Origin: Fluviicola sp.
GTDB taxonomy: Bacteria; Bacteroidota; Bacteroidia; Flavobacteriales_D; Crocinitomicaceae
Length of the DNA stretch: 64,000 nucleotides
Assembly (NCBI GenBank): GCA_049241705.1
Contig: JBMLQF010000196.1
Span: 17,946 to 81,945, forward strand
Reading direction: 5' to 3'
Shown here: positions 1 through 64,000 of the stretch, piece after piece
How the letters are laid out: each line of letters starts with the position of its first letter
Numbering within the stretch: the first letter of the stretch is position 1
Translations under genes and position numbers: made by a program
The notes under the pieces: generated by a model
The model's database searches: none
What the model saw: only the letters and a program-made list of their open reading frames with translations
Told to the model about the DNA's origin: nothing

Positions 1-89
1 AGATCGCAGAAGAATTGGAGATATCAGTTGGTACTTCCAAGTCACAATTGAATTACGCACGTTCTGTTTTGAAACAAAAGTTGGCATGA
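1..89 (+). CDS. ECF RNA polymerase sigma factor, 3' fragment (region 4), truncated by the window edge
   Basis: Frame from position 3 reads IAEELEISVGTSKSQLNYARSVLKQKLA*, a typical sigma-70 region 4.2 HTH. Its TGA (87-89) overlaps the next ATG (86-88). Confidence 0.85.
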   Translation, partial: IAEELEISVGTSKSQLNYARSVLKQKLA

Positions 90-1321
90 GTGAAGATCTA
101 AAATACCGCGATTTTCTTCAGCAATCTATGAATGATTGGGATGCCGGCATGCCGCAAGATGGATGGGATAAATTGGAGTCTGATCTTCGTTTTGAACAGC
201 AATGGCAGCGACTTGATCAATCGTTGGACGAAGCGCAGGATGTGAATATAATGGCCGAATCATTCCAAGAATGGAGTGCTGGAAATCACATGGATGGATG
301 GTCAAGAATCGAAGAAGAACTTTCACGCGAACGTGTTTGGAACAAATTACATGTGTCACTTGATCATGTAGAGAACAACTCGATTCCTTGGTTGAAGTAT
401 ATCGCAAGTTGTGCTGCAGCTGTTTTGATCTCTTTCTTCTTGCCTGTTCAGGAATTAGACAACAAAGAGTCGCATTCAGCTAAAGTTGAAGTCCAGTTGG
501 TTAATGGTGATGTGAAACCGAATCATACAAATCTGGTTAATCAAGACCAAGTTATAACACAGCATCCGGCAAAAAGAGATTTTGTCAATCCATTACTTCC
601 AGTTGTTGCAAATGATATTAAGAATCAACAAAACAATAGTTTGTTGGCAGTGAATCATGCTGCTAATGCTCTGCATTTAGATGCACCACGTTCAATAGGG
701 AATCCTGAATTGCTAGATCCAAAAAATATTGCAGCGTTAAATTTGACGATACCTGCTGATCGTGATCCAATGTTGTTTCTGATAATGAAACCGAGTCCTT
801 ACCATGTGCGTGTAGGAACACAACTTGCCTTGCTCAACGAAAAAGAGGGATCGCCGTTCAATAATTTTTTCCCGCGTGCAGCGTGGACCTTTGACGTCGG
901 ATATACCAGACGAATTTCAGGTATTGAGCTGGGTGCAGCAATTGGACTGACACAATTTGCTCAGGAAAGCGGCAAGTATATAAACGGACGATATTTTAAT
1001 TCCTCTCAAAAATTAAACACCTTGCAGGTTAGTGCAACAGTTGGTAAAGATTTAGGTCGATGGACTGTTTACGGTGGTTTACAAGTAAATAAATTACTCT
1101 TTGGAATTGAGGAGCGATCTAATATGGTGACCAATATTTACAACTCCAATAAGTGGAACTTAGGTGCTACTGCCGGAGTAGATGTATTGTTGAATCAATT
1201 CAATAATGGTGATCATATTGATTTGGGCGTGCAATATCAATATATTCCTCAGGTAAGAAGTTCAAATGCCGTATTCAATGACGTGCAAGGACTCAAGTTT
1301 CAATTAAAATTAGCGTTTTAA
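86..1321 (+). CDS. Putative anti-sigma factor with C-terminal outer-membrane beta-barrel
   Basis: Coupled to the ECF gene. Trp-rich N-terminus, one TM segment (WLKYIASCAAAVLISFFL), polar linker, then alternating beta-strands ending in the OMP-type C-terminus QLKLAF. Confidence 0.65.
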   Translation: MSEDLKYRDFLQQSMNDWDAGMPQDGWDKLESDLRFEQQWQRLDQSLDEAQDVNIMAESFQEWSAGNHMDGWSRIEEELSRERVWNKLHVSLDHVENNSIPWLKYIASCAAAVLISFFLPVQELDNKESHSAKVEVQLVNGDVKPNHTNLVNQDQVITQHPAKRDFVNPLLPVVANDIKNQQNNSLLAVNHAANALHLDAPRSIGNPELLDPKNIAALNLTIPADRDPMLFLIMKPSPYHVRVGTQLALLNEKEGSPFNNFFPRAAWTFDVGYTRRISGIELGAAIGLTQFAQESGKYINGRYFNSSQKLNTLQVSATVGKDLGRWTVYGGLQVNKLLFGIEERSNMVTNIYNSNKWNLGATAGVDVLLNQFNNGDHIDLGVQYQYIPQVRSSNAVFNDVQGLKFQLKLAF

Positions 1322-1446
1322 TCCAACCTTTAGAAAAGTAGTGCATCAATAAACTGTAAAAGAACTTGACTGGAAAATGCGTTGTTCTCTCCTCCATTGA
1401 ATTAGCAATGAAAGCAACGTTCCGGAATGTGGTTTGAACTGTAAAG

Positions 1447-1469
1447 AAAGAGGTTTCGGCCTCTTTTTT
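1447..1469 (+). terminator. Intrinsic terminator
   Basis: AAAGAGGT-TTCG-GCCTCTTT followed by a T run. Confidence 0.75.
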
Positions 1470-1487
1470 GTATTTTCGCGGTGGTTT

Positions 1488-1922
1488 ATGAAGGGTATGT
1501 TGAGAATTTGTGTTGTGGTATTCGTTTCATTTTTGCTTCTTGCAAGTTGTAGTAAACGAAAAATAAAGAAAGTTGAGAACTCTCTTATCGAAGGTAATTG
1601 GAAAGTGCAAAGCTATTTGGATGATAATGAAGATAAGACTTCTGATTTTAACGGAATTGTCTTCACATTCAAAGCAGATGGTGTAGTTTCTTTAACCGGT
1701 TCAGTTTCGGTAAATGGGACTTGGGATGTGTCTAAAGAGAATGATGGAAATGATGATGATCTATTTGATAAAGATCACCTTGAGTTAATCTTGAATATTC
1801 CATACCCTTATGATTTTATTTCCGAAGATTGGGAAATCGAAAATCACAGTGATTCCCAGATCGAATTGAAAGATTTTAGCGGGGATGGTTCAGAAGAAAC
1901 CCTGATCTTTATAAAAAATTAA
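1488..1922 (+). CDS. Lipoprotein, lipocalin-like beta-barrel
   Basis: Lipobox LASC after a hydrophobic stretch; GNWKV and GTWDV motifs. Start placed at ATG 1488 because the longer ORF runs through the terminator. Confidence 0.7.
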   Translation: MKGMLRICVVVFVSFLLLASCSKRKIKKVENSLIEGNWKVQSYLDDNEDKTSDFNGIVFTFKADGVVSLTGSVSVNGTWDVSKENDGNDDDLFDKDHLELILNIPYPYDFISEDWEIENHSDSQIELKDFSGDGSEETLIFIKN

Positions 1923-1943
1923 AGGAGCTAAGCTCCTTTTTTT
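1921..1943. terminator. Bidirectional terminator overlapping the tlyA stop codon
   Basis: AAAGGAGC-TAA-GCTCCTTT inverted repeat with T tracts on both strands, between convergent genes. Confidence 0.65.
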
Positions 1944-2665
1944 ATGGCGTAAAGCAAGAATTCCTTATTTCCATCACCACCCGTAATGGGAGAGTCAATG
2001 ATTCCTTGGATAGCAAATTGAGAGTGTTTGGCTGCTTGTTCGATTTTATCCAACACGGCTGGATAAGATGAAGCGCTTTTTACAATACCATGTTTGTTCA
2101 GCAGTTTTTTATCCAATTCGAATTGCGGCTTGATCAGTGCAATCAAAACACCATCATCCTTTAAAAAGGGTACCACAAAAGGAAGGACTTTTTCAAGTGA
2201 AATAAACGACACGTCTATGACGACCCCATCTACTTTTTCAGGAACTTGATGCATGGTCAATTCGCGGATATGGGTGCGTTCTAAATTCACAATCTTCGGT
2301 GATTCAGCAATGCGTTCATGCAATTGACCATGACCAACATCTACGCAGTATACCTTTGCAGCGCCATGATTCAGAAGAACTTCTGTGAAGCCACCTGTTG
2401 AGGCGCCGATATCAATGAAATGCTGATCAGCAACTGGAATTTGAAAATGATCGAGAGCTTTCAATAACTTTAATGCGCCTCGAGAAACCCAAGTAAGTTC
2501 TTCGTTCAACAAAATGATGGAAGCATCAACCGGAATTTTCTTTCCGGGCTTGTCTAGTGTTATTCCATTTACAAGCACATCCCCGTTCTTGATCAACTCC
2601 TCACCCCGAGTGCGAGAAGTAACCAAACCTCTTTCAACGAGTAGTTTATCCAGTCTTTCCTCCAT
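1928..2665 (-). CDS. tlyA: TlyA-family rRNA 2'-O-methyltransferase
   Basis: N-terminal S4 domain (RLDKLLVERGL), VSRGALKL, DIGASTGGFT SAM motif, DVSFIS, LIKPQFE, GGDGNKEFL. Confidence 0.92.
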   Translation of the reverse strand: MEERLDKLLVERGLVTSRTRGEELIKNGDVLVNGITLDKPGKKIPVDASIILLNEELTWVSRGALKLLKALDHFQIPVADQHFIDIGASTGGFTEVLLNHGAAKVYCVDVGHGQLHERIAESPKIVNLERTHIRELTMHQVPEKVDGVVIDVSFISLEKVLPFVVPFLKDDGVLIALIKPQFELDKKLLNKHGIVKSASSYPAVLDKIEQAAKHSQFAIQGIIDSPITGGDGNKEFLLYAIKKGA

Positions 2666-2667
2666 GC

Positions 2668-3933
2668 TTAAGCGATCACCCAACCAAATCTTTTTGCTAT
2701 TTCTTGATGGATATGATCTAAAACTGCTTCGTTCTCTATTTTCTCCAAAACATCTCCTATAAATGCTCCTACCATCAATTGTCTGGCTGCTTTTTCTCCA
2801 ATCCCGCGAGCACGGAGGTAGAAAACCGCTTCTTCATCCAATTGTCCGGTTGTGGAACCATGCGAACATTTCACATCGTCAGCATAGATTTCTAGCTCAG
2901 GCTTGCTGTTAACAGTTGCGTCATCACTCATCAATACATTGCCATTAGACTGGAAGGCATTGATTTTTTGAGCATTCGGGCGTACGAACACTTTTCCGTT
3001 GAACACAGCTGTTGCTTTACCATCGATCACACCTTTGTACAATTCGTTGGATTCGCAATGTGCCACCAAATGGTCAACGGTGGTGTGATTATCAACGTGC
3101 TGGGAATCGCGCAATATATAAGCGCCATTCAAATTTGTGTTGCAATTACTGCCGGCAACAGCGATCACAAGATCGTTACGCACCAAACCGCCATCTAGTG
3201 TGATCGTATTGATTGTGAAGGTACTGTCTGCATCTTGTTCTACATTTTCTCCAACAATTGCAAAGGAACTCGCGTCCTCTTCCTGTACTTTATCGATAGT
3301 CAGGTGTGCATTTTTACCTACGCGGATGGTCGAGATCGCATTTGTAAAACACGCTTTTGCATCCACAGATAAAAAATGTTGCACCACGTGCGCCTTTGAA
3401 AAAGCCTCTGCAGCAATCACATGGCGTAAATGCCCCACAACTTGATCACCTGTCTGAATGTGAATGATCTCGATCGATTGGGCTACTTGTACCTTAGCAG
3501 AAACATGGACATACAAACCGTCTGTTGCATACGCCGTGTTAAAGGCATGAAAAACAGATTTGAATGACTCTTCACCCATCCCGATCACTTGCTGTTCTGC
3601 ATGATCCATGGTAGACAATGCTTGGATCTTTGTGCCTTCGGGGTAGATCGATGCACTTAATTCCGGTGCAAATCGACCATTTACAAAGACGAACTTAAGC
3701 GACGACTGAGAGAGACCAAAATCTCCTGAAACTGCTTGTGTAGAAGAATCTGTGAACACAGCATTCTTTATCTTAGCAACTCGCGTATATTTCCAAGCCT
3801 CTGTTCGTGTAGTAGGGAAATCGGTGTTTTCCAGAAAATCGAGTGCACGATGACGTGAATCTTGATTTAATAAGAAATTTCCTTTGAGTTCCCAGTTCAC
3901 TTGAGACGCTGATTGACGATCCAATACCTCCAT
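2668..3933 (-). CDS. sufD: Fe-S cluster assembly protein SufD
   Basis: FPTTRTEAWKYT, KPELEIYADDVKCSHGST, FYLRARGI; follows sufBC. Confidence 0.95.
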   Translation of the reverse strand: MEVLDRQSASQVNWELKGNFLLNQDSRHRALDFLENTDFPTTRTEAWKYTRVAKIKNAVFTDSSTQAVSGDFGLSQSSLKFVFVNGRFAPELSASIYPEGTKIQALSTMDHAEQQVIGMGEESFKSVFHAFNTAYATDGLYVHVSAKVQVAQSIEIIHIQTGDQVVGHLRHVIAAEAFSKAHVVQHFLSVDAKACFTNAISTIRVGKNAHLTIDKVQEEDASSFAIVGENVEQDADSTFTINTITLDGGLVRNDLVIAVAGSNCNTNLNGAYILRDSQHVDNHTTVDHLVAHCESNELYKGVIDGKATAVFNGKVFVRPNAQKINAFQSNGNVLMSDDATVNSKPELEIYADDVKCSHGSTTGQLDEEAVFYLRARGIGEKAARQLMVGAFIGDVLEKIENEAVLDHIHQEIAKRFGWVIA

Positions 3934-3947
3934 GATGCTACAATTAA

Positions 3948-4697
3948 TTAAGCAAATTCTGCTTTGATCCAGTCGTATCCTTTTTCTTCAAGCTCAAGAG
4001 CCAATTCTTTCGGACCGGATTTAACGATCTGTCCGTTGTACAGTACATGTACAAAATCTGGAACGATGTAGTCTAACAAGCGCTGATAATGGGTGATCAC
4101 GATCGTAGCGTTGTTCGGTGATTTCAATTTGTTCACGCCATTGGCAACAATGCGCAGCGCATCGATGTCCAACCCAGAGTCAGTTTCATCCAATATTGCC
4201 AATTTTGGTTCAAGCATAGCCATTTGGAAGATTTCATTTCTTTTTTTCTCTCCTCCTGAAAACCCTTCGTTCACAGAGCGTGAAGCCAGTTTCGCATCCA
4301 ATTCTACGATGGTCGATTTTTCACGAACTAATGCCATGAAATCTTTTGCGGAGATTTGCTCTTCTCCGCGGTACTCACGAATTTCATTCAGTGCTGTTCG
4401 CAAAAAATTGATGTTTGAAACTCCGGGAATTTCCACTGGATATTGAAATGCAAGGAACAATCCTTCGCGTGCTCGGTCCTCTGTTGCCAATTCTAATAAA
4501 TCCTTGGAGTCGAAAGTGACTGAACCATCTGTGATTTCGTATTCCTCACGTCCTGCAAGAACACTGGCTAGAGTACTTTTTCCGGCACCATTCGGTCCCA
4601 TGATCGCGTGAACCTCTCCTGGTTTAACTTCAAGATTTAATCCTTTTAAGATTTCTTTGCCATCGATTGAGGCGTGCAAATTCTTTATTGATAACAT
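3948..4697 (-). CDS. sufC: Fe-S cluster assembly ATPase SufC
   Basis: GPNGAGKST Walker A, RSVNEGFSGGEKKRNE, LDETDSGLDIDAL. Confidence 0.97.
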   Translation of the reverse strand: MLSIKNLHASIDGKEILKGLNLEVKPGEVHAIMGPNGAGKSTLASVLAGREEYEITDGSVTFDSKDLLELATEDRAREGLFLAFQYPVEIPGVSNINFLRTALNEIREYRGEEQISAKDFMALVREKSTIVELDAKLASRSVNEGFSGGEKKRNEIFQMAMLEPKLAILDETDSGLDIDALRIVANGVNKLKSPNNATIVITHYQRLLDYIVPDFVHVLYNGQIVKSGPKELALELEEKGYDWIKAEFA

Positions 4698-4718
4698 ATC
4701 GTTTTCTTTCTAATTCGT

Positions 4719-6164
4719 TTAACCAACCGATCCTTCTAAACTGATCGTCAATAATTTTTGTGCTTCAACTGCAAATTCCATCGGAAGCTGATTCAACACT
4801 TCTTTGCAATATCCATTCACGATCAAACTGATCGCTTTTTCCTCAGAAATTCCACGTTGTAAGCAGTAAAAGATCTGATCTTCTCCAATTTTTGAAGTAG
4901 TGGCCTCATGCTCGATCTTAGCAGATGGATTTTTACATTCAATGTACGGGAAGGTATGTGCACCACATTCGTCAGTCATCAACAAAGAATCACATTGCGA
5001 GAAGTTACGTGCGTGGTGTGCATTTTTGTGAATTTGAACCAATCCTCGGTACGAGTTGTGCGATCTACCTGCAGAAATACCTTTGGAAATGATCGTGCTC
5101 TTCGTGTTTTTACCCAAGTGGATCATCTTCGTTCCTGTATCCGCTTGCTGGTAGTTATTCGTAACAGCAACAGAATAGAACTCACCAATGGAATTATCGC
5201 CTTTCAATACGCAAGAAGGATATTTCCAGGTAACGGCTGAACCGGTTTCCACTTGCGTCCAGGAGATCTTAGCATTCGTTTCGCACAACCCACGTTTTGT
5301 AACAAAGTTGAATACACCACCATCTCCATTTTTGTCTCCTGGATACCAGTTCTGAACAGTTGAATATTTGATCTCTGCGTCGCGCAATGCGATCAACTCA
5401 ACTACCGCAGCATGCAATTGATTCTCATCGCGTTGAGGTGCTGTACATCCTTCCAGATAAGAAACATAGGAGCCTTCGTCGGCAACAACTAGGGTGCGTT
5501 CAAATTGTCCAGTATTGGCTTCGTTGATTCGGAAGTATGTAGATAGTTCCATCGGACATCGGACGCCTTTTGGAATGTAACAGAATGAACCATCAGTGAA
5601 AACTGCTCCGTTCAAAGCTGCGTAGAAATTGTCTGTGTTTGGCACCACTGTTCCCATATACTTGCGCACAAGTTCCGGGTACTCTTGAACAGCTTCACTA
5701 AAAGAACAGAATATGATCCCTAATTCTTTTAACTTTTCTTTGAAGCTAGTTGCAACAGAAACTGAATCCATAACGAAGTCTACTGCGACGCCTGTAAGAC
5801 GTTGTTGTTCTTCCATGGAGATTCCAAGTTTGGCCATGGTTTCTTTCAACTCTGGATCTACATCATCCCAACTCTCGTATTTTTTCGTCTGTTTCGGTGC
5901 AGCGTAGTATGAAATCGCCTGAAAATCGGGTTTCTTATACTTGACATGAGCCCATTCAGGTTCTGTCATGGCTGTCCATATGGCGTAGCTTTTCAAACGG
6001 TATTCCAATAACCATTCCGGTTCGTTCTTCTTTGCAGAAATGAAACGGATGATCTCTTCGTTCAAACCTGCCGGAGCTCTATCTGATTCAATATTCGTAG
6101 TGAACCCAAATTTGTACTCCGAGTTCTCGAGGTCTTTTGCTAGATCATTTTCTGTATATCCCAT
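4719..6164 (-). CDS. sufB: Fe-S cluster assembly protein SufB
   Basis: [46 protein letters not shown]. Confidence 0.97.
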
Positions 6165-6182
6165 AAGAATAACGTTATTGGA

Positions 6183-6506
6183 TTAAAGTGAAAAAGATTC
6201 ACCACAACCACATGTTCGGCCTGCATTCGGATTGGAGAAAATGAATCCTTTTCCATTCAAACCTCCCGAGAAATCAAGGGTTGTCCCAATCAAATACAAG
6301 TAACTTTTTTTATCGACAACAACTTTGATCCCGTTGTTTTCAAATGTCTTATCGTCCGGACCTTCTTGATTATCGAAAGTAAGCTGGTACATCAATCCGG
6401 AACATCCGCCACCTTGAACCCCAACACGAATAAAGAATCCTTCTTTTCCATCGTCTTCCATTAATCGAAGTGCCTGTTTTTTAGCACTATCAGTAACTGT
6501 TATCAT
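6183..6506 (-). CDS. sufA: HesB/IscA-family A-type Fe-S carrier
   Basis: GGGCSG and TCGCGESF motifs; first gene of the suf operon. Confidence 0.92.
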   Translation of the reverse strand: MITVTDSAKKQALRLMEDDGKEGFFIRVGVQGGGCSGLMYQLTFDNQEGPDDKTFENNGIKVVVDKKSYLYLIGTTLDFSGGLNGKGFIFSNPNAGRTCGCGESFSL

Positions 6507-6521
6507 AAGAACAGGTTTTTC

Positions 6522-6546
6522 TTTATTTAGATTAATTATAAATAAA
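6522..6546. promoter_or_regulatory. Palindromic operator (candidate iron/Fur-type box) in the suf leader
   Basis: TTTATTTA-GATTAATTA-TAAATAAA inverted repeat between the suf promoter and the sufA start. Confidence 0.55.
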
Positions 6547-6561
6547 GTCTAAAGTTGATGA

Positions 6562-6569
6562 CAAAAATA
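6562..6569 (-). promoter_or_regulatory. Bacteroidota -7 promoter element for the suf operon
   Basis: TATTTTTG on the minus strand matches TAnnTTTG. Confidence 0.55.
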
Positions 6570-6723
6570 CCGTTTTTATGGTATTGAACAAATAAAAACG
6601 GTGAAAGTTTCTTAAAGTAATTTTAGGATTACGGAGATGGTGCAAATTTTCAATTCCATGCAACGTTTCAATATTTTTTTGCGTTCTTTGTGTGGCTATT
6701 AAACGACAACATTGTCTACTACT

Positions 6724-9579
6724 ATGAAAAAATCACTTATGACCATCTTACTGGCTCTTAATGTCAGTTTTCTATTTGCTCAGTTTCCGGGATGTCCTGC
6801 GGTAGATGCAGGTGTTGATCAGACATTAAACTGTTCTACTCCTTGTGCCACATTAACAGCAGCACCATTCAATGCAGGAGCAACCACTTCCTATTCAGTA
6901 AGTTCAATTCCGCATACTCCGCCTATTGCTTACAATGCACCAGGTGGAACAGGTGTTTCTGTAGGAACGGATGATGTTTGGAGTCCGCAAATTGCCTTAC
7001 CATTTACTTTCTGTTATTACGGTCAATCTTATACCACGTGTAAAATCGGTTCGAACGGGTCTATTAAATTCGGAACTTACGCACCAACGTCTCAACCTTG
7101 GTCGTTTACGGCGTCTTGCCCCTCTACGAACTTAACGACAGCTGGGGATGTTTTTGGTGTTTATCATGACATTGATCCTTCTTATGGAGGGAGTGTGAAT
7201 TGGTATGTTGTGGGAACTGCTCCTTGTCGAATATTTGTTGTTTCGTACAACAATCTACCTCACTTTTCTTCGTCTTGTAATGGGAGTGTTTTTTCTACAT
7301 TCATGATGGTTTTGTACGAGACAACTAACGTGATTGATGTTTACGTTAATAATAAAGGCTTGTGCGGCTCATGGAATGGCGGTAGAGCCATTATCGGAAT
7401 TCAGAATCCTGCGGGTACACAAGGAATTGCTGCGCCTAATAGAAACTCAACACCTACATGGACTGTGAATACACCTGAGGCTTGGCGATTTACTCCGTCA
7501 GGAGCGCCGATCTACACGGTTGAGTGGTTCGATGGTGCAACTTCGCTTGGCACTGGAAACACCGTCAATGTTTGTCCAACGGCAACAACCACATATGAGG
7601 CAGTAGCGACTTACACTGCTTGTAATGGAACGATTGTAACTGCGAATGATTTTGTGACAGTTACACCAAGTGCTGCTGCTCCAAGTGGAACTGAGATCAA
7701 CAACGCTCCTACCAGTTGTACCGGAAATACCGGATCAACAGAAGTTCAAGGAAGCGGTGGTGCCGGTGGATACACCTATTCCATTGATGGTGGGCCATTT
7801 CAATCAAGTGGGATTTTCACCGGTTTGGCCCAAGGACCGCATACAGTTACCGTTGAAGACGCGAATGGTTGTCAAGGATCGGTCAATATTACCATTAATC
7901 AAGCGGCTGGTGTGACACTAAACGTCAATAATTCAGATGACCCTAGCTGTAACGGGGTGCAAGATGGAGTTATCAATACCAGTGCAACTGGAGGAACGCC
8001 TGGTTATACGTTTACCTTGAATGGCGGTGCGGGTCAATCAACTGGCGATTTTACGAACCTTCCTGGAGGTTCATATACCATATTAGTAACAGATCAAGGA
8101 GGATGTACAGATTCTCAAACGATCACACTAACGGATCCTGCGGCGATCACGTTTACATTGAATAACACGACTCCAGCTACTTGTGTGGCTGCAGACGGAA
8201 GCGTTATTGTCAACGCTGCAACTGGCGGAACAGGAGCTTTCCAGTATTCTATCGACAACGGCTTGAATATGCAATTGGGTACCACGTTTAATGGGTTGAC
8301 AGCTGGTTCATACACTGTAATCGCTGAAGACGCCAATGGTTGTCAAGCTACTGTTCCAGCGATAGTAACTAGTGTGAACACACTCGTTGGTACTTTGAAT
8401 AACCAAACCGCCGTTTTATGTAACGGTGGAAGTACTGGTACAGCAACCATTTCAGGAAGCGGTACGATCGCCCCATATGTTTTTGCTATTGATAACGGAA
8501 CACCGCAGCCAACTGGAAACTTTACCGGACTATCGGCTGGTTTGCACGAAGTAGTAGTAGCTGATCAAAATGGATGTACGGATACGGTTTCATTTACGAT
8601 CACTCAACCACAACCAATAGTTGTTACAACAAGCAACACCGCAAGTATGTGTTTGAATACCTCAACATCTATTAGCGCCTCTGCTTCAGGTGGAACGGGG
8701 CCGATCGACCTGGCTTGGAACAACGGAGCAGGTACAGGTTCACCGGTGACTGTTTCACCGACCACTCCTACAACTTATACAGTAACGGCTTCAGATGATA
8801 ACGGATGTACAGCAACTGGGCAAGTTATTGTCACAGTGAATCCATTACCAACGATAAATGCCGGATCGGATCAAACGATCTGTGTAGGAATGACTGCCAC
8901 ACTTTCTGGTGCTGGGGGTGTTAGTTATACTTGGGATAATGGTGTAACCAACGGAACCCCATTCACACCTGCACAAGGAACTGTTACTTATACAGTGACT
9001 GGAACAGATGCCAATGGATGTGTGAATACAGATGTGGTTACGGTAACCGTATTGCCAGTGCCTGTTGCTGGTGTTTCATCGAATGATCCGCTGTCAGGTT
9101 ATCCAGGACTTGTTGTAAACTTTACCAACGATTCTCAGTTCGGTACTCAATATGATATTGATTTTGATAATGGTGATTCCGATGCATCCACAAATGTAGC
9201 GACGGTCTTTACTACTACCTTCGGATCCCCTGGTACTTACGAGGTGATATTGACCGCTTCAAATGGGATCTGCGAGGATACGGCAAGTTTAACAGTAGTG
9301 GTTATTCCATTTGAACCTGTGGTGATCCATGTTCCAAATATTTTTACTCCAAACGGAGATAATGTAAATGATGAATTTTACATCGATGTTGAAAATGGTG
9401 TTTCGATCAACGTGATCATCTTGAATCGTTGGGGTAATCTAATGGTTGAGCTAACAGATTTCACACAAAAATGGGACGGAGATGGAGCCGCAGAAGGTAC
9501 TTATTTTGTGCAGTACACGGTTGTCGGAAAAGATGGTACCACCACAACTGGACAAGGAATGGTGGAATTAGCTAAGTAA
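6724..9579 (+). CDS. Large surface protein with SprB-like repeats, PKD domain and T9SS type B (gliding-motility-associated) C-terminal domain
   Basis: Signal peptide ending FA|Q; repeated GGTxxYTYSI...VxDANGC units; VPNIFTPNGDNVNDEF and IILNRWG C-terminal motifs. Confidence 0.85.
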   Translation: MKKSLMTILLALNVSFLFAQFPGCPAVDAGVDQTLNCSTPCATLTAAPFNAGATTSYSVSSIPHTPPIAYNAPGGTGVSVGTDDVWSPQIALPFTFCYYGQSYTTCKIGSNGSIKFGTYAPTSQPWSFTASCPSTNLTTAGDVFGVYHDIDPSYGGSVNWYVVGTAPCRIFVVSYNNLPHFSSSCNGSVFSTFMMVLYETTNVIDVYVNNKGLCGSWNGGRAIIGIQNPAGTQGIAAPNRNSTPTWTVNTPEAWRFTPSGAPIYTVEWFDGATSLGTGNTVNVCPTATTTYEAVATYTACNGTIVTANDFVTVTPSAAAPSGTEINNAPTSCTGNTGSTEVQGSGGAGGYTYSIDGGPFQSSGIFTGLAQGPHTVTVEDANGCQGSVNITINQAAGVTLNVNNSDDPSCNGVQDGVINTSATGGTPGYTFTLNGGAGQSTGDFTNLPGGSYTILVTDQGGCTDSQTITLTDPAAITFTLNNTTPATCVAADGSVIVNAATGGTGAFQYSIDNGLNMQLGTTFNGLTAGSYTVIAEDANGCQATVPAIVTSVNTLVGTLNNQTAVLCNGGSTGTATISGSGTIAPYVFAIDNGTPQPTGNFTGLSAGLHEVVVADQNGCTDTVSFTITQPQPIVVTTSNTASMCLNTSTSISASASGGTGPIDLAWNNGAGTGSPVTVSPTTPTTYTVTASDDNGCTATGQVIVTVNPLPTINAGSDQTICVGMTATLSGAGGVSYTWDNGVTNGTPFTPAQGTVTYTVTGTDANGCVNTDVVTVTVLPVPVAGVSSNDPLSGYPGLVVNFTNDSQFGTQYDIDFDNGDSDASTNVATVFTTTFGSPGTYEVILTASNGICEDTASLTVVVIPFEPVVIHVPNIFTPNGDNVNDEFYIDVENGVSINVIILNRWGNLMVELTDFTQKWDGDGAAEGTYFVQYTVVGKDGTTTTGQGMVELAK

Positions 9580-9621
9580 GCGCCATCTTTCTTTTACACG
9601 AAGCTTATTTTTATAATTCGG

Positions 9622-9651
9622 AAAAAGAGGTTGCTTATGCGACCTCTTTTT
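9622..9651 (+). terminator. Intrinsic terminator
   Basis: AAAAAGAGGTTGC-TTAT-GCGACCTCTTTTT. Confidence 0.8.
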
Positions 9652-9656
9652 GTTTG

Positions 9657-9664
9657 TACATTTG
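9657..9664 (+). promoter_or_regulatory. -7 promoter element for ribF (near-leaderless mRNA)
   Basis: TACATTTG ends 4 nt before ATG 9669. Confidence 0.6.
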
Positions 9665-9668
9665 CCAC

Positions 9669-10613
9669 ATGCGAATTCTACGCTCCCTGAATAATTGTAG
9701 TTTTAACGAGCCTATTCTGACAATAGGCACCTATGATGGTGTGCATTTGGGGCATCAATCGATCATTCGTGAAATGGTGGCTCGTGCTCGTGCAGCGGGA
9801 AAGGAGTCTGTACTTATGACCTTTGAACCACATCCAAGAATGGTGCTTCAGCCCTTGGATCATCAAGTGGAGTTGATAGATACACTGGACGAAAAGCTCG
9901 CAAAACTAGATGGCCTTGGTTTAGACACGGTCATTTTGTATCCTTTCTCGATAGATTTCGCCAGATTAAGTGCAACAGATTTCATTGAACAGATCTTGGT
10001 AAAAGCTCTTGGTGTGAGTGAAGTGCATGTTGGTTATGATCACCAATTCGGTAAGAATCGTGAAGGTACTTATGAATTGTTAGTGCAAAAAGGCAAAGAG
10101 TTTGGCTACTCGGTAACCCAGATCGAGGCGAGATCGATTCAAGGGGTTGCTATCAGTTCAACAAAGATCAGACAGGCGATCCGAAAAGGCGATGTAGAAA
10201 CAGCCGAGCACTATTTAGGCCGGTCGCATGCATTAAGTGGAACCGTGATCCATGGGAATAAACTAGGTCGAACCATAGGCTTTCCAACAGCAAACATTGA
10301 TTGGAAAGACAGCACAAAATTGTTGCCCGAAAATGGAGTCTATGCAGTGCGTGTTGAGGTTAAGAACACCTGGTTCGAAGGAGTTATGAATATTGGTGTA
10401 AAACCTACGGTACAAAAATTGCCTAAACTGACAGCTGAGGTGTTCATTTTTGATTTTGATCAGGATATTTATAATGAACTGATCAAAGTGGAGTTTGTGA
10501 AACACCTGCGTGGAGAACAAAAATTTGATTCTGTTGAATCGCTCAAAAATCAATTAAAAAAAGATGAAGAATTGGCTCGTAGTGTGTTTTCTTCTCGTGT
10601 GGTCCGCGACTAA
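9669..10613 (+). CDS. ribF: Bifunctional riboflavin kinase/FAD synthetase
   Basis: GTYDGVHLGH, TFEPHP, ISSTKIR, GRTIGFPTAN, GVYAV, LRGEQKFDS. Confidence 0.95.
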   Translation: MRILRSLNNCSFNEPILTIGTYDGVHLGHQSIIREMVARARAAGKESVLMTFEPHPRMVLQPLDHQVELIDTLDEKLAKLDGLGLDTVILYPFSIDFARLSATDFIEQILVKALGVSEVHVGYDHQFGKNREGTYELLVQKGKEFGYSVTQIEARSIQGVAISSTKIRQAIRKGDVETAEHYLGRSHALSGTVIHGNKLGRTIGFPTANIDWKDSTKLLPENGVYAVRVEVKNTWFEGVMNIGVKPTVQKLPKLTAEVFIFDFDQDIYNELIKVEFVKHLRGEQKFDSVESLKNQLKKDEELARSVFSSRVVRD

Positions 10614-11136
10614 AGCACAGGATACGCTGAAGATCTATACCTGGGAAGAGGCACAGTTATTACCTGTTGATTCTGTAAAAGCCATTACGGCTTCCCATTT
10701 AAAGTGGGATAGCATCCCAGAGTCATTGTGGAATTTCACCCATCTGCGCTATTTGGACCTTTCGAAAAATCGATTGAAAGAAATTCCACCTGAGATCGGT
10801 AAGTTGAAGGAACTTCGCACGTTGGACGTCTCAAAAAATAAACTTTCAGGCGCTCCCGTGTTCATTTGTCAATTGACTCAACTGCGAAAACTGCATATTG
10901 CACGAAATCAATATTCATCGCTTCCTTCTTGCATTGGATATTTGACGCATTTGGTGGTACTGGATATTTGGGACAATCCGATCAACAGCTTGCCGGATGA
11001 GGTCATGAATTTGAAAAAGCTCCAATTCGTGGATATGCGTTCAATCATGTTAAGCCCTGGATTTCAGCAGAAATGGCTGGAGAGAAGACCCGATGTAACT
11101 TGGGAGTTTGACCCACCTTGTCACTGTGTAGAATAA
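10564..11136 (+). CDS. Exported leucine-rich-repeat protein
   Basis: Signal peptide (TKA|Q); about five LxxLxLxxNxLxxLPxxI repeats; overlaps the ribF end by 50 nt. Confidence 0.85.
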   Translation: MKNWLVVCFLLVWSATKAQDTLKIYTWEEAQLLPVDSVKAITASHLKWDSIPESLWNFTHLRYLDLSKNRLKEIPPEIGKLKELRTLDVSKNKLSGAPVFICQLTQLRKLHIARNQYSSLPSCIGYLTHLVVLDIWDNPINSLPDEVMNLKKLQFVDMRSIMLSPGFQQKWLERRPDVTWEFDPPCHCVE

Positions 11137-11240
11137 ATTTTATTTTTTTTCCAACCTTCCAAAATCTGACACATCATAGTAGTGTCAAGAATGTCAGAGT
11201 TCTCTCTGATTGGTTTGGTAAATTGGGTTTTTAGGTTTGG

Positions 11241-11271
11241 AAAAGGGTGCTTTGATGGATGCACCCTTTTT
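11241..11271. terminator. Bidirectional terminator
   Basis: AAAAGGGTGC-N10-GCACCCTTTT between convergent LRR and ddl genes. Confidence 0.75.
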
Positions 11272-11275
11272 CAGT

Positions 11276-12241
11276 TTATTTAAGTTCTACTGATAAGATC
11301 TCTTTCCAGAAATCGTGTATGGAAATGCCATCGCAAGCTAACATTTGCGGGACAATACTTGCTGGGGAAAATCCGGGTGTAGTATTTACCTCGATGACGT
11401 ATGGTTCATTGTCGACGATCATGAAGTCGATCCGAGCGATGGATCTCAATTGCAGCAGGTCGTAGCAATATTTGGCGCGAGCTTGTACAATATCTCGAAT
11501 AATATCCGGAATACGAGCCGGTGTGATCTCTTGGGATTTCCCTAGGTATTTGGCTTCGTAATCAAAGAATTCATTTTCAGAGGCAATTTCGGTCAAGGGT
11601 AAAGCGTGTAAGCCATCCTTTCTGCGATACACACCGCAAGTCACCTCGGTTCCTTTTAAAAAGGATTCAATAACTACTGTGCCACCTTCTGCAAATGCCA
11701 CTTCTAAAGCCTTGTTCAATTCTTCTTTGGCTTGCACTTTCGAAATGCCATAACTGGATCCGGAATCGGACGGCTTCACAAAACAAGGTAAACCCAACTC
11801 TGAAATGATGTGATCAGCACTAAATTCATTGGCCGAACGCAGAAAGAGGGATTTAGCCACCGGAATACCAAAATTCTTCAAAAATTGATTGCAGTACCAT
11901 TTGTCGAACGAAAGCTCCGACGCAAGTGCCGGAGAATTGACATAGGGAATGCCTTTTAAATCGAGATACGCTTGAATCTTTCCATTCTCACCCGGATTTC
12001 CATGAATATAGATCAGGCCGGCGTCGATTGAAACGGTATTTCCATTCCATGAAAAACCACATGTGTCTAAGGAAAAAGGCAATCGCTGACCGTCTTTGTG
12101 CGCAAACCATCCGGATTTAGTAACCTCAATCTGAATGATCTCATATTCTTTCGGAAAATTGGCTGCGATAGTTGCTGCACTTTTCATGGAAATTTCGAAT
12201 TCAGAGGAATATCCCCCACAAAACAAGCCTATTCGTTTCAT
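11276..12241 (-). CDS. ddl: D-alanine--D-alanine ligase
   Basis: GGYSSEFEISMKSA, IHGNPGENGKIQ, VKPSDSGSSYG, EVNTTPG. Confidence 0.95.
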   Translation of the reverse strand: MKRIGLFCGGYSSEFEISMKSAATIAANFPKEYEIIQIEVTKSGWFAHKDGQRLPFSLDTCGFSWNGNTVSIDAGLIYIHGNPGENGKIQAYLDLKGIPYVNSPALASELSFDKWYCNQFLKNFGIPVAKSLFLRSANEFSADHIISELGLPCFVKPSDSGSSYGISKVQAKEELNKALEVAFAEGGTVVIESFLKGTEVTCGVYRRKDGLHALPLTEIASENEFFDYEAKYLGKSQEITPARIPDIIRDIVQARAKYCYDLLQLRSIARIDFMIVDNEPYVIEVNTTPGFSPASIVPQMLACDGISIHDFWKEILSVELK

Positions 12242-12255
12242 GCTTCAATTTTTGT

Positions 12256-12263
12256 CAAAATTA
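12256..12263 (-). promoter_or_regulatory. -7 promoter element for ddl
   Basis: TAATTTTG on the minus strand, 14 nt upstream of the start. Confidence 0.55.
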
Positions 12264-12362
12264 GGGGCCTTTTCACTACTGAAAATTTGATGCTAAAAAA
12301 GTTTTCATGATGAAATGTTGAAAGCTTATTTCCGAGTGGATTTTCACCAGAAACATTCTTCT

Positions 12363-12370
12363 TATATTTG
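12363..12370 (+). promoter_or_regulatory. -7 promoter element for the PASTA operon
   Basis: TATATTTG; supports a start at ATG 12392. Confidence 0.55.
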
Positions 12371-12391
12371 TTTTTTACTTGGAAGAGTAGC

Positions 12392-13186
12392 ATGGAACGT
12401 TGGCAAAAGATAAAAGCATTTATTTGGAGTAAACACTTTTTAAAACAGAGTGGGTACATTCTACTTACCTACATTGTTGTCGTAGGAGGTACGATCTTGT
12501 ATTTGGATGCCTACACGAATCATGGTGAGAAAATCAAATTGCCAAACTTGGTAGGCTTGCAATCAAGTAAAGGGCAAGTGATCTTGGAAGAATTGGATTT
12601 GAAAATGGAGCTTTTGGATTCGGTTTACAGACCAGACCTTCCAACTGGAACTATTTTGGAACAAGATCCGTTGCCAACAGCAAAGTCTCAGGTACATGTG
12701 AAGTCTGGACGAATTGTCCGTGTCCGTGTATCCAAGCGCACAAAGTTTGTTGAAATGCCTTATCTGGTGGATCGTTCTCAACGTTATTCTGAAAGTGTAT
12801 TAAAAAATCGATCATTAAAATACCGCATTCAATATGTGCCAACCTCCGAAGCCGATGGAGCTGTCTTAAAACAATTATATAAAGGTGTACCGATCAAAGA
12901 AGGAACCAAATTACCTGCTGGTTCGGTTATTACCTTAGTGGTTGGACAAAACGATGCAGGTGAGCCGGTTGAACTGATGGATTTGGTTAGCTTAACAATA
13001 TCTGAGGCTCGCGGACGTTTACAAGGAACATCACTCAACTTCCAGGTTGCATCATGTGATGGTTGTGCTACGGCAGAAGATTCAACTTCGGCGATCATTT
13101 ATTCCCAAAGTCCGGAATATCTAGAAGGAGTTACTTTACCTGCTGGAACAACGATCATGGTGAATGCTTCGAAGGGAGGAAATTAA
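12392..13186 (+). CDS. Membrane-anchored PASTA-domain protein
   Basis: N-terminal TM, YTNHGEKIKLPNLVG, three PASTA-like units (LPNLVG, MPYLVD, LMDLVS); divergent from ddl. Confidence 0.85.
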   Translation: MERWQKIKAFIWSKHFLKQSGYILLTYIVVVGGTILYLDAYTNHGEKIKLPNLVGLQSSKGQVILEELDLKMELLDSVYRPDLPTGTILEQDPLPTAKSQVHVKSGRIVRVRVSKRTKFVEMPYLVDRSQRYSESVLKNRSLKYRIQYVPTSEADGAVLKQLYKGVPIKEGTKLPAGSVITLVVGQNDAGEPVELMDLVSLTISEARGRLQGTSLNFQVASCDGCATAEDSTSAIIYSQSPEYLEGVTLPAGTTIMVNASKGGN

Positions 13187-13193
13187 TTTGTTC

Positions 13194-15383
13194 ATGAAGC
13201 ATTTTTACTTGATCTTATTTCTGTTGTCCTCGGGATTGCTGTTTGCTCAGGAATCCTTGGAGCCAATTGGATTTGAGTATAGAGGAAAGGTCAAAAGTCA
13301 TTTGAAAACGACCACTACATTCGACAGCACATTTATTTATACATTCGACACTATTCAGTTGCCCATCTTTGATGAGTTTTCTGATAATAAATTTCAAGAC
13401 CTTTCCGCTACTCCCGGAGCACCAAACGTGACGGAGCAGTTGTTTCACCGTTTGCTGGATGTTAGTAATTTGCCACTTCCGGGGAACGCTTCTTACACGG
13501 CTGTATTAACTAAAAAGATCACGGTGCAAAATGGAAATGTTACCGAAACGGATCTTCCCTCAACCACAATTCAAGTTGGAAGTTTAGCTAGCTATCCGGT
13601 AGTCTACGGGTCACAAGTGGTTTATCCGCCTTATTTCATTTACGACACGCTTGATTTTGTAAATGATCCGGATACGGTGTATTTGTTCCAGCCGGAATAT
13701 ATGCAGGATTCTGCACGTCTTTTTACAGCACATTTAAGTGACCAGGAGGCGATCTGGACAGATTATTACGCCTACCGCAATTTTACTCACGCAAAGGATC
13801 CATGGACCTTGGGTGTTGTTACGTTTGACGGATTGGATGAAACCGGATATCCCTACAATTTTGGTTCAACGACAGTTGGATACGCAGATTTCTTGACATC
13901 TAAAACCATTGATCTTTCTTCATTTGCACCAAACGATAGTATTTATTTAAGTTTCCTGGTGCAAACAGAAGGCCTGGGAGATGAACCTGAATTATCAGAT
14001 TCTTTGGTGTTGGAATTTTTCAATGCAGGTCAAGATGATTGGGAACGCGTTTGGAGTACACGTGGCGGGAATGTGGCTGACTTTAAGGTAGGACACATTC
14101 GAATCACACAATCAGCTTATTTAACGAATGGTTTCCGTTTCCGTTTTAAGAACTATGGTGGGCTTTCAGGTATGTTGGATGAGTTCCACTTGGATTACGT
14201 GCATTTGCGCAGCGGTAGTGGATACCAAGATACCTTGTTTAAAGACTTTGCTTTTGTATATCCTTTAGGTTCTTTGATCGAAGATTATACTCAGGTTCCT
14301 TGGGATCATTGGGTAAATGATCCTACTCATATGAATCCAGCTGTAAAAGCAACGGTTCGAAATGGTTCCAATGTGGCGGAAAACAACATCAATGGAACTG
14401 TGGATGTGAAAGTGAGTGGAGTAACAGAAGGGACCTTTACAATGATTGGGCAAACCTTGTCAGGAGGAAACATCAATTATGCCCCACGCACAGTTTATGA
14501 ATCGCTACATGATTTTTCAGGAGGATACGCGTTTTCTGCAGCTCCAGTTGTTGAAGAAAAGACCTTTGAAGTAATTGCTACGGCATCTGCACCGTTTCCA
14601 AATTTTACTGGAAACGACACCAGTTATACCCTTCAATATTTCGGGAATGAATATGCCTATGACGATGGTTCAGCAGAAGCTGCTTACGGAGTTGTTGGTG
14701 CGCAAGCGCGAATTGCTTACCGATTTGTGCCTTATGAGGCGGATACCTTATTAGGAGTGAAGATCCATTTTGTACCTTCGGTATATGACTTAAGCAATAA
14801 GTTGTTCTTATTGACAGTTTGGTCGGATAATGGTGGACAACCGGGAACAGTTATTTACGAAGATGACTTCTTATATCCGCGTCAACCGGTTTATGAAGAG
14901 GACCGAGGCGTGTTTACTGAATACTACTTAACGGATACGGCTATCGCCTTGCCAAACGCACCGTTTTTTGTTGGTTGGCGTCAAGTAGACGCGGATCGTT
15001 TGAATATTGGCTTTGACCGAAATAACGATCAATCTGCAAACACTTATTACTCTTTGAATGGTGGGGCAAGTTGGATTGGAAGTAGCTTGGAAGGAGCAAT
15101 GATGATGCGCCCGATCTTTTCAACGGCTGGAAATGCCGATCTAGCAGTTGAAGAAGAGCCGCTTGTAATTAATTGGCAACTCTATCCAAATCCTGCAACA
15201 GATATTGTATCTGTGCGCTTGGATAATGGATTGCCTTTCAATGGAGTGGAGATCTTTGATCAGTTTGGATCAGTTGTTGCAAGTTCATCAGAAGAAAATA
15301 TCTCCTTGATTGACTTGGCTAAAGGCGTTTATTATGTGCGCTTAATTGGATATCCGGTTGTTAAGACCTTGATCAAACAGTAA
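13194..15383 (+). CDS. T9SS type A cargo protein
   Basis: Signal peptide (LFA|Q); C-terminal LYPNPATD...KGVYYVRL sorting domain. Confidence 0.85.
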   Translation: MKHFYLILFLLSSGLLFAQESLEPIGFEYRGKVKSHLKTTTTFDSTFIYTFDTIQLPIFDEFSDNKFQDLSATPGAPNVTEQLFHRLLDVSNLPLPGNASYTAVLTKKITVQNGNVTETDLPSTTIQVGSLASYPVVYGSQVVYPPYFIYDTLDFVNDPDTVYLFQPEYMQDSARLFTAHLSDQEAIWTDYYAYRNFTHAKDPWTLGVVTFDGLDETGYPYNFGSTTVGYADFLTSKTIDLSSFAPNDSIYLSFLVQTEGLGDEPELSDSLVLEFFNAGQDDWERVWSTRGGNVADFKVGHIRITQSAYLTNGFRFRFKNYGGLSGMLDEFHLDYVHLRSGSGYQDTLFKDFAFVYPLGSLIEDYTQVPWDHWVNDPTHMNPAVKATVRNGSNVAENNINGTVDVKVSGVTEGTFTMIGQTLSGGNINYAPRTVYESLHDFSGGYAFSAAPVVEEKTFEVIATASAPFPNFTGNDTSYTLQYFGNEYAYDDGSAEAAYGVVGAQARIAYRFVPYEADTLLGVKIHFVPSVYDLSNKLFLLTVWSDNGGQPGTVIYEDDFLYPRQPVYEEDRGVFTEYYLTDTAIALPNAPFFVGWRQVDADRLNIGFDRNNDQSANTYYSLNGGASWIGSSLEGAMMMRPIFSTAGNADLAVEEEPLVINWQLYPNPATDIVSVRLDNGLPFNGVEIFDQFGSVVASSSEENISLIDLAKGVYYVRLIGYPVVKTLIKQ

Positions 15384-16411
15384 TGAGCGAAGAGATCCAA
15401 GAAATAGATCAGGACGAAGAAGAATTATTTGAGCATTTCAGATTCAAAGCAGATCCGGGCCAAGAAGTGGTGCGGATCGATAAGTTTTTGATGGATCGGA
15501 TGCCAAACACCTCCCGAAACAAGATTCAAGTTGCTGCCAAGAATGGTAATATCCTAGTCAACGATCGACAGGTAAAGCAGAACTATCGCATCAAACCAGG
15601 TGACGAAGTGTCCATGGTCTTACCGTATCCAGTTCGCGAAATTGAACTTATTCCTCAGGATATTCCATTGAACATTGTTTATGAAGACGATTCTTTGATT
15701 GTCCTAAATAAACCTGCTAATATGGTGGTGCATCCTGGTTATGGAAATTACACAGGCACGTTGGTCAATGCACTTGTTTATCACTTTGATCACCTTCCAC
15801 AACGCATCCATGATTATTTTGGTAGACCCGGATTGGTTCACCGCTTGGATAAACATACCACCGGAATTATGGTGGTTGCCAAAACTGAAAATGCCTTGAC
15901 TCATTTGGCAAAGCAATTTTATGATCGTACTACAGAACGTCGCTACCATGCATTGGTTTGGGGTGATGTGGAAGAAGATGTGCGCATCGAAGGAAATTTG
16001 GGGCGTTCGCTTCAAAACCGCAAAATGATGACAGTATTTCCGGATGGAGACTATGGAAAACATGCTGTTACGAACGTGAAAGTGATCAAGCGCTTTGGCT
16101 TGGTGACGCTGGTAGAATGTAAATTGGAGACAGGACGAACCCATCAGATCCGTGCGCACATGAAGTGGATTGGACATCCATTATTTCATGACCTTGAGTA
16201 TGGTGGTGATCGCATCGTAAAAGGAACCACCAGTGCTTCCTACAAGCATTTTATTGAAAATTGTTTTGAGTTAATTCCCGGGCAGGCCTTACATGCGAAA
16301 TCTCTGGGTTTTGTGCACCCTGAAACAGGAAAGTGGTTGCAGTTCGATTCGGAACTTCCGGAAGGATTCAAACTGCTATTGGAAAAGTGGGAGCGCTACA
16401 CCGTTCAGTAA
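15383..16411 (+). CDS. rluD: RluA/RluD-family pseudouridine synthase
   Basis: S4 domain (RIDKFL), NKPANMVVHP, HRLDKHTTG catalytic Asp, TGRTHQIR, GQALHA. Confidence 0.9.
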   Translation: MSEEIQEIDQDEEELFEHFRFKADPGQEVVRIDKFLMDRMPNTSRNKIQVAAKNGNILVNDRQVKQNYRIKPGDEVSMVLPYPVREIELIPQDIPLNIVYEDDSLIVLNKPANMVVHPGYGNYTGTLVNALVYHFDHLPQRIHDYFGRPGLVHRLDKHTTGIMVVAKTENALTHLAKQFYDRTTERRYHALVWGDVEEDVRIEGNLGRSLQNRKMMTVFPDGDYGKHAVTNVKVIKRFGLVTLVECKLETGRTHQIRAHMKWIGHPLFHDLEYGGDRIVKGTTSASYKHFIENCFELIPGQALHAKSLGFVHPETGKWLQFDSELPEGFKLLLEKWERYTVQ

Positions 16412-16567
16412 AAACTCACAAATATTCGATTAATTGTATTTTTTTAGGGTCGAACGGATTCGATTTAAATTTTTTAAATTAACTTCGGCAATCTTCTATA
16501 CGCTGTTGAATGGGCTTTGGACGTGTTTAAAGCTGAGTTTTTCGTCGGATTTGAAGATATTTAACCA

Positions 16568-18733
16568 ATGTTTGCACTTAAGCTTATGAACGTTAGAACA
16601 CTTACTTTACTTGTGTCGATGGGTATCACTGGATGGGTTTCAGCTCAGCCAAAATATTTGAAGGATGCCAATAAGATGTACCGAAGTGAAAATTACTGTG
16701 AAGCTGCAGATAAATGTGCTGTTGCCTATTCCAAGATCAAGCGGAATGGAGCGATGGCTCTTGCAGCTAAAGGGGAAATGGCATTCAAAACAGCGGAATC
16801 TTTCCGTAACATCGAGGACGTAAAGCAAGCCAACGAATGGTATGAGAAAGCCATTTTGTTGAAGTATTATCAGAAGGAGCCTTTAGTTTACCTATACAAC
16901 GCCGAAATGTTGCGTATCATGGGTGAGTTCAAAAAGGCAGAGCAAAACTACGCTTTGTACAAGAGCTTGGTGCCGGATGATACACGTGCTGACGTTGGTA
17001 TAGAGTCATGTAAAAAACACGAAGAGTTCAAAGAAAACCGTACGCGTCACACCGTAACGAACGTTACTCCATTGAACAAAGAAGGATTCGAAATGGCTCC
17101 GATGTTTGTAGATAAAAAAGGTGTGGTTATGGCCTTTTCATCATCTCGTGATGGAGTTGTAGGTAATGAGGATGATCCTCGTACTTGTGACCCTTACATG
17201 GATATTTTCGTATCTGAATTGGATAAGAAAGGAAACTTTACAGCGGTTAAGCCAATTGAAGGTGATAGTATCAACACGGAGGATAACGAAGGAACGATCT
17301 GTATCGATGGTCGTGCAAAAACGATGTTCTTTACTCGTTGTCCAAACCGTAAGAAACAAAATTTAGGTTGTGATATTTGGGTTTCTGAAGTTGCTGGTAA
17401 AGGATGGGGAATTCCAAAGAAATTGCCTTTGAAAAGCAACGATTCCATTTCAGTAGGACACCCTGCAGTATCTGACGATGGAAAATTCTTGGTGTTTGCT
17501 TCTGATATGCCAGGCGGTGTAGGAGGTCGCGACCTTTGGTTTACGACTTACGACAAAAAATCTGATTCTTGGTCAACTCCTCAAAATATGGGGCCTCAGG
17601 TAAATACTGCCGGTGATGAATTGTTCCCAACGTTTGCATTGAACGGGGATTTGATCTATGCTTCAAACGGATTACCAGGAATGGGAGGTTTGGATATTTT
17701 CAAAGCTACTCGTGTTGGAGAAGAGAACAAATGGGAAAACCCAACAAACTTAGGTTCTCCAATCAACTCTGATTTCAACGACTACGCCTTGATCGAAGTA
17801 ACTGAGAAAAAAGGATATTTTACTTCTGAGCGTAAAGGTGGTGCTGGTGATAATTTCAAACCAGACATCTATATGTATGAATTGCCTCCAAACGTATTTA
17901 CTTTGAAAGTAAACGTATTGGATCTTTCTGATAAGAAAAAGCAAACAAAGATCGATGGCGTTGACGTGAATGTGGTTTGTAAAACAACAGGTGAGAAATG
18001 GACCGGAAAGACAATGAAAGACGGTTCAATCTACTGGGATAAAAAAGCTAATGGTGATCGTTATATTAACGAAGAGTCTGAGTACAGTATTACTATTTCA
18101 AAAGCTGGATACTACGAAAACAAAACGGCTACTGAGATCAAAACTATTGGATTGAAGTATGATCAGGATTTCGTGGTAGATATGGGATTACTTCCAATCA
18201 AACCGATTCGTTTGCCGGAAGTTCGTTATCCATTGGCTCGTTGGGATTTGTTGGTTGACTCGTCAATTAACTCAAAAGATTCCTTGTTATTCGTATTGAA
18301 CCTATTGGAAGAAAATCCGGGATTGATCTTGGAGTTGTCTTCTCACACTGACCCTCGTGGTGGTAATATTTACAACCAGGTACTTTCTGAAAACCGTGCT
18401 AAAGCTTGTTACAAGTTCTTGGTTGAAGAAAAAGGAGTGGATCCACGTCGCATTGTTCCAGTTGGAAAAGGAGAGATGGAACCACGTGCCATGTACTTGA
18501 AAGATGGTAAGTACTATGAGAAACAATTAGTTGATGGTTCTGCTCAAGAAGTAAAAATGACAGAAGCATATATGGCTCAGTTTATGAAAGACAAGAAGAA
18601 ATTCGAGATGTTGCAACAGTTCAACCGTCGTACAGAAGGTAAGGTGTTGTCTTTGGACTTCGATCCGGCTACTGCGAAACCAGCGAATCCGGATTACTTG
18701 ATCTTTAAGAAATTGCCTCCAACAAATAAATAA
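16568..18733 (+). CDS. OmpA-family protein with TPR, PD40 beta-propeller, carboxypeptidase-regulatory-like and OmpA domains (PorE-like architecture)
   Basis: TPR-like N-terminus; PD40 repeats (SVGHPAVSDDGKFLVFASD, NTAGDELFP); LSSHTDPRG...NQVLSENRAKA...NRRTE OmpA motifs. Start could be 16586. Confidence 0.85.
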   Translation: MFALKLMNVRTLTLLVSMGITGWVSAQPKYLKDANKMYRSENYCEAADKCAVAYSKIKRNGAMALAAKGEMAFKTAESFRNIEDVKQANEWYEKAILLKYYQKEPLVYLYNAEMLRIMGEFKKAEQNYALYKSLVPDDTRADVGIESCKKHEEFKENRTRHTVTNVTPLNKEGFEMAPMFVDKKGVVMAFSSSRDGVVGNEDDPRTCDPYMDIFVSELDKKGNFTAVKPIEGDSINTEDNEGTICIDGRAKTMFFTRCPNRKKQNLGCDIWVSEVAGKGWGIPKKLPLKSNDSISVGHPAVSDDGKFLVFASDMPGGVGGRDLWFTTYDKKSDSWSTPQNMGPQVNTAGDELFPTFALNGDLIYASNGLPGMGGLDIFKATRVGEENKWENPTNLGSPINSDFNDYALIEVTEKKGYFTSERKGGAGDNFKPDIYMYELPPNVFTLKVNVLDLSDKKKQTKIDGVDVNVVCKTTGEKWTGKTMKDGSIYWDKKANGDRYINEESEYSITISKAGYYENKTATEIKTIGLKYDQDFVVDMGLLPIKPIRLPEVRYPLARWDLLVDSSINSKDSLLFVLNLLEENPGLILELSSHTDPRGGNIYNQVLSENRAKACYKFLVEEKGVDPRRIVPVGKGEMEPRAMYLKDGKYYEKQLVDGSAQEVKMTEAYMAQFMKDKKKFEMLQQFNRRTEGKVLSLDFDPATAKPANPDYLIFKKLPPTNK

Positions 18734-18736
18734 TAG

Positions 18737-18764
18737 AAAAGGCCTCCACGCGGAGGCCTTTTTT
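18737..18764 (+). terminator. Intrinsic terminator
   Basis: AAAAGGCCTCC-ACGC-GGAGGCCTTTTTT. Confidence 0.85.
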
Positions 18765-18803
18765 CTTGCCCATATTCGAGTTTTAACACTCCGAATAAAT
18801 CCT

Positions 18804-18811
18804 TACCTTTG
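18804..18811 (+). promoter_or_regulatory. -7 promoter element for purM-prfA
   Basis: TACCTTTG 16 nt before the purM ATG. Confidence 0.6.
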
Positions 18812-18827
18812 CGCTTTCTTTTGTACT

Positions 18828-19997
18828 ATGTCTGATATTCGATACAATTTGCGCGGTGTTTCTGCCGGGAAAGAGGAAGTGCACAACGCGATCAAAAACG
18901 TGGATAAGGGATTGTTCCCAAAAGCTTTTTGTAAAATAGTTCCAGACTATCTTACTGGCGATCCGGAATATTGTATCGTGATGCACGCGGATGGTGCTGG
19001 TACCAAGTCTTCTCTTGCCTACATGTATTGGAAAGAAACTGGAGAAGTTTCTGTTTGGAAAGGGATCGCACAAGATGCCTTGATCATGAATATCGACGAC
19101 CTACTGTGTGTCGGTGCAACTGAAAATATCTTATTGTCTTCTACTATCGGCAGAAATAAAAATCTGGTGACTGGCGAAGTAATCGCGGCTATAATCAATG
19201 GTACAGAAGAATTACTAGAGACTTTGCGCGAGCAAGGGATAGGTATTTTCTCAACCGGTGGAGAAACTGCTGACGTAGGTGACTTGGTACGTACGATAAT
19301 CGTTGACAGTACCGTTGTTTGCCGCATGAAACGCAGCGATGTGATCTCAAACGATACGATTCAACCGGGTGATGTAGTGGTTGGTTTGGCTTCATTCGGT
19401 CAAGCAACGTATGAGGACAGCTATAACGGTGGAATGGGTTCAAACGGATTGACCTCAGCCCGACATGATGTCTTCAACAAGACTTTGGCTGCAAAATATC
19501 CTGAAAGTTTTGACCCTGCTGTACCGAGTGAATTGGTTTATTCCGGATCATGTAATCTGACAGACAAAGTAGAAGGAGTTCCCGTGGATGCCGGTCAATT
19601 GGTACTTTCTCCAACAAGAACTTATGCTCCTGTAATCAAGGCGATGCTTGATAAACACCGCGCTGATATTCACGGGATGGTTCATTGTTCAGGTGGTGCT
19701 CAAACGAAAGTGTTGCACTTTGTAGATGGTGTTCACGTCATCAAAGACAACATGTTTCCGATCCCACCATTATTCCAATTGATCCAACGCGAATCGAGAA
19801 CCGATTGGAAGGAAATGTACAAAGTGTTCAATATGGGTCACCGCATGGAAGTGTATGTTCCTGAACACATCGCAGCTTCTTTGATCGAGATCAGTAAAGG
19901 ATTTGGTATCGAGGCACAGGTGATCGGTCGTGTAGAGGCTTTTGAAGGAAAGCAAGTAACTGTTCGTTCCGAAGTAGGTGAATTTATCTATCAGTAA
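18828..19997 (+). CDS. purM: Phosphoribosylformylglycinamidine cyclo-ligase (Bacteroidota type)
   Basis: RGVSAGKEEVH, HADGAGTKS, GGETADVGD, GSNGLTSARH, VFNMGHRME. Confidence 0.92.
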   Translation: MSDIRYNLRGVSAGKEEVHNAIKNVDKGLFPKAFCKIVPDYLTGDPEYCIVMHADGAGTKSSLAYMYWKETGEVSVWKGIAQDALIMNIDDLLCVGATENILLSSTIGRNKNLVTGEVIAAIINGTEELLETLREQGIGIFSTGGETADVGDLVRTIIVDSTVVCRMKRSDVISNDTIQPGDVVVGLASFGQATYEDSYNGGMGSNGLTSARHDVFNKTLAAKYPESFDPAVPSELVYSGSCNLTDKVEGVPVDAGQLVLSPTRTYAPVIKAMLDKHRADIHGMVHCSGGAQTKVLHFVDGVHVIKDNMFPIPPLFQLIQRESRTDWKEMYKVFNMGHRMEVYVPEHIAASLIEISKGFGIEAQVIGRVEAFEGKQVTVRSEVGEFIYQ

Positions 19998-19999
19998 TC

Positions 20000-21082
20000 A
20001 TGCAGGATCTATTAAGCAAGCTTGAAGCAATCCACTTTCGTTTTGTGGAAGTAGGTAAGATGATTACCGATCCGGATATCATTTCGGATATGGATCGCTA
20101 TGTGAAATTGAATAAAGAATACCGTGACCTGGAAGAGGTTGATACGGCATATAAGAACTACAAGAACATTTTAGATAATCTGAAAAGTGCGAAGGAACTG
20201 TTGGAAATTGAAACAGATCCTGAAATGCGCGAGATGGCTAAAATGGAGATTGATAGTTTGGAAACGCAACGTCCTGAATTGGAGGAGGAGATCAAAATGT
20301 TATTGATCCCGAAAGATCCGGAAGACGACAAGAATGCTATTTTGGAATTGCGTGCCGGAACTGGTGGAGATGAGGCCTGTATTTTCGTCGAGGATGTTTT
20401 CCGCATGTACACGATGTATTTCAAAGAAATGGGCTGGCAATATGATATTCTGAATTCTTCTGAAGGAGGAACAAAAGGATACAAAGAGATTTCCATGGAA
20501 GTTACCGGCGCCGGGATCTATGGTATGCTCAAATTCGAATCAGGTGTACACCGCGTACAACGCGTTCCAGAAACGGAGTCGCAAGGACGTGTGCATACAT
20601 CCGCAATTACGGTGGCAGTTTTGCCGGAGGCGGAAGAAGTAGATTTTGACCTGGACATGAACGATGTGCGTAAAGACACTTTCCGTGCATCAGGAGCTGG
20701 AGGACAGCACATTAACAAAACTGAATCTGCGATCCGTTTAACTCATATCCCAACCGGTTTGGTGGTGGAATGTCAAGATGGTCGTTCCCAGCATAAAAAC
20801 TTAGAAAAAGCGATTTCAGTATTGCGCTCGCGTTTGTACCAATTGGAGTTAGACCGTGTGCAATCTGAACGTGCTGCACAGCGCAAGACCTTGGTTTCAA
20901 CCGGTGACCGCTCCGCGAAGATCCGTACCTACAATTACCCGCAAGGACGAATTACCGATCACCGCATCAATAAAACGATGTACAATTTGGGCGCCTTTAT
21001 GAACGGTGATATCCAAGAAATGATCGATGCTTTGAAAATGGCCGAGAATGCGGAGAAAATGAAAGGTGAGGGGGTTGTATAA
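20000..21082 (+). CDS. prfA: Peptide chain release factor 1
   Basis: GTGGDEA, PETESQGRVHTS (PxT motif), GAGGQH, IRTYNYPQGR. Confidence 0.97.
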   Translation: MQDLLSKLEAIHFRFVEVGKMITDPDIISDMDRYVKLNKEYRDLEEVDTAYKNYKNILDNLKSAKELLEIETDPEMREMAKMEIDSLETQRPELEEEIKMLLIPKDPEDDKNAILELRAGTGGDEACIFVEDVFRMYTMYFKEMGWQYDILNSSEGGTKGYKEISMEVTGAGIYGMLKFESGVHRVQRVPETESQGRVHTSAITVAVLPEAEEVDFDLDMNDVRKDTFRASGAGGQHINKTESAIRLTHIPTGLVVECQDGRSQHKNLEKAISVLRSRLYQLELDRVQSERAAQRKTLVSTGDRSAKIRTYNYPQGRITDHRINKTMYNLGAFMNGDIQEMIDALKMAENAEKMKGEGVV

Positions 21083-21196
21083 ACTTCCTTTTTTATTTTC
21101 CAATAAACCCGTTTTTCTACCGTTGAAGGATTTTGTGATATTTTTCTGTGTAATTCGTGAATAAAAGCGGAATTTTGCACCTCAATCACTTTTTGT

Positions 21197-23518
21197 ATGA
21201 AATTTTTCATCCTGACATGCCTGTTCTTATTAAGTTTTGGTGCGATGGCACAAGAAAAGGCTACCATTAGCGGTACCATCAAAGACGCCAAGACCGGTGA
21301 AGAAATGATCGGCGCCTCTATTAAAGTAAAAGATCAACTTCTTGGAACGGTGACCAATGAATATGGATTCTTTTCATTGACGCTTCCGAAAGGAACGTAC
21401 ATGATCGTATTTTCCTCTATTGATTACAAGCCTCAAGAGAAGTCCATCACTTTGAACGAGAATATACAAATGGATATTCAATTGGAACCGGTGAATACGG
21501 CAACTGAAATAGAAGAAGTTACCGTTGAAGCTACTCGCCCAGATGCATCTGTAAAGGATCCGATCATGGGCGTGGAGAAATTGGACCCTAAGGAAATTGC
21601 CAAGATTCCGGTGATTTTCGGGGAAAAAGACTTGATCAAAACCATGCAGTTGTTGCCGGGTGTGAAGAATGCGGGTGAGGGGAGTTCTGGATTTTATGTT
21701 CGTGGCGGTGGTGCCGATCAAAATTTGATCCTCCTGGACGAAGCACCAGTTTACAATGCTTCCCATTTATTAGGTTTCTTCTCTACATTCAATTCGGACG
21801 CGATCAAAGATGCAACTCTTTACAAAGGAAATCAGCCCGCGAATTTTGGTGGTCGTTTGAGTTCTGTGCTCGATATCAAAATGAACGAGGGGAATAGCAA
21901 GCGCTACAATGTGAGTGGCGGACTTGGTTTGATCTCCTCAAAACTGAATGTGGAAGGACCGATAGTAAAGGATAAAGCTTCCTTTTTGATCACCGGTCGA
22001 AGAACCTATGCCGATCTCTTCCTGAAAGCAACAGAAGAATTTAAAGATAACCGGTTGTATTTCTATGACCTGAATGCCAAATTGAATTACCGTATCAACC
22101 AGAAAAATCGCTTGTTCCTGTCAGGGTATTTCGGTCGCGATAAATTGGGTTTGGGCGATGTTTTTGGAATTGACTGGGGAAATACTACGGGAACTTTGCG
22201 TTGGAACCATGTGGTGAACGATAAATTATTCTCCAACACAAGCTTCATCTATTCCAAATACGATTACAAGATCAATATTTCAGGTGGAGATGTTTCTTTC
22301 TCCATTCGTTCACAGATCGAAGACCTCAACTTGAAACAAGAATTTCAATATTTCGTCAATACCCGCAATAAGATCCGCTTTGGAGCGAATGTGATCCGAC
22401 ATGCCATTACTCCTGGTCAAGTAGAAGCTAGTGAAGGTTCAGGGATCAATGCAGAGCGCTTCAATCCTACACCAACCATCGAGACGGCGGCCTTCGTGAC
22501 CAATGATTTTACGGTCAATGAGAAGTTGACAATCAATTATGGCGTCCGTTATTCATTGCTGACTGTTTTAGGAAATGGCGATGAAATGTATACCTACAAC
22601 ACGGACGGATCTGTTGCAACCACGAATATCTATTCAAAAGGTAAGGTTTTGAAGAGTTATCACAATTTGGAGCCGCGCGCATCTTTTAGTTGGGAATATT
22701 TGAAAGGACAATCGATCAAAGGAGCTTACTCCAGAAATACACAAAACATTCACCAGGTATCGAACGCCACTTCCGGTTCACCAACGGATGTGTGGTTGTC
22801 ATCAAGCATGAACATCAAACCCGGGATTTCGGATCAGGTGGCTTTGGGTTGGTTCAAGAACTTCAAAGAGAACATGTTCGAGGTGAATACCGAATTGTAT
22901 TACAAATGGATGCAGAACCAGCTTGATTACCGCAATGGTGCGAACGAGCAAGCGAACGAAAAATTAGAAGGAGAATTGCTCTCCGGAATCGGTCGCGCTT
23001 ATGGAATCGAATTGATGTTGCGCAAAAAGACAGGTAAATTCACCGGATGGATCGGGTATACCCTTTCGCGCACGGAGCGTAAGATCGACGGAATCAATAA
23101 CAACAATTGGTATCTTGCCAAGCAAGACCGCACACATGATATTTCAGTAGTAGGGATTTACGATCTTACTAAAAAATTGTCGATTTCAGCTTTGTTTGTT
23201 TTCTATACTGGAAACGCAGTGACCTTCCCTTCCGGAAAGTATTCAATTGATGGCGAAACATACTTCATTTATACCGAACGAAATGCCTACCGCATGCCGA
23301 ACTATCACCGTTTGGATTTGGCATTGACATGGCAACGTAAGAATACTGAAAAGTTCGAGAGTAGCTGGAATTTCTCGATCTACAATGTTTATGCGCGTGA
23401 AAATGCTTACAGCATAACTTTCCGCGAGAATGCCGATGACCCAAATAAAACAGAAGCGGTACAAACAACCTTGTTCAAATTGGTTCCGGCCATTACATAT
23501 AACTTCAAATTCAAATAA
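21197..23518 (+). CDS. TonB-dependent receptor with N-terminal carboxypeptidase-like domain
   Basis: Signal peptide, plug motifs (LLPGV, VRGGGADQN), barrel ending YNFKFK. Confidence 0.9.
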   Translation: MKFFILTCLFLLSFGAMAQEKATISGTIKDAKTGEEMIGASIKVKDQLLGTVTNEYGFFSLTLPKGTYMIVFSSIDYKPQEKSITLNENIQMDIQLEPVNTATEIEEVTVEATRPDASVKDPIMGVEKLDPKEIAKIPVIFGEKDLIKTMQLLPGVKNAGEGSSGFYVRGGGADQNLILLDEAPVYNASHLLGFFSTFNSDAIKDATLYKGNQPANFGGRLSSVLDIKMNEGNSKRYNVSGGLGLISSKLNVEGPIVKDKASFLITGRRTYADLFLKATEEFKDNRLYFYDLNAKLNYRINQKNRLFLSGYFGRDKLGLGDVFGIDWGNTTGTLRWNHVVNDKLFSNTSFIYSKYDYKINISGGDVSFSIRSQIEDLNLKQEFQYFVNTRNKIRFGANVIRHAITPGQVEASEGSGINAERFNPTPTIETAAFVTNDFTVNEKLTINYGVRYSLLTVLGNGDEMYTYNTDGSVATTNIYSKGKVLKSYHNLEPRASFSWEYLKGQSIKGAYSRNTQNIHQVSNATSGSPTDVWLSSSMNIKPGISDQVALGWFKNFKENMFEVNTELYYKWMQNQLDYRNGANEQANEKLEGELLSGIGRAYGIELMLRKKTGKFTGWIGYTLSRTERKIDGINNNNWYLAKQDRTHDISVVGIYDLTKKLSISALFVFYTGNAVTFPSGKYSIDGETYFIYTERNAYRMPNYHRLDLALTWQRKNTEKFESSWNFSIYNVYARENAYSITFRENADDPNKTEAVQTTLFKLVPAITYNFKFK

Positions 23519-23519
23519 G

Positions 23520-24293
23520 ATGAGATATTTTTTAAGCCTAGTAATTGGATTGAGCTTCTTGAGCATCCAATCATGTCAGAAAGTGATTGATATCGATCTG
23601 AACGAAGAAGATCCGAAAGTAGTGATCGAGGGAAACATTGAAATGGGAGATACGACGCATACTATTTCCGTTACACGTTCCTTGAATTTTGACGAATCAA
23701 TGGCATACCCTGCAGTGAATGATGCCGTAGTAACTGTTACGGATAATCTGGGAAATACAGCTTCATTCACACTTGTAGGAAATGGGATCTACCAGCTTTC
23801 CGGATATCCGGGAGTGGTTGGTCGAACATACACGATTACTGTATTGGTAGATGGAAAAATCTTTACGGCCTCTAGCAAAATGAATACTTTCGTTCCATTG
23901 AACGATTTATATACCCAAGATCTGTTATTTGGGCAGGATACTTTCCGCACGATAATCGCTGAAAGGCAAGACCCGGCTAATGAATCCAATTACTATCAAT
24001 TTCACATTTATCGCAATGGAGAAAAGGAGAAAGGGATCTTCTTGCAAGACGATCAATTTGTTGATGGAAACCTGACCTTACAACCCTTGTTCATCAATGA
24101 GCTGAATCCGGGTGACACCTTGCGCGTGGATGTTTTCTGCATCGATAAACCGATCTACGAGTACTTCAATCAATTGAGTGTCAATTCTGCAGGTCAGGCC
24201 ACTCCTGCCAATCCGGTGTCGAATTTCAGTGGTGGATGTTACGGGTATTTCGGGGCACGAACCTTTAGTTCTAAAACGTTTATTGTTCCCTAA
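23520..24293 (+). CDS. DUF4249-like lipoprotein partner of the TBDR
   Basis: Lipobox IQSC then QKVIDIDL; NPVSNFSGGCYGYFGA C-terminus; 1 nt after the TBDR stop. Confidence 0.75.
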   Translation: MRYFLSLVIGLSFLSIQSCQKVIDIDLNEEDPKVVIEGNIEMGDTTHTISVTRSLNFDESMAYPAVNDAVVTVTDNLGNTASFTLVGNGIYQLSGYPGVVGRTYTITVLVDGKIFTASSKMNTFVPLNDLYTQDLLFGQDTFRTIIAERQDPANESNYYQFHIYRNGEKEKGIFLQDDQFVDGNLTLQPLFINELNPGDTLRVDVFCIDKPIYEYFNQLSVNSAGQATPANPVSNFSGGCYGYFGARTFSSKTFIVP

Positions 24294-24327
24294 GGATTAA
24301 AGGTTTTCTTCTTTCCCTGAATAAGCG

Positions 24328-24335
24328 TACTTTTG
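24328..24335 (+). promoter_or_regulatory. -7 promoter element for pyrF
   Basis: TACTTTTG upstream of ATG 24357. Confidence 0.55.
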
Positions 24336-24356
24336 TGCCCTTGAAGCACTAAACGT

Positions 24357-25181
24357 ATGACAAAAGCAGCATTAGTTTCAGAGATCAAAGCCAAAAGATC
24401 GTTCTTGTGTGTAGGATTGGATACAGACCTTTCCAAGATCCCGCCACATTTATTAAATGAAAGCGATCCTGTTTTTGCCTTCAACAAAGCGATCATTGAT
24501 GCTACTCATGACTTGTGTGTAGCCTACAAGCCGAACATTGCTTTTTACGAATGTTTAGGTCCGAAAGGTTGGGATGCTTTGCAAAAAACGGTTGATTATA
24601 TTCAGGAGCATACCTCTTGTATGGTTATCGCGGATGCAAAGCGTGGAGACATCGGAAATACTTCTTTGTATTACGCAAAAACCTTTTTTGAATACCTTAA
24701 CTGCGATGCTGTTACTGTGGCCCCATACATGGGCGAAGATTCTGTAACACCTTTTCAGGAATACAAAGATAAATGGGTGATCCTCTTAGCTTTGACATCG
24801 AATAAAGGAGCGCTGGATTTTCAATTCATGACGGATGTTAAAGGGGAGGAGTTGTACAAAAAAGTGTTGCGTAAATCGTCGAATTGGGGAACCGATGAAA
24901 ATCTGATGTACGTAGTAGGTGCAACGCGCGCTGAAGGAATAGGCGAAGTACGCAAGATAGTTCCGAATCATTTCTTTTTAGTACCGGGTGTTGGCGCTCA
25001 AGGCGGAAGTTTGGAAGATGTCGTGAACTACGGATGGAATGCCGATTGCGGTTTGTTGGTGAATGCTTCGCGTTCTATTTTGTACGCATCAACAGCTACT
25101 GATTTTGCCGAGAAAGCACGTCAGGAAGCCCAGGATCTGCAACAACAAATGGACCGTTGTTTGGTCGAAAAGAATTGGTAA
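24357..25181 (+). CDS. pyrF: Orotidine-5'-phosphate decarboxylase
   Basis: [46 protein letters not shown]. Confidence 0.95.
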
Positions 25182-25216
25182 GATCGATTTCAATCTAACG
25201 CAGTTTCCGCGATCTC

Positions 25217-26107
25217 ATGGTAAATAGTGTCGAACAATTAGTGATCCTGATCAGCACGCCAATTTATGTGCTTTTGATTGGTGGTGAATGGTTGATGAGT
25301 CATTATTTGAACCGTAAATTGTACGGTTTGAAAGACACTTTGATGAATGTCTATTTCATGCTGGCAAATATGAGTGTAGACCTGCTTATGCGCGGGGTTA
25401 CTTTATTCGTATTGCTTGGGATGGCTCAGCTCGCATTTGTAGAATGGACCGAAAAGAACTGGATCTATTGGACACTTTTATTCTTACTGGAAGATTTAGC
25501 ATTCTATTGGCTGCATCGCACGGATCACATAGTTCGCTTGTTTTGGGCGGTACATGTAACACACCACTCGTCGGAGAATTTTAATTTTACCACGGGTTTT
25601 CGCTCTTCGGTGTTTCAACCGGTTTATCGTTTTCTTTGGTTCATCCCGATCGTTTTGTTGGGTTTCTCTCCGATCGATATTTTTGTCATGTATGCAATCA
25701 CGCAAACTTACGGGATCATTGTGCACACGCAAGGCGTGAAAAAATTGGGAGTGCTGGAATATATTTTTGTAACACCTTCACATCACCGGGTACATCATGC
25801 ATCGAATGTGCGCTACTTGGATAAGAACATGGGGATGATCCTCATCATTTGGGATAAATTATTTGGTACTTTCCAAGAAGAAGTGGATGAAGACCCGGTT
25901 GTGTTTGGTTTGTACGAAAAGAAAGCACCTATGAATCCTGTCGGAGCAGTGTTCCATGAATGGCAATCCATTTGGAAAGATGTTCAAAAAGCACCAACTT
26001 GGAAGGATAAATGGAATTATCTAACGCAACCTCCTGGTTGGAGTCACGATGGTTCCACGTTAACGGCAGATCAATTGAGAGAACAACAAAACATGCTGGA
26101 ATCATGA
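25217..26107 (+). CDS. Sterol desaturase / alkylglycerol monooxygenase-like fatty acid hydroxylase superfamily protein
   Basis: His boxes YWLHRTDH, HVTHHSS, HHRVHH; YLDKNMG; WDKLFGTF. Confidence 0.85.
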   Translation: MVNSVEQLVILISTPIYVLLIGGEWLMSHYLNRKLYGLKDTLMNVYFMLANMSVDLLMRGVTLFVLLGMAQLAFVEWTEKNWIYWTLLFLLEDLAFYWLHRTDHIVRLFWAVHVTHHSSENFNFTTGFRSSVFQPVYRFLWFIPIVLLGFSPIDIFVMYAITQTYGIIVHTQGVKKLGVLEYIFVTPSHHRVHHASNVRYLDKNMGMILIIWDKLFGTFQEEVDEDPVVFGLYEKKAPMNPVGAVFHEWQSIWKDVQKAPTWKDKWNYLTQPPGWSHDGSTLTADQLREQQNMLES

Positions 26108-26709
26108 AAAGCGAAACGATGAAAGAACAATTGGCCCAAACCATTCGCGCCTACAACCAGAAAGGATGGTCGCCCGCAACATCAACAAACTATTCGTTCC
26201 GCATTCCGGAATTTCCGGATGTGATCTGCGTTTCCCGAAGTGGCGTGGATAAATCGCAGTTCGATGCGAATGATTTCATCGAAGTGGATTTGAATGGCCA
26301 AGTGTTACCTGCTTTTGCAGGAATAAAACCATCGGCAGAGACCTTGATCCATTGTACGTTGTATAAATTATACCCGGAAATGCAATGCATCTTGCACAGC
26401 CACTCCGTTTATTCCGTGCTCCATTCTGCCGTAAATACGGATTCTGTGGCGTTGGAAGGTTATGAATTGTTGAAGGGCTATGAAGGAATCGGCACACACG
26501 AAACTGCTGTGGAACTTCCCATTTTCGACAACACCCAAGACATGGTGCAGTTTTCTCAAGTATTGAACGACCAAAAACAGCGCTTGACCGTACCGGCATT
26601 CATCATGCGCAAACACGGAACCTATGCATGGGGTCGTGACTTGTTCGAAGCAAAACGCCATTTAGAAACCACTGAGTACTTGCTGGAGGTGGAGTGGAAG
26701 TTGCGGTAA
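26104..26709 (+). CDS. mtnB: Methylthioribulose-1-phosphate dehydratase
   Basis: GWSPATSTNYS, SRSGVDK, KPSAETLIH, HSHS, HGTYAWG. ATG 26104 overlaps the upstream TGA. Confidence 0.9.
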   Translation: MKSETMKEQLAQTIRAYNQKGWSPATSTNYSFRIPEFPDVICVSRSGVDKSQFDANDFIEVDLNGQVLPAFAGIKPSAETLIHCTLYKLYPEMQCILHSHSVYSVLHSAVNTDSVALEGYELLKGYEGIGTHETAVELPIFDNTQDMVQFSQVLNDQKQRLTVPAFIMRKHGTYAWGRDLFEAKRHLETTEYLLEVEWKLR

Positions 26710-26797
26710 TCCTAATTTTTCTAAATAAAGGTGAACGAAATGAGTAGTGCAATTGTTTTTGATTAAAAAATATTACCTTGGTAACTAAATTCATCAT

Positions 26798-27943
26798 ATG
26801 AGCCGCAAATTGAACCGTCGCACATTCGTAGAACGCTTTACATTAGCCGCGGGGAGTTTATTTTCCCTTCCTTTGCTGGCAAAAACTGAATCGAACATTT
26901 CAAAAGAAAACACTATGGAAGAACAAGAACATCCGGTAAAAAAAGTACGCAAACTCGGTTTTCAGTGGGATACTTTGGATCCGTTCCTATTTTGTGTGCA
27001 TCACGAAGACCATTTCCCGAAAGGAAACGATGAAATGGGGCCGGATGCGAGTTACTTCCAAGGCCGTCACATGGGCGATGATTTCATCATCAAAGATGGC
27101 TTTCGCATGTACCATGGAAAAACCGTTCCAGGTTTCCCGGGTCACCCACATCGTGGATTTGAAACAGTAACAGTTGTTCGTAAAGGATTGGTAGATCATG
27201 CCGATTCATTGGGTGCAGCCGGTCGTTATGGAAATGGCGACGTGCAATGGATGACCGCCGGAAAAGGAGTACAACACTCAGAAATGTTCCCGCTTTTGGA
27301 TGCAGAAAAAGACAATCCGCTGGAATTATTCCAGATCTGGTTGAATCTGCCAAAACGCAACAAAATGGTAGAGCCGCACTTCAAAATGTTGTGGAAAGAG
27401 AGCATTCCCATGATCGAAGTGAGTTCTGGAAAGGGCTTGTCAAAGATCGAATTGATCACCGGAAAATGGTTTAAGGATCAGGCGCCTGTTCCGCCACCAA
27501 ATTCATGGGCCGCCGACCCGACAAATGAAGTCTTGATCGCAAATATTAAAATGGAACCGAATTCCCAACTGGAATTGCCTCTGGCAGCCAAAGGAGTGAA
27601 CCGTATGGTATACGTGTATGAAGGAAACGGAGTTCAAATCGCACAGCAAGTGATTCCGGAATACGCCGGGGTAGAAATGCGAGCGCATGTGAAAACGATC
27701 ATCGAAACTGGATCGGAAGAGGTAAGTATCCTCATTTTGCAGGGGAAACCGATCGGAGAGCAAGTGATCCAATACGGACCGTTCGTCATGAATACGAAAG
27801 AAGAGATCCACCAAGCTTTCGACGATTATCACAAGACACAATTCGGTGGTTGGCCATGGCCGCGCTACGACCAAGTGCATGATCGCTCAAAAACACGCTT
27901 CGCGAAACACGCCGACGGCACAGAAGAGATCAAAGAAGCTTAA
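26798..27943 (+). CDS. Pirin-family bicupin with Tat-like leader
   Basis: DPFLFCVHH, HPHRGFETVT, QWMTAGKGVQHSE, FQIWLNLP, GPFVMNT; N-terminal NRRTFV. Confidence 0.9.
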   Translation: MSRKLNRRTFVERFTLAAGSLFSLPLLAKTESNISKENTMEEQEHPVKKVRKLGFQWDTLDPFLFCVHHEDHFPKGNDEMGPDASYFQGRHMGDDFIIKDGFRMYHGKTVPGFPGHPHRGFETVTVVRKGLVDHADSLGAAGRYGNGDVQWMTAGKGVQHSEMFPLLDAEKDNPLELFQIWLNLPKRNKMVEPHFKMLWKESIPMIEVSSGKGLSKIELITGKWFKDQAPVPPPNSWAADPTNEVLIANIKMEPNSQLELPLAAKGVNRMVYVYEGNGVQIAQQVIPEYAGVEMRAHVKTIIETGSEEVSILILQGKPIGEQVIQYGPFVMNTKEEIHQAFDDYHKTQFGGWPWPRYDQVHDRSKTRFAKHADGTEEIKEA

Positions 27944-28028
27944 AAATATGTGAGAAGAAAGTCGAGGGGGCATACCACAACCACTTTGACTTTTAATAGT
28001 TCAAAAGTTTCAACCGCAATCCTAAAAT

Positions 28029-28160
28029 CTTAATGCCCTTTAATGTCTTCATGTTTCACAAAAAGCGCTTAATGCTACTTAATGCCTTAATGGTTCAAAT
28101 TAAGTTCAAAAATTCAAGGATAAAAAACAATCCTCTTAATTCTTCTTTATGTCTCAATAA
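28029..28160. repeat. Three clusters of tripled CTTAATG-like heptamers beside the GxxExxY gene
   Basis: Units at 28029, 28039, 28047; at 28068, 28078, 28086; degenerate set at 28135, 28145, 28153. Confidence 0.7.
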
Positions 28161-28561
28161 TCTGGCAATGACCTATAAATCTCATTTACCAGCGGCTTCA
28201 TCGCATGAGTAATGTTATGCGTATGAAAATTGATCAGCAACCCTTGTGGTTTCTTCAACAGTCTCATGTATGTCATTAATTGAGCCGAATGAATAGGTTG
28301 TAAATTCTCAACAGCCTTCAATTCCACTAAGACACAATCGTTTACCAAAAGATCCAAACGCAAATCAGTGTCCAGTTGTAGACCATCATAATTTATCGGA
28401 ACACGAACTTCAGTTTGCACATGAAAACCACTCTTGCGAAGCTCATATTCTAAACATTTCTGATAAACACTTTCCAGTAATCCAGCACCAAGAGCAGTGT
28501 GAACTTTAATAGCAGAATCGATGATGTCATACGATAACTGCTTTACTTCTGTTTTTGTCAT
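28154..28561 (-). CDS. GxxExxY protein (PD-(D/E)xK nuclease-like)
   Basis: LGAGLLESVYQKCL, RLDLLVNDCVLVELKAV, AQLMTYMRL, GLLINF. Start at MTKTEVK because the longer ORF overlaps the neighbouring gene. Confidence 0.9.
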   Translation of the reverse strand: MTKTEVKQLSYDIIDSAIKVHTALGAGLLESVYQKCLEYELRKSGFHVQTEVRVPINYDGLQLDTDLRLDLLVNDCVLVELKAVENLQPIHSAQLMTYMRLLKKPQGLLINFHTHNITHAMKPLVNEIYRSLPDY

Positions 28562-28613
28562 TGATTTAGGTTTTCCATTTAAGTTAATGAAAAAGTTCCC
28601 ATCAATACAAGTC

Positions 28614-29783
28614 CTAAAACGCCTCCCCGATAAAAATATACACCCCGTTCCCCTCACTCGTAAACGCCACGTCAAATCGCAACCAGACATCCTTTTTCGG
28701 GAACAACTGAAAGCGCAAGCCGGCACCTCCTGCTAGCAACAAACGACTTGGATGAAAAGGATCCGCATTATTGAATACGCTTCCTGTACTGGCGAACACT
28801 GCTGCTCCAAAACGCTTTGCAAAGGAGAAAGGCAACATACGGTATTCGGCTTGCGCGGCTAAATAATGCCGGTCTCGAAAACGACCCAGATAATAACCAC
28901 GCATCATACTTTCGCCACCTATCTGTGCCAATTGATTGAATGGGGCATTGCCAAATGTGAACTGACCATAAGCGTGCAGTGCCAAGGTATTGCGTTCGCG
29001 AATCTGCTTGAAGTAGCGTACATCTGTAAAGATCGATGAGAATTTATAGGAAGAAACGATCGCATCATTGTAGTGTAAGAAAGCTGCTTCTGCAAAAAAT
29101 CCATCCCGTACATTCAATACATTATGGCGATTATCATACAATATTCCTGCTCCAAATCCCAAATTTGTTGAGCCTTCATGTCCCAAAGGCAGATCAACAC
29201 TTTGTCCGTCAACCACATCGAAATTTACATTGCCCAAGTGTTGCAGATCCAATTCCAGACCTCCGTAAATGTTTCCATGTATCTTGTGTAAAATCCGTTC
29301 CTTGGCCTGAAAGGAAATAGCCTCAACCGTAGCCTTTTTCTGAGAAGTGGTATTTGGACCGATGCCGTAATAGGCAAGTGGAAAGCTCTGAAATTTCATT
29401 TTCCCCAAAAAGAACCATTTGTTTTTGTCTGAATAGATTGCATGTTCTAGTATCCCTCCATATTGGTTCTCCAGCGTATAAAATGCCAAACCATTCATTT
29501 CGCTTAAACGATTGTTCGTATCACCTTTAGCATAACGAACATACAGTGCGCTGATTCCAAATTCGAAACTTGTCTCGGGTGCATATGCTGCAATGGGATA
29601 GGCAATGAATTGAGGTTCGGATTTCGCAGTAGTGTCAAAAAAGATCTTTTTGACGTATCGTACCGGAAAGGATTCTTTTTTTTGCGCCAATGACGAAAAA
29701 CAGATGAATGAAAACAGGAGTATGAACTGGTTTTTGAATAATTTTGTGTGTAGATACATCTTCGTGTCTGTCGTTATCGTCAA
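28614..29783 (-). CDS. BamA/TamA (Omp85)-family outer membrane protein without POTRA domains
   Basis: YAPETSF, MRGYYLGRFRD loop-6 motif, C-terminal IGEAF. Start may be 29759. Confidence 0.8.
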   Translation of the reverse strand: MTITTDTKMYLHTKLFKNQFILLFSFICFSSLAQKKESFPVRYVKKIFFDTTAKSEPQFIAYPIAAYAPETSFEFGISALYVRYAKGDTNNRLSEMNGLAFYTLENQYGGILEHAIYSDKNKWFFLGKMKFQSFPLAYYGIGPNTTSQKKATVEAISFQAKERILHKIHGNIYGGLELDLQHLGNVNFDVVDGQSVDLPLGHEGSTNLGFGAGILYDNRHNVLNVRDGFFAEAAFLHYNDAIVSSYKFSSIFTDVRYFKQIRERNTLALHAYGQFTFGNAPFNQLAQIGGESMMRGYYLGRFRDRHYLAAQAEYRMLPFSFAKRFGAAVFASTGSVFNNADPFHPSRLLLAGGAGLRFQLFPKKDVWLRFDVAFTSEGNGVYIFIGEAF

Positions 29784-29794
29784 AAATACAAACT

Positions 29795-30334
29795 ATGGCA
29801 ATTCTTTCTATCCCGGATAAACAGCAAACGATCACTGATGTTTCAGCAATCCGTACTTTTTTGAATGATCGCGGTGTGTTTTTCGATCAATGGACCGCTG
29901 GTGTAGCTTTTGCAGATACCGCCACTCCGGATGAGATTTTAGATGCGTATGCACAGGATCTCAAACCTTTCATGGAAGCAGGGGGATACCAAACAGCAGA
30001 TGTGATCACGATCAATCACTTGACTGATAATTACGATGCGATTCGCGCGAAATTCTTGTCCGAACATACGCACAGCGAAGATGAGATCCGTTTCTTCGTG
30101 GATGGAGAAGGACTTTTTTGGTTCAATCTGGAAAACGAGCCTGTTTTCAATCTTTTATGTGAAAAAGGGGATTTGATCTCTGTCCCAGCCGGTACCAAAC
30201 ATTGGTTTGATGCCGGTGAAAAGAATCCCTTCGTGAAAGCGATCCGCATTTTTATCGATATGAGTGGTTGGGTACCTCATTACACGGAATCCAAGTTGGA
30301 GCAGCGCTTCTCTGATTTCAAAGTGGCGCGTTAA
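29795..30334 (+). CDS. mtnD: Acireductone dioxygenase
   Basis: FLSEHTHSEDEIRFFVDGEG, DLISVPAGTKHWFD, IRIF...GW. Confidence 0.92.
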   Translation: MAILSIPDKQQTITDVSAIRTFLNDRGVFFDQWTAGVAFADTATPDEILDAYAQDLKPFMEAGGYQTADVITINHLTDNYDAIRAKFLSEHTHSEDEIRFFVDGEGLFWFNLENEPVFNLLCEKGDLISVPAGTKHWFDAGEKNPFVKAIRIFIDMSGWVPHYTESKLEQRFSDFKVAR

Positions 30335-31050
30335 TGCCCTTTCAACGCTATATTTCCTTGGCCGTTAGTGCCTTGTGGCTGATTGGTTTACTCATTGGCT
30401 ATTTCTTTTTTCATTGGGATATCGGACAAAATCTGGTCTTCTTGAATGTGGGTCTCTTCGCCCTGTTTTTCAATTATTACCTTGGAATGTCCTACTTGTC
30501 TTTCCGTGAACATGTGCATAGTCACTGGAGGAAACGGGAACAAATACCTGCGTCTGAATTTACTTGGAAGCTCGCATTCAAAGTGATCACTTTCGTGCTG
30601 AACGTGTTCATTTTTACTTTCGCCCTAGCCATTTCTGTTACGATATCCGGCGCATTCATCGCAACCTATTTCTACAAGGTGATGAAAGTGGAAGATTTTG
30701 ATCAGCTCAGCGAGAAATGGACCAACGACTGGACGTGGGTTATCAGCATGTCGCTTTTGATTCTCGCTCTGGAAGGTGGATTGTTTCTCCGCGAATTGAT
30801 ATTGCTGAATACGCAGAAATTGGTCACATGGGAAGCATTTGTCCCCTTCAACAAAGGCACGCGGAAAAAACTGAACACTTATTTTTTTGGGTCAGCTTTG
30901 GTGATTCCTGTAGATGGGCTTTTCAATGATGAAAATACCTTTGGTTACTTGTCTTTGATCTGGGTGTTCCTTGTTACGATCTATTGGGCATACCTCGATG
31001 TGCGTTATCCGGCGCAAGAAATAACGTCATCCGTGCAAACGGACGACTAG
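30334..31050 (+). CDS. Hypothetical multi-pass membrane protein
   Basis: About six hydrophobic segments; TAATG-coupled to mtnD; no recognised family. Confidence 0.7.
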   Translation: MPFQRYISLAVSALWLIGLLIGYFFFHWDIGQNLVFLNVGLFALFFNYYLGMSYLSFREHVHSHWRKREQIPASEFTWKLAFKVITFVLNVFIFTFALAISVTISGAFIATYFYKVMKVEDFDQLSEKWTNDWTWVISMSLLILALEGGLFLRELILLNTQKLVTWEAFVPFNKGTRKKLNTYFFGSALVIPVDGLFNDENTFGYLSLIWVFLVTIYWAYLDVRYPAQEITSSVQTDD

Positions 31051-31068
31051 GAATTGTAATTTTGCCAC

Positions 31069-31767
31069 ATGAATACACAACCTGTCAAAGTTATTTTGAC
31101 CGATATCGAAGGGACTACCAGTTCTATTTCGTTTGTTGCCGATGAGTTGTTCCCCTATTTTCGGGAACACATTCGTGAACTCTTGGAGTGGAAACACTTA
31201 CCTGCCGTGCAAGAAGCATTTGCAGAAACAGTGCGTCTGGCCCAAGAGCAAGATGGAGAATCTATTTCCGATGACGAACAGATCTTGACCAAATTGCATC
31301 AATGGAGTGTGGAAGATCGCAAGATCACACCACTGAAGACCTTGCAAGGTGTACTTTGGGATACCGGTTACCGCAATGGAAGTCTGAAAGGTCACGTCTA
31401 TTCGGAGGTGCCAGGAAGATTAAAAGCTTGGAAAGAACAAGGTTTACAATTGGCGGTTTTTTCATCCGGTTCGGTTCCGGCTCAAAAGCTGATCTTTGGA
31501 TTTTCAGTGGCCGGAGACCTCACGCCTTATTTTTCTGCATATTTCGACACGAAAACAGGAGGCAAGCGCGAGGCAGCAACGTATGCAAAGATTGCTGATT
31601 CGATGCAGGTTGCGCCAAACGAGATCCTTTTTCTTTCCGACATTAAAGAAGAATTAGAAGCAGCCAAGGAAAGTGGTTTGCAAACCATCCAATTGCTGCG
31701 CGAAGACAAACAAGCTGAATGGCCGTTCACCGCGGTCGATTTTGAACATATTAATCCAAACGCATGA
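31069..31767 (+). CDS. mtnC: Enolase-phosphatase E1 (acireductone synthase)
   Basis: LTDIEGTTSSISFV, DRKITPLKTLQG, FSSGSVPAQKLIF, FLSDIKEEL. Confidence 0.93.
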   Translation: MNTQPVKVILTDIEGTTSSISFVADELFPYFREHIRELLEWKHLPAVQEAFAETVRLAQEQDGESISDDEQILTKLHQWSVEDRKITPLKTLQGVLWDTGYRNGSLKGHVYSEVPGRLKAWKEQGLQLAVFSSGSVPAQKLIFGFSVAGDLTPYFSAYFDTKTGGKREAATYAKIADSMQVAPNEILFLSDIKEELEAAKESGLQTIQLLREDKQAEWPFTAVDFEHINPNA

Positions 31768-32828
31768 GCAAATTCCGCACGATCTGGACTACAGCAGACA
31801 ACTATGTTGAAGTGATCGACCAACGCAAATTACCCCACGAATGGGTAGTTGAAAAACTAGTTTCGTACAAAGACGCCGAACGCGCGATCAAAGACATGGT
31901 GGTGCGTGGAGCGCCGTTGATCGGAGCTACTGCTGCTTATGGCGTGTATTTGGCCGCTCGCGAAGGAGCAAATTTAGAAGAAGCATTTGCCGCTTTGCGT
32001 GCTTCTCGTCCAACGGCTGTAAACTTGTTCTGGGCTTTGGATCGCATGCAACGTGCTCTGGACAACGCCGAGAATTTGGTGGATACAGCCTGGGAAGAAG
32101 CCGGAAAGATCGTGGAAGATGATGTGGAAACCTGTCGCATGATCGGGGTGCACGGCTTGCCGATCATTGAAGCTTTGTCCAAAGCAAAAAATGGAGAAAC
32201 GGTAAACATCCTCACACATTGTAATGCAGGCATGTTGGGTTGTATCGAATGGGGAACGATCACCTCACCGATCTACCAAGCTATGGAAAAAGGGATCAAA
32301 GTGCATGTGTGGGTGGATGAGACACGTCCGCGAAACCAAGGAGCGAATTTGACTGCCTACGAATTGACACGACACGGAGTTCCACACACCTTGATCGTTG
32401 ACAACCAAGGCGGACATTTGATGCAGCACGGCATGGTAGATATGTGTATTGTGGGAACAGATCGTACTACACGACAAGGAGATGTGGCCAATAAGATTGG
32501 AACCTACTTAAAAGCATTGGCGGCGAAGGACAACAATATCCCGTTTTATGTGGCTTTGCCATCCACTACTTTGGATTGGACGATCAACGACGGTTTGAAA
32601 GAAATTCCGATCGAACAGCGCAATCAGGATGAGGTTCGTTGGGTAGTTGGTAAAAGCAAAGCAAGCGGAAAATTGGACGAAGTACTGATCTGTCCGGAAA
32701 CCACACAAGCCAGCAATTACGGCTTTGATGTAACACCTGCGCGCTTGGTAACAGCGTTGATCACAGAACGCGGAGTGTGCGAAGCAAGTGAAAATGGGTT
32801 ATTGAGTTTGTTCCCGGAACAAGCATAA
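31764..32828 (+). CDS. mtnA: S-methyl-5-thioribose-1-phosphate isomerase
   Basis: VRGAPLIG, RPTAVNL, THCNAG, ETRPRNQG, GDVANKIGTY, FDVTP. Confidence 0.95.
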   Translation: MSKFRTIWTTADNYVEVIDQRKLPHEWVVEKLVSYKDAERAIKDMVVRGAPLIGATAAYGVYLAAREGANLEEAFAALRASRPTAVNLFWALDRMQRALDNAENLVDTAWEEAGKIVEDDVETCRMIGVHGLPIIEALSKAKNGETVNILTHCNAGMLGCIEWGTITSPIYQAMEKGIKVHVWVDETRPRNQGANLTAYELTRHGVPHTLIVDNQGGHLMQHGMVDMCIVGTDRTTRQGDVANKIGTYLKALAAKDNNIPFYVALPSTTLDWTINDGLKEIPIEQRNQDEVRWVVGKSKASGKLDEVLICPETTQASNYGFDVTPARLVTALITERGVCEASENGLLSLFPEQA

Positions 32829-32850
32829 AATAGATAAATGTTAGTTACTC

Positions 32851-32881
32851 AAATCCCTTCAATCTTGGAGGGATTTTTTTT
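32851..32881 (+). terminator. Intrinsic terminator
   Basis: AAATCCCTTCAA-TC-TTGGAGGGATTT plus a T run after mtnA. Confidence 0.75.
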
Positions 32882-32939
32882 GACCTATCCTCTTGTTCCG
32901 AAGGCTGTTTTTCTTTAACTTAATTAAGAAACAACCACC

Positions 32940-34223
32940 ATGAATGAACAATACCTCCACCTGATCTGGAAGCAGAAGCGGCTTCCTTTTCACCAAATGC
33001 GCACCGTTCAGGACGAATCGATCGATGTACTGGATGTCGGACAACACAACTTGGATTCTGGTCCGGATTTTTTCAACGGTCAGATCATCTTGCATGGTTT
33101 GCGGCACCACGGAAACATTGAATTACACGTGCGTTCATCCGATTGGTACCTGCACAAACACCAACACGATCCTGCCTACGATTCTGTAATCTTGCATGTG
33201 GTTTACGAATACGATGAACCGGTTTTTGTCCGGGGCAAGGAACTGCCTACGATCGAACTAAAACCTTGGATCGATTGGCAACATTTTGACCAATTCAAGC
33301 AAAATGTCCCAGCGAATTTTTTGATCGCCTGTGCACACGCTTTGTCTGATGTCCCACAAGCCATTCAAAGGACCCAATTAGACAAAATGGGTCGTATACG
33401 ACTGGAACGAAAATCGCGTGAGCTGTATCCGGAAGATCGAATGGATCTGAGCCTCCACCAATTATTGATCCGAGCTTTTGCCGTCGCTTTCGGCGCAAAA
33501 ACCAATGCACTTCCTTTTCGGGAATTGACCCATCACTTGCCTCATGAAAAATTGCTGAAAGCCTCGCTTCAAGAAAAATCGGCAATCATCTTTGGAATGG
33601 CAGGATTTTTAAACGAAATGCCACAAGACTCCTACCACGATCAGCTGACCAGCGAATGGCGATTCCAAAAACACAAACTCCAATTGGGAAGTCTGCGGAA
33701 AGAAACCTGGAAATTCAAAGGATGCCTGCCAGCTGGTTTCCCAACAATTCGTCTGGCACAGTTCATTCATTTTTACCACCATTTTCCTTGGCAAGCAGAG
33801 CTGTGGATGAAGCCTGTTACCGAACAAATTGCCCTCGTCCATGAGACGCTTAAACAACCCATCGATAGCTATTGGCACGCACATTATGATTTTGGAAAAG
33901 TACATAAACCCAGCAATGGGATGAGTCGTGGATCCATAAACGGGATCTTGATCAATGGTTTACCGCTTTTTCTGTGGATGCTGGCTGAACGCTTCAATGA
34001 AGTTGCTTTCCAAGAAGTAGCTTTGGAAATGTGGCGCATCTTGCCTGCGGAAAAAAATCAGATCATTGCCAACTGGAGCATAATAGGCATGAAACCGAGT
34101 AGTGCATTTGAGTCTCAGGCTGTCTTGGAACAAATTCAGCAAGTATGTGCAAAAAAAAGATGCATGAATTGTGCAATAGGTCAGGAACTAATCACTACAT
34201 TTAATGAACCCGAAATTCATTGA
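32940..34223 (+). CDS. DUF2851-family protein
   Basis: GPDFFN, GNIELH, HQHDPAYDSVILHVV, PAGFPTIRLAQ, C-terminal CAKKRCMNCAIG. Confidence 0.85.
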   Translation: MNEQYLHLIWKQKRLPFHQMRTVQDESIDVLDVGQHNLDSGPDFFNGQIILHGLRHHGNIELHVRSSDWYLHKHQHDPAYDSVILHVVYEYDEPVFVRGKELPTIELKPWIDWQHFDQFKQNVPANFLIACAHALSDVPQAIQRTQLDKMGRIRLERKSRELYPEDRMDLSLHQLLIRAFAVAFGAKTNALPFRELTHHLPHEKLLKASLQEKSAIIFGMAGFLNEMPQDSYHDQLTSEWRFQKHKLQLGSLRKETWKFKGCLPAGFPTIRLAQFIHFYHHFPWQAELWMKPVTEQIALVHETLKQPIDSYWHAHYDFGKVHKPSNGMSRGSINGILINGLPLFLWMLAERFNEVAFQEVALEMWRILPAEKNQIIANWSIIGMKPSSAFESQAVLEQIQQVCAKKRCMNCAIGQELITTFNEPEIH

Positions 34224-34224
34224 A

Positions 34225-34714
34225 ATGAAAAAGTTCGTACTCTTTTTGCCACTCTTGTTTCTCCTGACTGCCTGTCCCGTTGGTTTGAAATATGCGCCCG
34301 GAAAAGTTGCAACTGAACCCGTGGACACACGATTGATTGGCACCTGGGAAGCAGAAAGCTCAGAGTTTGAAATTCAAAAAGTGACCATTAAAAAGAAAAC
34401 GGCCAATGAGTTTTCAGTTCAGGTTTTGGAGCGCGGTGAAATGTACATGTTGGAAACGGATGATCTGACGTTGTACCAGACTAAAATCGACAATCTGACT
34501 ATCTTGTATTTGAAACCTTCGAACGAAGAAATGTACTACCTGTATCAGGTTGTCATTAAAAGTGCGTCTGAATTGGAAATTGGGGATATTTCCTTATTGG
34601 ATGGGGGGAACAGATGCTCTTACAGATACGGAGTCTTTACGTAAACAAATTTCAAATTCGAAAGACAAGGAAGAGTTTAAGAATATCTCTAAATTTGTAC
34701 TTCGTAAAGTGTAA
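34225..34714 (+). pseudogene. Lipoprotein gene with an apparent +1 frameshift in a G6 tract (34603-34608)
   Basis: Lipobox LTAC. The called ORF stops at 34644. Removing one G gives DGGTDALTDTESLRKQ...LRKV* ending at 34714, 5 nt before pspC. Confidence 0.6.
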
Positions 34715-34719
34715 CAATC

Positions 34720-34953
34720 GTGAGAACCTTACAAAAGATTGCCTTCTTTTTTGAAATGCGCTCCTTTGGAGTGTGTTCGTGGTGGGCGCAGAAATTGGGT
34801 ATTCAAACGAATAAAGTGCGTTTAGGGTTTCTCTATGCTACTGTGATCGGTTTGGGTTCTCCGTTGATTCCTTATCTGATCATGGCATGGATTCTTGAAC
34901 ACAAACATTATTTCAAGTTCCAATCTAAAAAGCGTTCCATCTGGGAATTGTAA
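34720..34953 (+). CDS. PspC-domain protein
   Basis: FGVCSWWAQKLGI...VRLGFLY; GTG start; TAAATTTG at 34690-34697 upstream. Confidence 0.75.
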   Translation: MRTLQKIAFFFEMRSFGVCSWWAQKLGIQTNKVRLGFLYATVIGLGSPLIPYLIMAWILEHKHYFKFQSKKRSIWEL

Positions 34954-34955
34954 GC

Positions 34956-35858
34956 ATGCATAAAATTCTGATCACCGGTTCAAATGGCTTGTTGGGTCAA
35001 AAAATTGTCAAACGTTGCCTGAAACACAACATTCCCTTTTTGGCTACCTCAAAAGGTCAGAATCGCAATCCGGATTGTCCGAATGAATTTTACCGCGCCC
35101 TAGACATTACGGATGCCGAAGCAGTTAATGGTTTGGTACAGGATTATTGTCCCACTGCGATCATACATACAGCTGCCATGACGAATGTGGATCAATGTGA
35201 AACAGATCCGGAAGGATGCCACTTGATCAATGTTTTGGCAACCCGCTGCCTCTTCGAAGCTGCTAAAGCTTGTCAGGCACATTTCGAATTGGTTTCTACA
35301 GATTTTGTTTTCGATGGAAAAACAGGTCCGTATTCAGAATCAGATTCGGTGAATCCGTTAAGTGTTTATGCACGTTCTAAAGTGGAAGCAGAAAATTTAT
35401 TGTTACACGACACCTATTCCAATTGGTCGATTGCCCGAACTATTATTGTTTATGGTACTGGAAATGGTTTGTCCAGATCGAACATGGTATTGTGGGCGCT
35501 CGAAGCCTTGCCACAGAATCAGGAAATGAAATTGGTGAATGATCAGTTCCGCGCACCCACTTGGGCGGATGATCTCGCTTACGGATGCGTGGAGATCGTG
35601 CTGCGAAATGAAACAGGAATTTATCATTTAAGTGGACCGGAAACCTTGTCGGTAGACCATATTGTTCGACGTATTGCGCAAACAATTGGTATTTCAAATC
35701 CGAATATTACGGTAATATCCTCGGATACTTTGAATCAAGCAGCAAAGCGACCGCCCAGAACAGGTTTTGTTTTAGATAAAGCGCAGCAAAAATTGGATTA
35801 TCATCCGAAAACATTGGAAGAAACCATTCCACTATTGATCAAGGAAATGCAAAGTTGA
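34956..35858 (+). CDS. RmlD-like SDR (dTDP-4-dehydrorhamnose reductase family)
   Basis: GSNGLLG, HTAAMTNVD, STDFVFDG, YARSK, DQFRAPT, RP. Confidence 0.85.
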   Translation: MHKILITGSNGLLGQKIVKRCLKHNIPFLATSKGQNRNPDCPNEFYRALDITDAEAVNGLVQDYCPTAIIHTAAMTNVDQCETDPEGCHLINVLATRCLFEAAKACQAHFELVSTDFVFDGKTGPYSESDSVNPLSVYARSKVEAENLLLHDTYSNWSIARTIIVYGTGNGLSRSNMVLWALEALPQNQEMKLVNDQFRAPTWADDLAYGCVEIVLRNETGIYHLSGPETLSVDHIVRRIAQTIGISNPNITVISSDTLNQAAKRPPRTGFVLDKAQQKLDYHPKTLEETIPLLIKEMQS

Positions 35859-35879
35859 ATCACTTCAATTTTCTAAACC

Positions 35880-36740
35880 ATGCAAAACAACCACTATTCC
35901 AAATCAACTACTAGAGGTGTCCTTGTACTGGCGGGGATACTGATCATTGCGTTTGTGCTACCTGATCTTTGGGCTTATTTTAAACCGGATCAACCTGTTA
36001 AGATCAGTATGTGGAATGATCGTTTGGAATCAGAATTCAACCGCTTGGAGAAAAATGCTGGAAATAACAACCGTTATCGGGACAAGGCGAACAAGTATAG
36101 TCGACCTCCGGCGAAATTTGATCCCAACAAATATACCTTGGAAGAGTGGATGGCCTTAGGTTTATCGGAAAAACAAGCTGCTGTCATCCTAAAATTCACA
36201 CGATATGGAATTCGCTCCAACGACGATTTGAAACGCATTTTCGTGATCGATGAAAAATTGTTCGCTTTGATCAAGGATTCAACCATTTATAGCGACACAC
36301 AGAACGAGTACCAACCCGAAAAACGCAACTTCGATATGCCCAAGATCACCTTGGTGGATATAAACACGGCTACTGTGGAAGAATTGCAGCAGGTGAAGGG
36401 AGTGGGGCCGTTCTTTGCAAAACAAATTGTCAAATATCGGGATGCCCTGGGAGGATTCCATGATGAACGCCAGTTGTTGAAAGTTTGGAAAGTTGACGAA
36501 GAGAAATTTGCCGCTTGGAAACCATACATCTACACGAGCGGTGAGATCAAAAAACTTTCCTTGAACGAGGCAAGCTGGGAAGAATTGGAAGCTCATCCGC
36601 TTATTTCTTGGAATTTGGCAAATTCTATCGTAAAATTGCGCCTCCAAAATGGACCATTCAAACGAATTGAAGATGTGAAGCGTTCGGCATTAATGAACGA
36701 ACAGCTCTTCGAAGAATTGAAATGGTATTTAAGCGTTTAA
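35880..36740 (+). CDS. ComEA-like helix-hairpin-helix DNA-binding protein
   Basis: N-terminal TM; FDPN, DINTATVEELQQVKGVGP, LSLNEAS...LEAHP. Confidence 0.8.
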   Translation: MQNNHYSKSTTRGVLVLAGILIIAFVLPDLWAYFKPDQPVKISMWNDRLESEFNRLEKNAGNNNRYRDKANKYSRPPAKFDPNKYTLEEWMALGLSEKQAAVILKFTRYGIRSNDDLKRIFVIDEKLFALIKDSTIYSDTQNEYQPEKRNFDMPKITLVDINTATVEELQQVKGVGPFFAKQIVKYRDALGGFHDERQLLKVWKVDEEKFAAWKPYIYTSGEIKKLSLNEASWEELEAHPLISWNLANSIVKLRLQNGPFKRIEDVKRSALMNEQLFEELKWYLSV

Positions 36741-36742
36741 GA

Positions 36743-37270
36743 ATGATACAAGACAGAGTAATGTCAGCCATCCGCGATGTAGCTGATTTCCCGAAGCCGG
36801 GAATCATGTTCAAGGATATCACCCCAATTATGTTGGATCCGAAATTGTCAACCGATATTGTGGATCACTTGGCTGCTCTTTACAAAGATCAGGGGATCGA
36901 TAAGATCGCAGGAATTGAAAGTAGAGGGTTTTTATTTGGTTATCCGGTTGCCATGAAACTTGGAATTCCTTTTGTTTTGATTCGCAAAGCGGGTAAATTG
37001 CCTTATCACAAATTATCGTATGCGTATGATCTGGAGTACGGTTCTGCAACGATCGAAATCCATGTGGATGCCGTAAAAGAGGGAGAACGCGTATTGATCC
37101 ACGATGACTTATTAGCTACCGGAGGATCGGCTGCTGCCGCTGCGGAGTTAATCAAAAAATGTGGTGGTGAGATTGCAGGATTCAATTTCTTGGTGGAGCT
37201 CGGATTTTTAAATGGCGCTGAAAAATTGAAAAACTACACCGATAATATTACTAATTTAGCCGGCTATTAA
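36743..37270 (+). CDS. apt: Adenine phosphoribosyltransferase
   Basis: DFPKPGIMFKDIT, ESRGFLFG, RKAGKLP, LIHDDLLATGGS. Confidence 0.95.
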   Translation: MIQDRVMSAIRDVADFPKPGIMFKDITPIMLDPKLSTDIVDHLAALYKDQGIDKIAGIESRGFLFGYPVAMKLGIPFVLIRKAGKLPYHKLSYAYDLEYGSATIEIHVDAVKEGERVLIHDDLLATGGSAAAAAELIKKCGGEIAGFNFLVELGFLNGAEKLKNYTDNITNLAGY

Positions 37271-37322
37271 TCGAGATAATAAACAAACAAGTTAGTTAAC
37301 GGACACCCCAAAACTGTTAAAC

Positions 37323-38462
37323 ATGAACTTCGAAAAGAACGAAAATCAATTGATGATCGCGCAAATGGTGCGCGACTTCGCGGAGAGAGAAATCCGCCCA
37401 AACATGAATCAGTGGGATGCAGATGAGCATTTTCCAGTTGATGTGATGAAAAAAATGGGTGAACTGGGATTGTTAGGTATCTACATCCCGGAAGAATATG
37501 GAGGTAGCGGTTTCAGCTATTTCGAGTATGCAACAGCTTTGATGGAATTGGGCCGCGTTTGCGGTGGGATCGGATTGAGTGTTGCTGCACATAATTCATT
37601 GTGTACTGGACACATTTACTATCACGGTAACGAAGAACAAAAGAAAAAATACTTGCCAAAATTAGCTTCTGGTGAATGGATCGGAGCATGGGGTTTGACA
37701 GAACCAAATACAGGTTCGGATGCTATGCGTATGAAATGTACAGCAGTTAAGGATGGTGATCACTGGGTGATTAACGGAGCGAAGAACTGGATCACTCACG
37801 GTTTATCCGGAGATGTTGCAGTGGTATTGATCCGTACAGGAGAATTGTTGGATTCAAACGGAATCACTGCGTTCATTATTGAAAAAGGAACTCCTGGTTT
37901 CTCGGCGGTAAAGATCAAAGATAAATTAGGAGTGCGTGCTTCTGAAACAGCGGAGTTGATCTTCGACAATGTACGTGTTCACGAATCTCAAGTGATCGGC
38001 GAAGTTGGACAAGGATTCAAACAAGCAATGCATATCTTGGATGGAGGTCGTATTTCGATCGCAGCATTGTCTTGCGGAATTGCACGAGGAGCTTATGAGG
38101 CATCTGTAAAGTATGCAAAAGAGCGCGAGCAGTTTGGTCAGCCTATTGGGAAATTCCAGGCTATCGGATTCAAATTAGCGGATATGGCTACAGAAGTAGA
38201 AGCGGCCGAATTGTTGACATTCCAAGCAGCAGATTTGAAAAACCGTCATCAAAAAATGACAACACAAGGTGCTTTCGCGAAATACTTTGCGTCCGAAGTT
38301 TCAGTGAAATGTGGAAACGAGGCTGTTCAAATTATGGGTGGTTATGGATTCACGAAAGAGTATCCGGCGGAGAAGTTCCTTCGTGATGCAAAATTGATGA
38401 CCATTGGAGAGGGGACATCTGAAATTCAAAAGCTCGTTATTTCCCGTGAATTGTTGAAATAA
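37323..38462 (+). CDS. Acyl-CoA dehydrogenase
   Basis: [52 protein letters not shown]. Confidence 0.93.
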
Positions 38463-38525
38463 TAGGGTTTTTGCCAGGGATAAAATATTTTTTAAATCTT
38501 CAGTGTTAATTAAAAAAAGTATTTC

Positions 38526-38533
38526 TATCTTTG
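38526..38533 (+). promoter_or_regulatory. -7 promoter element for rpsU
   Basis: TATCTTTG upstream of rpsU. Confidence 0.6.
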
Positions 38534-38568
38534 CGCTCCATTAATAAAGCATCTAATAGAATTAAGAT

Positions 38569-38760
38569 ATGTTGATTATTCCAGTTAAAGAAGGAGAGAA
38601 CATCGAAAGAGCTCTTAAGAAGTACAAGAAGAAGTTTGACAAAACGAACGTAATGAAAGAATTGCGTCGTCGTAAAGAATTCGAAAAGCCATCAGTAACT
38701 GATCGCCAAAGCCGAATCAAAGCTGCTTATGCTCAAAAAATGAAATCTCAGGAATTGTAA
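38569..38760 (+). CDS. rpsU: 30S ribosomal protein S21
   Basis: MLIIPVKEGENIERALKKYKKKF...FEKPS. Confidence 0.95.
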   Translation: MLIIPVKEGENIERALKKYKKKFDKTNVMKELRRRKEFEKPSVTDRQSRIKAAYAQKMKSQEL

Positions 38761-38782
38761 GAATAATCCTACATGATACTGT

Positions 38783-38814
38783 AAAGGGAGTTCGCAAGAA
38801 CTCCCTTTTTTTTT
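38783..38814 (+). terminator. Intrinsic terminator
   Basis: AAAGGGAGTTC-GCAA-GAACTCCC followed by T9. Confidence 0.85.
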
Positions 38815-38852
38815 ATGGAACTTTTTTTGCTTTTTCCCGTTACTGGAAGTGT

Positions 38853-39743
38853 ATGAAGATTTTAAGCAATTTGGGGTCCTTTTTGAATTACCTGGCCATG
38901 GAGCGCAGGTATTCGGAGCATACCTTGCTTGCATACGAAGAAGATCTTCAGCAATTCATCGTTTTCTCTGAATTGAAAACAGAAGCAGATCTGTGCGACG
39001 TAAACCACCAGCTTGTTCGGGCATGGGTAGTGGAACTCGTTGAGTCAGGACTTTCCAATCGAACGGTAAGTAGAAAGCTAAGCAGTCTTCGATCCTATTT
39101 TAAATGGTTGAAAGCGGTAGGTGTGGTTGACGTGAATCCAATGTCGCGCGTTCGTGGACCAAAAGTTGAAAAGCGACTACCGCAATTCATTAAAGAATCT
39201 GAATTTTCAGCAGCGCGCATTGATCCTTTATTCGGGAATGATTTTGACGGAGTGCGTGATCGTTTGATGGTAGAGATTTTCTATCAGACAGGAATCCGTT
39301 TGTCTGAGTTGTTGGGTTTGGAAGAAAAGAATATCCATGCGGACCACATAAAGGTGTTGGGAAAGCGGAATAAGGAGCGCATCATTCCAATTAGTCGAGA
39401 CCTGTTCGAGTTGATCCAGAAATACCGATCTGGTAAGCCAAAATCAGCTGATAGCCAAATTTTGTTATTTGTAAAGAGAGACGGCAAAAAATGTTCGGCA
39501 AAGTTTGCTTACAGAAAAATTAATATATACCTTGGGAGTGTAACGACACAGCAAAAAAAGAGTCCGCATGTATTGCGTCACACTTTTGCGACACATATGT
39601 TGAATAGAGGTGCAGGCTTGGAGACCTTGAAAGATCTGATGGGTCATGCAAGTTTATCAGCGACGCAGGTTTACACGCACAATTCTTTTGCTCAAATTAA
39701 CTCAATTTATTCACAGGCTCACCCGCGTGGGCGCAAAACGTAA
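38853..39743 (+). CDS. xerC: Tyrosine recombinase XerC
   Basis: GIRLSEL, GKRNKER, PHVLRHTFATH, MGHASLSATQVY; conserved rpsU-xerC-hpf context. Confidence 0.9.
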   Translation: MKILSNLGSFLNYLAMERRYSEHTLLAYEEDLQQFIVFSELKTEADLCDVNHQLVRAWVVELVESGLSNRTVSRKLSSLRSYFKWLKAVGVVDVNPMSRVRGPKVEKRLPQFIKESEFSAARIDPLFGNDFDGVRDRLMVEIFYQTGIRLSELLGLEEKNIHADHIKVLGKRNKERIIPISRDLFELIQKYRSGKPKSADSQILLFVKRDGKKCSAKFAYRKINIYLGSVTTQQKKSPHVLRHTFATHMLNRGAGLETLKDLMGHASLSATQVYTHNSFAQINSIYSQAHPRGRKT

Positions 39744-39748
39744 AAGAC

Positions 39749-40045
39749 ATGGATATCAAGGTGCATTCAATTCATTTCAAGGCAGATCAAAAATTGATTG
39801 ATTTTATCAATGAAAAGGTGACGAAGTTACAGTTGTTTTTTGATCAGATCATCGTGAGTGAAGTGTTTCTTAGATTGGATAAGAATACAGAGAAAGAGAA
39901 TAAGATTGCTGAAGTGAAAATTCTTATCCCGGGAAAGGAGTTGTTTGCAAAGAAGCAATGCAAAACATTTGAAGAAGCAGCAGATTTATGTGTTGATGCC
40001 TTAAAAACTCAAGTGAAGAAGCATAAGGATAAGCAATTGAGTTAG
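39749..40045 (+). CDS. hpf: Ribosome hibernation factor HPF/RaiA
   Basis: HSIHFKADQKL, NKIAEVKI, LFAKKQCKTFEEA. Confidence 0.9.
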   Translation: MDIKVHSIHFKADQKLIDFINEKVTKLQLFFDQIIVSEVFLRLDKNTEKENKIAEVKILIPGKELFAKKQCKTFEEAADLCVDALKTQVKKHKDKQLS

Positions 40046-40067
40046 TCCTGAAAATGAAAAAGTTAGC

Positions 40068-40096
40068 AAGAGCGGCAGTTGTGCCGCTCTTTTTTT
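40068..40096 (+). terminator. Intrinsic terminator
   Basis: AAGAGCGGCA-GTTG-TGCCGCTCTT followed by a T run. Confidence 0.85.
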
Positions 40097-40130
40097 ATTG
40101 AAAAAAAATCATTTTTTTTACACCGATCGC

Positions 40131-40160
40131 TTGCAGGTATTCATTTCTTTACTACATTTG
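40131..40160 (+). promoter_or_regulatory. Promoter of the tRNA-tuf operon
   Basis: TTG at 40131 and TACATTTG at 40153-40160, Bacteroidota -33/-7 spacing. Confidence 0.7.
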
Positions 40161-40221
40161 CAAACCCAAACGGGAAAACACTTAAGAAAGTTCTTTAAAA
40201 TATTGATACCAAATTTTCAGT

Positions 40222-40295
40222 GCCGGTGTAGCTCAGTTGGCTAGAGCAGCTGATTTGTAATCAGCAGGTCGGGGGTTCGAATCCCTCCACCGGCT
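40222..40295 (+). tRNA. tRNA-Thr(TGT)
   Basis: Cloverleaf; anticodon arm GCTGA-TTTGTAA-TCAGC; TTCGAAT loop. Confidence 0.97.
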
Positions 40296-40305
40296 CACAT
40301 TGGAA

Positions 40306-40387
<82 letters not shown>

Positions 40388-40407
40388 CTGAAAACAAAGA
40401 ATTATAA

Positions 40408-40480
40408 GCGGGAGTAGCTCAGTTGGTAGAGCGTCAGCCTTCCAAGCTGAGGGTCGCGAGTTCGAATCTCGTCTCCCGCT
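40408..40480 (+). tRNA. tRNA-Gly(TCC)
   Basis: TCAGC-CTTCCAA-GCTGA. Confidence 0.97.
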
Positions 40481-40518
40481 CAATAGAAAATTCGGTTTCT
40501 CATTTTTAAAGTAATTTT

Positions 40519-40590
40519 GCCGGTGTAGCTCAGGGGTAGAGCGCTTCCTTGGTAAGGAAGAGGTCACGAGTTCAAATCTCGTCATTGGCT
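40519..40590 (+). tRNA. tRNA-Thr(GGT)
   Basis: CTTCC-TTGGTAA-GGAAG. Confidence 0.96.
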
Positions 40591-40673
40591 CACAGAGGAT
40601 TCACTCATGGGTAATGGGTGAAATTTTGTATTAGTAAGAATAAAGTTTATTAACTACGTAACAAATAAAACAA

Positions 40674-41861
40674 ATGGCTAAGGAAAGTTTTAATCGTTCC
40701 AAACCGCACGTTAACATTGGTACTATCGGTCACGTTGACCACGGTAAGACTACGTTAACAGCTGCAATTTCAAGTGTATTAGCGGCTAAAGGATTGGCTG
40801 CTGTTCGTGATTTCTCTTCAATTGACAACGCTCCTGAAGAAAAAGAACGTGGTATTACAATTAACACATCTCACATCGAGTACGAAACAGAAAACCGTCA
40901 CTACGCGCACGTTGACTGTCCAGGTCACGCCGACTACGTTAAGAACATGGTTACTGGTGCTGCTCAGATGGACGGAGCTATCTTGGTAGTTGCTGCTACA
41001 GATGGTCCAATGCCTCAAACTCGTGAGCACATCCTTCTTGGTCGTCAGGTAGGTGTTCCTCGCTTGGTTGTTTTCATGAACAAAGTTGACATGGTTGACG
41101 ACGCTGAGTTGTTAGAGCTTGTTGAAATGGAGGTTCGTGAATTGTTGTCTTTCTATGATTATGATGGTGACAACGCTCCAGTTATCAAAGGATCTGCTTT
41201 GGGTGCTTTGAACGGAGAGCCTCAGTGGGTTAAAACTGTTGAGGAGTTGATGGATGCTGTTGATACTTACATCGAATTGCCTCCACGTGACGTTGATAAA
41301 GCGTTCTTGATGCCAGTTGAAGATGTGTTTACGATTACTGGTCGTGGTACTGTAGCAACAGGTCGTATCGAAACTGGAGTTATCAACTCTGGAGATCCAG
41401 TTGAGATCTTGGGTATGGGTGAAGAGAAATTGACTTCTACTGTAACTGGGGTTGAGATGTTCCGTAAGATCTTGGATCGCGGAGAAGCTGGTGATAACGT
41501 AGGTTTGTTGTTGCGTGGTATTGAGAAATCTCAAATCAAGCGCGGTATGGTTATCTGTAAGCCAGGTTCAACTAAGCCTCACGCTGACTTCAAAGCTGAG
41601 ATCTATGTATTGAAGAAAGAAGAAGGTGGTCGTCACACGCCATTCCATAACAAATACCGTCCTCAGTTCTACTTCCGTACAACTGACGTAACTGGAGAGA
41701 TTTTCTTGACAGACGGACGTGAGATGGTAATGCCAGGTGATAACGTAACTATCAATGTTAAGTTGATCGTTCCTGTAGCAATGGACAAAGGTCTTCGTTT
41801 CGCTATCCGCGAAGGTGGACGTACAGTTGGTGCAGGTCAGGTTACTGAGATCATTGCATAA
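40674..41861 (+). CDS. tuf: Elongation factor Tu
   Basis: [29 protein letters not shown]. Confidence 0.99.
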
Positions 41862-41884
41862 TACTTCGTTGAAGATTTAATAAT

Positions 41885-41911
41885 GAGGGGAGTTCGTCTC
41901 CCCTCTTTTTT
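41885..41911 (+). terminator. Terminator-like hairpin directly abutting tRNA-Trp
   Basis: GAGGGGAG-TTCGT-CTCCCCTC-TTTTTT; the tRNA begins at the next base. Confidence 0.7.
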
Positions 41912-41984
41912 GCGGGTGTAGCTCAGCTGGTAGAGTAGTGGTCTCCAAAACCATTGGTCGTGGGTTCGAATCCTACCGCCCGCG
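41912..41984 (+). tRNA. tRNA-Trp(CCA)
   Basis: GTGGT-CTCCAAA-ACCAT anticodon arm; tuf-trnW-secE context. Confidence 0.96.
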
Positions 41985-42001
41985 CAAAATTTAAGTTTGC
42001 C

Positions 42002-42223
42002 GTGTCGAAATTTAGAAATTACATAAATGAAACGGTTACTGAGATGACTCAGAACGTAACTTGGCCAACTTGGAAAGAGTTGCAGAGCAATGCCCTAATT
42101 GTGGTGGTTGCCTCTGTGATCTTTGCTTTGTTGGTGTTTGTGATGGATACCGTTTTCGGTGTTACACCAAATGCTCAGGCCTCTTGGAAGGGTGTAGTAG
42201 GATTTATCTACTCGTTCATATAA
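42002..42223 (+). CDS. secE: Preprotein translocase subunit SecE
   Basis: VTWPTWKELQ plus TM; GTG start at 42002 because the longer ORF overlaps the tRNA. Confidence 0.9.
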   Translation: MSKFRNYINETVTEMTQNVTWPTWKELQSNALIVVVASVIFALLVFVMDTVFGVTPNAQASWKGVVGFIYSFI

Positions 42224-42232
42224 AATTGAGAG

Positions 42233-42784
42233 ATGGGAGATATTAAAAAACGTTGGTACGTAGTACGTGCAGTAAGCGGAAAAGAGAAAAAAGTAAAAGA
42301 ATACTTGGATCTCGAAATTTCGCGTTTAAAGCTGGATGATTACGTGTCTCAAGTGTTGATTCCAACAGAAAAAGTTTTTCAAATTCGAAACGGTAAGAAA
42401 ATTTCGAAGGAAAGAGCTTATTTACCTGGATATGTATTGATCGAAGCTGCCCTGATGGGTGAGGTACCTCACGTGATCAAAGGGATTCCGAATGTTATCG
42501 GTTTCTTGGGTGCTGAGAAAGGTGGAGATCCACAGCCAATGCGTTTGTCTGAGGTGAACCGGATCTTAGGTAAAGTAGATGAACTTTCTGAAACAGAAGA
42601 GGAAATGAAGATTCCTTTTGTTGTTGGAGAAAGTGTAAAAGTGATCGATGGTCCTTTCAACAACTTCTCAGGTGTGATCGATGAGATCAATGAAGAGAAG
42701 AAGAAATTGAAAGTAATGGTAAAGATCTTCGGTCGCAAAAACCTTTTGGAACTGTCCTACATGCAGGTAGAGAAAGAAGGGTAA
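42233..42784 (+). CDS. nusG: Transcription factor NusG
   Basis: WYVVRAVSGKE, YLPGYVLI, KOW motif VIDGPFNNF, IFGRK. Confidence 0.97.
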   Translation: MGDIKKRWYVVRAVSGKEKKVKEYLDLEISRLKLDDYVSQVLIPTEKVFQIRNGKKISKERAYLPGYVLIEAALMGEVPHVIKGIPNVIGFLGAEKGGDPQPMRLSEVNRILGKVDELSETEEEMKIPFVVGESVKVIDGPFNNFSGVIDEINEEKKKLKVMVKIFGRKNLLELSYMQVEKEG

Positions 42785-42868
42785 ACATGTATTAACCGCA
42801 GCAGTGGGTGAATGATTAAAGCTTCCCATTCAGTAAGCTCACGTTATGACTGCATAATTTAAATAACA

Positions 42869-43315
42869 ATGGCTAAAGAAGTAGCAGCATTGATCAAATT
42901 ACAGATCAAAGGTGGTGCAGCCAATCCAGCTCCTCCAGTTGGTCCCGCGCTAGGTGCGAAAGGGGTTAACATTATGGAATTCTGCAAACAATACAATGCG
43001 CGTACGCAGGATAAGCCTGGAAAGGTTCTACCATGTGTGATTACTGTATACAGTGACAAGTCGTTCGACTTCGTCATCAAAACTCCTCCTGCAGCAGTGC
43101 AGATTATCGAAAGCGCTAAGTTGAAAAAAGGTTCTTCCGAGCCTAACAAAAGCAAAGTTGGTACCATGACTTGGGATCAAATTCGCACAATCGCTGAAGA
43201 TAAAATGCCAGATATGAACTGTTTTACTGTTGATGCAGCAATGACAATGGTAGCAGGAACAGCAAGAAGTATGGGTGTAACTGTTAAAGGTGGTGATGCA
43301 CCGGCAACTAAATAA
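42869..43315 (+). CDS. rplK: 50S ribosomal protein L11
   Basis: [30 protein letters not shown]. Confidence 0.98.
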
Positions 43316-43326
43316 TCGTTGACATC

Positions 43327-44022
43327 ATGGGAAGAATTTCTAAAAAAAGAAAAGAAGTTTTAGCTAAGTATGACTTAACTAAACCTTACACCTTGGTAGA
43401 TGCGTGTGAATTAGTTAAGAATATCACTACTACTAAGTTCGATGCTTCTGTTGATATCTCTGTACGTTTGGGAGTTGATCCACGTAAAGCGAATCAAATG
43501 GTTCGTGGTACTGTTGCATTGCCTCACGGAACTGGAAAGGATGTACGTGTACTTGTATTGTGTACTCCTGACAAAGAAGCTGAAGCAAAAGCATCTGGTG
43601 CAGACTACGTTGGATTGGACGATTTCATCGACAAGATCAAAGGTGGTTGGACAGACATCGACGTAATCATCACTATGCCTTCAGTAATGGGTAAAGTAGG
43701 TGCTTTAGGACGCGTTTTGGGTCCACGTGGATTGATGCCAAACCCAAAAACTGGTACTGTAACAATGGAAGTTGGTAAGGCAGTAGAAGAGGTGAAGGCA
43801 GGTAAAATTGACTTCAAAGTTGACAAGTATGGTAACATTCATACATCGATCGGTAAAGCTAGCTTCGAAGGAGCTAAGATCCGTGAAAATGCACATGAAT
43901 TGATCCAACAGTTGATCAAATTGAAGCCATCTGCTGCAAAAGGTACTTACATTAAAAGTATCTTCATCAGCTCTACGATGTCTCCAAGTATCCAGGTAGA
44001 TGCTAAATCTGTTGTAGCTTAA
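43327..44022 (+). CDS. rplA: 50S ribosomal protein L1
   Basis: [34 protein letters not shown]. Confidence 0.98.
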
Positions 44023-44035
44023 TTAATCTTGTAGT

Positions 44036-44557
44036 ATGACTAAAGATCAAAAATCACAGTACATTGACGATCTTGCTCAAGATTTATCTAAAGCAAACGT
44101 CTTCTATCTTGCAGATACAGCTGACCTTACAGTAGAAACAATTAACCAATTGCGTCGTCGTTGCTTTCAACAAGGTATCGAATTGCGCGTGGTGAAAAAC
44201 ACGCTTTTGGCGAAAGCTATGGAGCGCGTTGAGGGTAGAAATTATGGTGACTTGGCAGCAGTGCTAGGTGGTCCGACTTCTATCTTGTTTGCTGAAGTAG
44301 GGAATGCCCCTGCAAAATTGATCAAAGAATTCCGCAAAAAGAATGAGAAGCCACTTTTGAAAGGAGCTTACATTGAAGAAGCAATCTTTATTGGTGATAA
44401 CCAATTGGATGCGCTTGAAGCAATTAAGTCTCGTGAAGAATTGATTGGTGATATCATCGGATTGCTTCAAAGTCCTGCGAAAAACGTTGTTTCTGGACTT
44501 ACTGGGGCAGGTTCCAAAATTGCTGGAATCCTTAAAACGCTCGAAGAAAGAGCATAA
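44036..44557 (+). CDS. rplJ: 50S ribosomal protein L10
   Basis: VVKNTLL, SREELIGDIIGLLQSP. Confidence 0.96.
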   Translation: MTKDQKSQYIDDLAQDLSKANVFYLADTADLTVETINQLRRRCFQQGIELRVVKNTLLAKAMERVEGRNYGDLAAVLGGPTSILFAEVGNAPAKLIKEFRKKNEKPLLKGAYIEEAIFIGDNQLDALEAIKSREELIGDIIGLLQSPAKNVVSGLTGAGSKIAGILKTLEERA

Positions 44558-44599
44558 TTAATTTAATTTATTTAAGAACCTTTTTTAAAATTTATAAAA

Positions 44600-44977
44600 A
44601 TGGCTGATTTGAAACAAATCGCGGAAACGCTAGTTAACTTGACAGTTAAAGAAGTAAATGAACTTGCTGCAATCTTGAAAGATGAGTATGGTATCGAGCC
44701 TGCTGCTGCTGCTCCAGTAATGGTAGCTGGTGGTGCTGCTGGTGGTGGTGAAGCTGCTGCTGAGAAAACAGAATTCGATGTAATCTTGAAATCAGGAGGT
44801 GCTAACAAGTTGGCTGTAGTTAAACTTGTTAAGGAATTGACTGGTAACGGATTGAAAGAGTCTAAAGATATCGTTGACGGAGCACCTGCAACTTTGAAAG
44901 AAGCAGTTTCTAAAGACGAAGCTGAAGGCTTGAAGAAAGCTCTTGAAGAAGCTGGAGCTGAAGTAGAAATTAAGTAA
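44600..44977 (+). CDS. rplL: 50S ribosomal protein L7/L12
   Basis: [31 protein letters not shown]. Confidence 0.98.
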
Positions 44978-44991
44978 TTTATTACTTTTTT

Positions 44992-45035
44992 ACAGGAAAG
45001 GTGTCTGTCAATTGACGGATGCCTTATCCTGTTTT
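44992..45035 (+). terminator. Long hairpin between rplL and rpoB (attenuator-like)
   Basis: ACAGGA-AAGGTGTCTGTCA-AT-TGACGGATGCCTT-A-TCCTGT then TTT. Confidence 0.6.
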
Positions 45036-45084
45036 ACGGCTTATAGCCAACAAAAGTCCTTTTCTCAATTAAATTTTATTCGCC

Positions 45085-48000
45085 TTGGCAACATCAAGCA
45101 ATACATCAACGAGAATTAATTTTGCATCTAGCAAGAATCAGTTCGCATATCCGGATTTTCTGGATATTCAGCTTAAATCCTTCCAAGAGTTCTTCCAATT
45201 GGAAACAACTCCGGAAAACCGCGAAAGTGAAGGATTGTACAAGGTATTTGCGGAGAATTTCCCAATTACAGATACGCGAAACCAATTCGTGTTGGAATTC
45301 CTCGATTACTTTATTGATCCGCCTCGTTACACAATCGAAGAATGTATCGAGCGTGGTTTGACTTACAGCGTTCCGCTGAAAGCAAAATTGAAATTGTACT
45401 GTACGGATCCTGAGCACGAGGATTTCGAAACAATCGTGCAGGATGTTTATTTAGGTACAATTCCTTACATGACTCCAAAAGGGTCTTTCGTTATTAATGG
45501 TGCTGAGCGCGTTATCGTGTCACAGCTTCACCGTTCACCAGGAGTTTTCTTTGGACAAAGCCGTCACGCGAATGGTACTAAATTGTACTCCGCTCGTGTG
45601 ATCCCGTTCAAAGGTTCTTGGATCGAATTTGCAACGGACATCAACAGTGTAATGTACGCTTACATCGATCGTAAGAAGAAGTTGCCTGTAACTACTTTGT
45701 TCCGTGCAATTGGTTATGAAACAGATAAAGATATTTTAGAAATATTCGGACTTGCTGATGAAGTGAAAGCTAATAAAGCAAGTTTGAAAAAATGCGTTGG
45801 TCGTCGCTTGGCTGCACGTGTATTGAAGTCTTGGATTGAGGACTTTGGAGACGAAGATACAGGTGAAGTAGTGTCGATTGAGCGTAATGAGGTGATCTTG
45901 GATCGTGAAACGGTCTTGGAGGATCACCATATTGATTTGATCGTAGATGCAGGTGTTAAAACTGTGATCTTCCACAAAGAAGATGCAAACACTGCTGATT
46001 ATACGATTATCTACAATACGCTTCAAAAAGATACTTCGAACTCGGAGAAAGAAGCAGTAGAGCATATCTACCGTCAATTGCGTAATGCTGAACCACCTGA
46101 TTATGAAACAGCGAAAGGTGTATTTGAGAAGTTGTTTTTCTCGGATGCTCGCTACGACTTGGGTGAGGTAGGTCGTTACCGAATGAATAAAAAATTGAAT
46201 ATTGATAGTTCTGAGGAATCACGCGTGTTGACAAAACACGATATCCTTTCAATTATCAAGTATTTGATCGAATTGATCAACTCCAAAGCGGATGTGGATG
46301 ATATCGACCACTTGTCGAATCGTCGTGTACGTACAGTTGGTGAGCAATTGTATGCACAATTCGGTGTTGGTTTGGCACGTATGGCACGTACAATTCGTGA
46401 GCGTATGAACGTTCGTGATAACGAGGTCTTCACGCCAATCGATTTGATCAATGCAAAAACACTTTCTTCTGTGATTAACTCGTTCTTCGGAACAAACCAG
46501 TTATCTCAGTTCATGGATCAAACAAACCCGCTTTCTGAGGTTACTCATAAGCGTCGTTTGTCTGCACTTGGACCAGGTGGTCTATCTCGTGAACGTGCTG
46601 GTTTCGAGGTACGTGACGTTCACTATACTCACTACGGTCGTTTGTGTACGATCGAAACACCGGAAGGTCCAAACATTGGTTTGATCTCTTCTTTGTGTGT
46701 ATTTGCGAAAGTAAATAAACTTGGATTCATCGAAACGCCATACCGCAAAGTAGCTAATGGTAAAGTGGATATTTCCAGCGAGCCAATCTATTTGTCGGCA
46801 GAGGAGGAAGATGCAAAAATGATCGCTCAGGCGAACGCGAACGTGGATGACAAAGGTAATTTCTTGTCTGATGTGGTTAAAGCGCGTTACGAAGGTGACT
46901 TCCCAGTTGTTGCTCCAACAGAATTGAACTTGATGGACGTAGGTGCTAACCAGATCGCTTCGATCGCGGCATCTTCCATTCCGTTCTTGGAGCACGATGA
47001 TGCGAACCGTGCCTTGATGGGATCTAACATGCAACGTCAGGCTGTTCCACTATTGAAGCCACAAGCTCCGGTAGTAGGTACAGGTATTGAGCAGTTGGTT
47101 GCACGTGACTCACGTGTATTGATTAATGCTGAAGGGCCAGGTTCTGTTGAGTACGTAGATGCGAATGAGATCGTTATCCGCTACGACTGGTCTGATGAAG
47201 ATAAATTAGTAAGCTTCGACAGCGAGGTGACACGTTATCCATTAACGAAGTTCCAGAAAACAAACCAAAGTACAACAATCAACTTGAAGCCGATCGTTCG
47301 CAAAGGGGACCGAATTGAGAAAGGGCAGGTTCTATGCGAAGGTTATGCTACACAAGGAGGTGAGTTGGCATTGGGTCAAAACTTGAAAGTGGCATTCATG
47401 CCATGGAAGGGTTACAACTTCGAGGATGCGATCGTGATCTCTGAGCGTGTTGTACGCGATGATATTTTTACTTCCATTCATATCGATGAATATGCGTTGG
47501 AAGTACGTGATACGAAACGTGGTATGGAAGAATTGACTTCTGATATCCCGAACGTATCTGAAGAAGCAACAAAAGACTTGGATGAGAACGGTTTGATCCG
47601 TATCGGTGCTGAGATCAAAGAAGGAGACATCTTGATTGGTAAGATTACACCGAAAGGTGAAACAGATCCATCTCCAGAAGAGAAATTGTTGCGTGCGATC
47701 TTCGGTGATAAAGCTGGAGACGTAAAAGATGCTTCATTGAAAGCAGGTCCATCTTTGCGTGGTGTGGTGATCGACAAGAAATTGTTTAGCCGTGCTATCA
47801 AGGATCGTAAATCTAAAGCTCAAGACAAACCAGTTTTGGAGGTCTTGGACACAGAATACGAGAAGGATTATGCAGCGTTGAAAGAGCGTTTAGTAGAGAA
47901 ATTGTTGGCTGTATTGGGCGAGCATAAATCTGCTGGGGTCTTCAATAACTTCAAAGAAGAGATCATTAAGAAAGGAACTAAGTTCGCTGCAAAAAACTTG

Positions 48001-48897
48001 TTGGCTATCGATTACACGATCGTGAACCCAACTGGTTGGACAGCTGATACACATGTGAATACATTGATCAGCCGCGTATTGCACAACTTTACGATCAAAG
48101 CCAACGACCTATTGGGTGTATACAAGCGTAAGAAATTCCACATCTCTGTTGGTGATGAGTTGCCAGCAGGAATCGTGAAAATGGCTAAAGTATACGTTGC
48201 CCAGAAACGTAAATTGAAAGTTGGTGATAAAATGGCGGGTCGTCACGGTAACAAAGGTATCGTTGCGAACATCGTTCGTGCTGAAGACATGCCATTCTTA
48301 GAAGATGGAACTCCGGTTGATATCGTGTTGAACCCACTTGGGGTACCATCACGTATGAACCTTGGTCAGATTTACGAAACCGTTTTGGGTTGGGCAGGTC
48401 AAAAACTAGGAGTGAAGTTTGCTACGCCGATTTTCGATGGTGCGAAACCATATGAAATCAACGAATGGACGGATAAAGCAGATGTTCCACGTTCAGGCAA
48501 AACTTACTTGTTTGATGGAGGTACTGGAGAGCGTTTCCACCAGCCGGCAACAGTAGGTGTTATCTATATGTTGAAACTATCTCACATGGTAGACGACAAA
48601 ATGCACGCACGTTCGATCGGACCATACTCGTTGATTACGCAACAGCCACTTGGTGGTAAGGCGCAGTTCGGAGGTCAGCGTTTCGGTGAGATGGAGGTTT
48701 GGGCATTGGAGGCATTTGGTGCAGCTAATATCCTACAAGAGATCTTGACCGTGAAGTCTGATGACGTGATGGGTCGTGCGAAAGCTTACGAGGCAATCGT
48801 GAAAGGTGATAACATTCCTGAACCAGGAATTCCTGAATCATTCAACGTATTGTTGCATGAATTGAGAGGTCTTGGATTGAATGTGTCTATGGACTAA
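45085..48897 (+). CDS. rpoB: RNA polymerase beta subunit
   Basis: TTG start; [37 protein letters not shown]. Confidence 0.99.
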
Positions 48898-48952
48898 ACT
48901 GACACTTTCGTCAGGAATTGAATTGTCAAATTGATTTAAAGAAAGTTATACA

Positions 48953-51900
48953 ATGGCTTACAGAAAAGAAACACCGAAAAAACAAAGTAGCTTCAACAAG
49001 ATCACGATCTCGTTGGCTTCTCCTGAGGTGATCCTCGAGCAATCCAGTGGGGAGGTGCTCAAGCCTGAAACGATCAACTACCGTACTTATAAGCCTGAAA
49101 GAGATGGTTTGTTCTGCGAACGCATCTTCGGACCGGTGAAAGATTACGAGTGCCACTGTGGAAAATACAAGCGTATCCGTTACAAAGGAATTGTTTGTGA
49201 CCGTTGTGGTGTTGAGGTAACTGAAAAGAAAGTACGTCGTGAGCGTATGGGACACATTTCATTGGTGGTTCCTGTAGCACACATCTGGTACTTCCGTTCA
49301 TTGCCAAACAAAATTGGTTATTTGTTAGGTCTTCCAACAAAGAAATTGGATCAGATCATTTATTACGAGCGTTATGTAGTTATTCAAGCTGGTATCGCTA
49401 CGAATTTGGATGGTTCATCTTTGGCTGAGAAAGATTTCTTAACAGAAGAAGAATATTTGGATATCCTGGATACACTTCCACGTGAGAACCAATACTTGGA
49501 GGATACAGATCCAAACAAGTTCATCGCGAAGATGGGTGCAGAAGCATTGTACGATCTTTTGCGCAAACTTGATTTGGAGACCTTGTCTTACGATTTGCGT
49601 CACCAGGCAAACACAGAAACTTCAGTGCAACGTAAACACGAAGCATTGAAGCGTTTGCAAGTGGTTGAAGCAATGCGTGAGTCTCAAACACGTATTGAAA
49701 ACCGTCCTGAATGGATGGTAGTGAAAGTAGTACCGGTTATTCCACCAGAATTGCGTCCATTGGTTCCACTAGATGGTGGTCGATTCGCAACTTCGGATTT
49801 GAATGACCTTTACCGTCGTGTGATCATCCGTAACAACCGTTTGAAGCGTTTGATCGAGATCAAAGCTCCTGAAGTTATCTTACGTAACGAGAAACGTATG
49901 TTGCAAGAGGCTGTCGATTCATTGTTCGACAACTCACGTAAAGCATCTGCGGTTAAAACGGAATCAAATCGTCCGTTGAAATCCCTTTCTGATTCCTTGA
50001 AAGGTAAACAAGGTCGTTTCCGTCAAAACTTGTTGGGTAAACGTGTTGACTATTCAGCTCGTTCGGTAATTGTTGTTGGACCAGAATTGAAATTACACGA
50101 GTGTGGTTTGCCAAAAGACATGGCTGCGGAACTTTACAAGCCGTTCATTATCCGTAAGATGATTGAGCGTGGTATTGTGAAGACGGTTAAATCTGCAAAG
50201 AAGATCGTTGATCGCAAAGAGCCAGTTGTTTGGGATATCTTGGAGAATGTATTGAAAGGACACCCGGTACTATTGAACCGTGCTCCTACGCTTCACCGTT
50301 TGGGTATCCAGGCATTCCAACCGAAATTGATCGAAGGAAAAGCAATTCGCCTTCACCCATTGGTAACTACGGCATTCAACGCCGATTTCGATGGTGACCA
50401 GATGGCGGTTCACTTACCATTAGGTAACGCTGCAATCCTTGAAGCACAATTGTTGATGTTGGCATCACACAATATCTTGAACCCTGCGAATGGAGCACCG
50501 ATTGCGGTACCTTCTCAAGACATGGTATTGGGTCTTTACTACATCACTAAAGGCCGTAAATCAACTGAAGAACGTAAAGTGAATGGAGAAGGAAGTATCT
50601 TCTATTCTCCTGAAGAAGTGATTATTGCATACAATGAAGGTAAATTGGATCTTCACGCGCACATCAAAGTGAAATCTTATGATTTGAACGAAGAAGGTGT
50701 TCCTGCATTGCAAATGATCGATACTACTTGCGGACGCGTATTGTTCAACGAGGTAGTGCCACGCGAAGTTGGATTCATCAATGACGTATTGACGAAAAAA
50801 GCATTGCGTGACATTATCGGACACGTGTTGAAGACATGTGGAACAGCGAAGTCTGCAAAATTCTTGGATGATATCAAAGAGATGGGTTACCAAATGGCAT
50901 TCCGTGGTGGTTTGTCGTTCAACTTGGATCACATTATCATTCCGAAAGAAAAAGAAACGTTGGTTGCTAAGGCTGAGACCGAAGTGAAAGAAGTGATGAT
51001 GAACTATAACATGGGTCTTATCACGAATAACGAACGTTACAATCAGATCATTGATATTTGGACGCATACAAACTCGCGCTTGACAAATACCTTGATGGAG
51101 CAATTGAAGAACGACGACCAAGGATTCAATTCGATCTATATGATGTTTGACTCTGGAGCGCGTGGTTCGAAAGAGCAAATCCGTCAGTTGTCTGGTATGC
51201 GTGGATTGATGGCGAAACCACAAAAATCTGGTGCTTCTGCCCAAGAGATTATTGAAAACCCAATCCTTTCTAACTTTAAGGAAGGTCTTTCGATCTTGGA
51301 GTACTTCATCTCAACGCACGGTGCTCGTAAAGGTTTGGCCGATACCGCATTGAAAACAGCGGATGCGGGTTACTTGACTCGTCGTTTGGTGGACGTAGCA
51401 CAAGATGTGGTGATCAATGCTGAAGACTGTGGTACATTGCGCGGATTGGTTGCAACAGCATTGAAAAAGAATGATGATATCGTTGAACCATTGGTTGACC
51501 GTATTTTGGGTCGTACATCGGTGCACGATATTTACAATCCTGAAACAGAAGAATTGATTGTTTCTGCTGGTGAATTGATCTCTGAAAGCGTTGCTGATGC
51601 GATTGAAAAAGCTGGTATCGAAGAAGTGGAGATCCGTTCTGTATTGACTTGTGAAATGCGTCGCGGAGTATGTTCGAAATGTTACGGACGTAACTTGGCA
51701 ACCCACCGAAATGCACAAGAAGGAGATGCTGTTGGAGTTATCGCTGCGCAATCCATTGGTGAGCCGGGTACACAGTTGACACTTCGTACATTCCACGTGG
51801 GTGGTACGGCATCGAACATTGCTGATGAATCCGATTTGAAAGCAAAATCTGCTGGTAAAATGGAGATCGACGAGTTGCGTACCATTACACGTAAAGGTAC

Positions 51901-53236
51901 AGATGGCACAGAGAAAACAATCGTTGTTGGACGTTCTGCTGAATTGAAGATCTCGGACCCGAAAACAGGTGTTGTTTTGATGACCGCAAACATCCCTTAC
52001 GGGGCTGAAATGGTAATCGAAAATAACGTGACTGTGAAGAAAGGTGACGTGATCTGTAAGTGGGACCCGTATAACGCCGTGATCATTTCGGAAGTTTCCG
52101 GTAAAGTAGTATTCGAAAATATCATTGAAGGGATTACTTACCGTGAAGAAGTCGATGAGCAAACAGGATTTACTGAGAAAGTGATCATCGAATCTCGCGA
52201 TAAAAAGAAAAACCCTGCAATCCATATCATCGATCCGAAAACAAAAGAGGTACTGCGCGAATACAACATTCCGGTTGACTCTCACATTTCGGTAGGTGAA
52301 GGAGATAAAGTAGAAGAAGGTGTGATCCTTGTGAAGATTCCACGTGTCGCTGGTAAAACCGGGGATATCACCGGAGGTCTTCCACGTGTAACGGAATTAT
52401 TCGAAGCACGTAATCCTTCAAACCCTGCGGTTGTTTCTGAGATCGACGGTATCGTTGAGTTTGGTAAAATCAAACGTGGTAACCGTGAGATCCAGGTAAC
52501 TTCTAAAACGGATGAAGTTCGCAAATACTTGGTGCCACTTTCTAAGCATATCTTGGTACAGGAAAATGATTTCGTTCGTGCTGGTCAACCATTGTCTGAT
52601 GGTGCGATCACACCAAATGATATCTTGAATATCCAAGGTCCTACGAAAGTACAAGAGTACATCGTGAACGAAATCCAAGAGGTTTACCGTTTGCAAGGGG
52701 TGAAGATTAACGACAAACACTTTGAAGTAATCGTACGTCAAATGATGTTGAAAGTGGAGATCGTTGATGCTGGAGATACACGTTTCTTGGAAGGACAATC
52801 TGTACACAAAGCAGATTTCATGGAAGAGAACGATGCGATCTACGGAATGAAGGTTGTTGTGGATGCTGGTGATTCAACTGCGTTGAAGGCCGGACAAATC
52901 GTAACAGCGCGCAAATTGCGTGACGAGAATTCTCAATTGAAACGTGCTGATAAGCGCTTGGTTGAATCTCGTGATGCAGTTCCTGCTACTTCAACACCAT
53001 TGTTGCAAGGTATCACACGTGCATCATTGCAAACGCAGTCGTTCATTTCTGCTGCTTCCTTCCAGGAAACAACGAAAGTATTGAACGAGGCAGCAATCTC
53101 AGGAAAAGAAGACCACTTGTTAGGATTGAAGGAGAACGTGATCGTAGGTCACTTGATCCCAGCCGGTACAGGTGTTCGCAAGTTCCAAAAAGTGATCGTT
53201 GCAAACAAAGAAGAATTGGAAGCTATTCAAGCTTAA
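48953..53236 (+). CDS. rpoC: RNA polymerase beta' subunit
   Basis: [10 protein letters not shown], zinc-binding Cys residues, [20 protein letters not shown]. Confidence 0.99.
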
Positions 53237-53257
53237 TCCATAAGAATCACAAAAAAG

Positions 53258-53289
53258 AAATCCCCAGACCATTGGTCCGGGGATTTTTT
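53258..53289. terminator. Terminator after rpoC, probably bidirectional
   Basis: AAATCCCC-AGACC-ATT-GGTC-C-GGGGATTT with flanking A and T runs. Confidence 0.75.
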
Positions 53290-53330
53290 GTTTTGGATCC
53301 TACCAAGATGAAAAGCTATTTCTGGTTAGG

Positions 53331-54584
53331 CTAATAAATGTATTTACAGGTCAATTCACAATTGTCATCTGTGTAGATCTTTAATATATAAATACCCTTC
53401 TTCAAATGATTAAGTGGTATGTTGTACTCGTATTGGCCGGAGTTGATATCAATATCATTCTTGGTAATGATCGCTTTGCCGGAAACATTATACAAAACAA
53501 ACTTGGCAACACTTTTTTTCTTGGCGGCTATATTCACATAGAGGTTATCTGCATCTGAATAGTTCGAAACTATGGTGTAATAGGTACTCGTTTGAATCGA
53601 TGGGGCAATGGATATTACTTTGGAATATCGAATTGCAAAATCTTTATCAACCATTTTCAACCGGTAGTAAGTTGTCTGATCTAAATGATTGTCGGTATAG
53701 GTGTAAGTGCAGTTTTGTGAGCCTGAACAATTTCCGGCTTGAGTAAATATTTTAGCAAAGTTTTTGTTGTCTAAAGATTTCTCGAGTTCGTAATGAGAAA
53801 AGTTCTTTTCGTTGGTCACTGACCAATTCAATTTAACATTCGATTTAACTTGTTCCGCGTTAAAATCTAATAGACTAACTCCTAATCCTGTGGGCGTGGT
53901 AATCCGAAGATCATCAATTGCTCCACTAGGATCCGTTCCTGAACCATTTCCATTGTTTCTCCAGTGGAAACCGATTCTAACATTCGGATTATTTTCAAAT
54001 GCAGCAGGAAGTGCAAGGGTGTATAAAGTCCACTGTCCTTGACTGTAACCGTTGCAGGCTCCACAACAAACACTCGTCAGACAATACTGCAATCCAACTG
54101 GCCAAGTAGCACCGTTATCTGAACTTAGTCTTAACTGTAGTCGGTCATCAGCACAGGCGGCACTTCCAAAGGCAATAAAATCAAATAATAAGGTAATATT
54201 TGTAAAACCAACTGTGCTTATTGTAGGAGAAACTGCCAACCTGTAGGTTGCATTTGCAGCGCCTGTTTCGTTAAAACTTGCTCCCATGTCTCCACCTGAA
54301 CCGGGGTCTGCTCCAACGTGCAAAGATGCATCACCAACACATGTAGATCCGCATCCCGGTGGGGTAATTCCTTCTTCAGCACAGCTAACAAACCAATTAT
54401 TCGGACTGCCTCCATTCGTGCCTCCTACATTGTTTTGAACCGTCCATCCATTGTATCCGTTTGCAAGGCAATTTGCAGAACACCCGTTGTTAAAATTGTC
54501 TGACCAAATAACCGTTTGACTTTCTCCAAAAAAGAAAATACAAAGAGCACTCAAGGTCAAAATAGGCTTAAGTTTTTGTTTCAT
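53331..54584 (-). CDS. Cys-rich T9SS type A cargo protein
   Basis: Signal peptide MKQKLK...GES|Q; about ten Cys in the N-domain; GVSLLDFNA...WSVTNEKN Ig-like domain; C-terminal LYNVSGK...KGIYILKI. Confidence 0.8.
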   Translation of the reverse strand: MKQKLKPILTLSALCIFFFGESQTVIWSDNFNNGCSANCLANGYNGWTVQNNVGGTNGGSPNNWFVSCAEEGITPPGCGSTCVGDASLHVGADPGSGGDMGASFNETGAANATYRLAVSPTISTVGFTNITLLFDFIAFGSAACADDRLQLRLSSDNGATWPVGLQYCLTSVCCGACNGYSQGQWTLYTLALPAAFENNPNVRIGFHWRNNGNGSGTDPSGAIDDLRITTPTGLGVSLLDFNAEQVKSNVKLNWSVTNEKNFSHYELEKSLDNKNFAKIFTQAGNCSGSQNCTYTYTDNHLDQTTYYRLKMVDKDFAIRYSKVISIAPSIQTSTYYTIVSNYSDADNLYVNIAAKKKSVAKFVLYNVSGKAIITKNDIDINSGQYEYNIPLNHLKKGIYILKIYTDDNCELTCKYIY

Positions 54585-55779
54585 GTGCAGCACGATTGAG
54601 CAGTATATCAATTAATAAATATATTGAAAATGAAATGATTAACACCGTTATAAGTAAAAATGTATTGATGCCTATCATTGGGGCACCAAAAAGTACGAAT
54701 CCTAACAACAGAAAAGCCCCATTTTGAATAGCTAGGAAAAAAGAATTTAAAATTTTAATGCGTCTAAAATGCAACGGTTCATCATTCAAAACGAACGAAC
54801 AAGCCCAAATTACTAGACTCATAAAAAATACGGGAAACCCGCATACCAAAGTACAGGTGAACAAGGCAACAAGAAAGATGCTAGGTCTTTGCTTTAAATT
54901 GGTTAGATTTTCATTCCAAAAAAGCATCAAAAGAATCACAAATCCAATAAAAGGGAAATGAAAAACGGTGGATGGATTTAAATTCCAATTGAGTGGGTAT
55001 TGAATTCTAGCTTGGAAACAGCCAATTATTACCAGCGTACTCCAGCCAATTACTTGCAAGACACCAAGCCAAGATGATTTGAATCTCCAGGGGCTTTTTG
55101 ATGTGAGTTTCCAATTGATCCAAACAAATAAAGGAAAGTTCAAGCAAATAAGAAAGTTGATCGTCGAAAGATCATCGGCCTGAAATTGCAGCGCGAATAA
55201 ACTGTTCAAGAGAATGATGATGTGAGGTACAAGTCCGGAGATAAACAGGAATGTATAAATAACTAAGGTTCCCAAAAATGCCCGGAATATGTTTCCTCGT
55301 TTGATCCGAATATAATTAAAGCTTGCAATGATCAGTAATACAATTTCGATGCGAATTCCGAGTGTTGCTCCTCGTGTTAAACTTGCTCCACCGATTGTGA
55401 AATAAGAGAATAATACATCCGAAAAAGAGTTAGCCGTTAGGTAATTCATTCGGGAGTGATGTCCCTGTGAAATGATTAGATCAATGATTGGTGCGGTTAA
55501 AGCAATTGAAAAAGAACAAACAACTGTGCGCATCACTTTGGTCATGTGCTCTGCGGAAAAATATTGCAACAACACGACGAACACTTGAACGATTAATGTG
55601 AACCACAAACCGATATGGACAGCATCTTCCCAACGAAAAAGACGTTGGTTCGAAAAAAATTCCAAAAACAAGCGAATTCCTAAAATAGCCAGGAATAAAA
55701 GAAAATAAGTGGAGTTGGGTGCTAAGTCTCGTTCCATTGTCGAAACCGCACGCATGAAAAAAGCATTGAATTTATTCAT
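54568..55779 (-). CDS. Multi-pass membrane protein with a degenerate UbiA-like C-terminal half
   Basis: More than ten TM segments; NDEPLHFRRIKIL resembles YSCEPFRFKRIPIL of the operon's UbiA; Asp-rich motifs absent. Confidence 0.6.
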   Translation of the reverse strand: MNKFNAFFMRAVSTMERDLAPNSTYFLLFLAILGIRLFLEFFSNQRLFRWEDAVHIGLWFTLIVQVFVVLLQYFSAEHMTKVMRTVVCSFSIALTAPIIDLIISQGHHSRMNYLTANSFSDVLFSYFTIGGASLTRGATLGIRIEIVLLIIASFNYIRIKRGNIFRAFLGTLVIYTFLFISGLVPHIIILLNSLFALQFQADDLSTINFLICLNFPLFVWINWKLTSKSPWRFKSSWLGVLQVIGWSTLVIIGCFQARIQYPLNWNLNPSTVFHFPFIGFVILLMLFWNENLTNLKQRPSIFLVALFTCTLVCGFPVFFMSLVIWACSFVLNDEPLHFRRIKILNSFFLAIQNGAFLLLGFVLFGAPMIGINTFLLITVLIISFSIYLLIDILLNRAAHETKT

Positions 55780-56603
55780 AACCGATGTATAATACCTGTA
55801 AGCTTCTTGTTAGCAAAAAAATCATTTGAAATCTGACGTGGGTTCACTTGTTTTGGAATGCAAATCGCAAAATTGGACGAATCAATTTGAAAATGTAAGC
55901 TGTCGTTTGCCCATGCTTTTATTTGGAAGGACCCAGGCACGGTACTTTCAAAAAAGTGCGTGGCAATAGCAAGCTGATTGTTCTTTTCGATAAAGAAATG
56001 AATGGTCTCCTGTTGTGGTGTGACCATCGTAACATGTAAAAAATCCGAGATCAATACCTGACTCAAAAAGCGATCACGATCCACCAAAAATGTATTAAAC
56101 AGTACTCCAGATATGCGATCATGTTGGTTTAATACATTTTCTTCTGTCCAATGTGATGGTACGGATTGACTGGTTCGCCTACAAGCAGGTCTTTTATTAA
56201 AACGATAATTATGAGTTGTTTGATCTTGCGTTTTGGTAGTCCATTTGTTATCGGAAAGTTTATAATAAAAAACGTTCATTTCAGGTTGTTGAATGTTGGG
56301 AACACGATATACTATGGGAAATGTCCGGCTATTTTGTTCAGGCAGTGAGTCGGCATAATAAACGTTCGAATTTCCCGAGTTAAAAGTCAAGATTTGCAGC
56401 AAACCATAGTTGTTTTGAATTTGATAATCGACTAGAACAGATTCATAAACGGTATCCTCCGTTAGGTAAGGCACAAAATTGGTGAGTTGAATGACCCCTT
56501 GGTTGGATTGAACTAATGGATGAGATTCCTTTTTAGAGAGTAAATTACAGGCAGAAATTGCACATAACATCACCAGTAAAGATATATAGAATCTAAAATT
56601 CAT
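55776..56603 (-). CDS. Hypothetical lipoprotein
   Basis: Start MNFRFY at 56603 (ATGA overlap with the upstream stop); lipobox ISAC; no recognised family. Confidence 0.7.
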   Translation of the reverse strand: MNFRFYISLLVMLCAISACNLLSKKESHPLVQSNQGVIQLTNFVPYLTEDTVYESVLVDYQIQNNYGLLQILTFNSGNSNVYYADSLPEQNSRTFPIVYRVPNIQQPEMNVFYYKLSDNKWTTKTQDQTTHNYRFNKRPACRRTSQSVPSHWTEENVLNQHDRISGVLFNTFLVDRDRFLSQVLISDFLHVTMVTPQQETIHFFIEKNNQLAIATHFFESTVPGSFQIKAWANDSLHFQIDSSNFAICIPKQVNPRQISNDFFANKKLTGIIHRL

Positions 56604-57580
56604 TCTTTCAAGAGTAAGGAGAAGGACTCGACAACCAGTGATGTACAAAGCAGGTACTCCAATTTCACATATTCAGGATTCTCTATCGGAAATCTTCCAC
56701 CATCCCAGCAGCCAGAATTTTTTTGTTTTCTGATTAAAAAATCACACGCCTTAATAATGATCGGGGTTAAGTTGGGATCTTGGCATTGAACTAAGGCATT
56801 TAACAGAAAGGCTGTTTCGAGCTCCGAACTGATTTTTGGTCTTGAATTTAAGCTGTCTTGAAAATTCCAAGATCCATCTTCTTGTTGATTCTCGATCACG
56901 AAAATTTTCATTTTTTCAAATAGTATACTGTCTTCGCGGCAGGCATTCAGTGCTTGCCAAATTGTATAAGCCGGTGTGCCATAATATTCCCAATTTGCTG
57001 TAAATCCTGAATCAGAAAATTGCGTGTGTAGAAATTGAATGGCTTTTTTGCGTCCATTTATAGGAATACCAGTGAGTGTTGAGGTGTTCAATAAAAATGC
57101 GGGAACACTGGGGTACGACCTGTCACCTTTGACATATGGGTTTAAAATATTCCATGACCCTGACACCAGTTGATCTTTTGTCAATAAGCCAAATCTTGTC
57201 CGGAGAGAATTTGTATCACCTTTTTGATTCAGCAATTGTAAATAGAGCGCACTTGTTTCCAAACAGACTCCTCCGCGACAGCGATTGTTGTGACAAATCA
57301 AACCGGATTCATTTTCCTCGGAACGCAACCAATTGAATGTTGGTTCTAGTCGCTCTCGATTCGAGTCGTTGACGGTAAGTAGAGCTTTTGCAACTATAAC
57401 TGTTTCCCAAGTGTTGAACAAATTATTGGTGGAATCAGCAAAGTAACCTTCGGGTTGCTGTGAATGCATCAAGAACAACTGTGCGCGGTCTATGGACTGA
57501 CCAATCTTTTTCGTGTCGATCGATTGGGCCTTCAACACGAAAGAAAGTCCTATAATTAGTGTAAGTAGCACATACTTCAT
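56600..57580 (-). CDS. Exported prenyltransferase/squalene-cyclase repeat (QW motif) alpha-alpha barrel protein
   Basis: Signal peptide LKA|Q; QQPEGYF, WETVIVAKAL, DQLVSGSW, NQQEDGSW, KQKNSGCW; no DxDD. Confidence 0.7.
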   Translation of the reverse strand: MKYVLLTLIIGLSFVLKAQSIDTKKIGQSIDRAQLFLMHSQQPEGYFADSTNNLFNTWETVIVAKALLTVNDSNRERLEPTFNWLRSEENESGLICHNNRCRGGVCLETSALYLQLLNQKGDTNSLRTRFGLLTKDQLVSGSWNILNPYVKGDRSYPSVPAFLLNTSTLTGIPINGRKKAIQFLHTQFSDSGFTANWEYYGTPAYTIWQALNACREDSILFEKMKIFVIENQQEDGSWNFQDSLNSRPKISSELETAFLLNALVQCQDPNLTPIIIKACDFLIRKQKNSGCWDGGRFPIENPEYVKLEYLLCTSLVVESFSLLLKE

Positions 57581-58515
57581 ATCTCGTGGCGCGTTGATGA
57601 AAGGAATTGCAAGGCTATCAAACCAACAAATAGGGTGTTGTGAAGTAGAAAGAGCATTTTGTCCTTTAGCTGCGTGTTGAGTAAAAAAACGATATGGATC
57701 AATCCCACGCTTCCGACCAATAATTGTAAGAATAACAGGTTGTAATACCAGATCAGTGAAGAGTACAACAAGATCAAAACAACCGAAAGAAACAAGCGTG
57801 TTCGGTGAGTTCCAAAAATAACCGGAAGCGTTTTTATTCCTGCAATCCGGTCACCTTCTACATCTTTGATGTCAATGACATTCGCACTCAATGAAATGCC
57901 AACCAGTATGAAGATGATCCAAAAAATGGGAAATCCTTCCCATTCACCGCCAGCTGCGATAAATCCTCCCATGCAGATGATAAGGTGATTCATGCCTATC
58001 AGCAGTTTTGCAAGTATTGGAATGCGTTTGAAACGAAAGGGTTCACAGGAATAGATGTAATAAATGATGGTTAATCCCAATAATATCAAGAAGTACGTTA
58101 GTCCCAACAGGAAACCTGTCGTCAAACTGATTATTAAGAATAATATCCCAAACTGGAGATAGGATTTAGATGACATGCCGCCACGGATAGTTGGCCTTTC
58201 GCGGTTTGATATCTGATCAATTTCTACATCGGCTAAATTGTTTGTGACAATTGCAAATAGCGCAGAAAAGTATAGCCCAATGAAAAACATTATCTCATTG
58301 ATAAGATTGGAACCCAAATGTTCTGAAAATGCCTTACATTGGGGGATCATCAGCGAAATCCCAAACAAATAAATCAAGAAATAATGGATGACTCGTGTGA
58401 TTCTTGAGTCTTTAAGAATAGCAAGAACGGTTATTTTGTCGCGCAGAAACAGCACAATGATTCCCAAGAGAGGGATTAAAAACAGATATGCATTTTCAAC
58501 ACGAAACATCTTCAA
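57577..58515 (-). CDS. UbiA-family prenyltransferase
   Basis: NNLADVEID...RP (58216-58242), YSCEPFRFKR, DIKDVEGD...GIKTLP (57850-57873). Start TTG 58515 or ATG 58509. Confidence 0.88.
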   Translation of the reverse strand: MKMFRVENAYLFLIPLLGIIVLFLRDKITVLAILKDSRITRVIHYFLIYLFGISLMIPQCKAFSEHLGSNLINEIMFFIGLYFSALFAIVTNNLADVEIDQISNRERPTIRGGMSSKSYLQFGILFLIISLTTGFLLGLTYFLILLGLTIIYYIYSCEPFRFKRIPILAKLLIGMNHLIICMGGFIAAGGEWEGFPIFWIIFILVGISLSANVIDIKDVEGDRIAGIKTLPVIFGTHRTRLFLSVVLILLYSSLIWYYNLLFLQLLVGSVGLIHIVFLLNTQLKDKMLFLLHNTLFVGLIALQFLSSTRHEI

Positions 58516-58634
58516 AATTTGTGAATTACTCGCACTGCAATTTAGCGGTTTATTTTTAATTCAGTTCTTATGCTTGGAAAAACCTTGTTTCCGTTCAATT
58601 TAAGACTAAATGTTTGAGAAACATCCGGTTAAAT

Positions 58635-59507
58635 TTATTTCCTATTGATCAACCAAACTGCTAGAATTCCGATCAAACCACCCACGATCGTAGGCCATTC
58701 GATGCGTTCTCCCAAAATAAGAAAGGAAGATAGCGCAGCACTAAATGGAACCGTGAAGATGAAGCTACTAGCCTTTTCTGCGCCAATTTTCGCTGTAGCG
58801 TAAAAATAAACGGTAGTTGCCAAGGTGGTGGTTATGATACTGGCAAACAACAAGTTGCCCCAGAAGAGCGATTCCGTTGAGGCTGTCAAAGTTACAATTT
58901 CAGAAAAATCGGCAAATGGTAGGATACTGCAAAGAGTGATGACATACATCCACCAGGTAAAGGCAAATGGAGACCCATATTTTGAGGAACCAGCGGTGAA
59001 CTTGCTCATGACAGCCCAAATAAGCGCACTTAATAAAAAGAAGATATTTCCTGCATCCAGAAAAACAGAACTGTTCTCCCAAACCCTCAGTAAAATAAGT
59101 CCTGCAAGCACTCCGCAAGCTAAGCCAATGAATTCAAATTTCCCGGGCTTCTTCCAATCGATCAACATGCCCAATGCATAGGCAATGATCGGGTTTAATG
59201 TTGTTACTAAAATTCCACCGGCCCCAGGTGATCCCTCATGCAATCCTTGTAAGAAAGTGAAGTTGTAGACCGCCATCAGCATTCCGGCTGCAAGAATGAA
59301 TAAGATTCCCTCTCTTTTGATCCGTAAAGGAATTTTGAGAATGAACAATAGAAGCAACAAACTTAGAATTACAAATACATAACGAAAAACTCCAAGTGCC
59401 GTGGGGCTTCCAAAATGGGTGAGTACACCATTTGAAGGCCAGGAAATTCCCCAAACGATCATGCTCAAGATCATGGCCCATGTTAACTGCTTCTTTTCTT
59501 TGCTCAT
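58635..59507 (-). CDS. DMT/EamA-family transporter
   Basis: Ten TM segments in two EamA repeats (VWGISWP, LNPIIAY, KIGAEKASSF, LGERI). TACTTTTG promoter at 59514-59521 supports ATG 59507. Confidence 0.88.
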   Translation of the reverse strand: MSKEKKQLTWAMILSMIVWGISWPSNGVLTHFGSPTALGVFRYVFVILSLLLLLFILKIPLRIKREGILFILAAGMLMAVYNFTFLQGLHEGSPGAGGILVTTLNPIIAYALGMLIDWKKPGKFEFIGLACGVLAGLILLRVWENSSVFLDAGNIFFLLSALIWAVMSKFTAGSSKYGSPFAFTWWMYVITLCSILPFADFSEIVTLTASTESLFWGNLLFASIITTTLATTVYFYATAKIGAEKASSFIFTVPFSAALSSFLILGERIEWPTIVGGLIGILAVWLINRK

Positions 59508-59594
59508 CTCTTGCAAAAGTACCAAAAGGCTTGAACGAATGATAATATTTGCCAAAATCGCTCGTGAGGTGAAAAAAGTGTGTAACTTCGAGAT

Positions 59595-59903
59595 ATGGAA
59601 AACAATGAGAATCACATCAACATCGAGTTATCTGAGGAGTTAGCGGAAGGAGTTTATTCGAACTTGGCGGTAATTACACATTCTCAGGCTGAGTTTGTTA
59701 CGGATTTCATTCAAATGATGCCGGGGATGCCGAAAGCTAAAGTACGCTCGCGCGTGATCATGTCGCCACAAAATGCAAAACGATTGATGAAAGCATTGGC
59801 AGAAAATATTCACCGTTACGAACAGCAAAACGGAACTATCGTTGACTCTGATTCTGGAAGTTTTCCTCCGATGAATTTTGGTGGACCAATGAGCCAAGCA
59901 TAA
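59595..59903 (+). CDS. DUF3467-like protein
   Basis: INIELSEELAEGVYSNLAVITHSQAEFVTDF...AKVRSRVIMSPQNAKRL. Confidence 0.85.
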   Translation: MENNENHINIELSEELAEGVYSNLAVITHSQAEFVTDFIQMMPGMPKAKVRSRVIMSPQNAKRLMKALAENIHRYEQQNGTIVDSDSGSFPPMNFGGPMSQA

Positions 59904-60295
59904 TGAAACAACTAACCTTCATATTTTTAGCAGTATGGATCTTTATTGGGTCCATGGCTCCGAATATGCAAGGAATTCAATTGGTGAAGTTGCCAAATCT
60001 TTTAGGTCACGTCGAAGAACATTTCGGAACAGACTGGACAGTTTCAGAGTTGAAATCCTTCGTCTTTGAGCATTATCTTTCCAAAGATCTTCCGGCTGAT
60101 TCCAAACATCAAAACCTACCATTCAAAACACAACAAATCTCCGTTTCCTTGATGATCCACCCAATCCACCCGGATTTGGCCATTCAAACGGAAGAAACCA
60201 TTGCAGACTTTAGCCGCTCGAAACCGGTAATTCGTGAGGAACAATCCTTGCTTACAAGACCTGCATCTATTTGGATTCCACCTCAATTGGTGTAA
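59903..60295 (+). CDS. Small His-containing exported/membrane protein upstream of czcA (candidate regulatory uORF)
   Basis: N-terminal hydrophobic segment, HVEEH, EHY, HQNLPFK, C-terminal SIWIPPQLV. Confidence 0.7.
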   Translation: MKQLTFIFLAVWIFIGSMAPNMQGIQLVKLPNLLGHVEEHFGTDWTVSELKSFVFEHYLSKDLPADSKHQNLPFKTQQISVSLMIHPIHPDLAIQTEETIADFSRSKPVIREEQSLLTRPASIWIPPQLV

Positions 60296-60377
60296 GCGCT
60301 TCTCAGTGAAGCAACGGCTTCGGCCTATTCACAGGATTTTCCTGTATCCGTGATTTATACCATTAATTTCAAATTTC

Positions 60378-63300
60378 ATGTTGAATCGAATTATTTCGTT
60401 CTCCATTGCCAATAAGTTAATCGTTGGTATTGGAGTACTGGGACTCATAGTCTGGGGTGTAGTTTCTTACCAGAAGCTACCGGTAGATGCAGTTCCAGAT
60501 ATCACAAACAATCAAGTACAAGTGATCACTACAGCTCCTTCTTCAGGAGCCGAAGATATTGAGCGCTTGGTAACTTATCCCATCGAGCAAACGATGGCAA
60601 CTATACCCGGTATCGAAGAAATTCGTTCGTTCTCTCGTTTTGGGCTTTCAGTTGTTACCATTGTTTTTTCAGATGAAACAGATGTGTACTGGGCACGCGA
60701 TCAAGTGAATCAGCGTTTGGTAGAGGCCAAAAACGTAATTCCGCCAGGAATTGGTGAACCAACCATGGCACCTGTTTCTACTGGGTTGGGCGAGATCTTT
60801 CAGTACATTATAAAACCGAAAAAAGGTTATGAAAAAACCTATGATGCTACCGAATTGCGTACCATTCAAGATTGGATCGTTCGTCGTCAATTGCTTGGTA
60901 CACCGGGTGTAGCAGATGTCTCCGGATTTGGAGGTAAACTTAAACAATATGAGGTAGCTGTGCGCACCGCCGATTTACAGCGCTTTAATATCCACCTGCA
61001 AGACCTATTCGATGCGCTCGAAAAAAACAACAGCAATACAGGTGGTTCCTATCTTACCAGATCAGGTACAACTTTTTATATCCGTTCCGAAGGATTGACG
61101 CGCACGATAGCAGACATCGAAGCAATTCCTTTAGTAACTCGTGATCAATACCCTGTGCTTGTTAAAGATGTGGCTACTGTGAAAATTGGTTCGGCTATTC
61201 GTTATGGAGCACTTACCAATGCAGACCAAGGGGAGGCAGTTGGAGGAATTGTGTTGATGTTGAAAGACGCTAATGCTTCCAGTGTTATTGTAGATGTCAA
61301 AGAGCGCATGGCTCAAATTGAAAACACATTGCCAGAGGGAGTTGAGATCGAAGTTTATCTTGATCGCACTAAACTTGTTGATCGTGCCATCAATACGGTT
61401 TCAACAAACTTGATCGAAGGTGCACTGATCGTTATTTTCATCCTGGTCTTGCTTTTGGGTAACATCCGCGCGGGATTGATAGTTGCTTCTGTGATTCCGC
61501 TCTCTATGTTGTTTGCAATCTCATTGATGAATGTCTTTGGCGTGTCCGGAAACTTGATGTCATTAGGTGCAATAGACTTTGGATTGATCGTGGATGGAGC
61601 GGTGATCATTGTAGAAGCAACGTTACATCACTTAGTGGCCAGAAGGAATAAAAATGTCCTGACTCAAAAGGAATTGGATCAAGATGTAGAACGTTCTGCC
61701 AAAGGAATTATGAAAAGTGCGGCCTTCGGTGAGATCATCATTTTGATTGTTTATCTACCCTTATTGACCCTAGTAGGTATTGAAGGTAAAATGTTTGCTC
61801 CAATGGCACAAACAGTCATCTTTGCGATTATCGGAGCCTTTATCTTGTCCTTGACCTATGTTCCGATGATCTCCTCTTTGGTTCTCAGTAAAAAGCCGCT
61901 GAAAGAGGATACGTTTTCCGATAAACTGGTTCATGCCATCCAACGAATTTACAAGCCATTTTTCTTGCGTATGATCCGCATGCAAAAAATAGTGATCATC
62001 TCTGTTGTAGGGCTGTTTGTTTTGGCGATTTGGTTGTTTGGACAATTGGGAGCAGAGTTTATCCCGTCACTAGACGAAGGTGATTTTGCGGTAGAGATGC
62101 GTGCACCTACGGGAACATCTTTGGAAGATACCCGGGATATATCCTTGCGCGCTGCAGTTTGTTTGAAAAAGAACTTCCCAGATGAAGTTATTACCTGTGT
62201 AGGAAAGATTGGTACAGCAGAAATTCCTACAGATCCAATGCCCATGGAAGCTTGTGACTTGATGATCATTCTCAAGGATAAACATGAGTGGAAAAAGGCC
62301 GACAATCGGGATGACCTGGCAGCTCTCATGCAGAAAAAGCTGGAAGAAGAGGTTTTGGGAGCTTCATTTGGTTTTCAACAACCGATTCAAATGCGCTTCA
62401 ATGAAATGATGGCTGGTGCCAAGCAGGATGTTGTAGTTAAGATCTATGGAGAAGACTTAAATGAATTGATGCGTTATGCCCGTCAAGTTGGGGCAATTGC
62501 TCAAACAATTCAAGGTGCTGCGGATATATATGTAGAAGAAGTAACCGGATTGCCTCAAATCGTGATTCGTTACAACAGACAAGCTATGGCACAATACGGG
62601 GTTAGCGTTGAAGATGTCAATCGCGCCGTGAACATGGGCTTTGCTGGTTCTTCCGCCGGTCAAGTTTACGAAGGTGAAAAACGTTTTGATCTGGTTGTTC
62701 GCTTAGATGCTACAAGTAGACAAACGATGGAAGACATCCATTCCCTGACCATTTTAAATAAGGAAGGACAATCCATCCCAATTGGAGTTTTGGCCAAGGT
62801 GACTGAGGAAAATGGTCCTAATCAAATTCAGCGAGATGATGCGAAACGCAGAATTATTGTTGCATTCAATGTGCGGGGTAGAGATGTTGAAAGCATCGTA
62901 AAAGAATTGCAAGCAAAAGTTGGTGCTCAGGTGAAATTTGGAACCGGATATTACGCCACTTATGGGGGTAGTTACAAGAACTTGGAAAAAGCAAAAGAGC
63001 GTTTAGCAATAGCAGTGCCTTTGGCCCTTTTCCTAATCATTTTCTTGTTGTTCATCACCTTCCAGGATATCAAACAGGCCATTTTGATCTTCACGGCAAT
63101 TCCGTTGGCTGCCATTGGTGGCGTATTTGCTTTATGGCTTCGCGATATGCCTTTCTCCATTTCAGCAGGTGTTGGCTTCATCGCCTTATTTGGTGTAGCC
63201 GTGTTGAACGGAATTGTGTTAGTGGCAGCCTTCAATGAATTGCGCAAGCGTTATCCGCTTTCGATCTACCGCGTCATCATTCTGGGCACAAAACAACGTT

Positions 63301-64000
63301 TGCGCCCGGTGTTGATGACTGCCATGGTTGCATCCTTTGGCTTCTTACCAATGGCCTTGTCTACCGGAAGTGGAGCTGAAGTTCAGAAACCATTAGCGAC
63401 TGTAGTGATCGGAGGATTGGTCACAGCCACCTTCCTTACCTTGTTCTTATTACCAATCATGTATAGTTTGATAACCAAAAAAGGAATGATCTCTTCCAAG
63501 AAAAAACACAAGCATTTGAAAGTCATTTTACCGCTTCTGTTCTTATCAGGTTCCTTATTCGGACAAAACACGATGACCGTTGATCAGTGTGTTGAGAAGG
63601 CCTTAAAGTCAAATCCGGCAGTACTCAATGCACAATTGGGAGTTGAACAAGCAGCGTTGACTTCCCGAGCATCGGTTAGTATCCCTCAAACAGAATTGAG
63701 TGCGATGATCGGGCAGTATAATTCAGCCGTGAAGAACGACAACAATTTCTCGATCAAACAGGCAATTCCGTTTCCAACGATCTTTTCAAAAGCCAAGCGA
63801 TTCGGAAGAGAGGATGAGGCGCTCCGAAAATTACAGGCCTTGCAGATTGCTCATCAATTAGAGCTTTCTGTGCGAAGTACCTACGATTACTTGCTTTATT
63901 TAACGTTTCGTGAAAAGCATTTGGGAGAAGCGCTTACGTCCTACAAACAGGTGCAAATCATCGTGAATTTTCAAGCTTTAAATGGGGAGCGATCTGACCT
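60378..64000 (+). CDS. czcA: CzcA/CusA heavy-metal RND transporter fused to a TolC-like domain; runs off the window end
   Basis: Not in the ORF track. ATG 60378 gives MLNRII...LPVDAVPDITNNQVQ; GAIDFGLIVDGAV and RLRPVLMTAMVASFGFLPMAL are present. After the last TM the frame continues into MTVDQCVEKALKSNP (TolC-like) and stays open to 64000. The start, parts of the middle and 63420-64000 were translated by hand. Confidence 0.92.
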   Translation, partial: MLNRIISFSIANKLIVGIGVLGLIVWGVVSYQKLPVDAVPDITNNQVQVITTAPSSGAEDIERLVTYPIEQTMATIPGIEEIRSFSRFGLSVVTIVFSDETDVYWARDQVNQRLVEAKNVIPPGIGEPTMAPVSTGLGEIFQYIIKPKKGYEKTYDATELRTIQDWIVRRQLLGTPGVADVSGFGGKLKQYEVAVRTADLQRFNIHLQDLFDALEKNNSNTGGSYLTRSGTTFYIRSEGLTRTIADIEAIPLVTRDQYPVLVKDVATVKIGSAIRYGALTNADQGEAVGGIVLMLKDANASSVIVDVKERMAQIENTLPEGVEIEVYLDRTKLVDRAINTVSTNLIEGALIVIFILVLLLGNIRAGLIVASVIPLSMLFAISLMNVFGVSGNLMSLGAIDFGLIVDGAVIIVEATLHHLVARRNKNVLTQKELDQDVERSAKGIMKSAAFGEIIILIVYLPLLTLVGIEGKMFAPMAQTVIFAIIGAFILSLTYVPMISSLVLSKKPLKEDTFSDKLVHAIQRIYKPFFLRMIRMQKIVIISVVGLFVLAIWLFGQLGAEFIPSLDEGDFAVEMRAPTGTSLEDTRDISLRAAVCLKKNFPDEVITCVGKIGTAEIPTDPMPMEACDLMIILKDKHEWKKADNRDDLAALMQKKLEEEVLGASFGFQQPIQMRFNEMMAGAKQDVVVKIYGEDLNELMRYARQVGAIAQTIQGAADIYVEEVTGLPQIVIRYNRQAMAQYGVSVEDVNRAVNMGFAGSSAGQVYEGEKRFDLVVRLDATSRQTMEDIHSLTILNKEGQSIPIGVLAKVTEENGPNQIQRDDAKRRIIVAFNVRGRDVESIVKELQAKVGAQVKFGTGYYATYGGSYKNLEKAKERLAIAVPLALFLIIFLLFITFQDIKQAILIFTAIPLAAIGGVFALWLRDMPFSISAGVGFIALFGVAVLNGIVLVAAFNELRKRYPLSIYRVIILGTKQRLRPVLMTAMVASFGFLPMALSTGSGAEVQKPLATVVIGGLVTATFLTLFLLPIMYSLITKKGMISSKKKHKHLKVILPLLFLSGSLFGQNTMTVDQCVEKALKSNPAVLNAQLGVEQAALTSRASVSIPQTELSAMIGQYNSAVKNDNNFSIKQAIPFPTIFSKAKRFGREDEALRKLQALQIAHQLELSVRSTYDYLLYLTFREKHLGEALTSYKQVQIIVNFQALNGERSD

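Follow-up and report, generated by a model that had tools for sequence, protein, structure and literature searches.

Catalytically inactive paralogs serve as partners of active prenyltransferases in the NgBR/Nus1-DHDDS pair of the cis-prenyltransferases and in heteromeric geranyl diphosphate synthase, where NgBR/Nus1 and the small subunit, respectively, have lost their catalytic residues and are retained beside the active enzyme. These proteins have soluble or peripheral folds unrelated to UbiA, and their complexes have been demonstrated. For the UbiA superfamily itself (PF01040), which includes M. jannaschii DGGGP synthase (6m31), chlorophyll synthase (9sau) and the A. fulgidus homolog (4tq3) and whose characterised members are about 280-300 aa long, a full-text literature search found no inactive paralog described. 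UbiA enzymes are also linked to proteins acting on terminal isoprenoid double bonds, among which CrtC is a carotenoid 1,2-hydratase. LyeJ, a UbiA-type lycopene elongase/hydratase, pairs with the membrane carotenoid hydratase CruF (PMC9258230). A literature search for links between UbiA and CrtC returned nothing relevant.

The window analysed here, a stretch of 64,000 nucleotides from Fluviicola sp. (contig JBMLQF010000196.1), carries a five-gene cassette with the following genes, the second of which (the target) is the subject of this work:

53331-54584, minus strand: T9SS cargo protein with a beta-sandwich resembling Reelin subrepeat B (Por_Secre_tail)
54568-55779, minus strand: target gene (ORF), 403 aa, an N-domain followed by an apparently dead, truncated UbiA domain
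55776-56603, minus strand: lipoprotein (lipobox Cys) whose orthologs elsewhere are AttH/CrtC-like lipocalins (Lipocalin_9; PF17186 in orthologs)
56600-57580, minus strand: secreted alpha/alpha-toroid protein, squalene-hopene cyclase-like, without DxDD (PF13243 at 6e-9)
57577-58515, minus strand: cassette UbiA of 312 aa with two intact Asp-rich motifs (PF01040 at 2.5e-35)

All four gene junctions of the cassette overlap in the window; the T9SS cargo gene, with MKQKL as its likely start, shares 17 nt with the end of the target, and the likely lipoprotein start (MNFRF) overlaps the stop of the gene upstream. The five-gene cassette was seen in four further Bacteroidota lineages, with the T9SS cargo gene found in 4/4 of the other cassettes examined, and among genomes of the same genus the cassette UbiA was present in 12/12 with the target and in 0/6 without it. 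The cassette UbiA is a regular, live member of the superfamily, with Asp-rich motifs at residues 92 and 215 (TNNLADVEID spans 91-100 and RERP 105-108) and YSCEPFRFKRIPILAKLLIG at residues 155-174 (57994-58053); its nearest solved relatives are DGGGP synthase 6m31 (1e-16), chlorophyll synthase (6e-15) and AfUbiA (6e-14). The toroid protein possesses a signal peptide and a CHNxxCxxxxCLETS motif that is invariant in five orthologs. The lipobox Cys of the lipoprotein is likewise invariant; the window copy is diverged and gave no Pfam match, and PF17186 scored above cut-off in the orthologs of two other loci (L025 and L027).

The target matched no Pfam or NCBIfam family, a profile of its family retrieved nothing from PDB sequences up to E 10, and every one of its more than 190 homologs is an unnamed protein from Bacteroidota. 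It is an inner-membrane protein of two domains, residues 1-228 and residues 229-403, the latter with a predicted, incomplete UbiA fold (AF2 model of the target: pLDDT 89, pTM 0.84). The features discussed below are:

55096-55779, minus strand: N-domain, residues 1-228, an uncharacterised domain with an amphipathic helix and six transmembrane helices (hhalign, AF2)
55651-55665, minus strand: LEFFS, residues 39-43, containing E40, with R36 one turn earlier (conservation)
55477-55491, minus strand: PIIDL, residues 97-101, end of helix 3, containing P97 and D100 (conservation)
55345-55359, minus strand: GIRIE, residues 141-145, start of helix 4, containing G141, R143 and E145 (conservation)
54571-55095, minus strand: apparently dead UbiA-fold domain, residues 229-403, corresponding to UbiA helices 1-6 (hhalign, Foldseek)
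54985-54999, minus strand: YPLNW, residues 261-265, invariant family-specific motif in the predicted outer loop of UbiA helices 1/2 (family alignment)
54883-54921, minus strand: FWNENLTNLKQRP, residues 287-299, where the first Asp-rich motif has been lost and the HL2-3 cap loop deleted (alignments)
54730-54789, minus strand: LNDEPLHFRRIKILNSFFLA, residues 331-350, remnant of the UbiA HL4-5 motif YSxxPxRxKR (alignments)
54670-54687, minus strand: GAPMIG, residues 365-370, conserved family-specific motif in the predicted outer loop of UbiA helices 5/6 (family alignment)

Judged from its sequence, the target derives from a UbiA prenyltransferase that has been shortened and has lost catalytic activity, while a highly conserved and uncharacterised six-helix domain is kept. 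The best overall explanation, to which we assign a probability of about 0.65, is that the N-domain and the dead UbiA domain together form a partner of the live cassette UbiA.

The initial annotation had noted an extra N-terminal membrane domain of about 200 aa. The domain is real and spans about 228 aa, with six long helices also in a model of the N-domain alone (AF2, pLDDT 88.6, pTM 0.87). It is, however, ancestral to this UbiA subfamily rather than an add-on, and is under the strongest constraint in the protein. A search of the homologs for the N-domain fused to an intact UbiA was strongly positive: hundreds of ~510-aa proteins of Bacteria and Archaea, including CPR and DPANN, have it in front of an intact UbiA, and nearly all of ~108 such proteins retain both Asp-rich motifs. 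The N-domain of the target aligned with the N-terminal part of the fused UbiAs with a probability of 100% (hhalign, E 2.3e-40), and the full-length target profile aligned with the fusions in register over 431 columns (E 2.8e-47). In unnamed fusions such as P0135, P0138 and P0151, the N-domain, its core residues and the domain order are the same as in the target; their UbiA domain is complete, with nine helices and the two Asp-rich motifs, whereas the target lacks both motifs and helices 7-9, and the fusions span many phyla without conserved neighbours, whereas the target family is restricted to Bacteroidota and to one cassette. Descent of the target from this widespread family of enzymes, which join the N-domain to a live DGGGP-synthase-like UbiA, is the best explanation of its architecture. 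The cassette UbiA is a member of the subfamily that also contains the fused UbiAs, and in alignments its helix 1 corresponds to helix 6 of the N-domain, as a remnant of a fused ancestor should. In addition, the 797-aa protein P0220 combines the N-domain, UbiA and CrtC/Lipocalin_9 in a single chain (a Rosetta-stone fusion); BLASTP of the window lipoprotein against the CrtC part of P0220 gave no direct link, the connection being made by the Pfam matches of the orthologs.

The N-domain carries a polar set consisting of R36, E40, H55, D100, Y113, R143, E145 and Y175. R36, E40, H55, D100, Y113, G141, E145 and Y175 are all present in the target, and this core is kept in 87-100% of 183 fused proteins. 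R36 occurs in 99% and E40 in 96% of these live proteins, which also keep P97 (96%), D100 (97%), G141 (100%), R/K143 (90%) and E145 (91%); R36, E40, P97 and D100 are invariant in the target family. Counting helices from the known UbiA topology predicts that the polar set is exposed on the outer (periplasmic) side of the membrane. None of 43 family members gave a Pfam match in the N-domain, and Foldseek against the PDB found no match (best probability 0.11, with ferritin and similar helical bundles at TM <0.25). Assignment of the N-domain to GT-C, PAP2, CruF or Pyr4-like proteins was unsupported, Foldseek with the N-domain alone giving nothing meaningful, and a degenerate UbiA repeat was ruled out (hhalign probability <1%).

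Dead forms of this kind stand beside live UbiAs at other loci as well. At L108, P0246 combines a live N-domain with a dead, truncated UbiA, and 1.2 kb away is a 511-aa paralog in which the UbiA is live and the N-domain degenerate (R36A, E40N, H55Q, D100N, R143N and E145A), a pair that reads as a textbook-like case of complementary degeneration; at L110 and L111, the dead form adjoins a live UbiA of the same subfamily. An alternative to partnership is that the N-domain is autonomous and acts in the same pathway as the cassette UbiA with no contact between them, the dead UbiA half being a vestigial membrane anchor. P0288, a dead form at L109, has no UbiA within 5 kb, and a 3.9-kb contig whose called genes include no UbiA carries a complete ORF of 228 aa consisting of the N-domain only; both suggest that the N-domain may be able to work alone. 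Furthermore, the fused live genes have no conserved neighbourhood among 79 loci, which suggests that the N-domain/UbiA pair is self-sufficient, and the dead domain has diverged far more quickly than the N-domain (mean pairwise identity within the target family 0.36 vs 0.60). The N-domain is the most conserved part of the target, and the constraint has shifted to it. A mere anchor, however, would not need the motifs that the dead domain has gained: YPxNW, in which Y261, N264 and W265 are invariant in 43 sequences (loop conservation 0.75) and which is not present in live UbiAs, and GAPMIG, in which P367 and G370 are invariant (loop conservation 0.82). The dead domain is moreover retained in 120/120 members, and the layout of N-domain plus helices 1-6 recurs beside a live UbiA in other lineages, which makes the anchor unlikely relative to a partner of the live UbiA.

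The losses in the dead domain bear on whether it could still act as an enzyme. The Mg/diphosphate-binding Asp residues, reported as lost in the initial annotation, are indeed gone. At the end of helix 2, where UbiAs have the first motif (N/DxxxDxxxD), the target reads WNENLTNLKQ, and the target ends at the position of the second motif (DxxDxxxD, end of helix 6), which the long members of the family also lack. Neither Asp-rich motif is conserved in any of 120 members; the pattern [ND]xxxDxxxD was not found in 119/120, and the sole match, in P0077, is not conserved in the family and was taken as chance. A truncation that the earlier reading, otherwise largely right about a dead UbiA, had missed is that the window copy stops after helix 6 of the nine-helix fold. 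Long members, of 470-504 aa, can be aligned with UbiA as far as position ~300, through helices 7-9, so these helices are lost only in short forms such as the target. With both Asp-rich motifs, the HL2-3 cap and helices 7-9 lost, canonical prenyl transfer would be impossible for the target. Non-canonical catalysis in the remaining cavity by a divergent enzyme, for example metal-independent chemistry, would fit the confidently predicted fold and the HL4-5 remnant, where the target reads NDEPLHFRR against YxxxPxRxKR: the Tyr is lost, while E333 (nearly invariant in the family), P335 (invariant) and one basic residue are kept. The cytoplasmic side, however, has no conserved acidic cluster left, and the loop of the first motif (FWNENLTNLKQRP) varies in length and is the least conserved stretch of the family (mean column conservation 0.26), whereas the predicted outer loops are the most conserved parts of the dead domain. 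Together with the deleted cap, the missing helices and the missing second motif, this renders residual catalysis very improbable.

That the C-terminal half is nevertheless a UbiA domain is supported by several comparisons. Its profile matched the cassette UbiAs with a probability of 97.5% (hhalign, E 5e-12) and the UbiA part of the fused proteins with 97.7% (E 1.7e-12), the alignments spanning 177-192 columns, whereas the equally hydrophobic N-domain, used as an internal control, remained below 1% against the same profiles. BLASTP, as a single comparison, aligned residues 290-381 of the target with residues 100-205 of the cassette UbiA (E 1e-4), and with the profile-profile comparison it bears out the correspondence of LNDEPLHFRRIKILNSFFLA and YSCEPFRFKRIPILAKLLIG claimed in the initial annotation, although the true span is 54730-54789 rather than about 54748-54786. 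Similarity to UbiA was also sought beyond that short motif; the profile similarity is significant, and the structural comparison ranks a UbiA entry first. AfUbiA entries head the Foldseek list, with 4tq5, an A. fulgidus UbiA homolog, as the best match (probability 0.91, 173 columns, local, E 1.9, TM 0.38 on the target side). PF01040 did not match the target and matched 1/43 family members (E 0.0023), and about half of the members match the cassette-UbiA HMM at 15-45 bits. It is hardly credible that the UbiA likeness is a compositional artefact of hydrophobic helices in a protein unrelated to UbiA, as the missing PF01040 match and a Foldseek E above 1 might suggest, against a whole-length alignment to the fusions in register, E-values of 2e-12 to 5e-12 for the C-terminal domain alone, a negative N-domain control and the HMM and PF01040 matches within the family. 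The first proposal, a dead paralog of the operon's own UbiA, holds for homology and motif loss and fails for recent copying, because the dead domain is equally distant from the cassette and the fused UbiAs (E 5e-12 vs 1.7e-12) and forms its own clade. Trees built to see whether the dead clade and the cassette UbiA go back to a single duplication had an open backbone, with the dead clade outside the live clade on a long branch.

From co-occurrence and gene overlap, we infer that the target pairs physically with the live UbiA. In the Bacteroidota cassette, two functions would then be divided over two genes, with the 312-aa UbiA performing prenyl transfer at the cytoplasmic face and the target supplying the function of the N-domain. 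The dead UbiA domain, for which the initial annotation proposed a role as scaffold, acceptor-presenting subunit or flippase, may be a lipid-binding scaffold for docking, keeping the N-domain in place against the live UbiA, and the N-domain could process the prenylated lipid at the outer face or pass it to the secreted toroid protein and the lipocalin lipoprotein. More tentatively, and with less than even odds in our view, the N-domain may represent a novel type of membrane enzyme, or a module for lipid hand-over, working at the outer face on what a DGGGP-synthase-like UbiA produces. It would be obligatorily coupled to this UbiA, either in one chain, as in hundreds of lineages including CPR and DPANN, or through a dead-UbiA docking domain forming a heteromer with the live UbiA, and the split form would have arisen repeatedly by duplication and complementary degeneration.

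Compared with the UbiA superfamily, the C-terminal half of the target shares descent and, by prediction, the fold of helices 1-6, and it keeps part of the HL4-5 motif; unlike functional UbiAs, it lacks the Asp-rich motifs, the HL2-3 cap, helices 7-9 and a PF01040 match, and characterised UbiAs do not have its 228-aa N-domain. The known heteromers of active and inactive prenyltransferases differ in that the target has an integral-membrane UbiA fold, that its dead copy carries a second conserved domain, and that its complex is one we infer here rather than one demonstrated. Like LyeJ/CruF and CrtC, the cassette and P0220 tie a UbiA to proteins of terminal isoprenoid chemistry, in this case CrtC/Lipocalin_9 and, in the cassette, also a cyclase-like toroid. 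Unlike LyeJ/CruF, the cassette has no carotenoid genes, and the N-domain showed no Pfam match in 43 members, the CruF family included; the likeness would be one of pathway logic only.

The target is a first clear candidate for a pseudoenzyme partner in the UbiA superfamily and, with no inactive UbiA paralog described in the literature searched, would be the first UbiA-superfamily pseudoenzyme reported. The analysis also brings to light a large UbiA subfamily, so far without annotation, whose members have a conserved additional domain and are spread over Bacteria and Archaea, among them the episymbiotic lineages of CPR and DPANN. Split pairs of a live and a dead protein represent a natural dissection of two functions, opening the N-domain to study free of prenyl transfer, and the association with a toroid protein, a CrtC/AttH-like lipocalin and a T9SS cargo protein suggests an unknown envelope isoprenoid-lipid pathway in Bacteroidota.

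The target, a 403-aa membrane protein with an N-domain (residues 1-228) and a UbiA-like domain (residues 229-403), matched no family in Pfam or NCBIfam. It is encoded within a cassette of five tightly packed minus-strand genes (53331-58515), in which three junctions are 4-nt ATGA overlaps and the last is a 17-nt overlap:

57577-58515 (-), UbiA, 312 aa, PF01040 at 2.5e-35
56600-57580 (-), secreted toroid protein, 326 aa, weak squalene-hopene-cyclase repeats
55776-56603 (-), lipoprotein
54568-55779 (-), target, 403 aa
53331-54584 (-), T9SS cargo protein

An EamA-family transporter gene directly upstream (58635-59615, -) is probably outside the cassette, since it is absent from that position in four other cassettes examined.

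The initial annotation had read the target as a catalytically dead paralog of the UbiA in its own operon. The motifs on which this was based are present (target residues 287-299 and 331-350; UbiA residues 91-108 and 155-174), BLASTP aligned target residues 290-381 with UbiA residues 100-205 (E 1e-4), and the likeness was confirmed at the profile level, where hhalign of 43 target homologs (alignment A1) against 14 cassette-type UbiAs (alignment A3) gave a probability of 97.7% and an E-value of 2.3e-12 over 192 columns. The C-terminal domain alone gave 97.5% (E 5e-12) against the UbiAs, and the N-domain, serving as a control for hydrophobic bias, gave less than 1% against the same profiles. The best PDB matches of the AF2 model of the target (pLDDT 89, pTM 0.84) were entries of the A. 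fulgidus UbiA homolog (probability 0.91, ~175 columns, but with E 1.9 and TM 0.38). For practical purposes, resemblance by chance can be excluded.

The proposed loss of the Asp residues also held: neither Asp-rich motif was found as a conserved feature in the 120 family members checked, and the sole [ND]xxxDxxxD match (P0077) lacks conservation across the family and was taken as chance. In the alignment, the target has WNENLTNLKQRP at the site of the live UbiA's first motif (TNNLADVEID...RERP) and a deletion of the HL2-3 cap loop, and its chain terminates at the very point where NVIDIKDVEGD, the second motif, would start. Family members of 470-504 aa still align across UbiA helices 7-9; the truncation is therefore specific to the short forms.

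Searching with the operon's UbiA retrieved, beyond its own orthologs, 500-545-aa proteins whose N-terminal ~230 aa resemble the N-terminus of the target and whose UbiA part is intact, a fusion that the initial annotation had suggested seeking. The target family aligned with these fused proteins over 431 columns (E 2.8e-47), and their N-domains matched with a probability of 100% (E 2.3e-40). A full HMMER scan with target residues 1-230 matched 522 cluster representatives which, the target family set aside, are mostly ~500-535 aa and combine the N-domain with a UbiA bearing both Asp motifs, as judged by Pfam and motif checks. Some fused variants end in C-terminal TPR repeats (P0192 has them after UbiA); P0294 has the N-domain and TPR and no detectable UbiA, and the 797-aa P0220, from a Tara Oceans mesopelagic sample (0.1-0.22 um), joins N-domain, intact UbiA and CrtC N-terminal lipocalin plus Lipocalin_9 in one triple fusion.

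The fused form occurs in reference genomes of Saccharibacteria and other Patescibacteria, Woese-, Pace-, Nano-, Aenigm- and Micrarchaeia, Thermoplasmata, Omnitrophota, Bdellovibrionales, Coxiellaceae, Planctomycetales and some Bacteroidota. Across loci L028-L106 the gene is seen above all in lineages that have small genomes or depend on a host (Patescibacteria, DPANN, Omnitrophota, Bdellovibrionales, Coxiellaceae). The phylogeny of the fused form is scrambled relative to taxonomy, which suggests frequent transfer, and its neighbours in reference genomes include none that is conserved. None of 43 N-domains matched Pfam, and an N-domain-only AF2 model (pLDDT 88.6, pTM 0.87) found no relative in the PDB. 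The N-domain core residues (R36, E40, H55, P97, D100, Y113, G141, R/K143, E145 and Y175) are invariant across the target family and 87-100% kept in 183 live fused proteins.

The same five-gene cassette (UbiA, toroid protein, lipoprotein, target, T9SS cargo) was found with different flanks in Candidatus Fluviicola riflensis, Chitinophagaceae, Saprospiraceae (with the cargo gene upstream of UbiA) and another Bacteroidia MAG. The target is present in 14 of 34 genomes of the genus, in none of 87 other relatives and, in a phylum-wide sample, in one of 401 genomes, the window's own. Cassette-type UbiA accompanied it in all 12 genomes with the target versus none of six without; in 11 of those 12 genomes the two genes share a strand, with the UbiA ~2 kb upstream. 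One same-genus copy of this UbiA (G402:C74:46937-47839) carries an in-frame TAA, which marks it as a pseudogene or else reflects an assembly error. With an HMM of the cassette UbiA, fused UbiA domains scored 120-295 bits and the genome's three other matching paralogs only 20-32 bits. The cassette UbiA is a member of the fused subfamily; its first helix aligns with N-domain helix 6 and it shares the KDxRxxRxxHY linker, as would be expected if it were what remains of a fused ancestor. Among solved structures it is closest to DGGGP synthase, chlorophyll synthase and AfUbiA, a group that does not include decaprenyl-phosphate phosphoribosyltransferase.

The lipoprotein scored above the Pfam cut-off for Lipocalin_9 (AttH/CrtC-like) in two of the other cassettes. 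At about 275-290 aa the window copy (55776-56648, -) is short; its identity to the positional orthologs is only 11-18%, and it may be degenerating, because it lacks both their C-terminal FWMGA...GTGNxYI end and a Lipocalin_9 match. The toroid protein (56600-57580, -) and its orthologs (L001:6301-7041, L025:4950-5990, L026:4941-5993, L027:5035-6030) have no DxDD; they share WEYY and FPSV motifs and an invariant Cys/His cluster (CHNxxCxxxxCLETSAxY), and these motifs may form a periplasmic metal site or disulfides.

Dead forms also occur beside live UbiAs elsewhere. At locus L108, the N-domain of the 418-aa P0246 is intact and its UbiA half lacks the first motif and ends at the second, while a 511-aa paralog 1.2 kb away (29% identity over the full length, E 4e-50) keeps both Asp motifs but no longer has the core residues of the N-domain (R36A, E40N, H55Q, D100N, R143N, E145A), a case of complementary degeneration. 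The pair (2228-3763 and 5001-6257) is flanked by three FAD_binding_4 genes and a Metal_hydrol gene. At L110 (989-11272), dead P0309 (423 aa) is encoded in one operon together with a secreted cyclase-like toroid and a 358-aa live UbiA (32% identity to the window's); its nearest relatives, the close homolog P0310 aside, are live fused UbiAs. This operon, from a different lineage, also encodes Metal_hydrol, Acyl_transf_3, two PMT_2 (GT-C) glycosyltransferases and two NAD-dependent epimerases/dehydratases, a gene set that hints at a pathway for envelope glycoconjugates or lipids. At L111, dead P0252 adjoins a FAD_binding_4 protein and a 283-aa UbiA. In a quick tree, provisional because of long branches, the Bacteroidota family forms a single clade (support 100), six further dead forms nest among live fused proteins in a starred clade and another two lie elsewhere, so that the non-family dead forms alone need at least three dead/live changes.

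Mean pairwise identity within the target family is 0.60 for the N-domain versus 0.36 for the dead domain, where the best-conserved segments are loops 261-270 (invariant YPxNW) and 364-372 (GAPMIG) and the least conserved is the former catalytic loop (0.26). Lys/Arg counts in the C-domain loops agree with the canonical UbiA topology known from published structures, which has the Asp-motif loops on the cytoplasmic side; going back six helices from these loops would place the N-domain polar set and the two new dead-domain motifs at the outer face.

The N-domain may work alone, as an N-domain-only ORF exists and one dead form has no UbiA nearby; a non-canonical residual activity of the dead half is less likely. 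Given the architecture, homology, loss of catalytic apparatus, shift in constraint and genetic linkage of the target, we favor instead that it would contribute the N-domain function to a pathway in which the cassette UbiA carries out prenyl transfer, the dead UbiA fold being retained as a putative scaffold for docking or lipid binding. Two partners recur, a CrtC/AttH lipocalin and a cyclase-like toroid; in the cassette they are extracytoplasmic, and each is kin to proteins acting on terminal isoprenoid double bonds, which points to a prenyl lipid that would be processed or handed over at the outer face.
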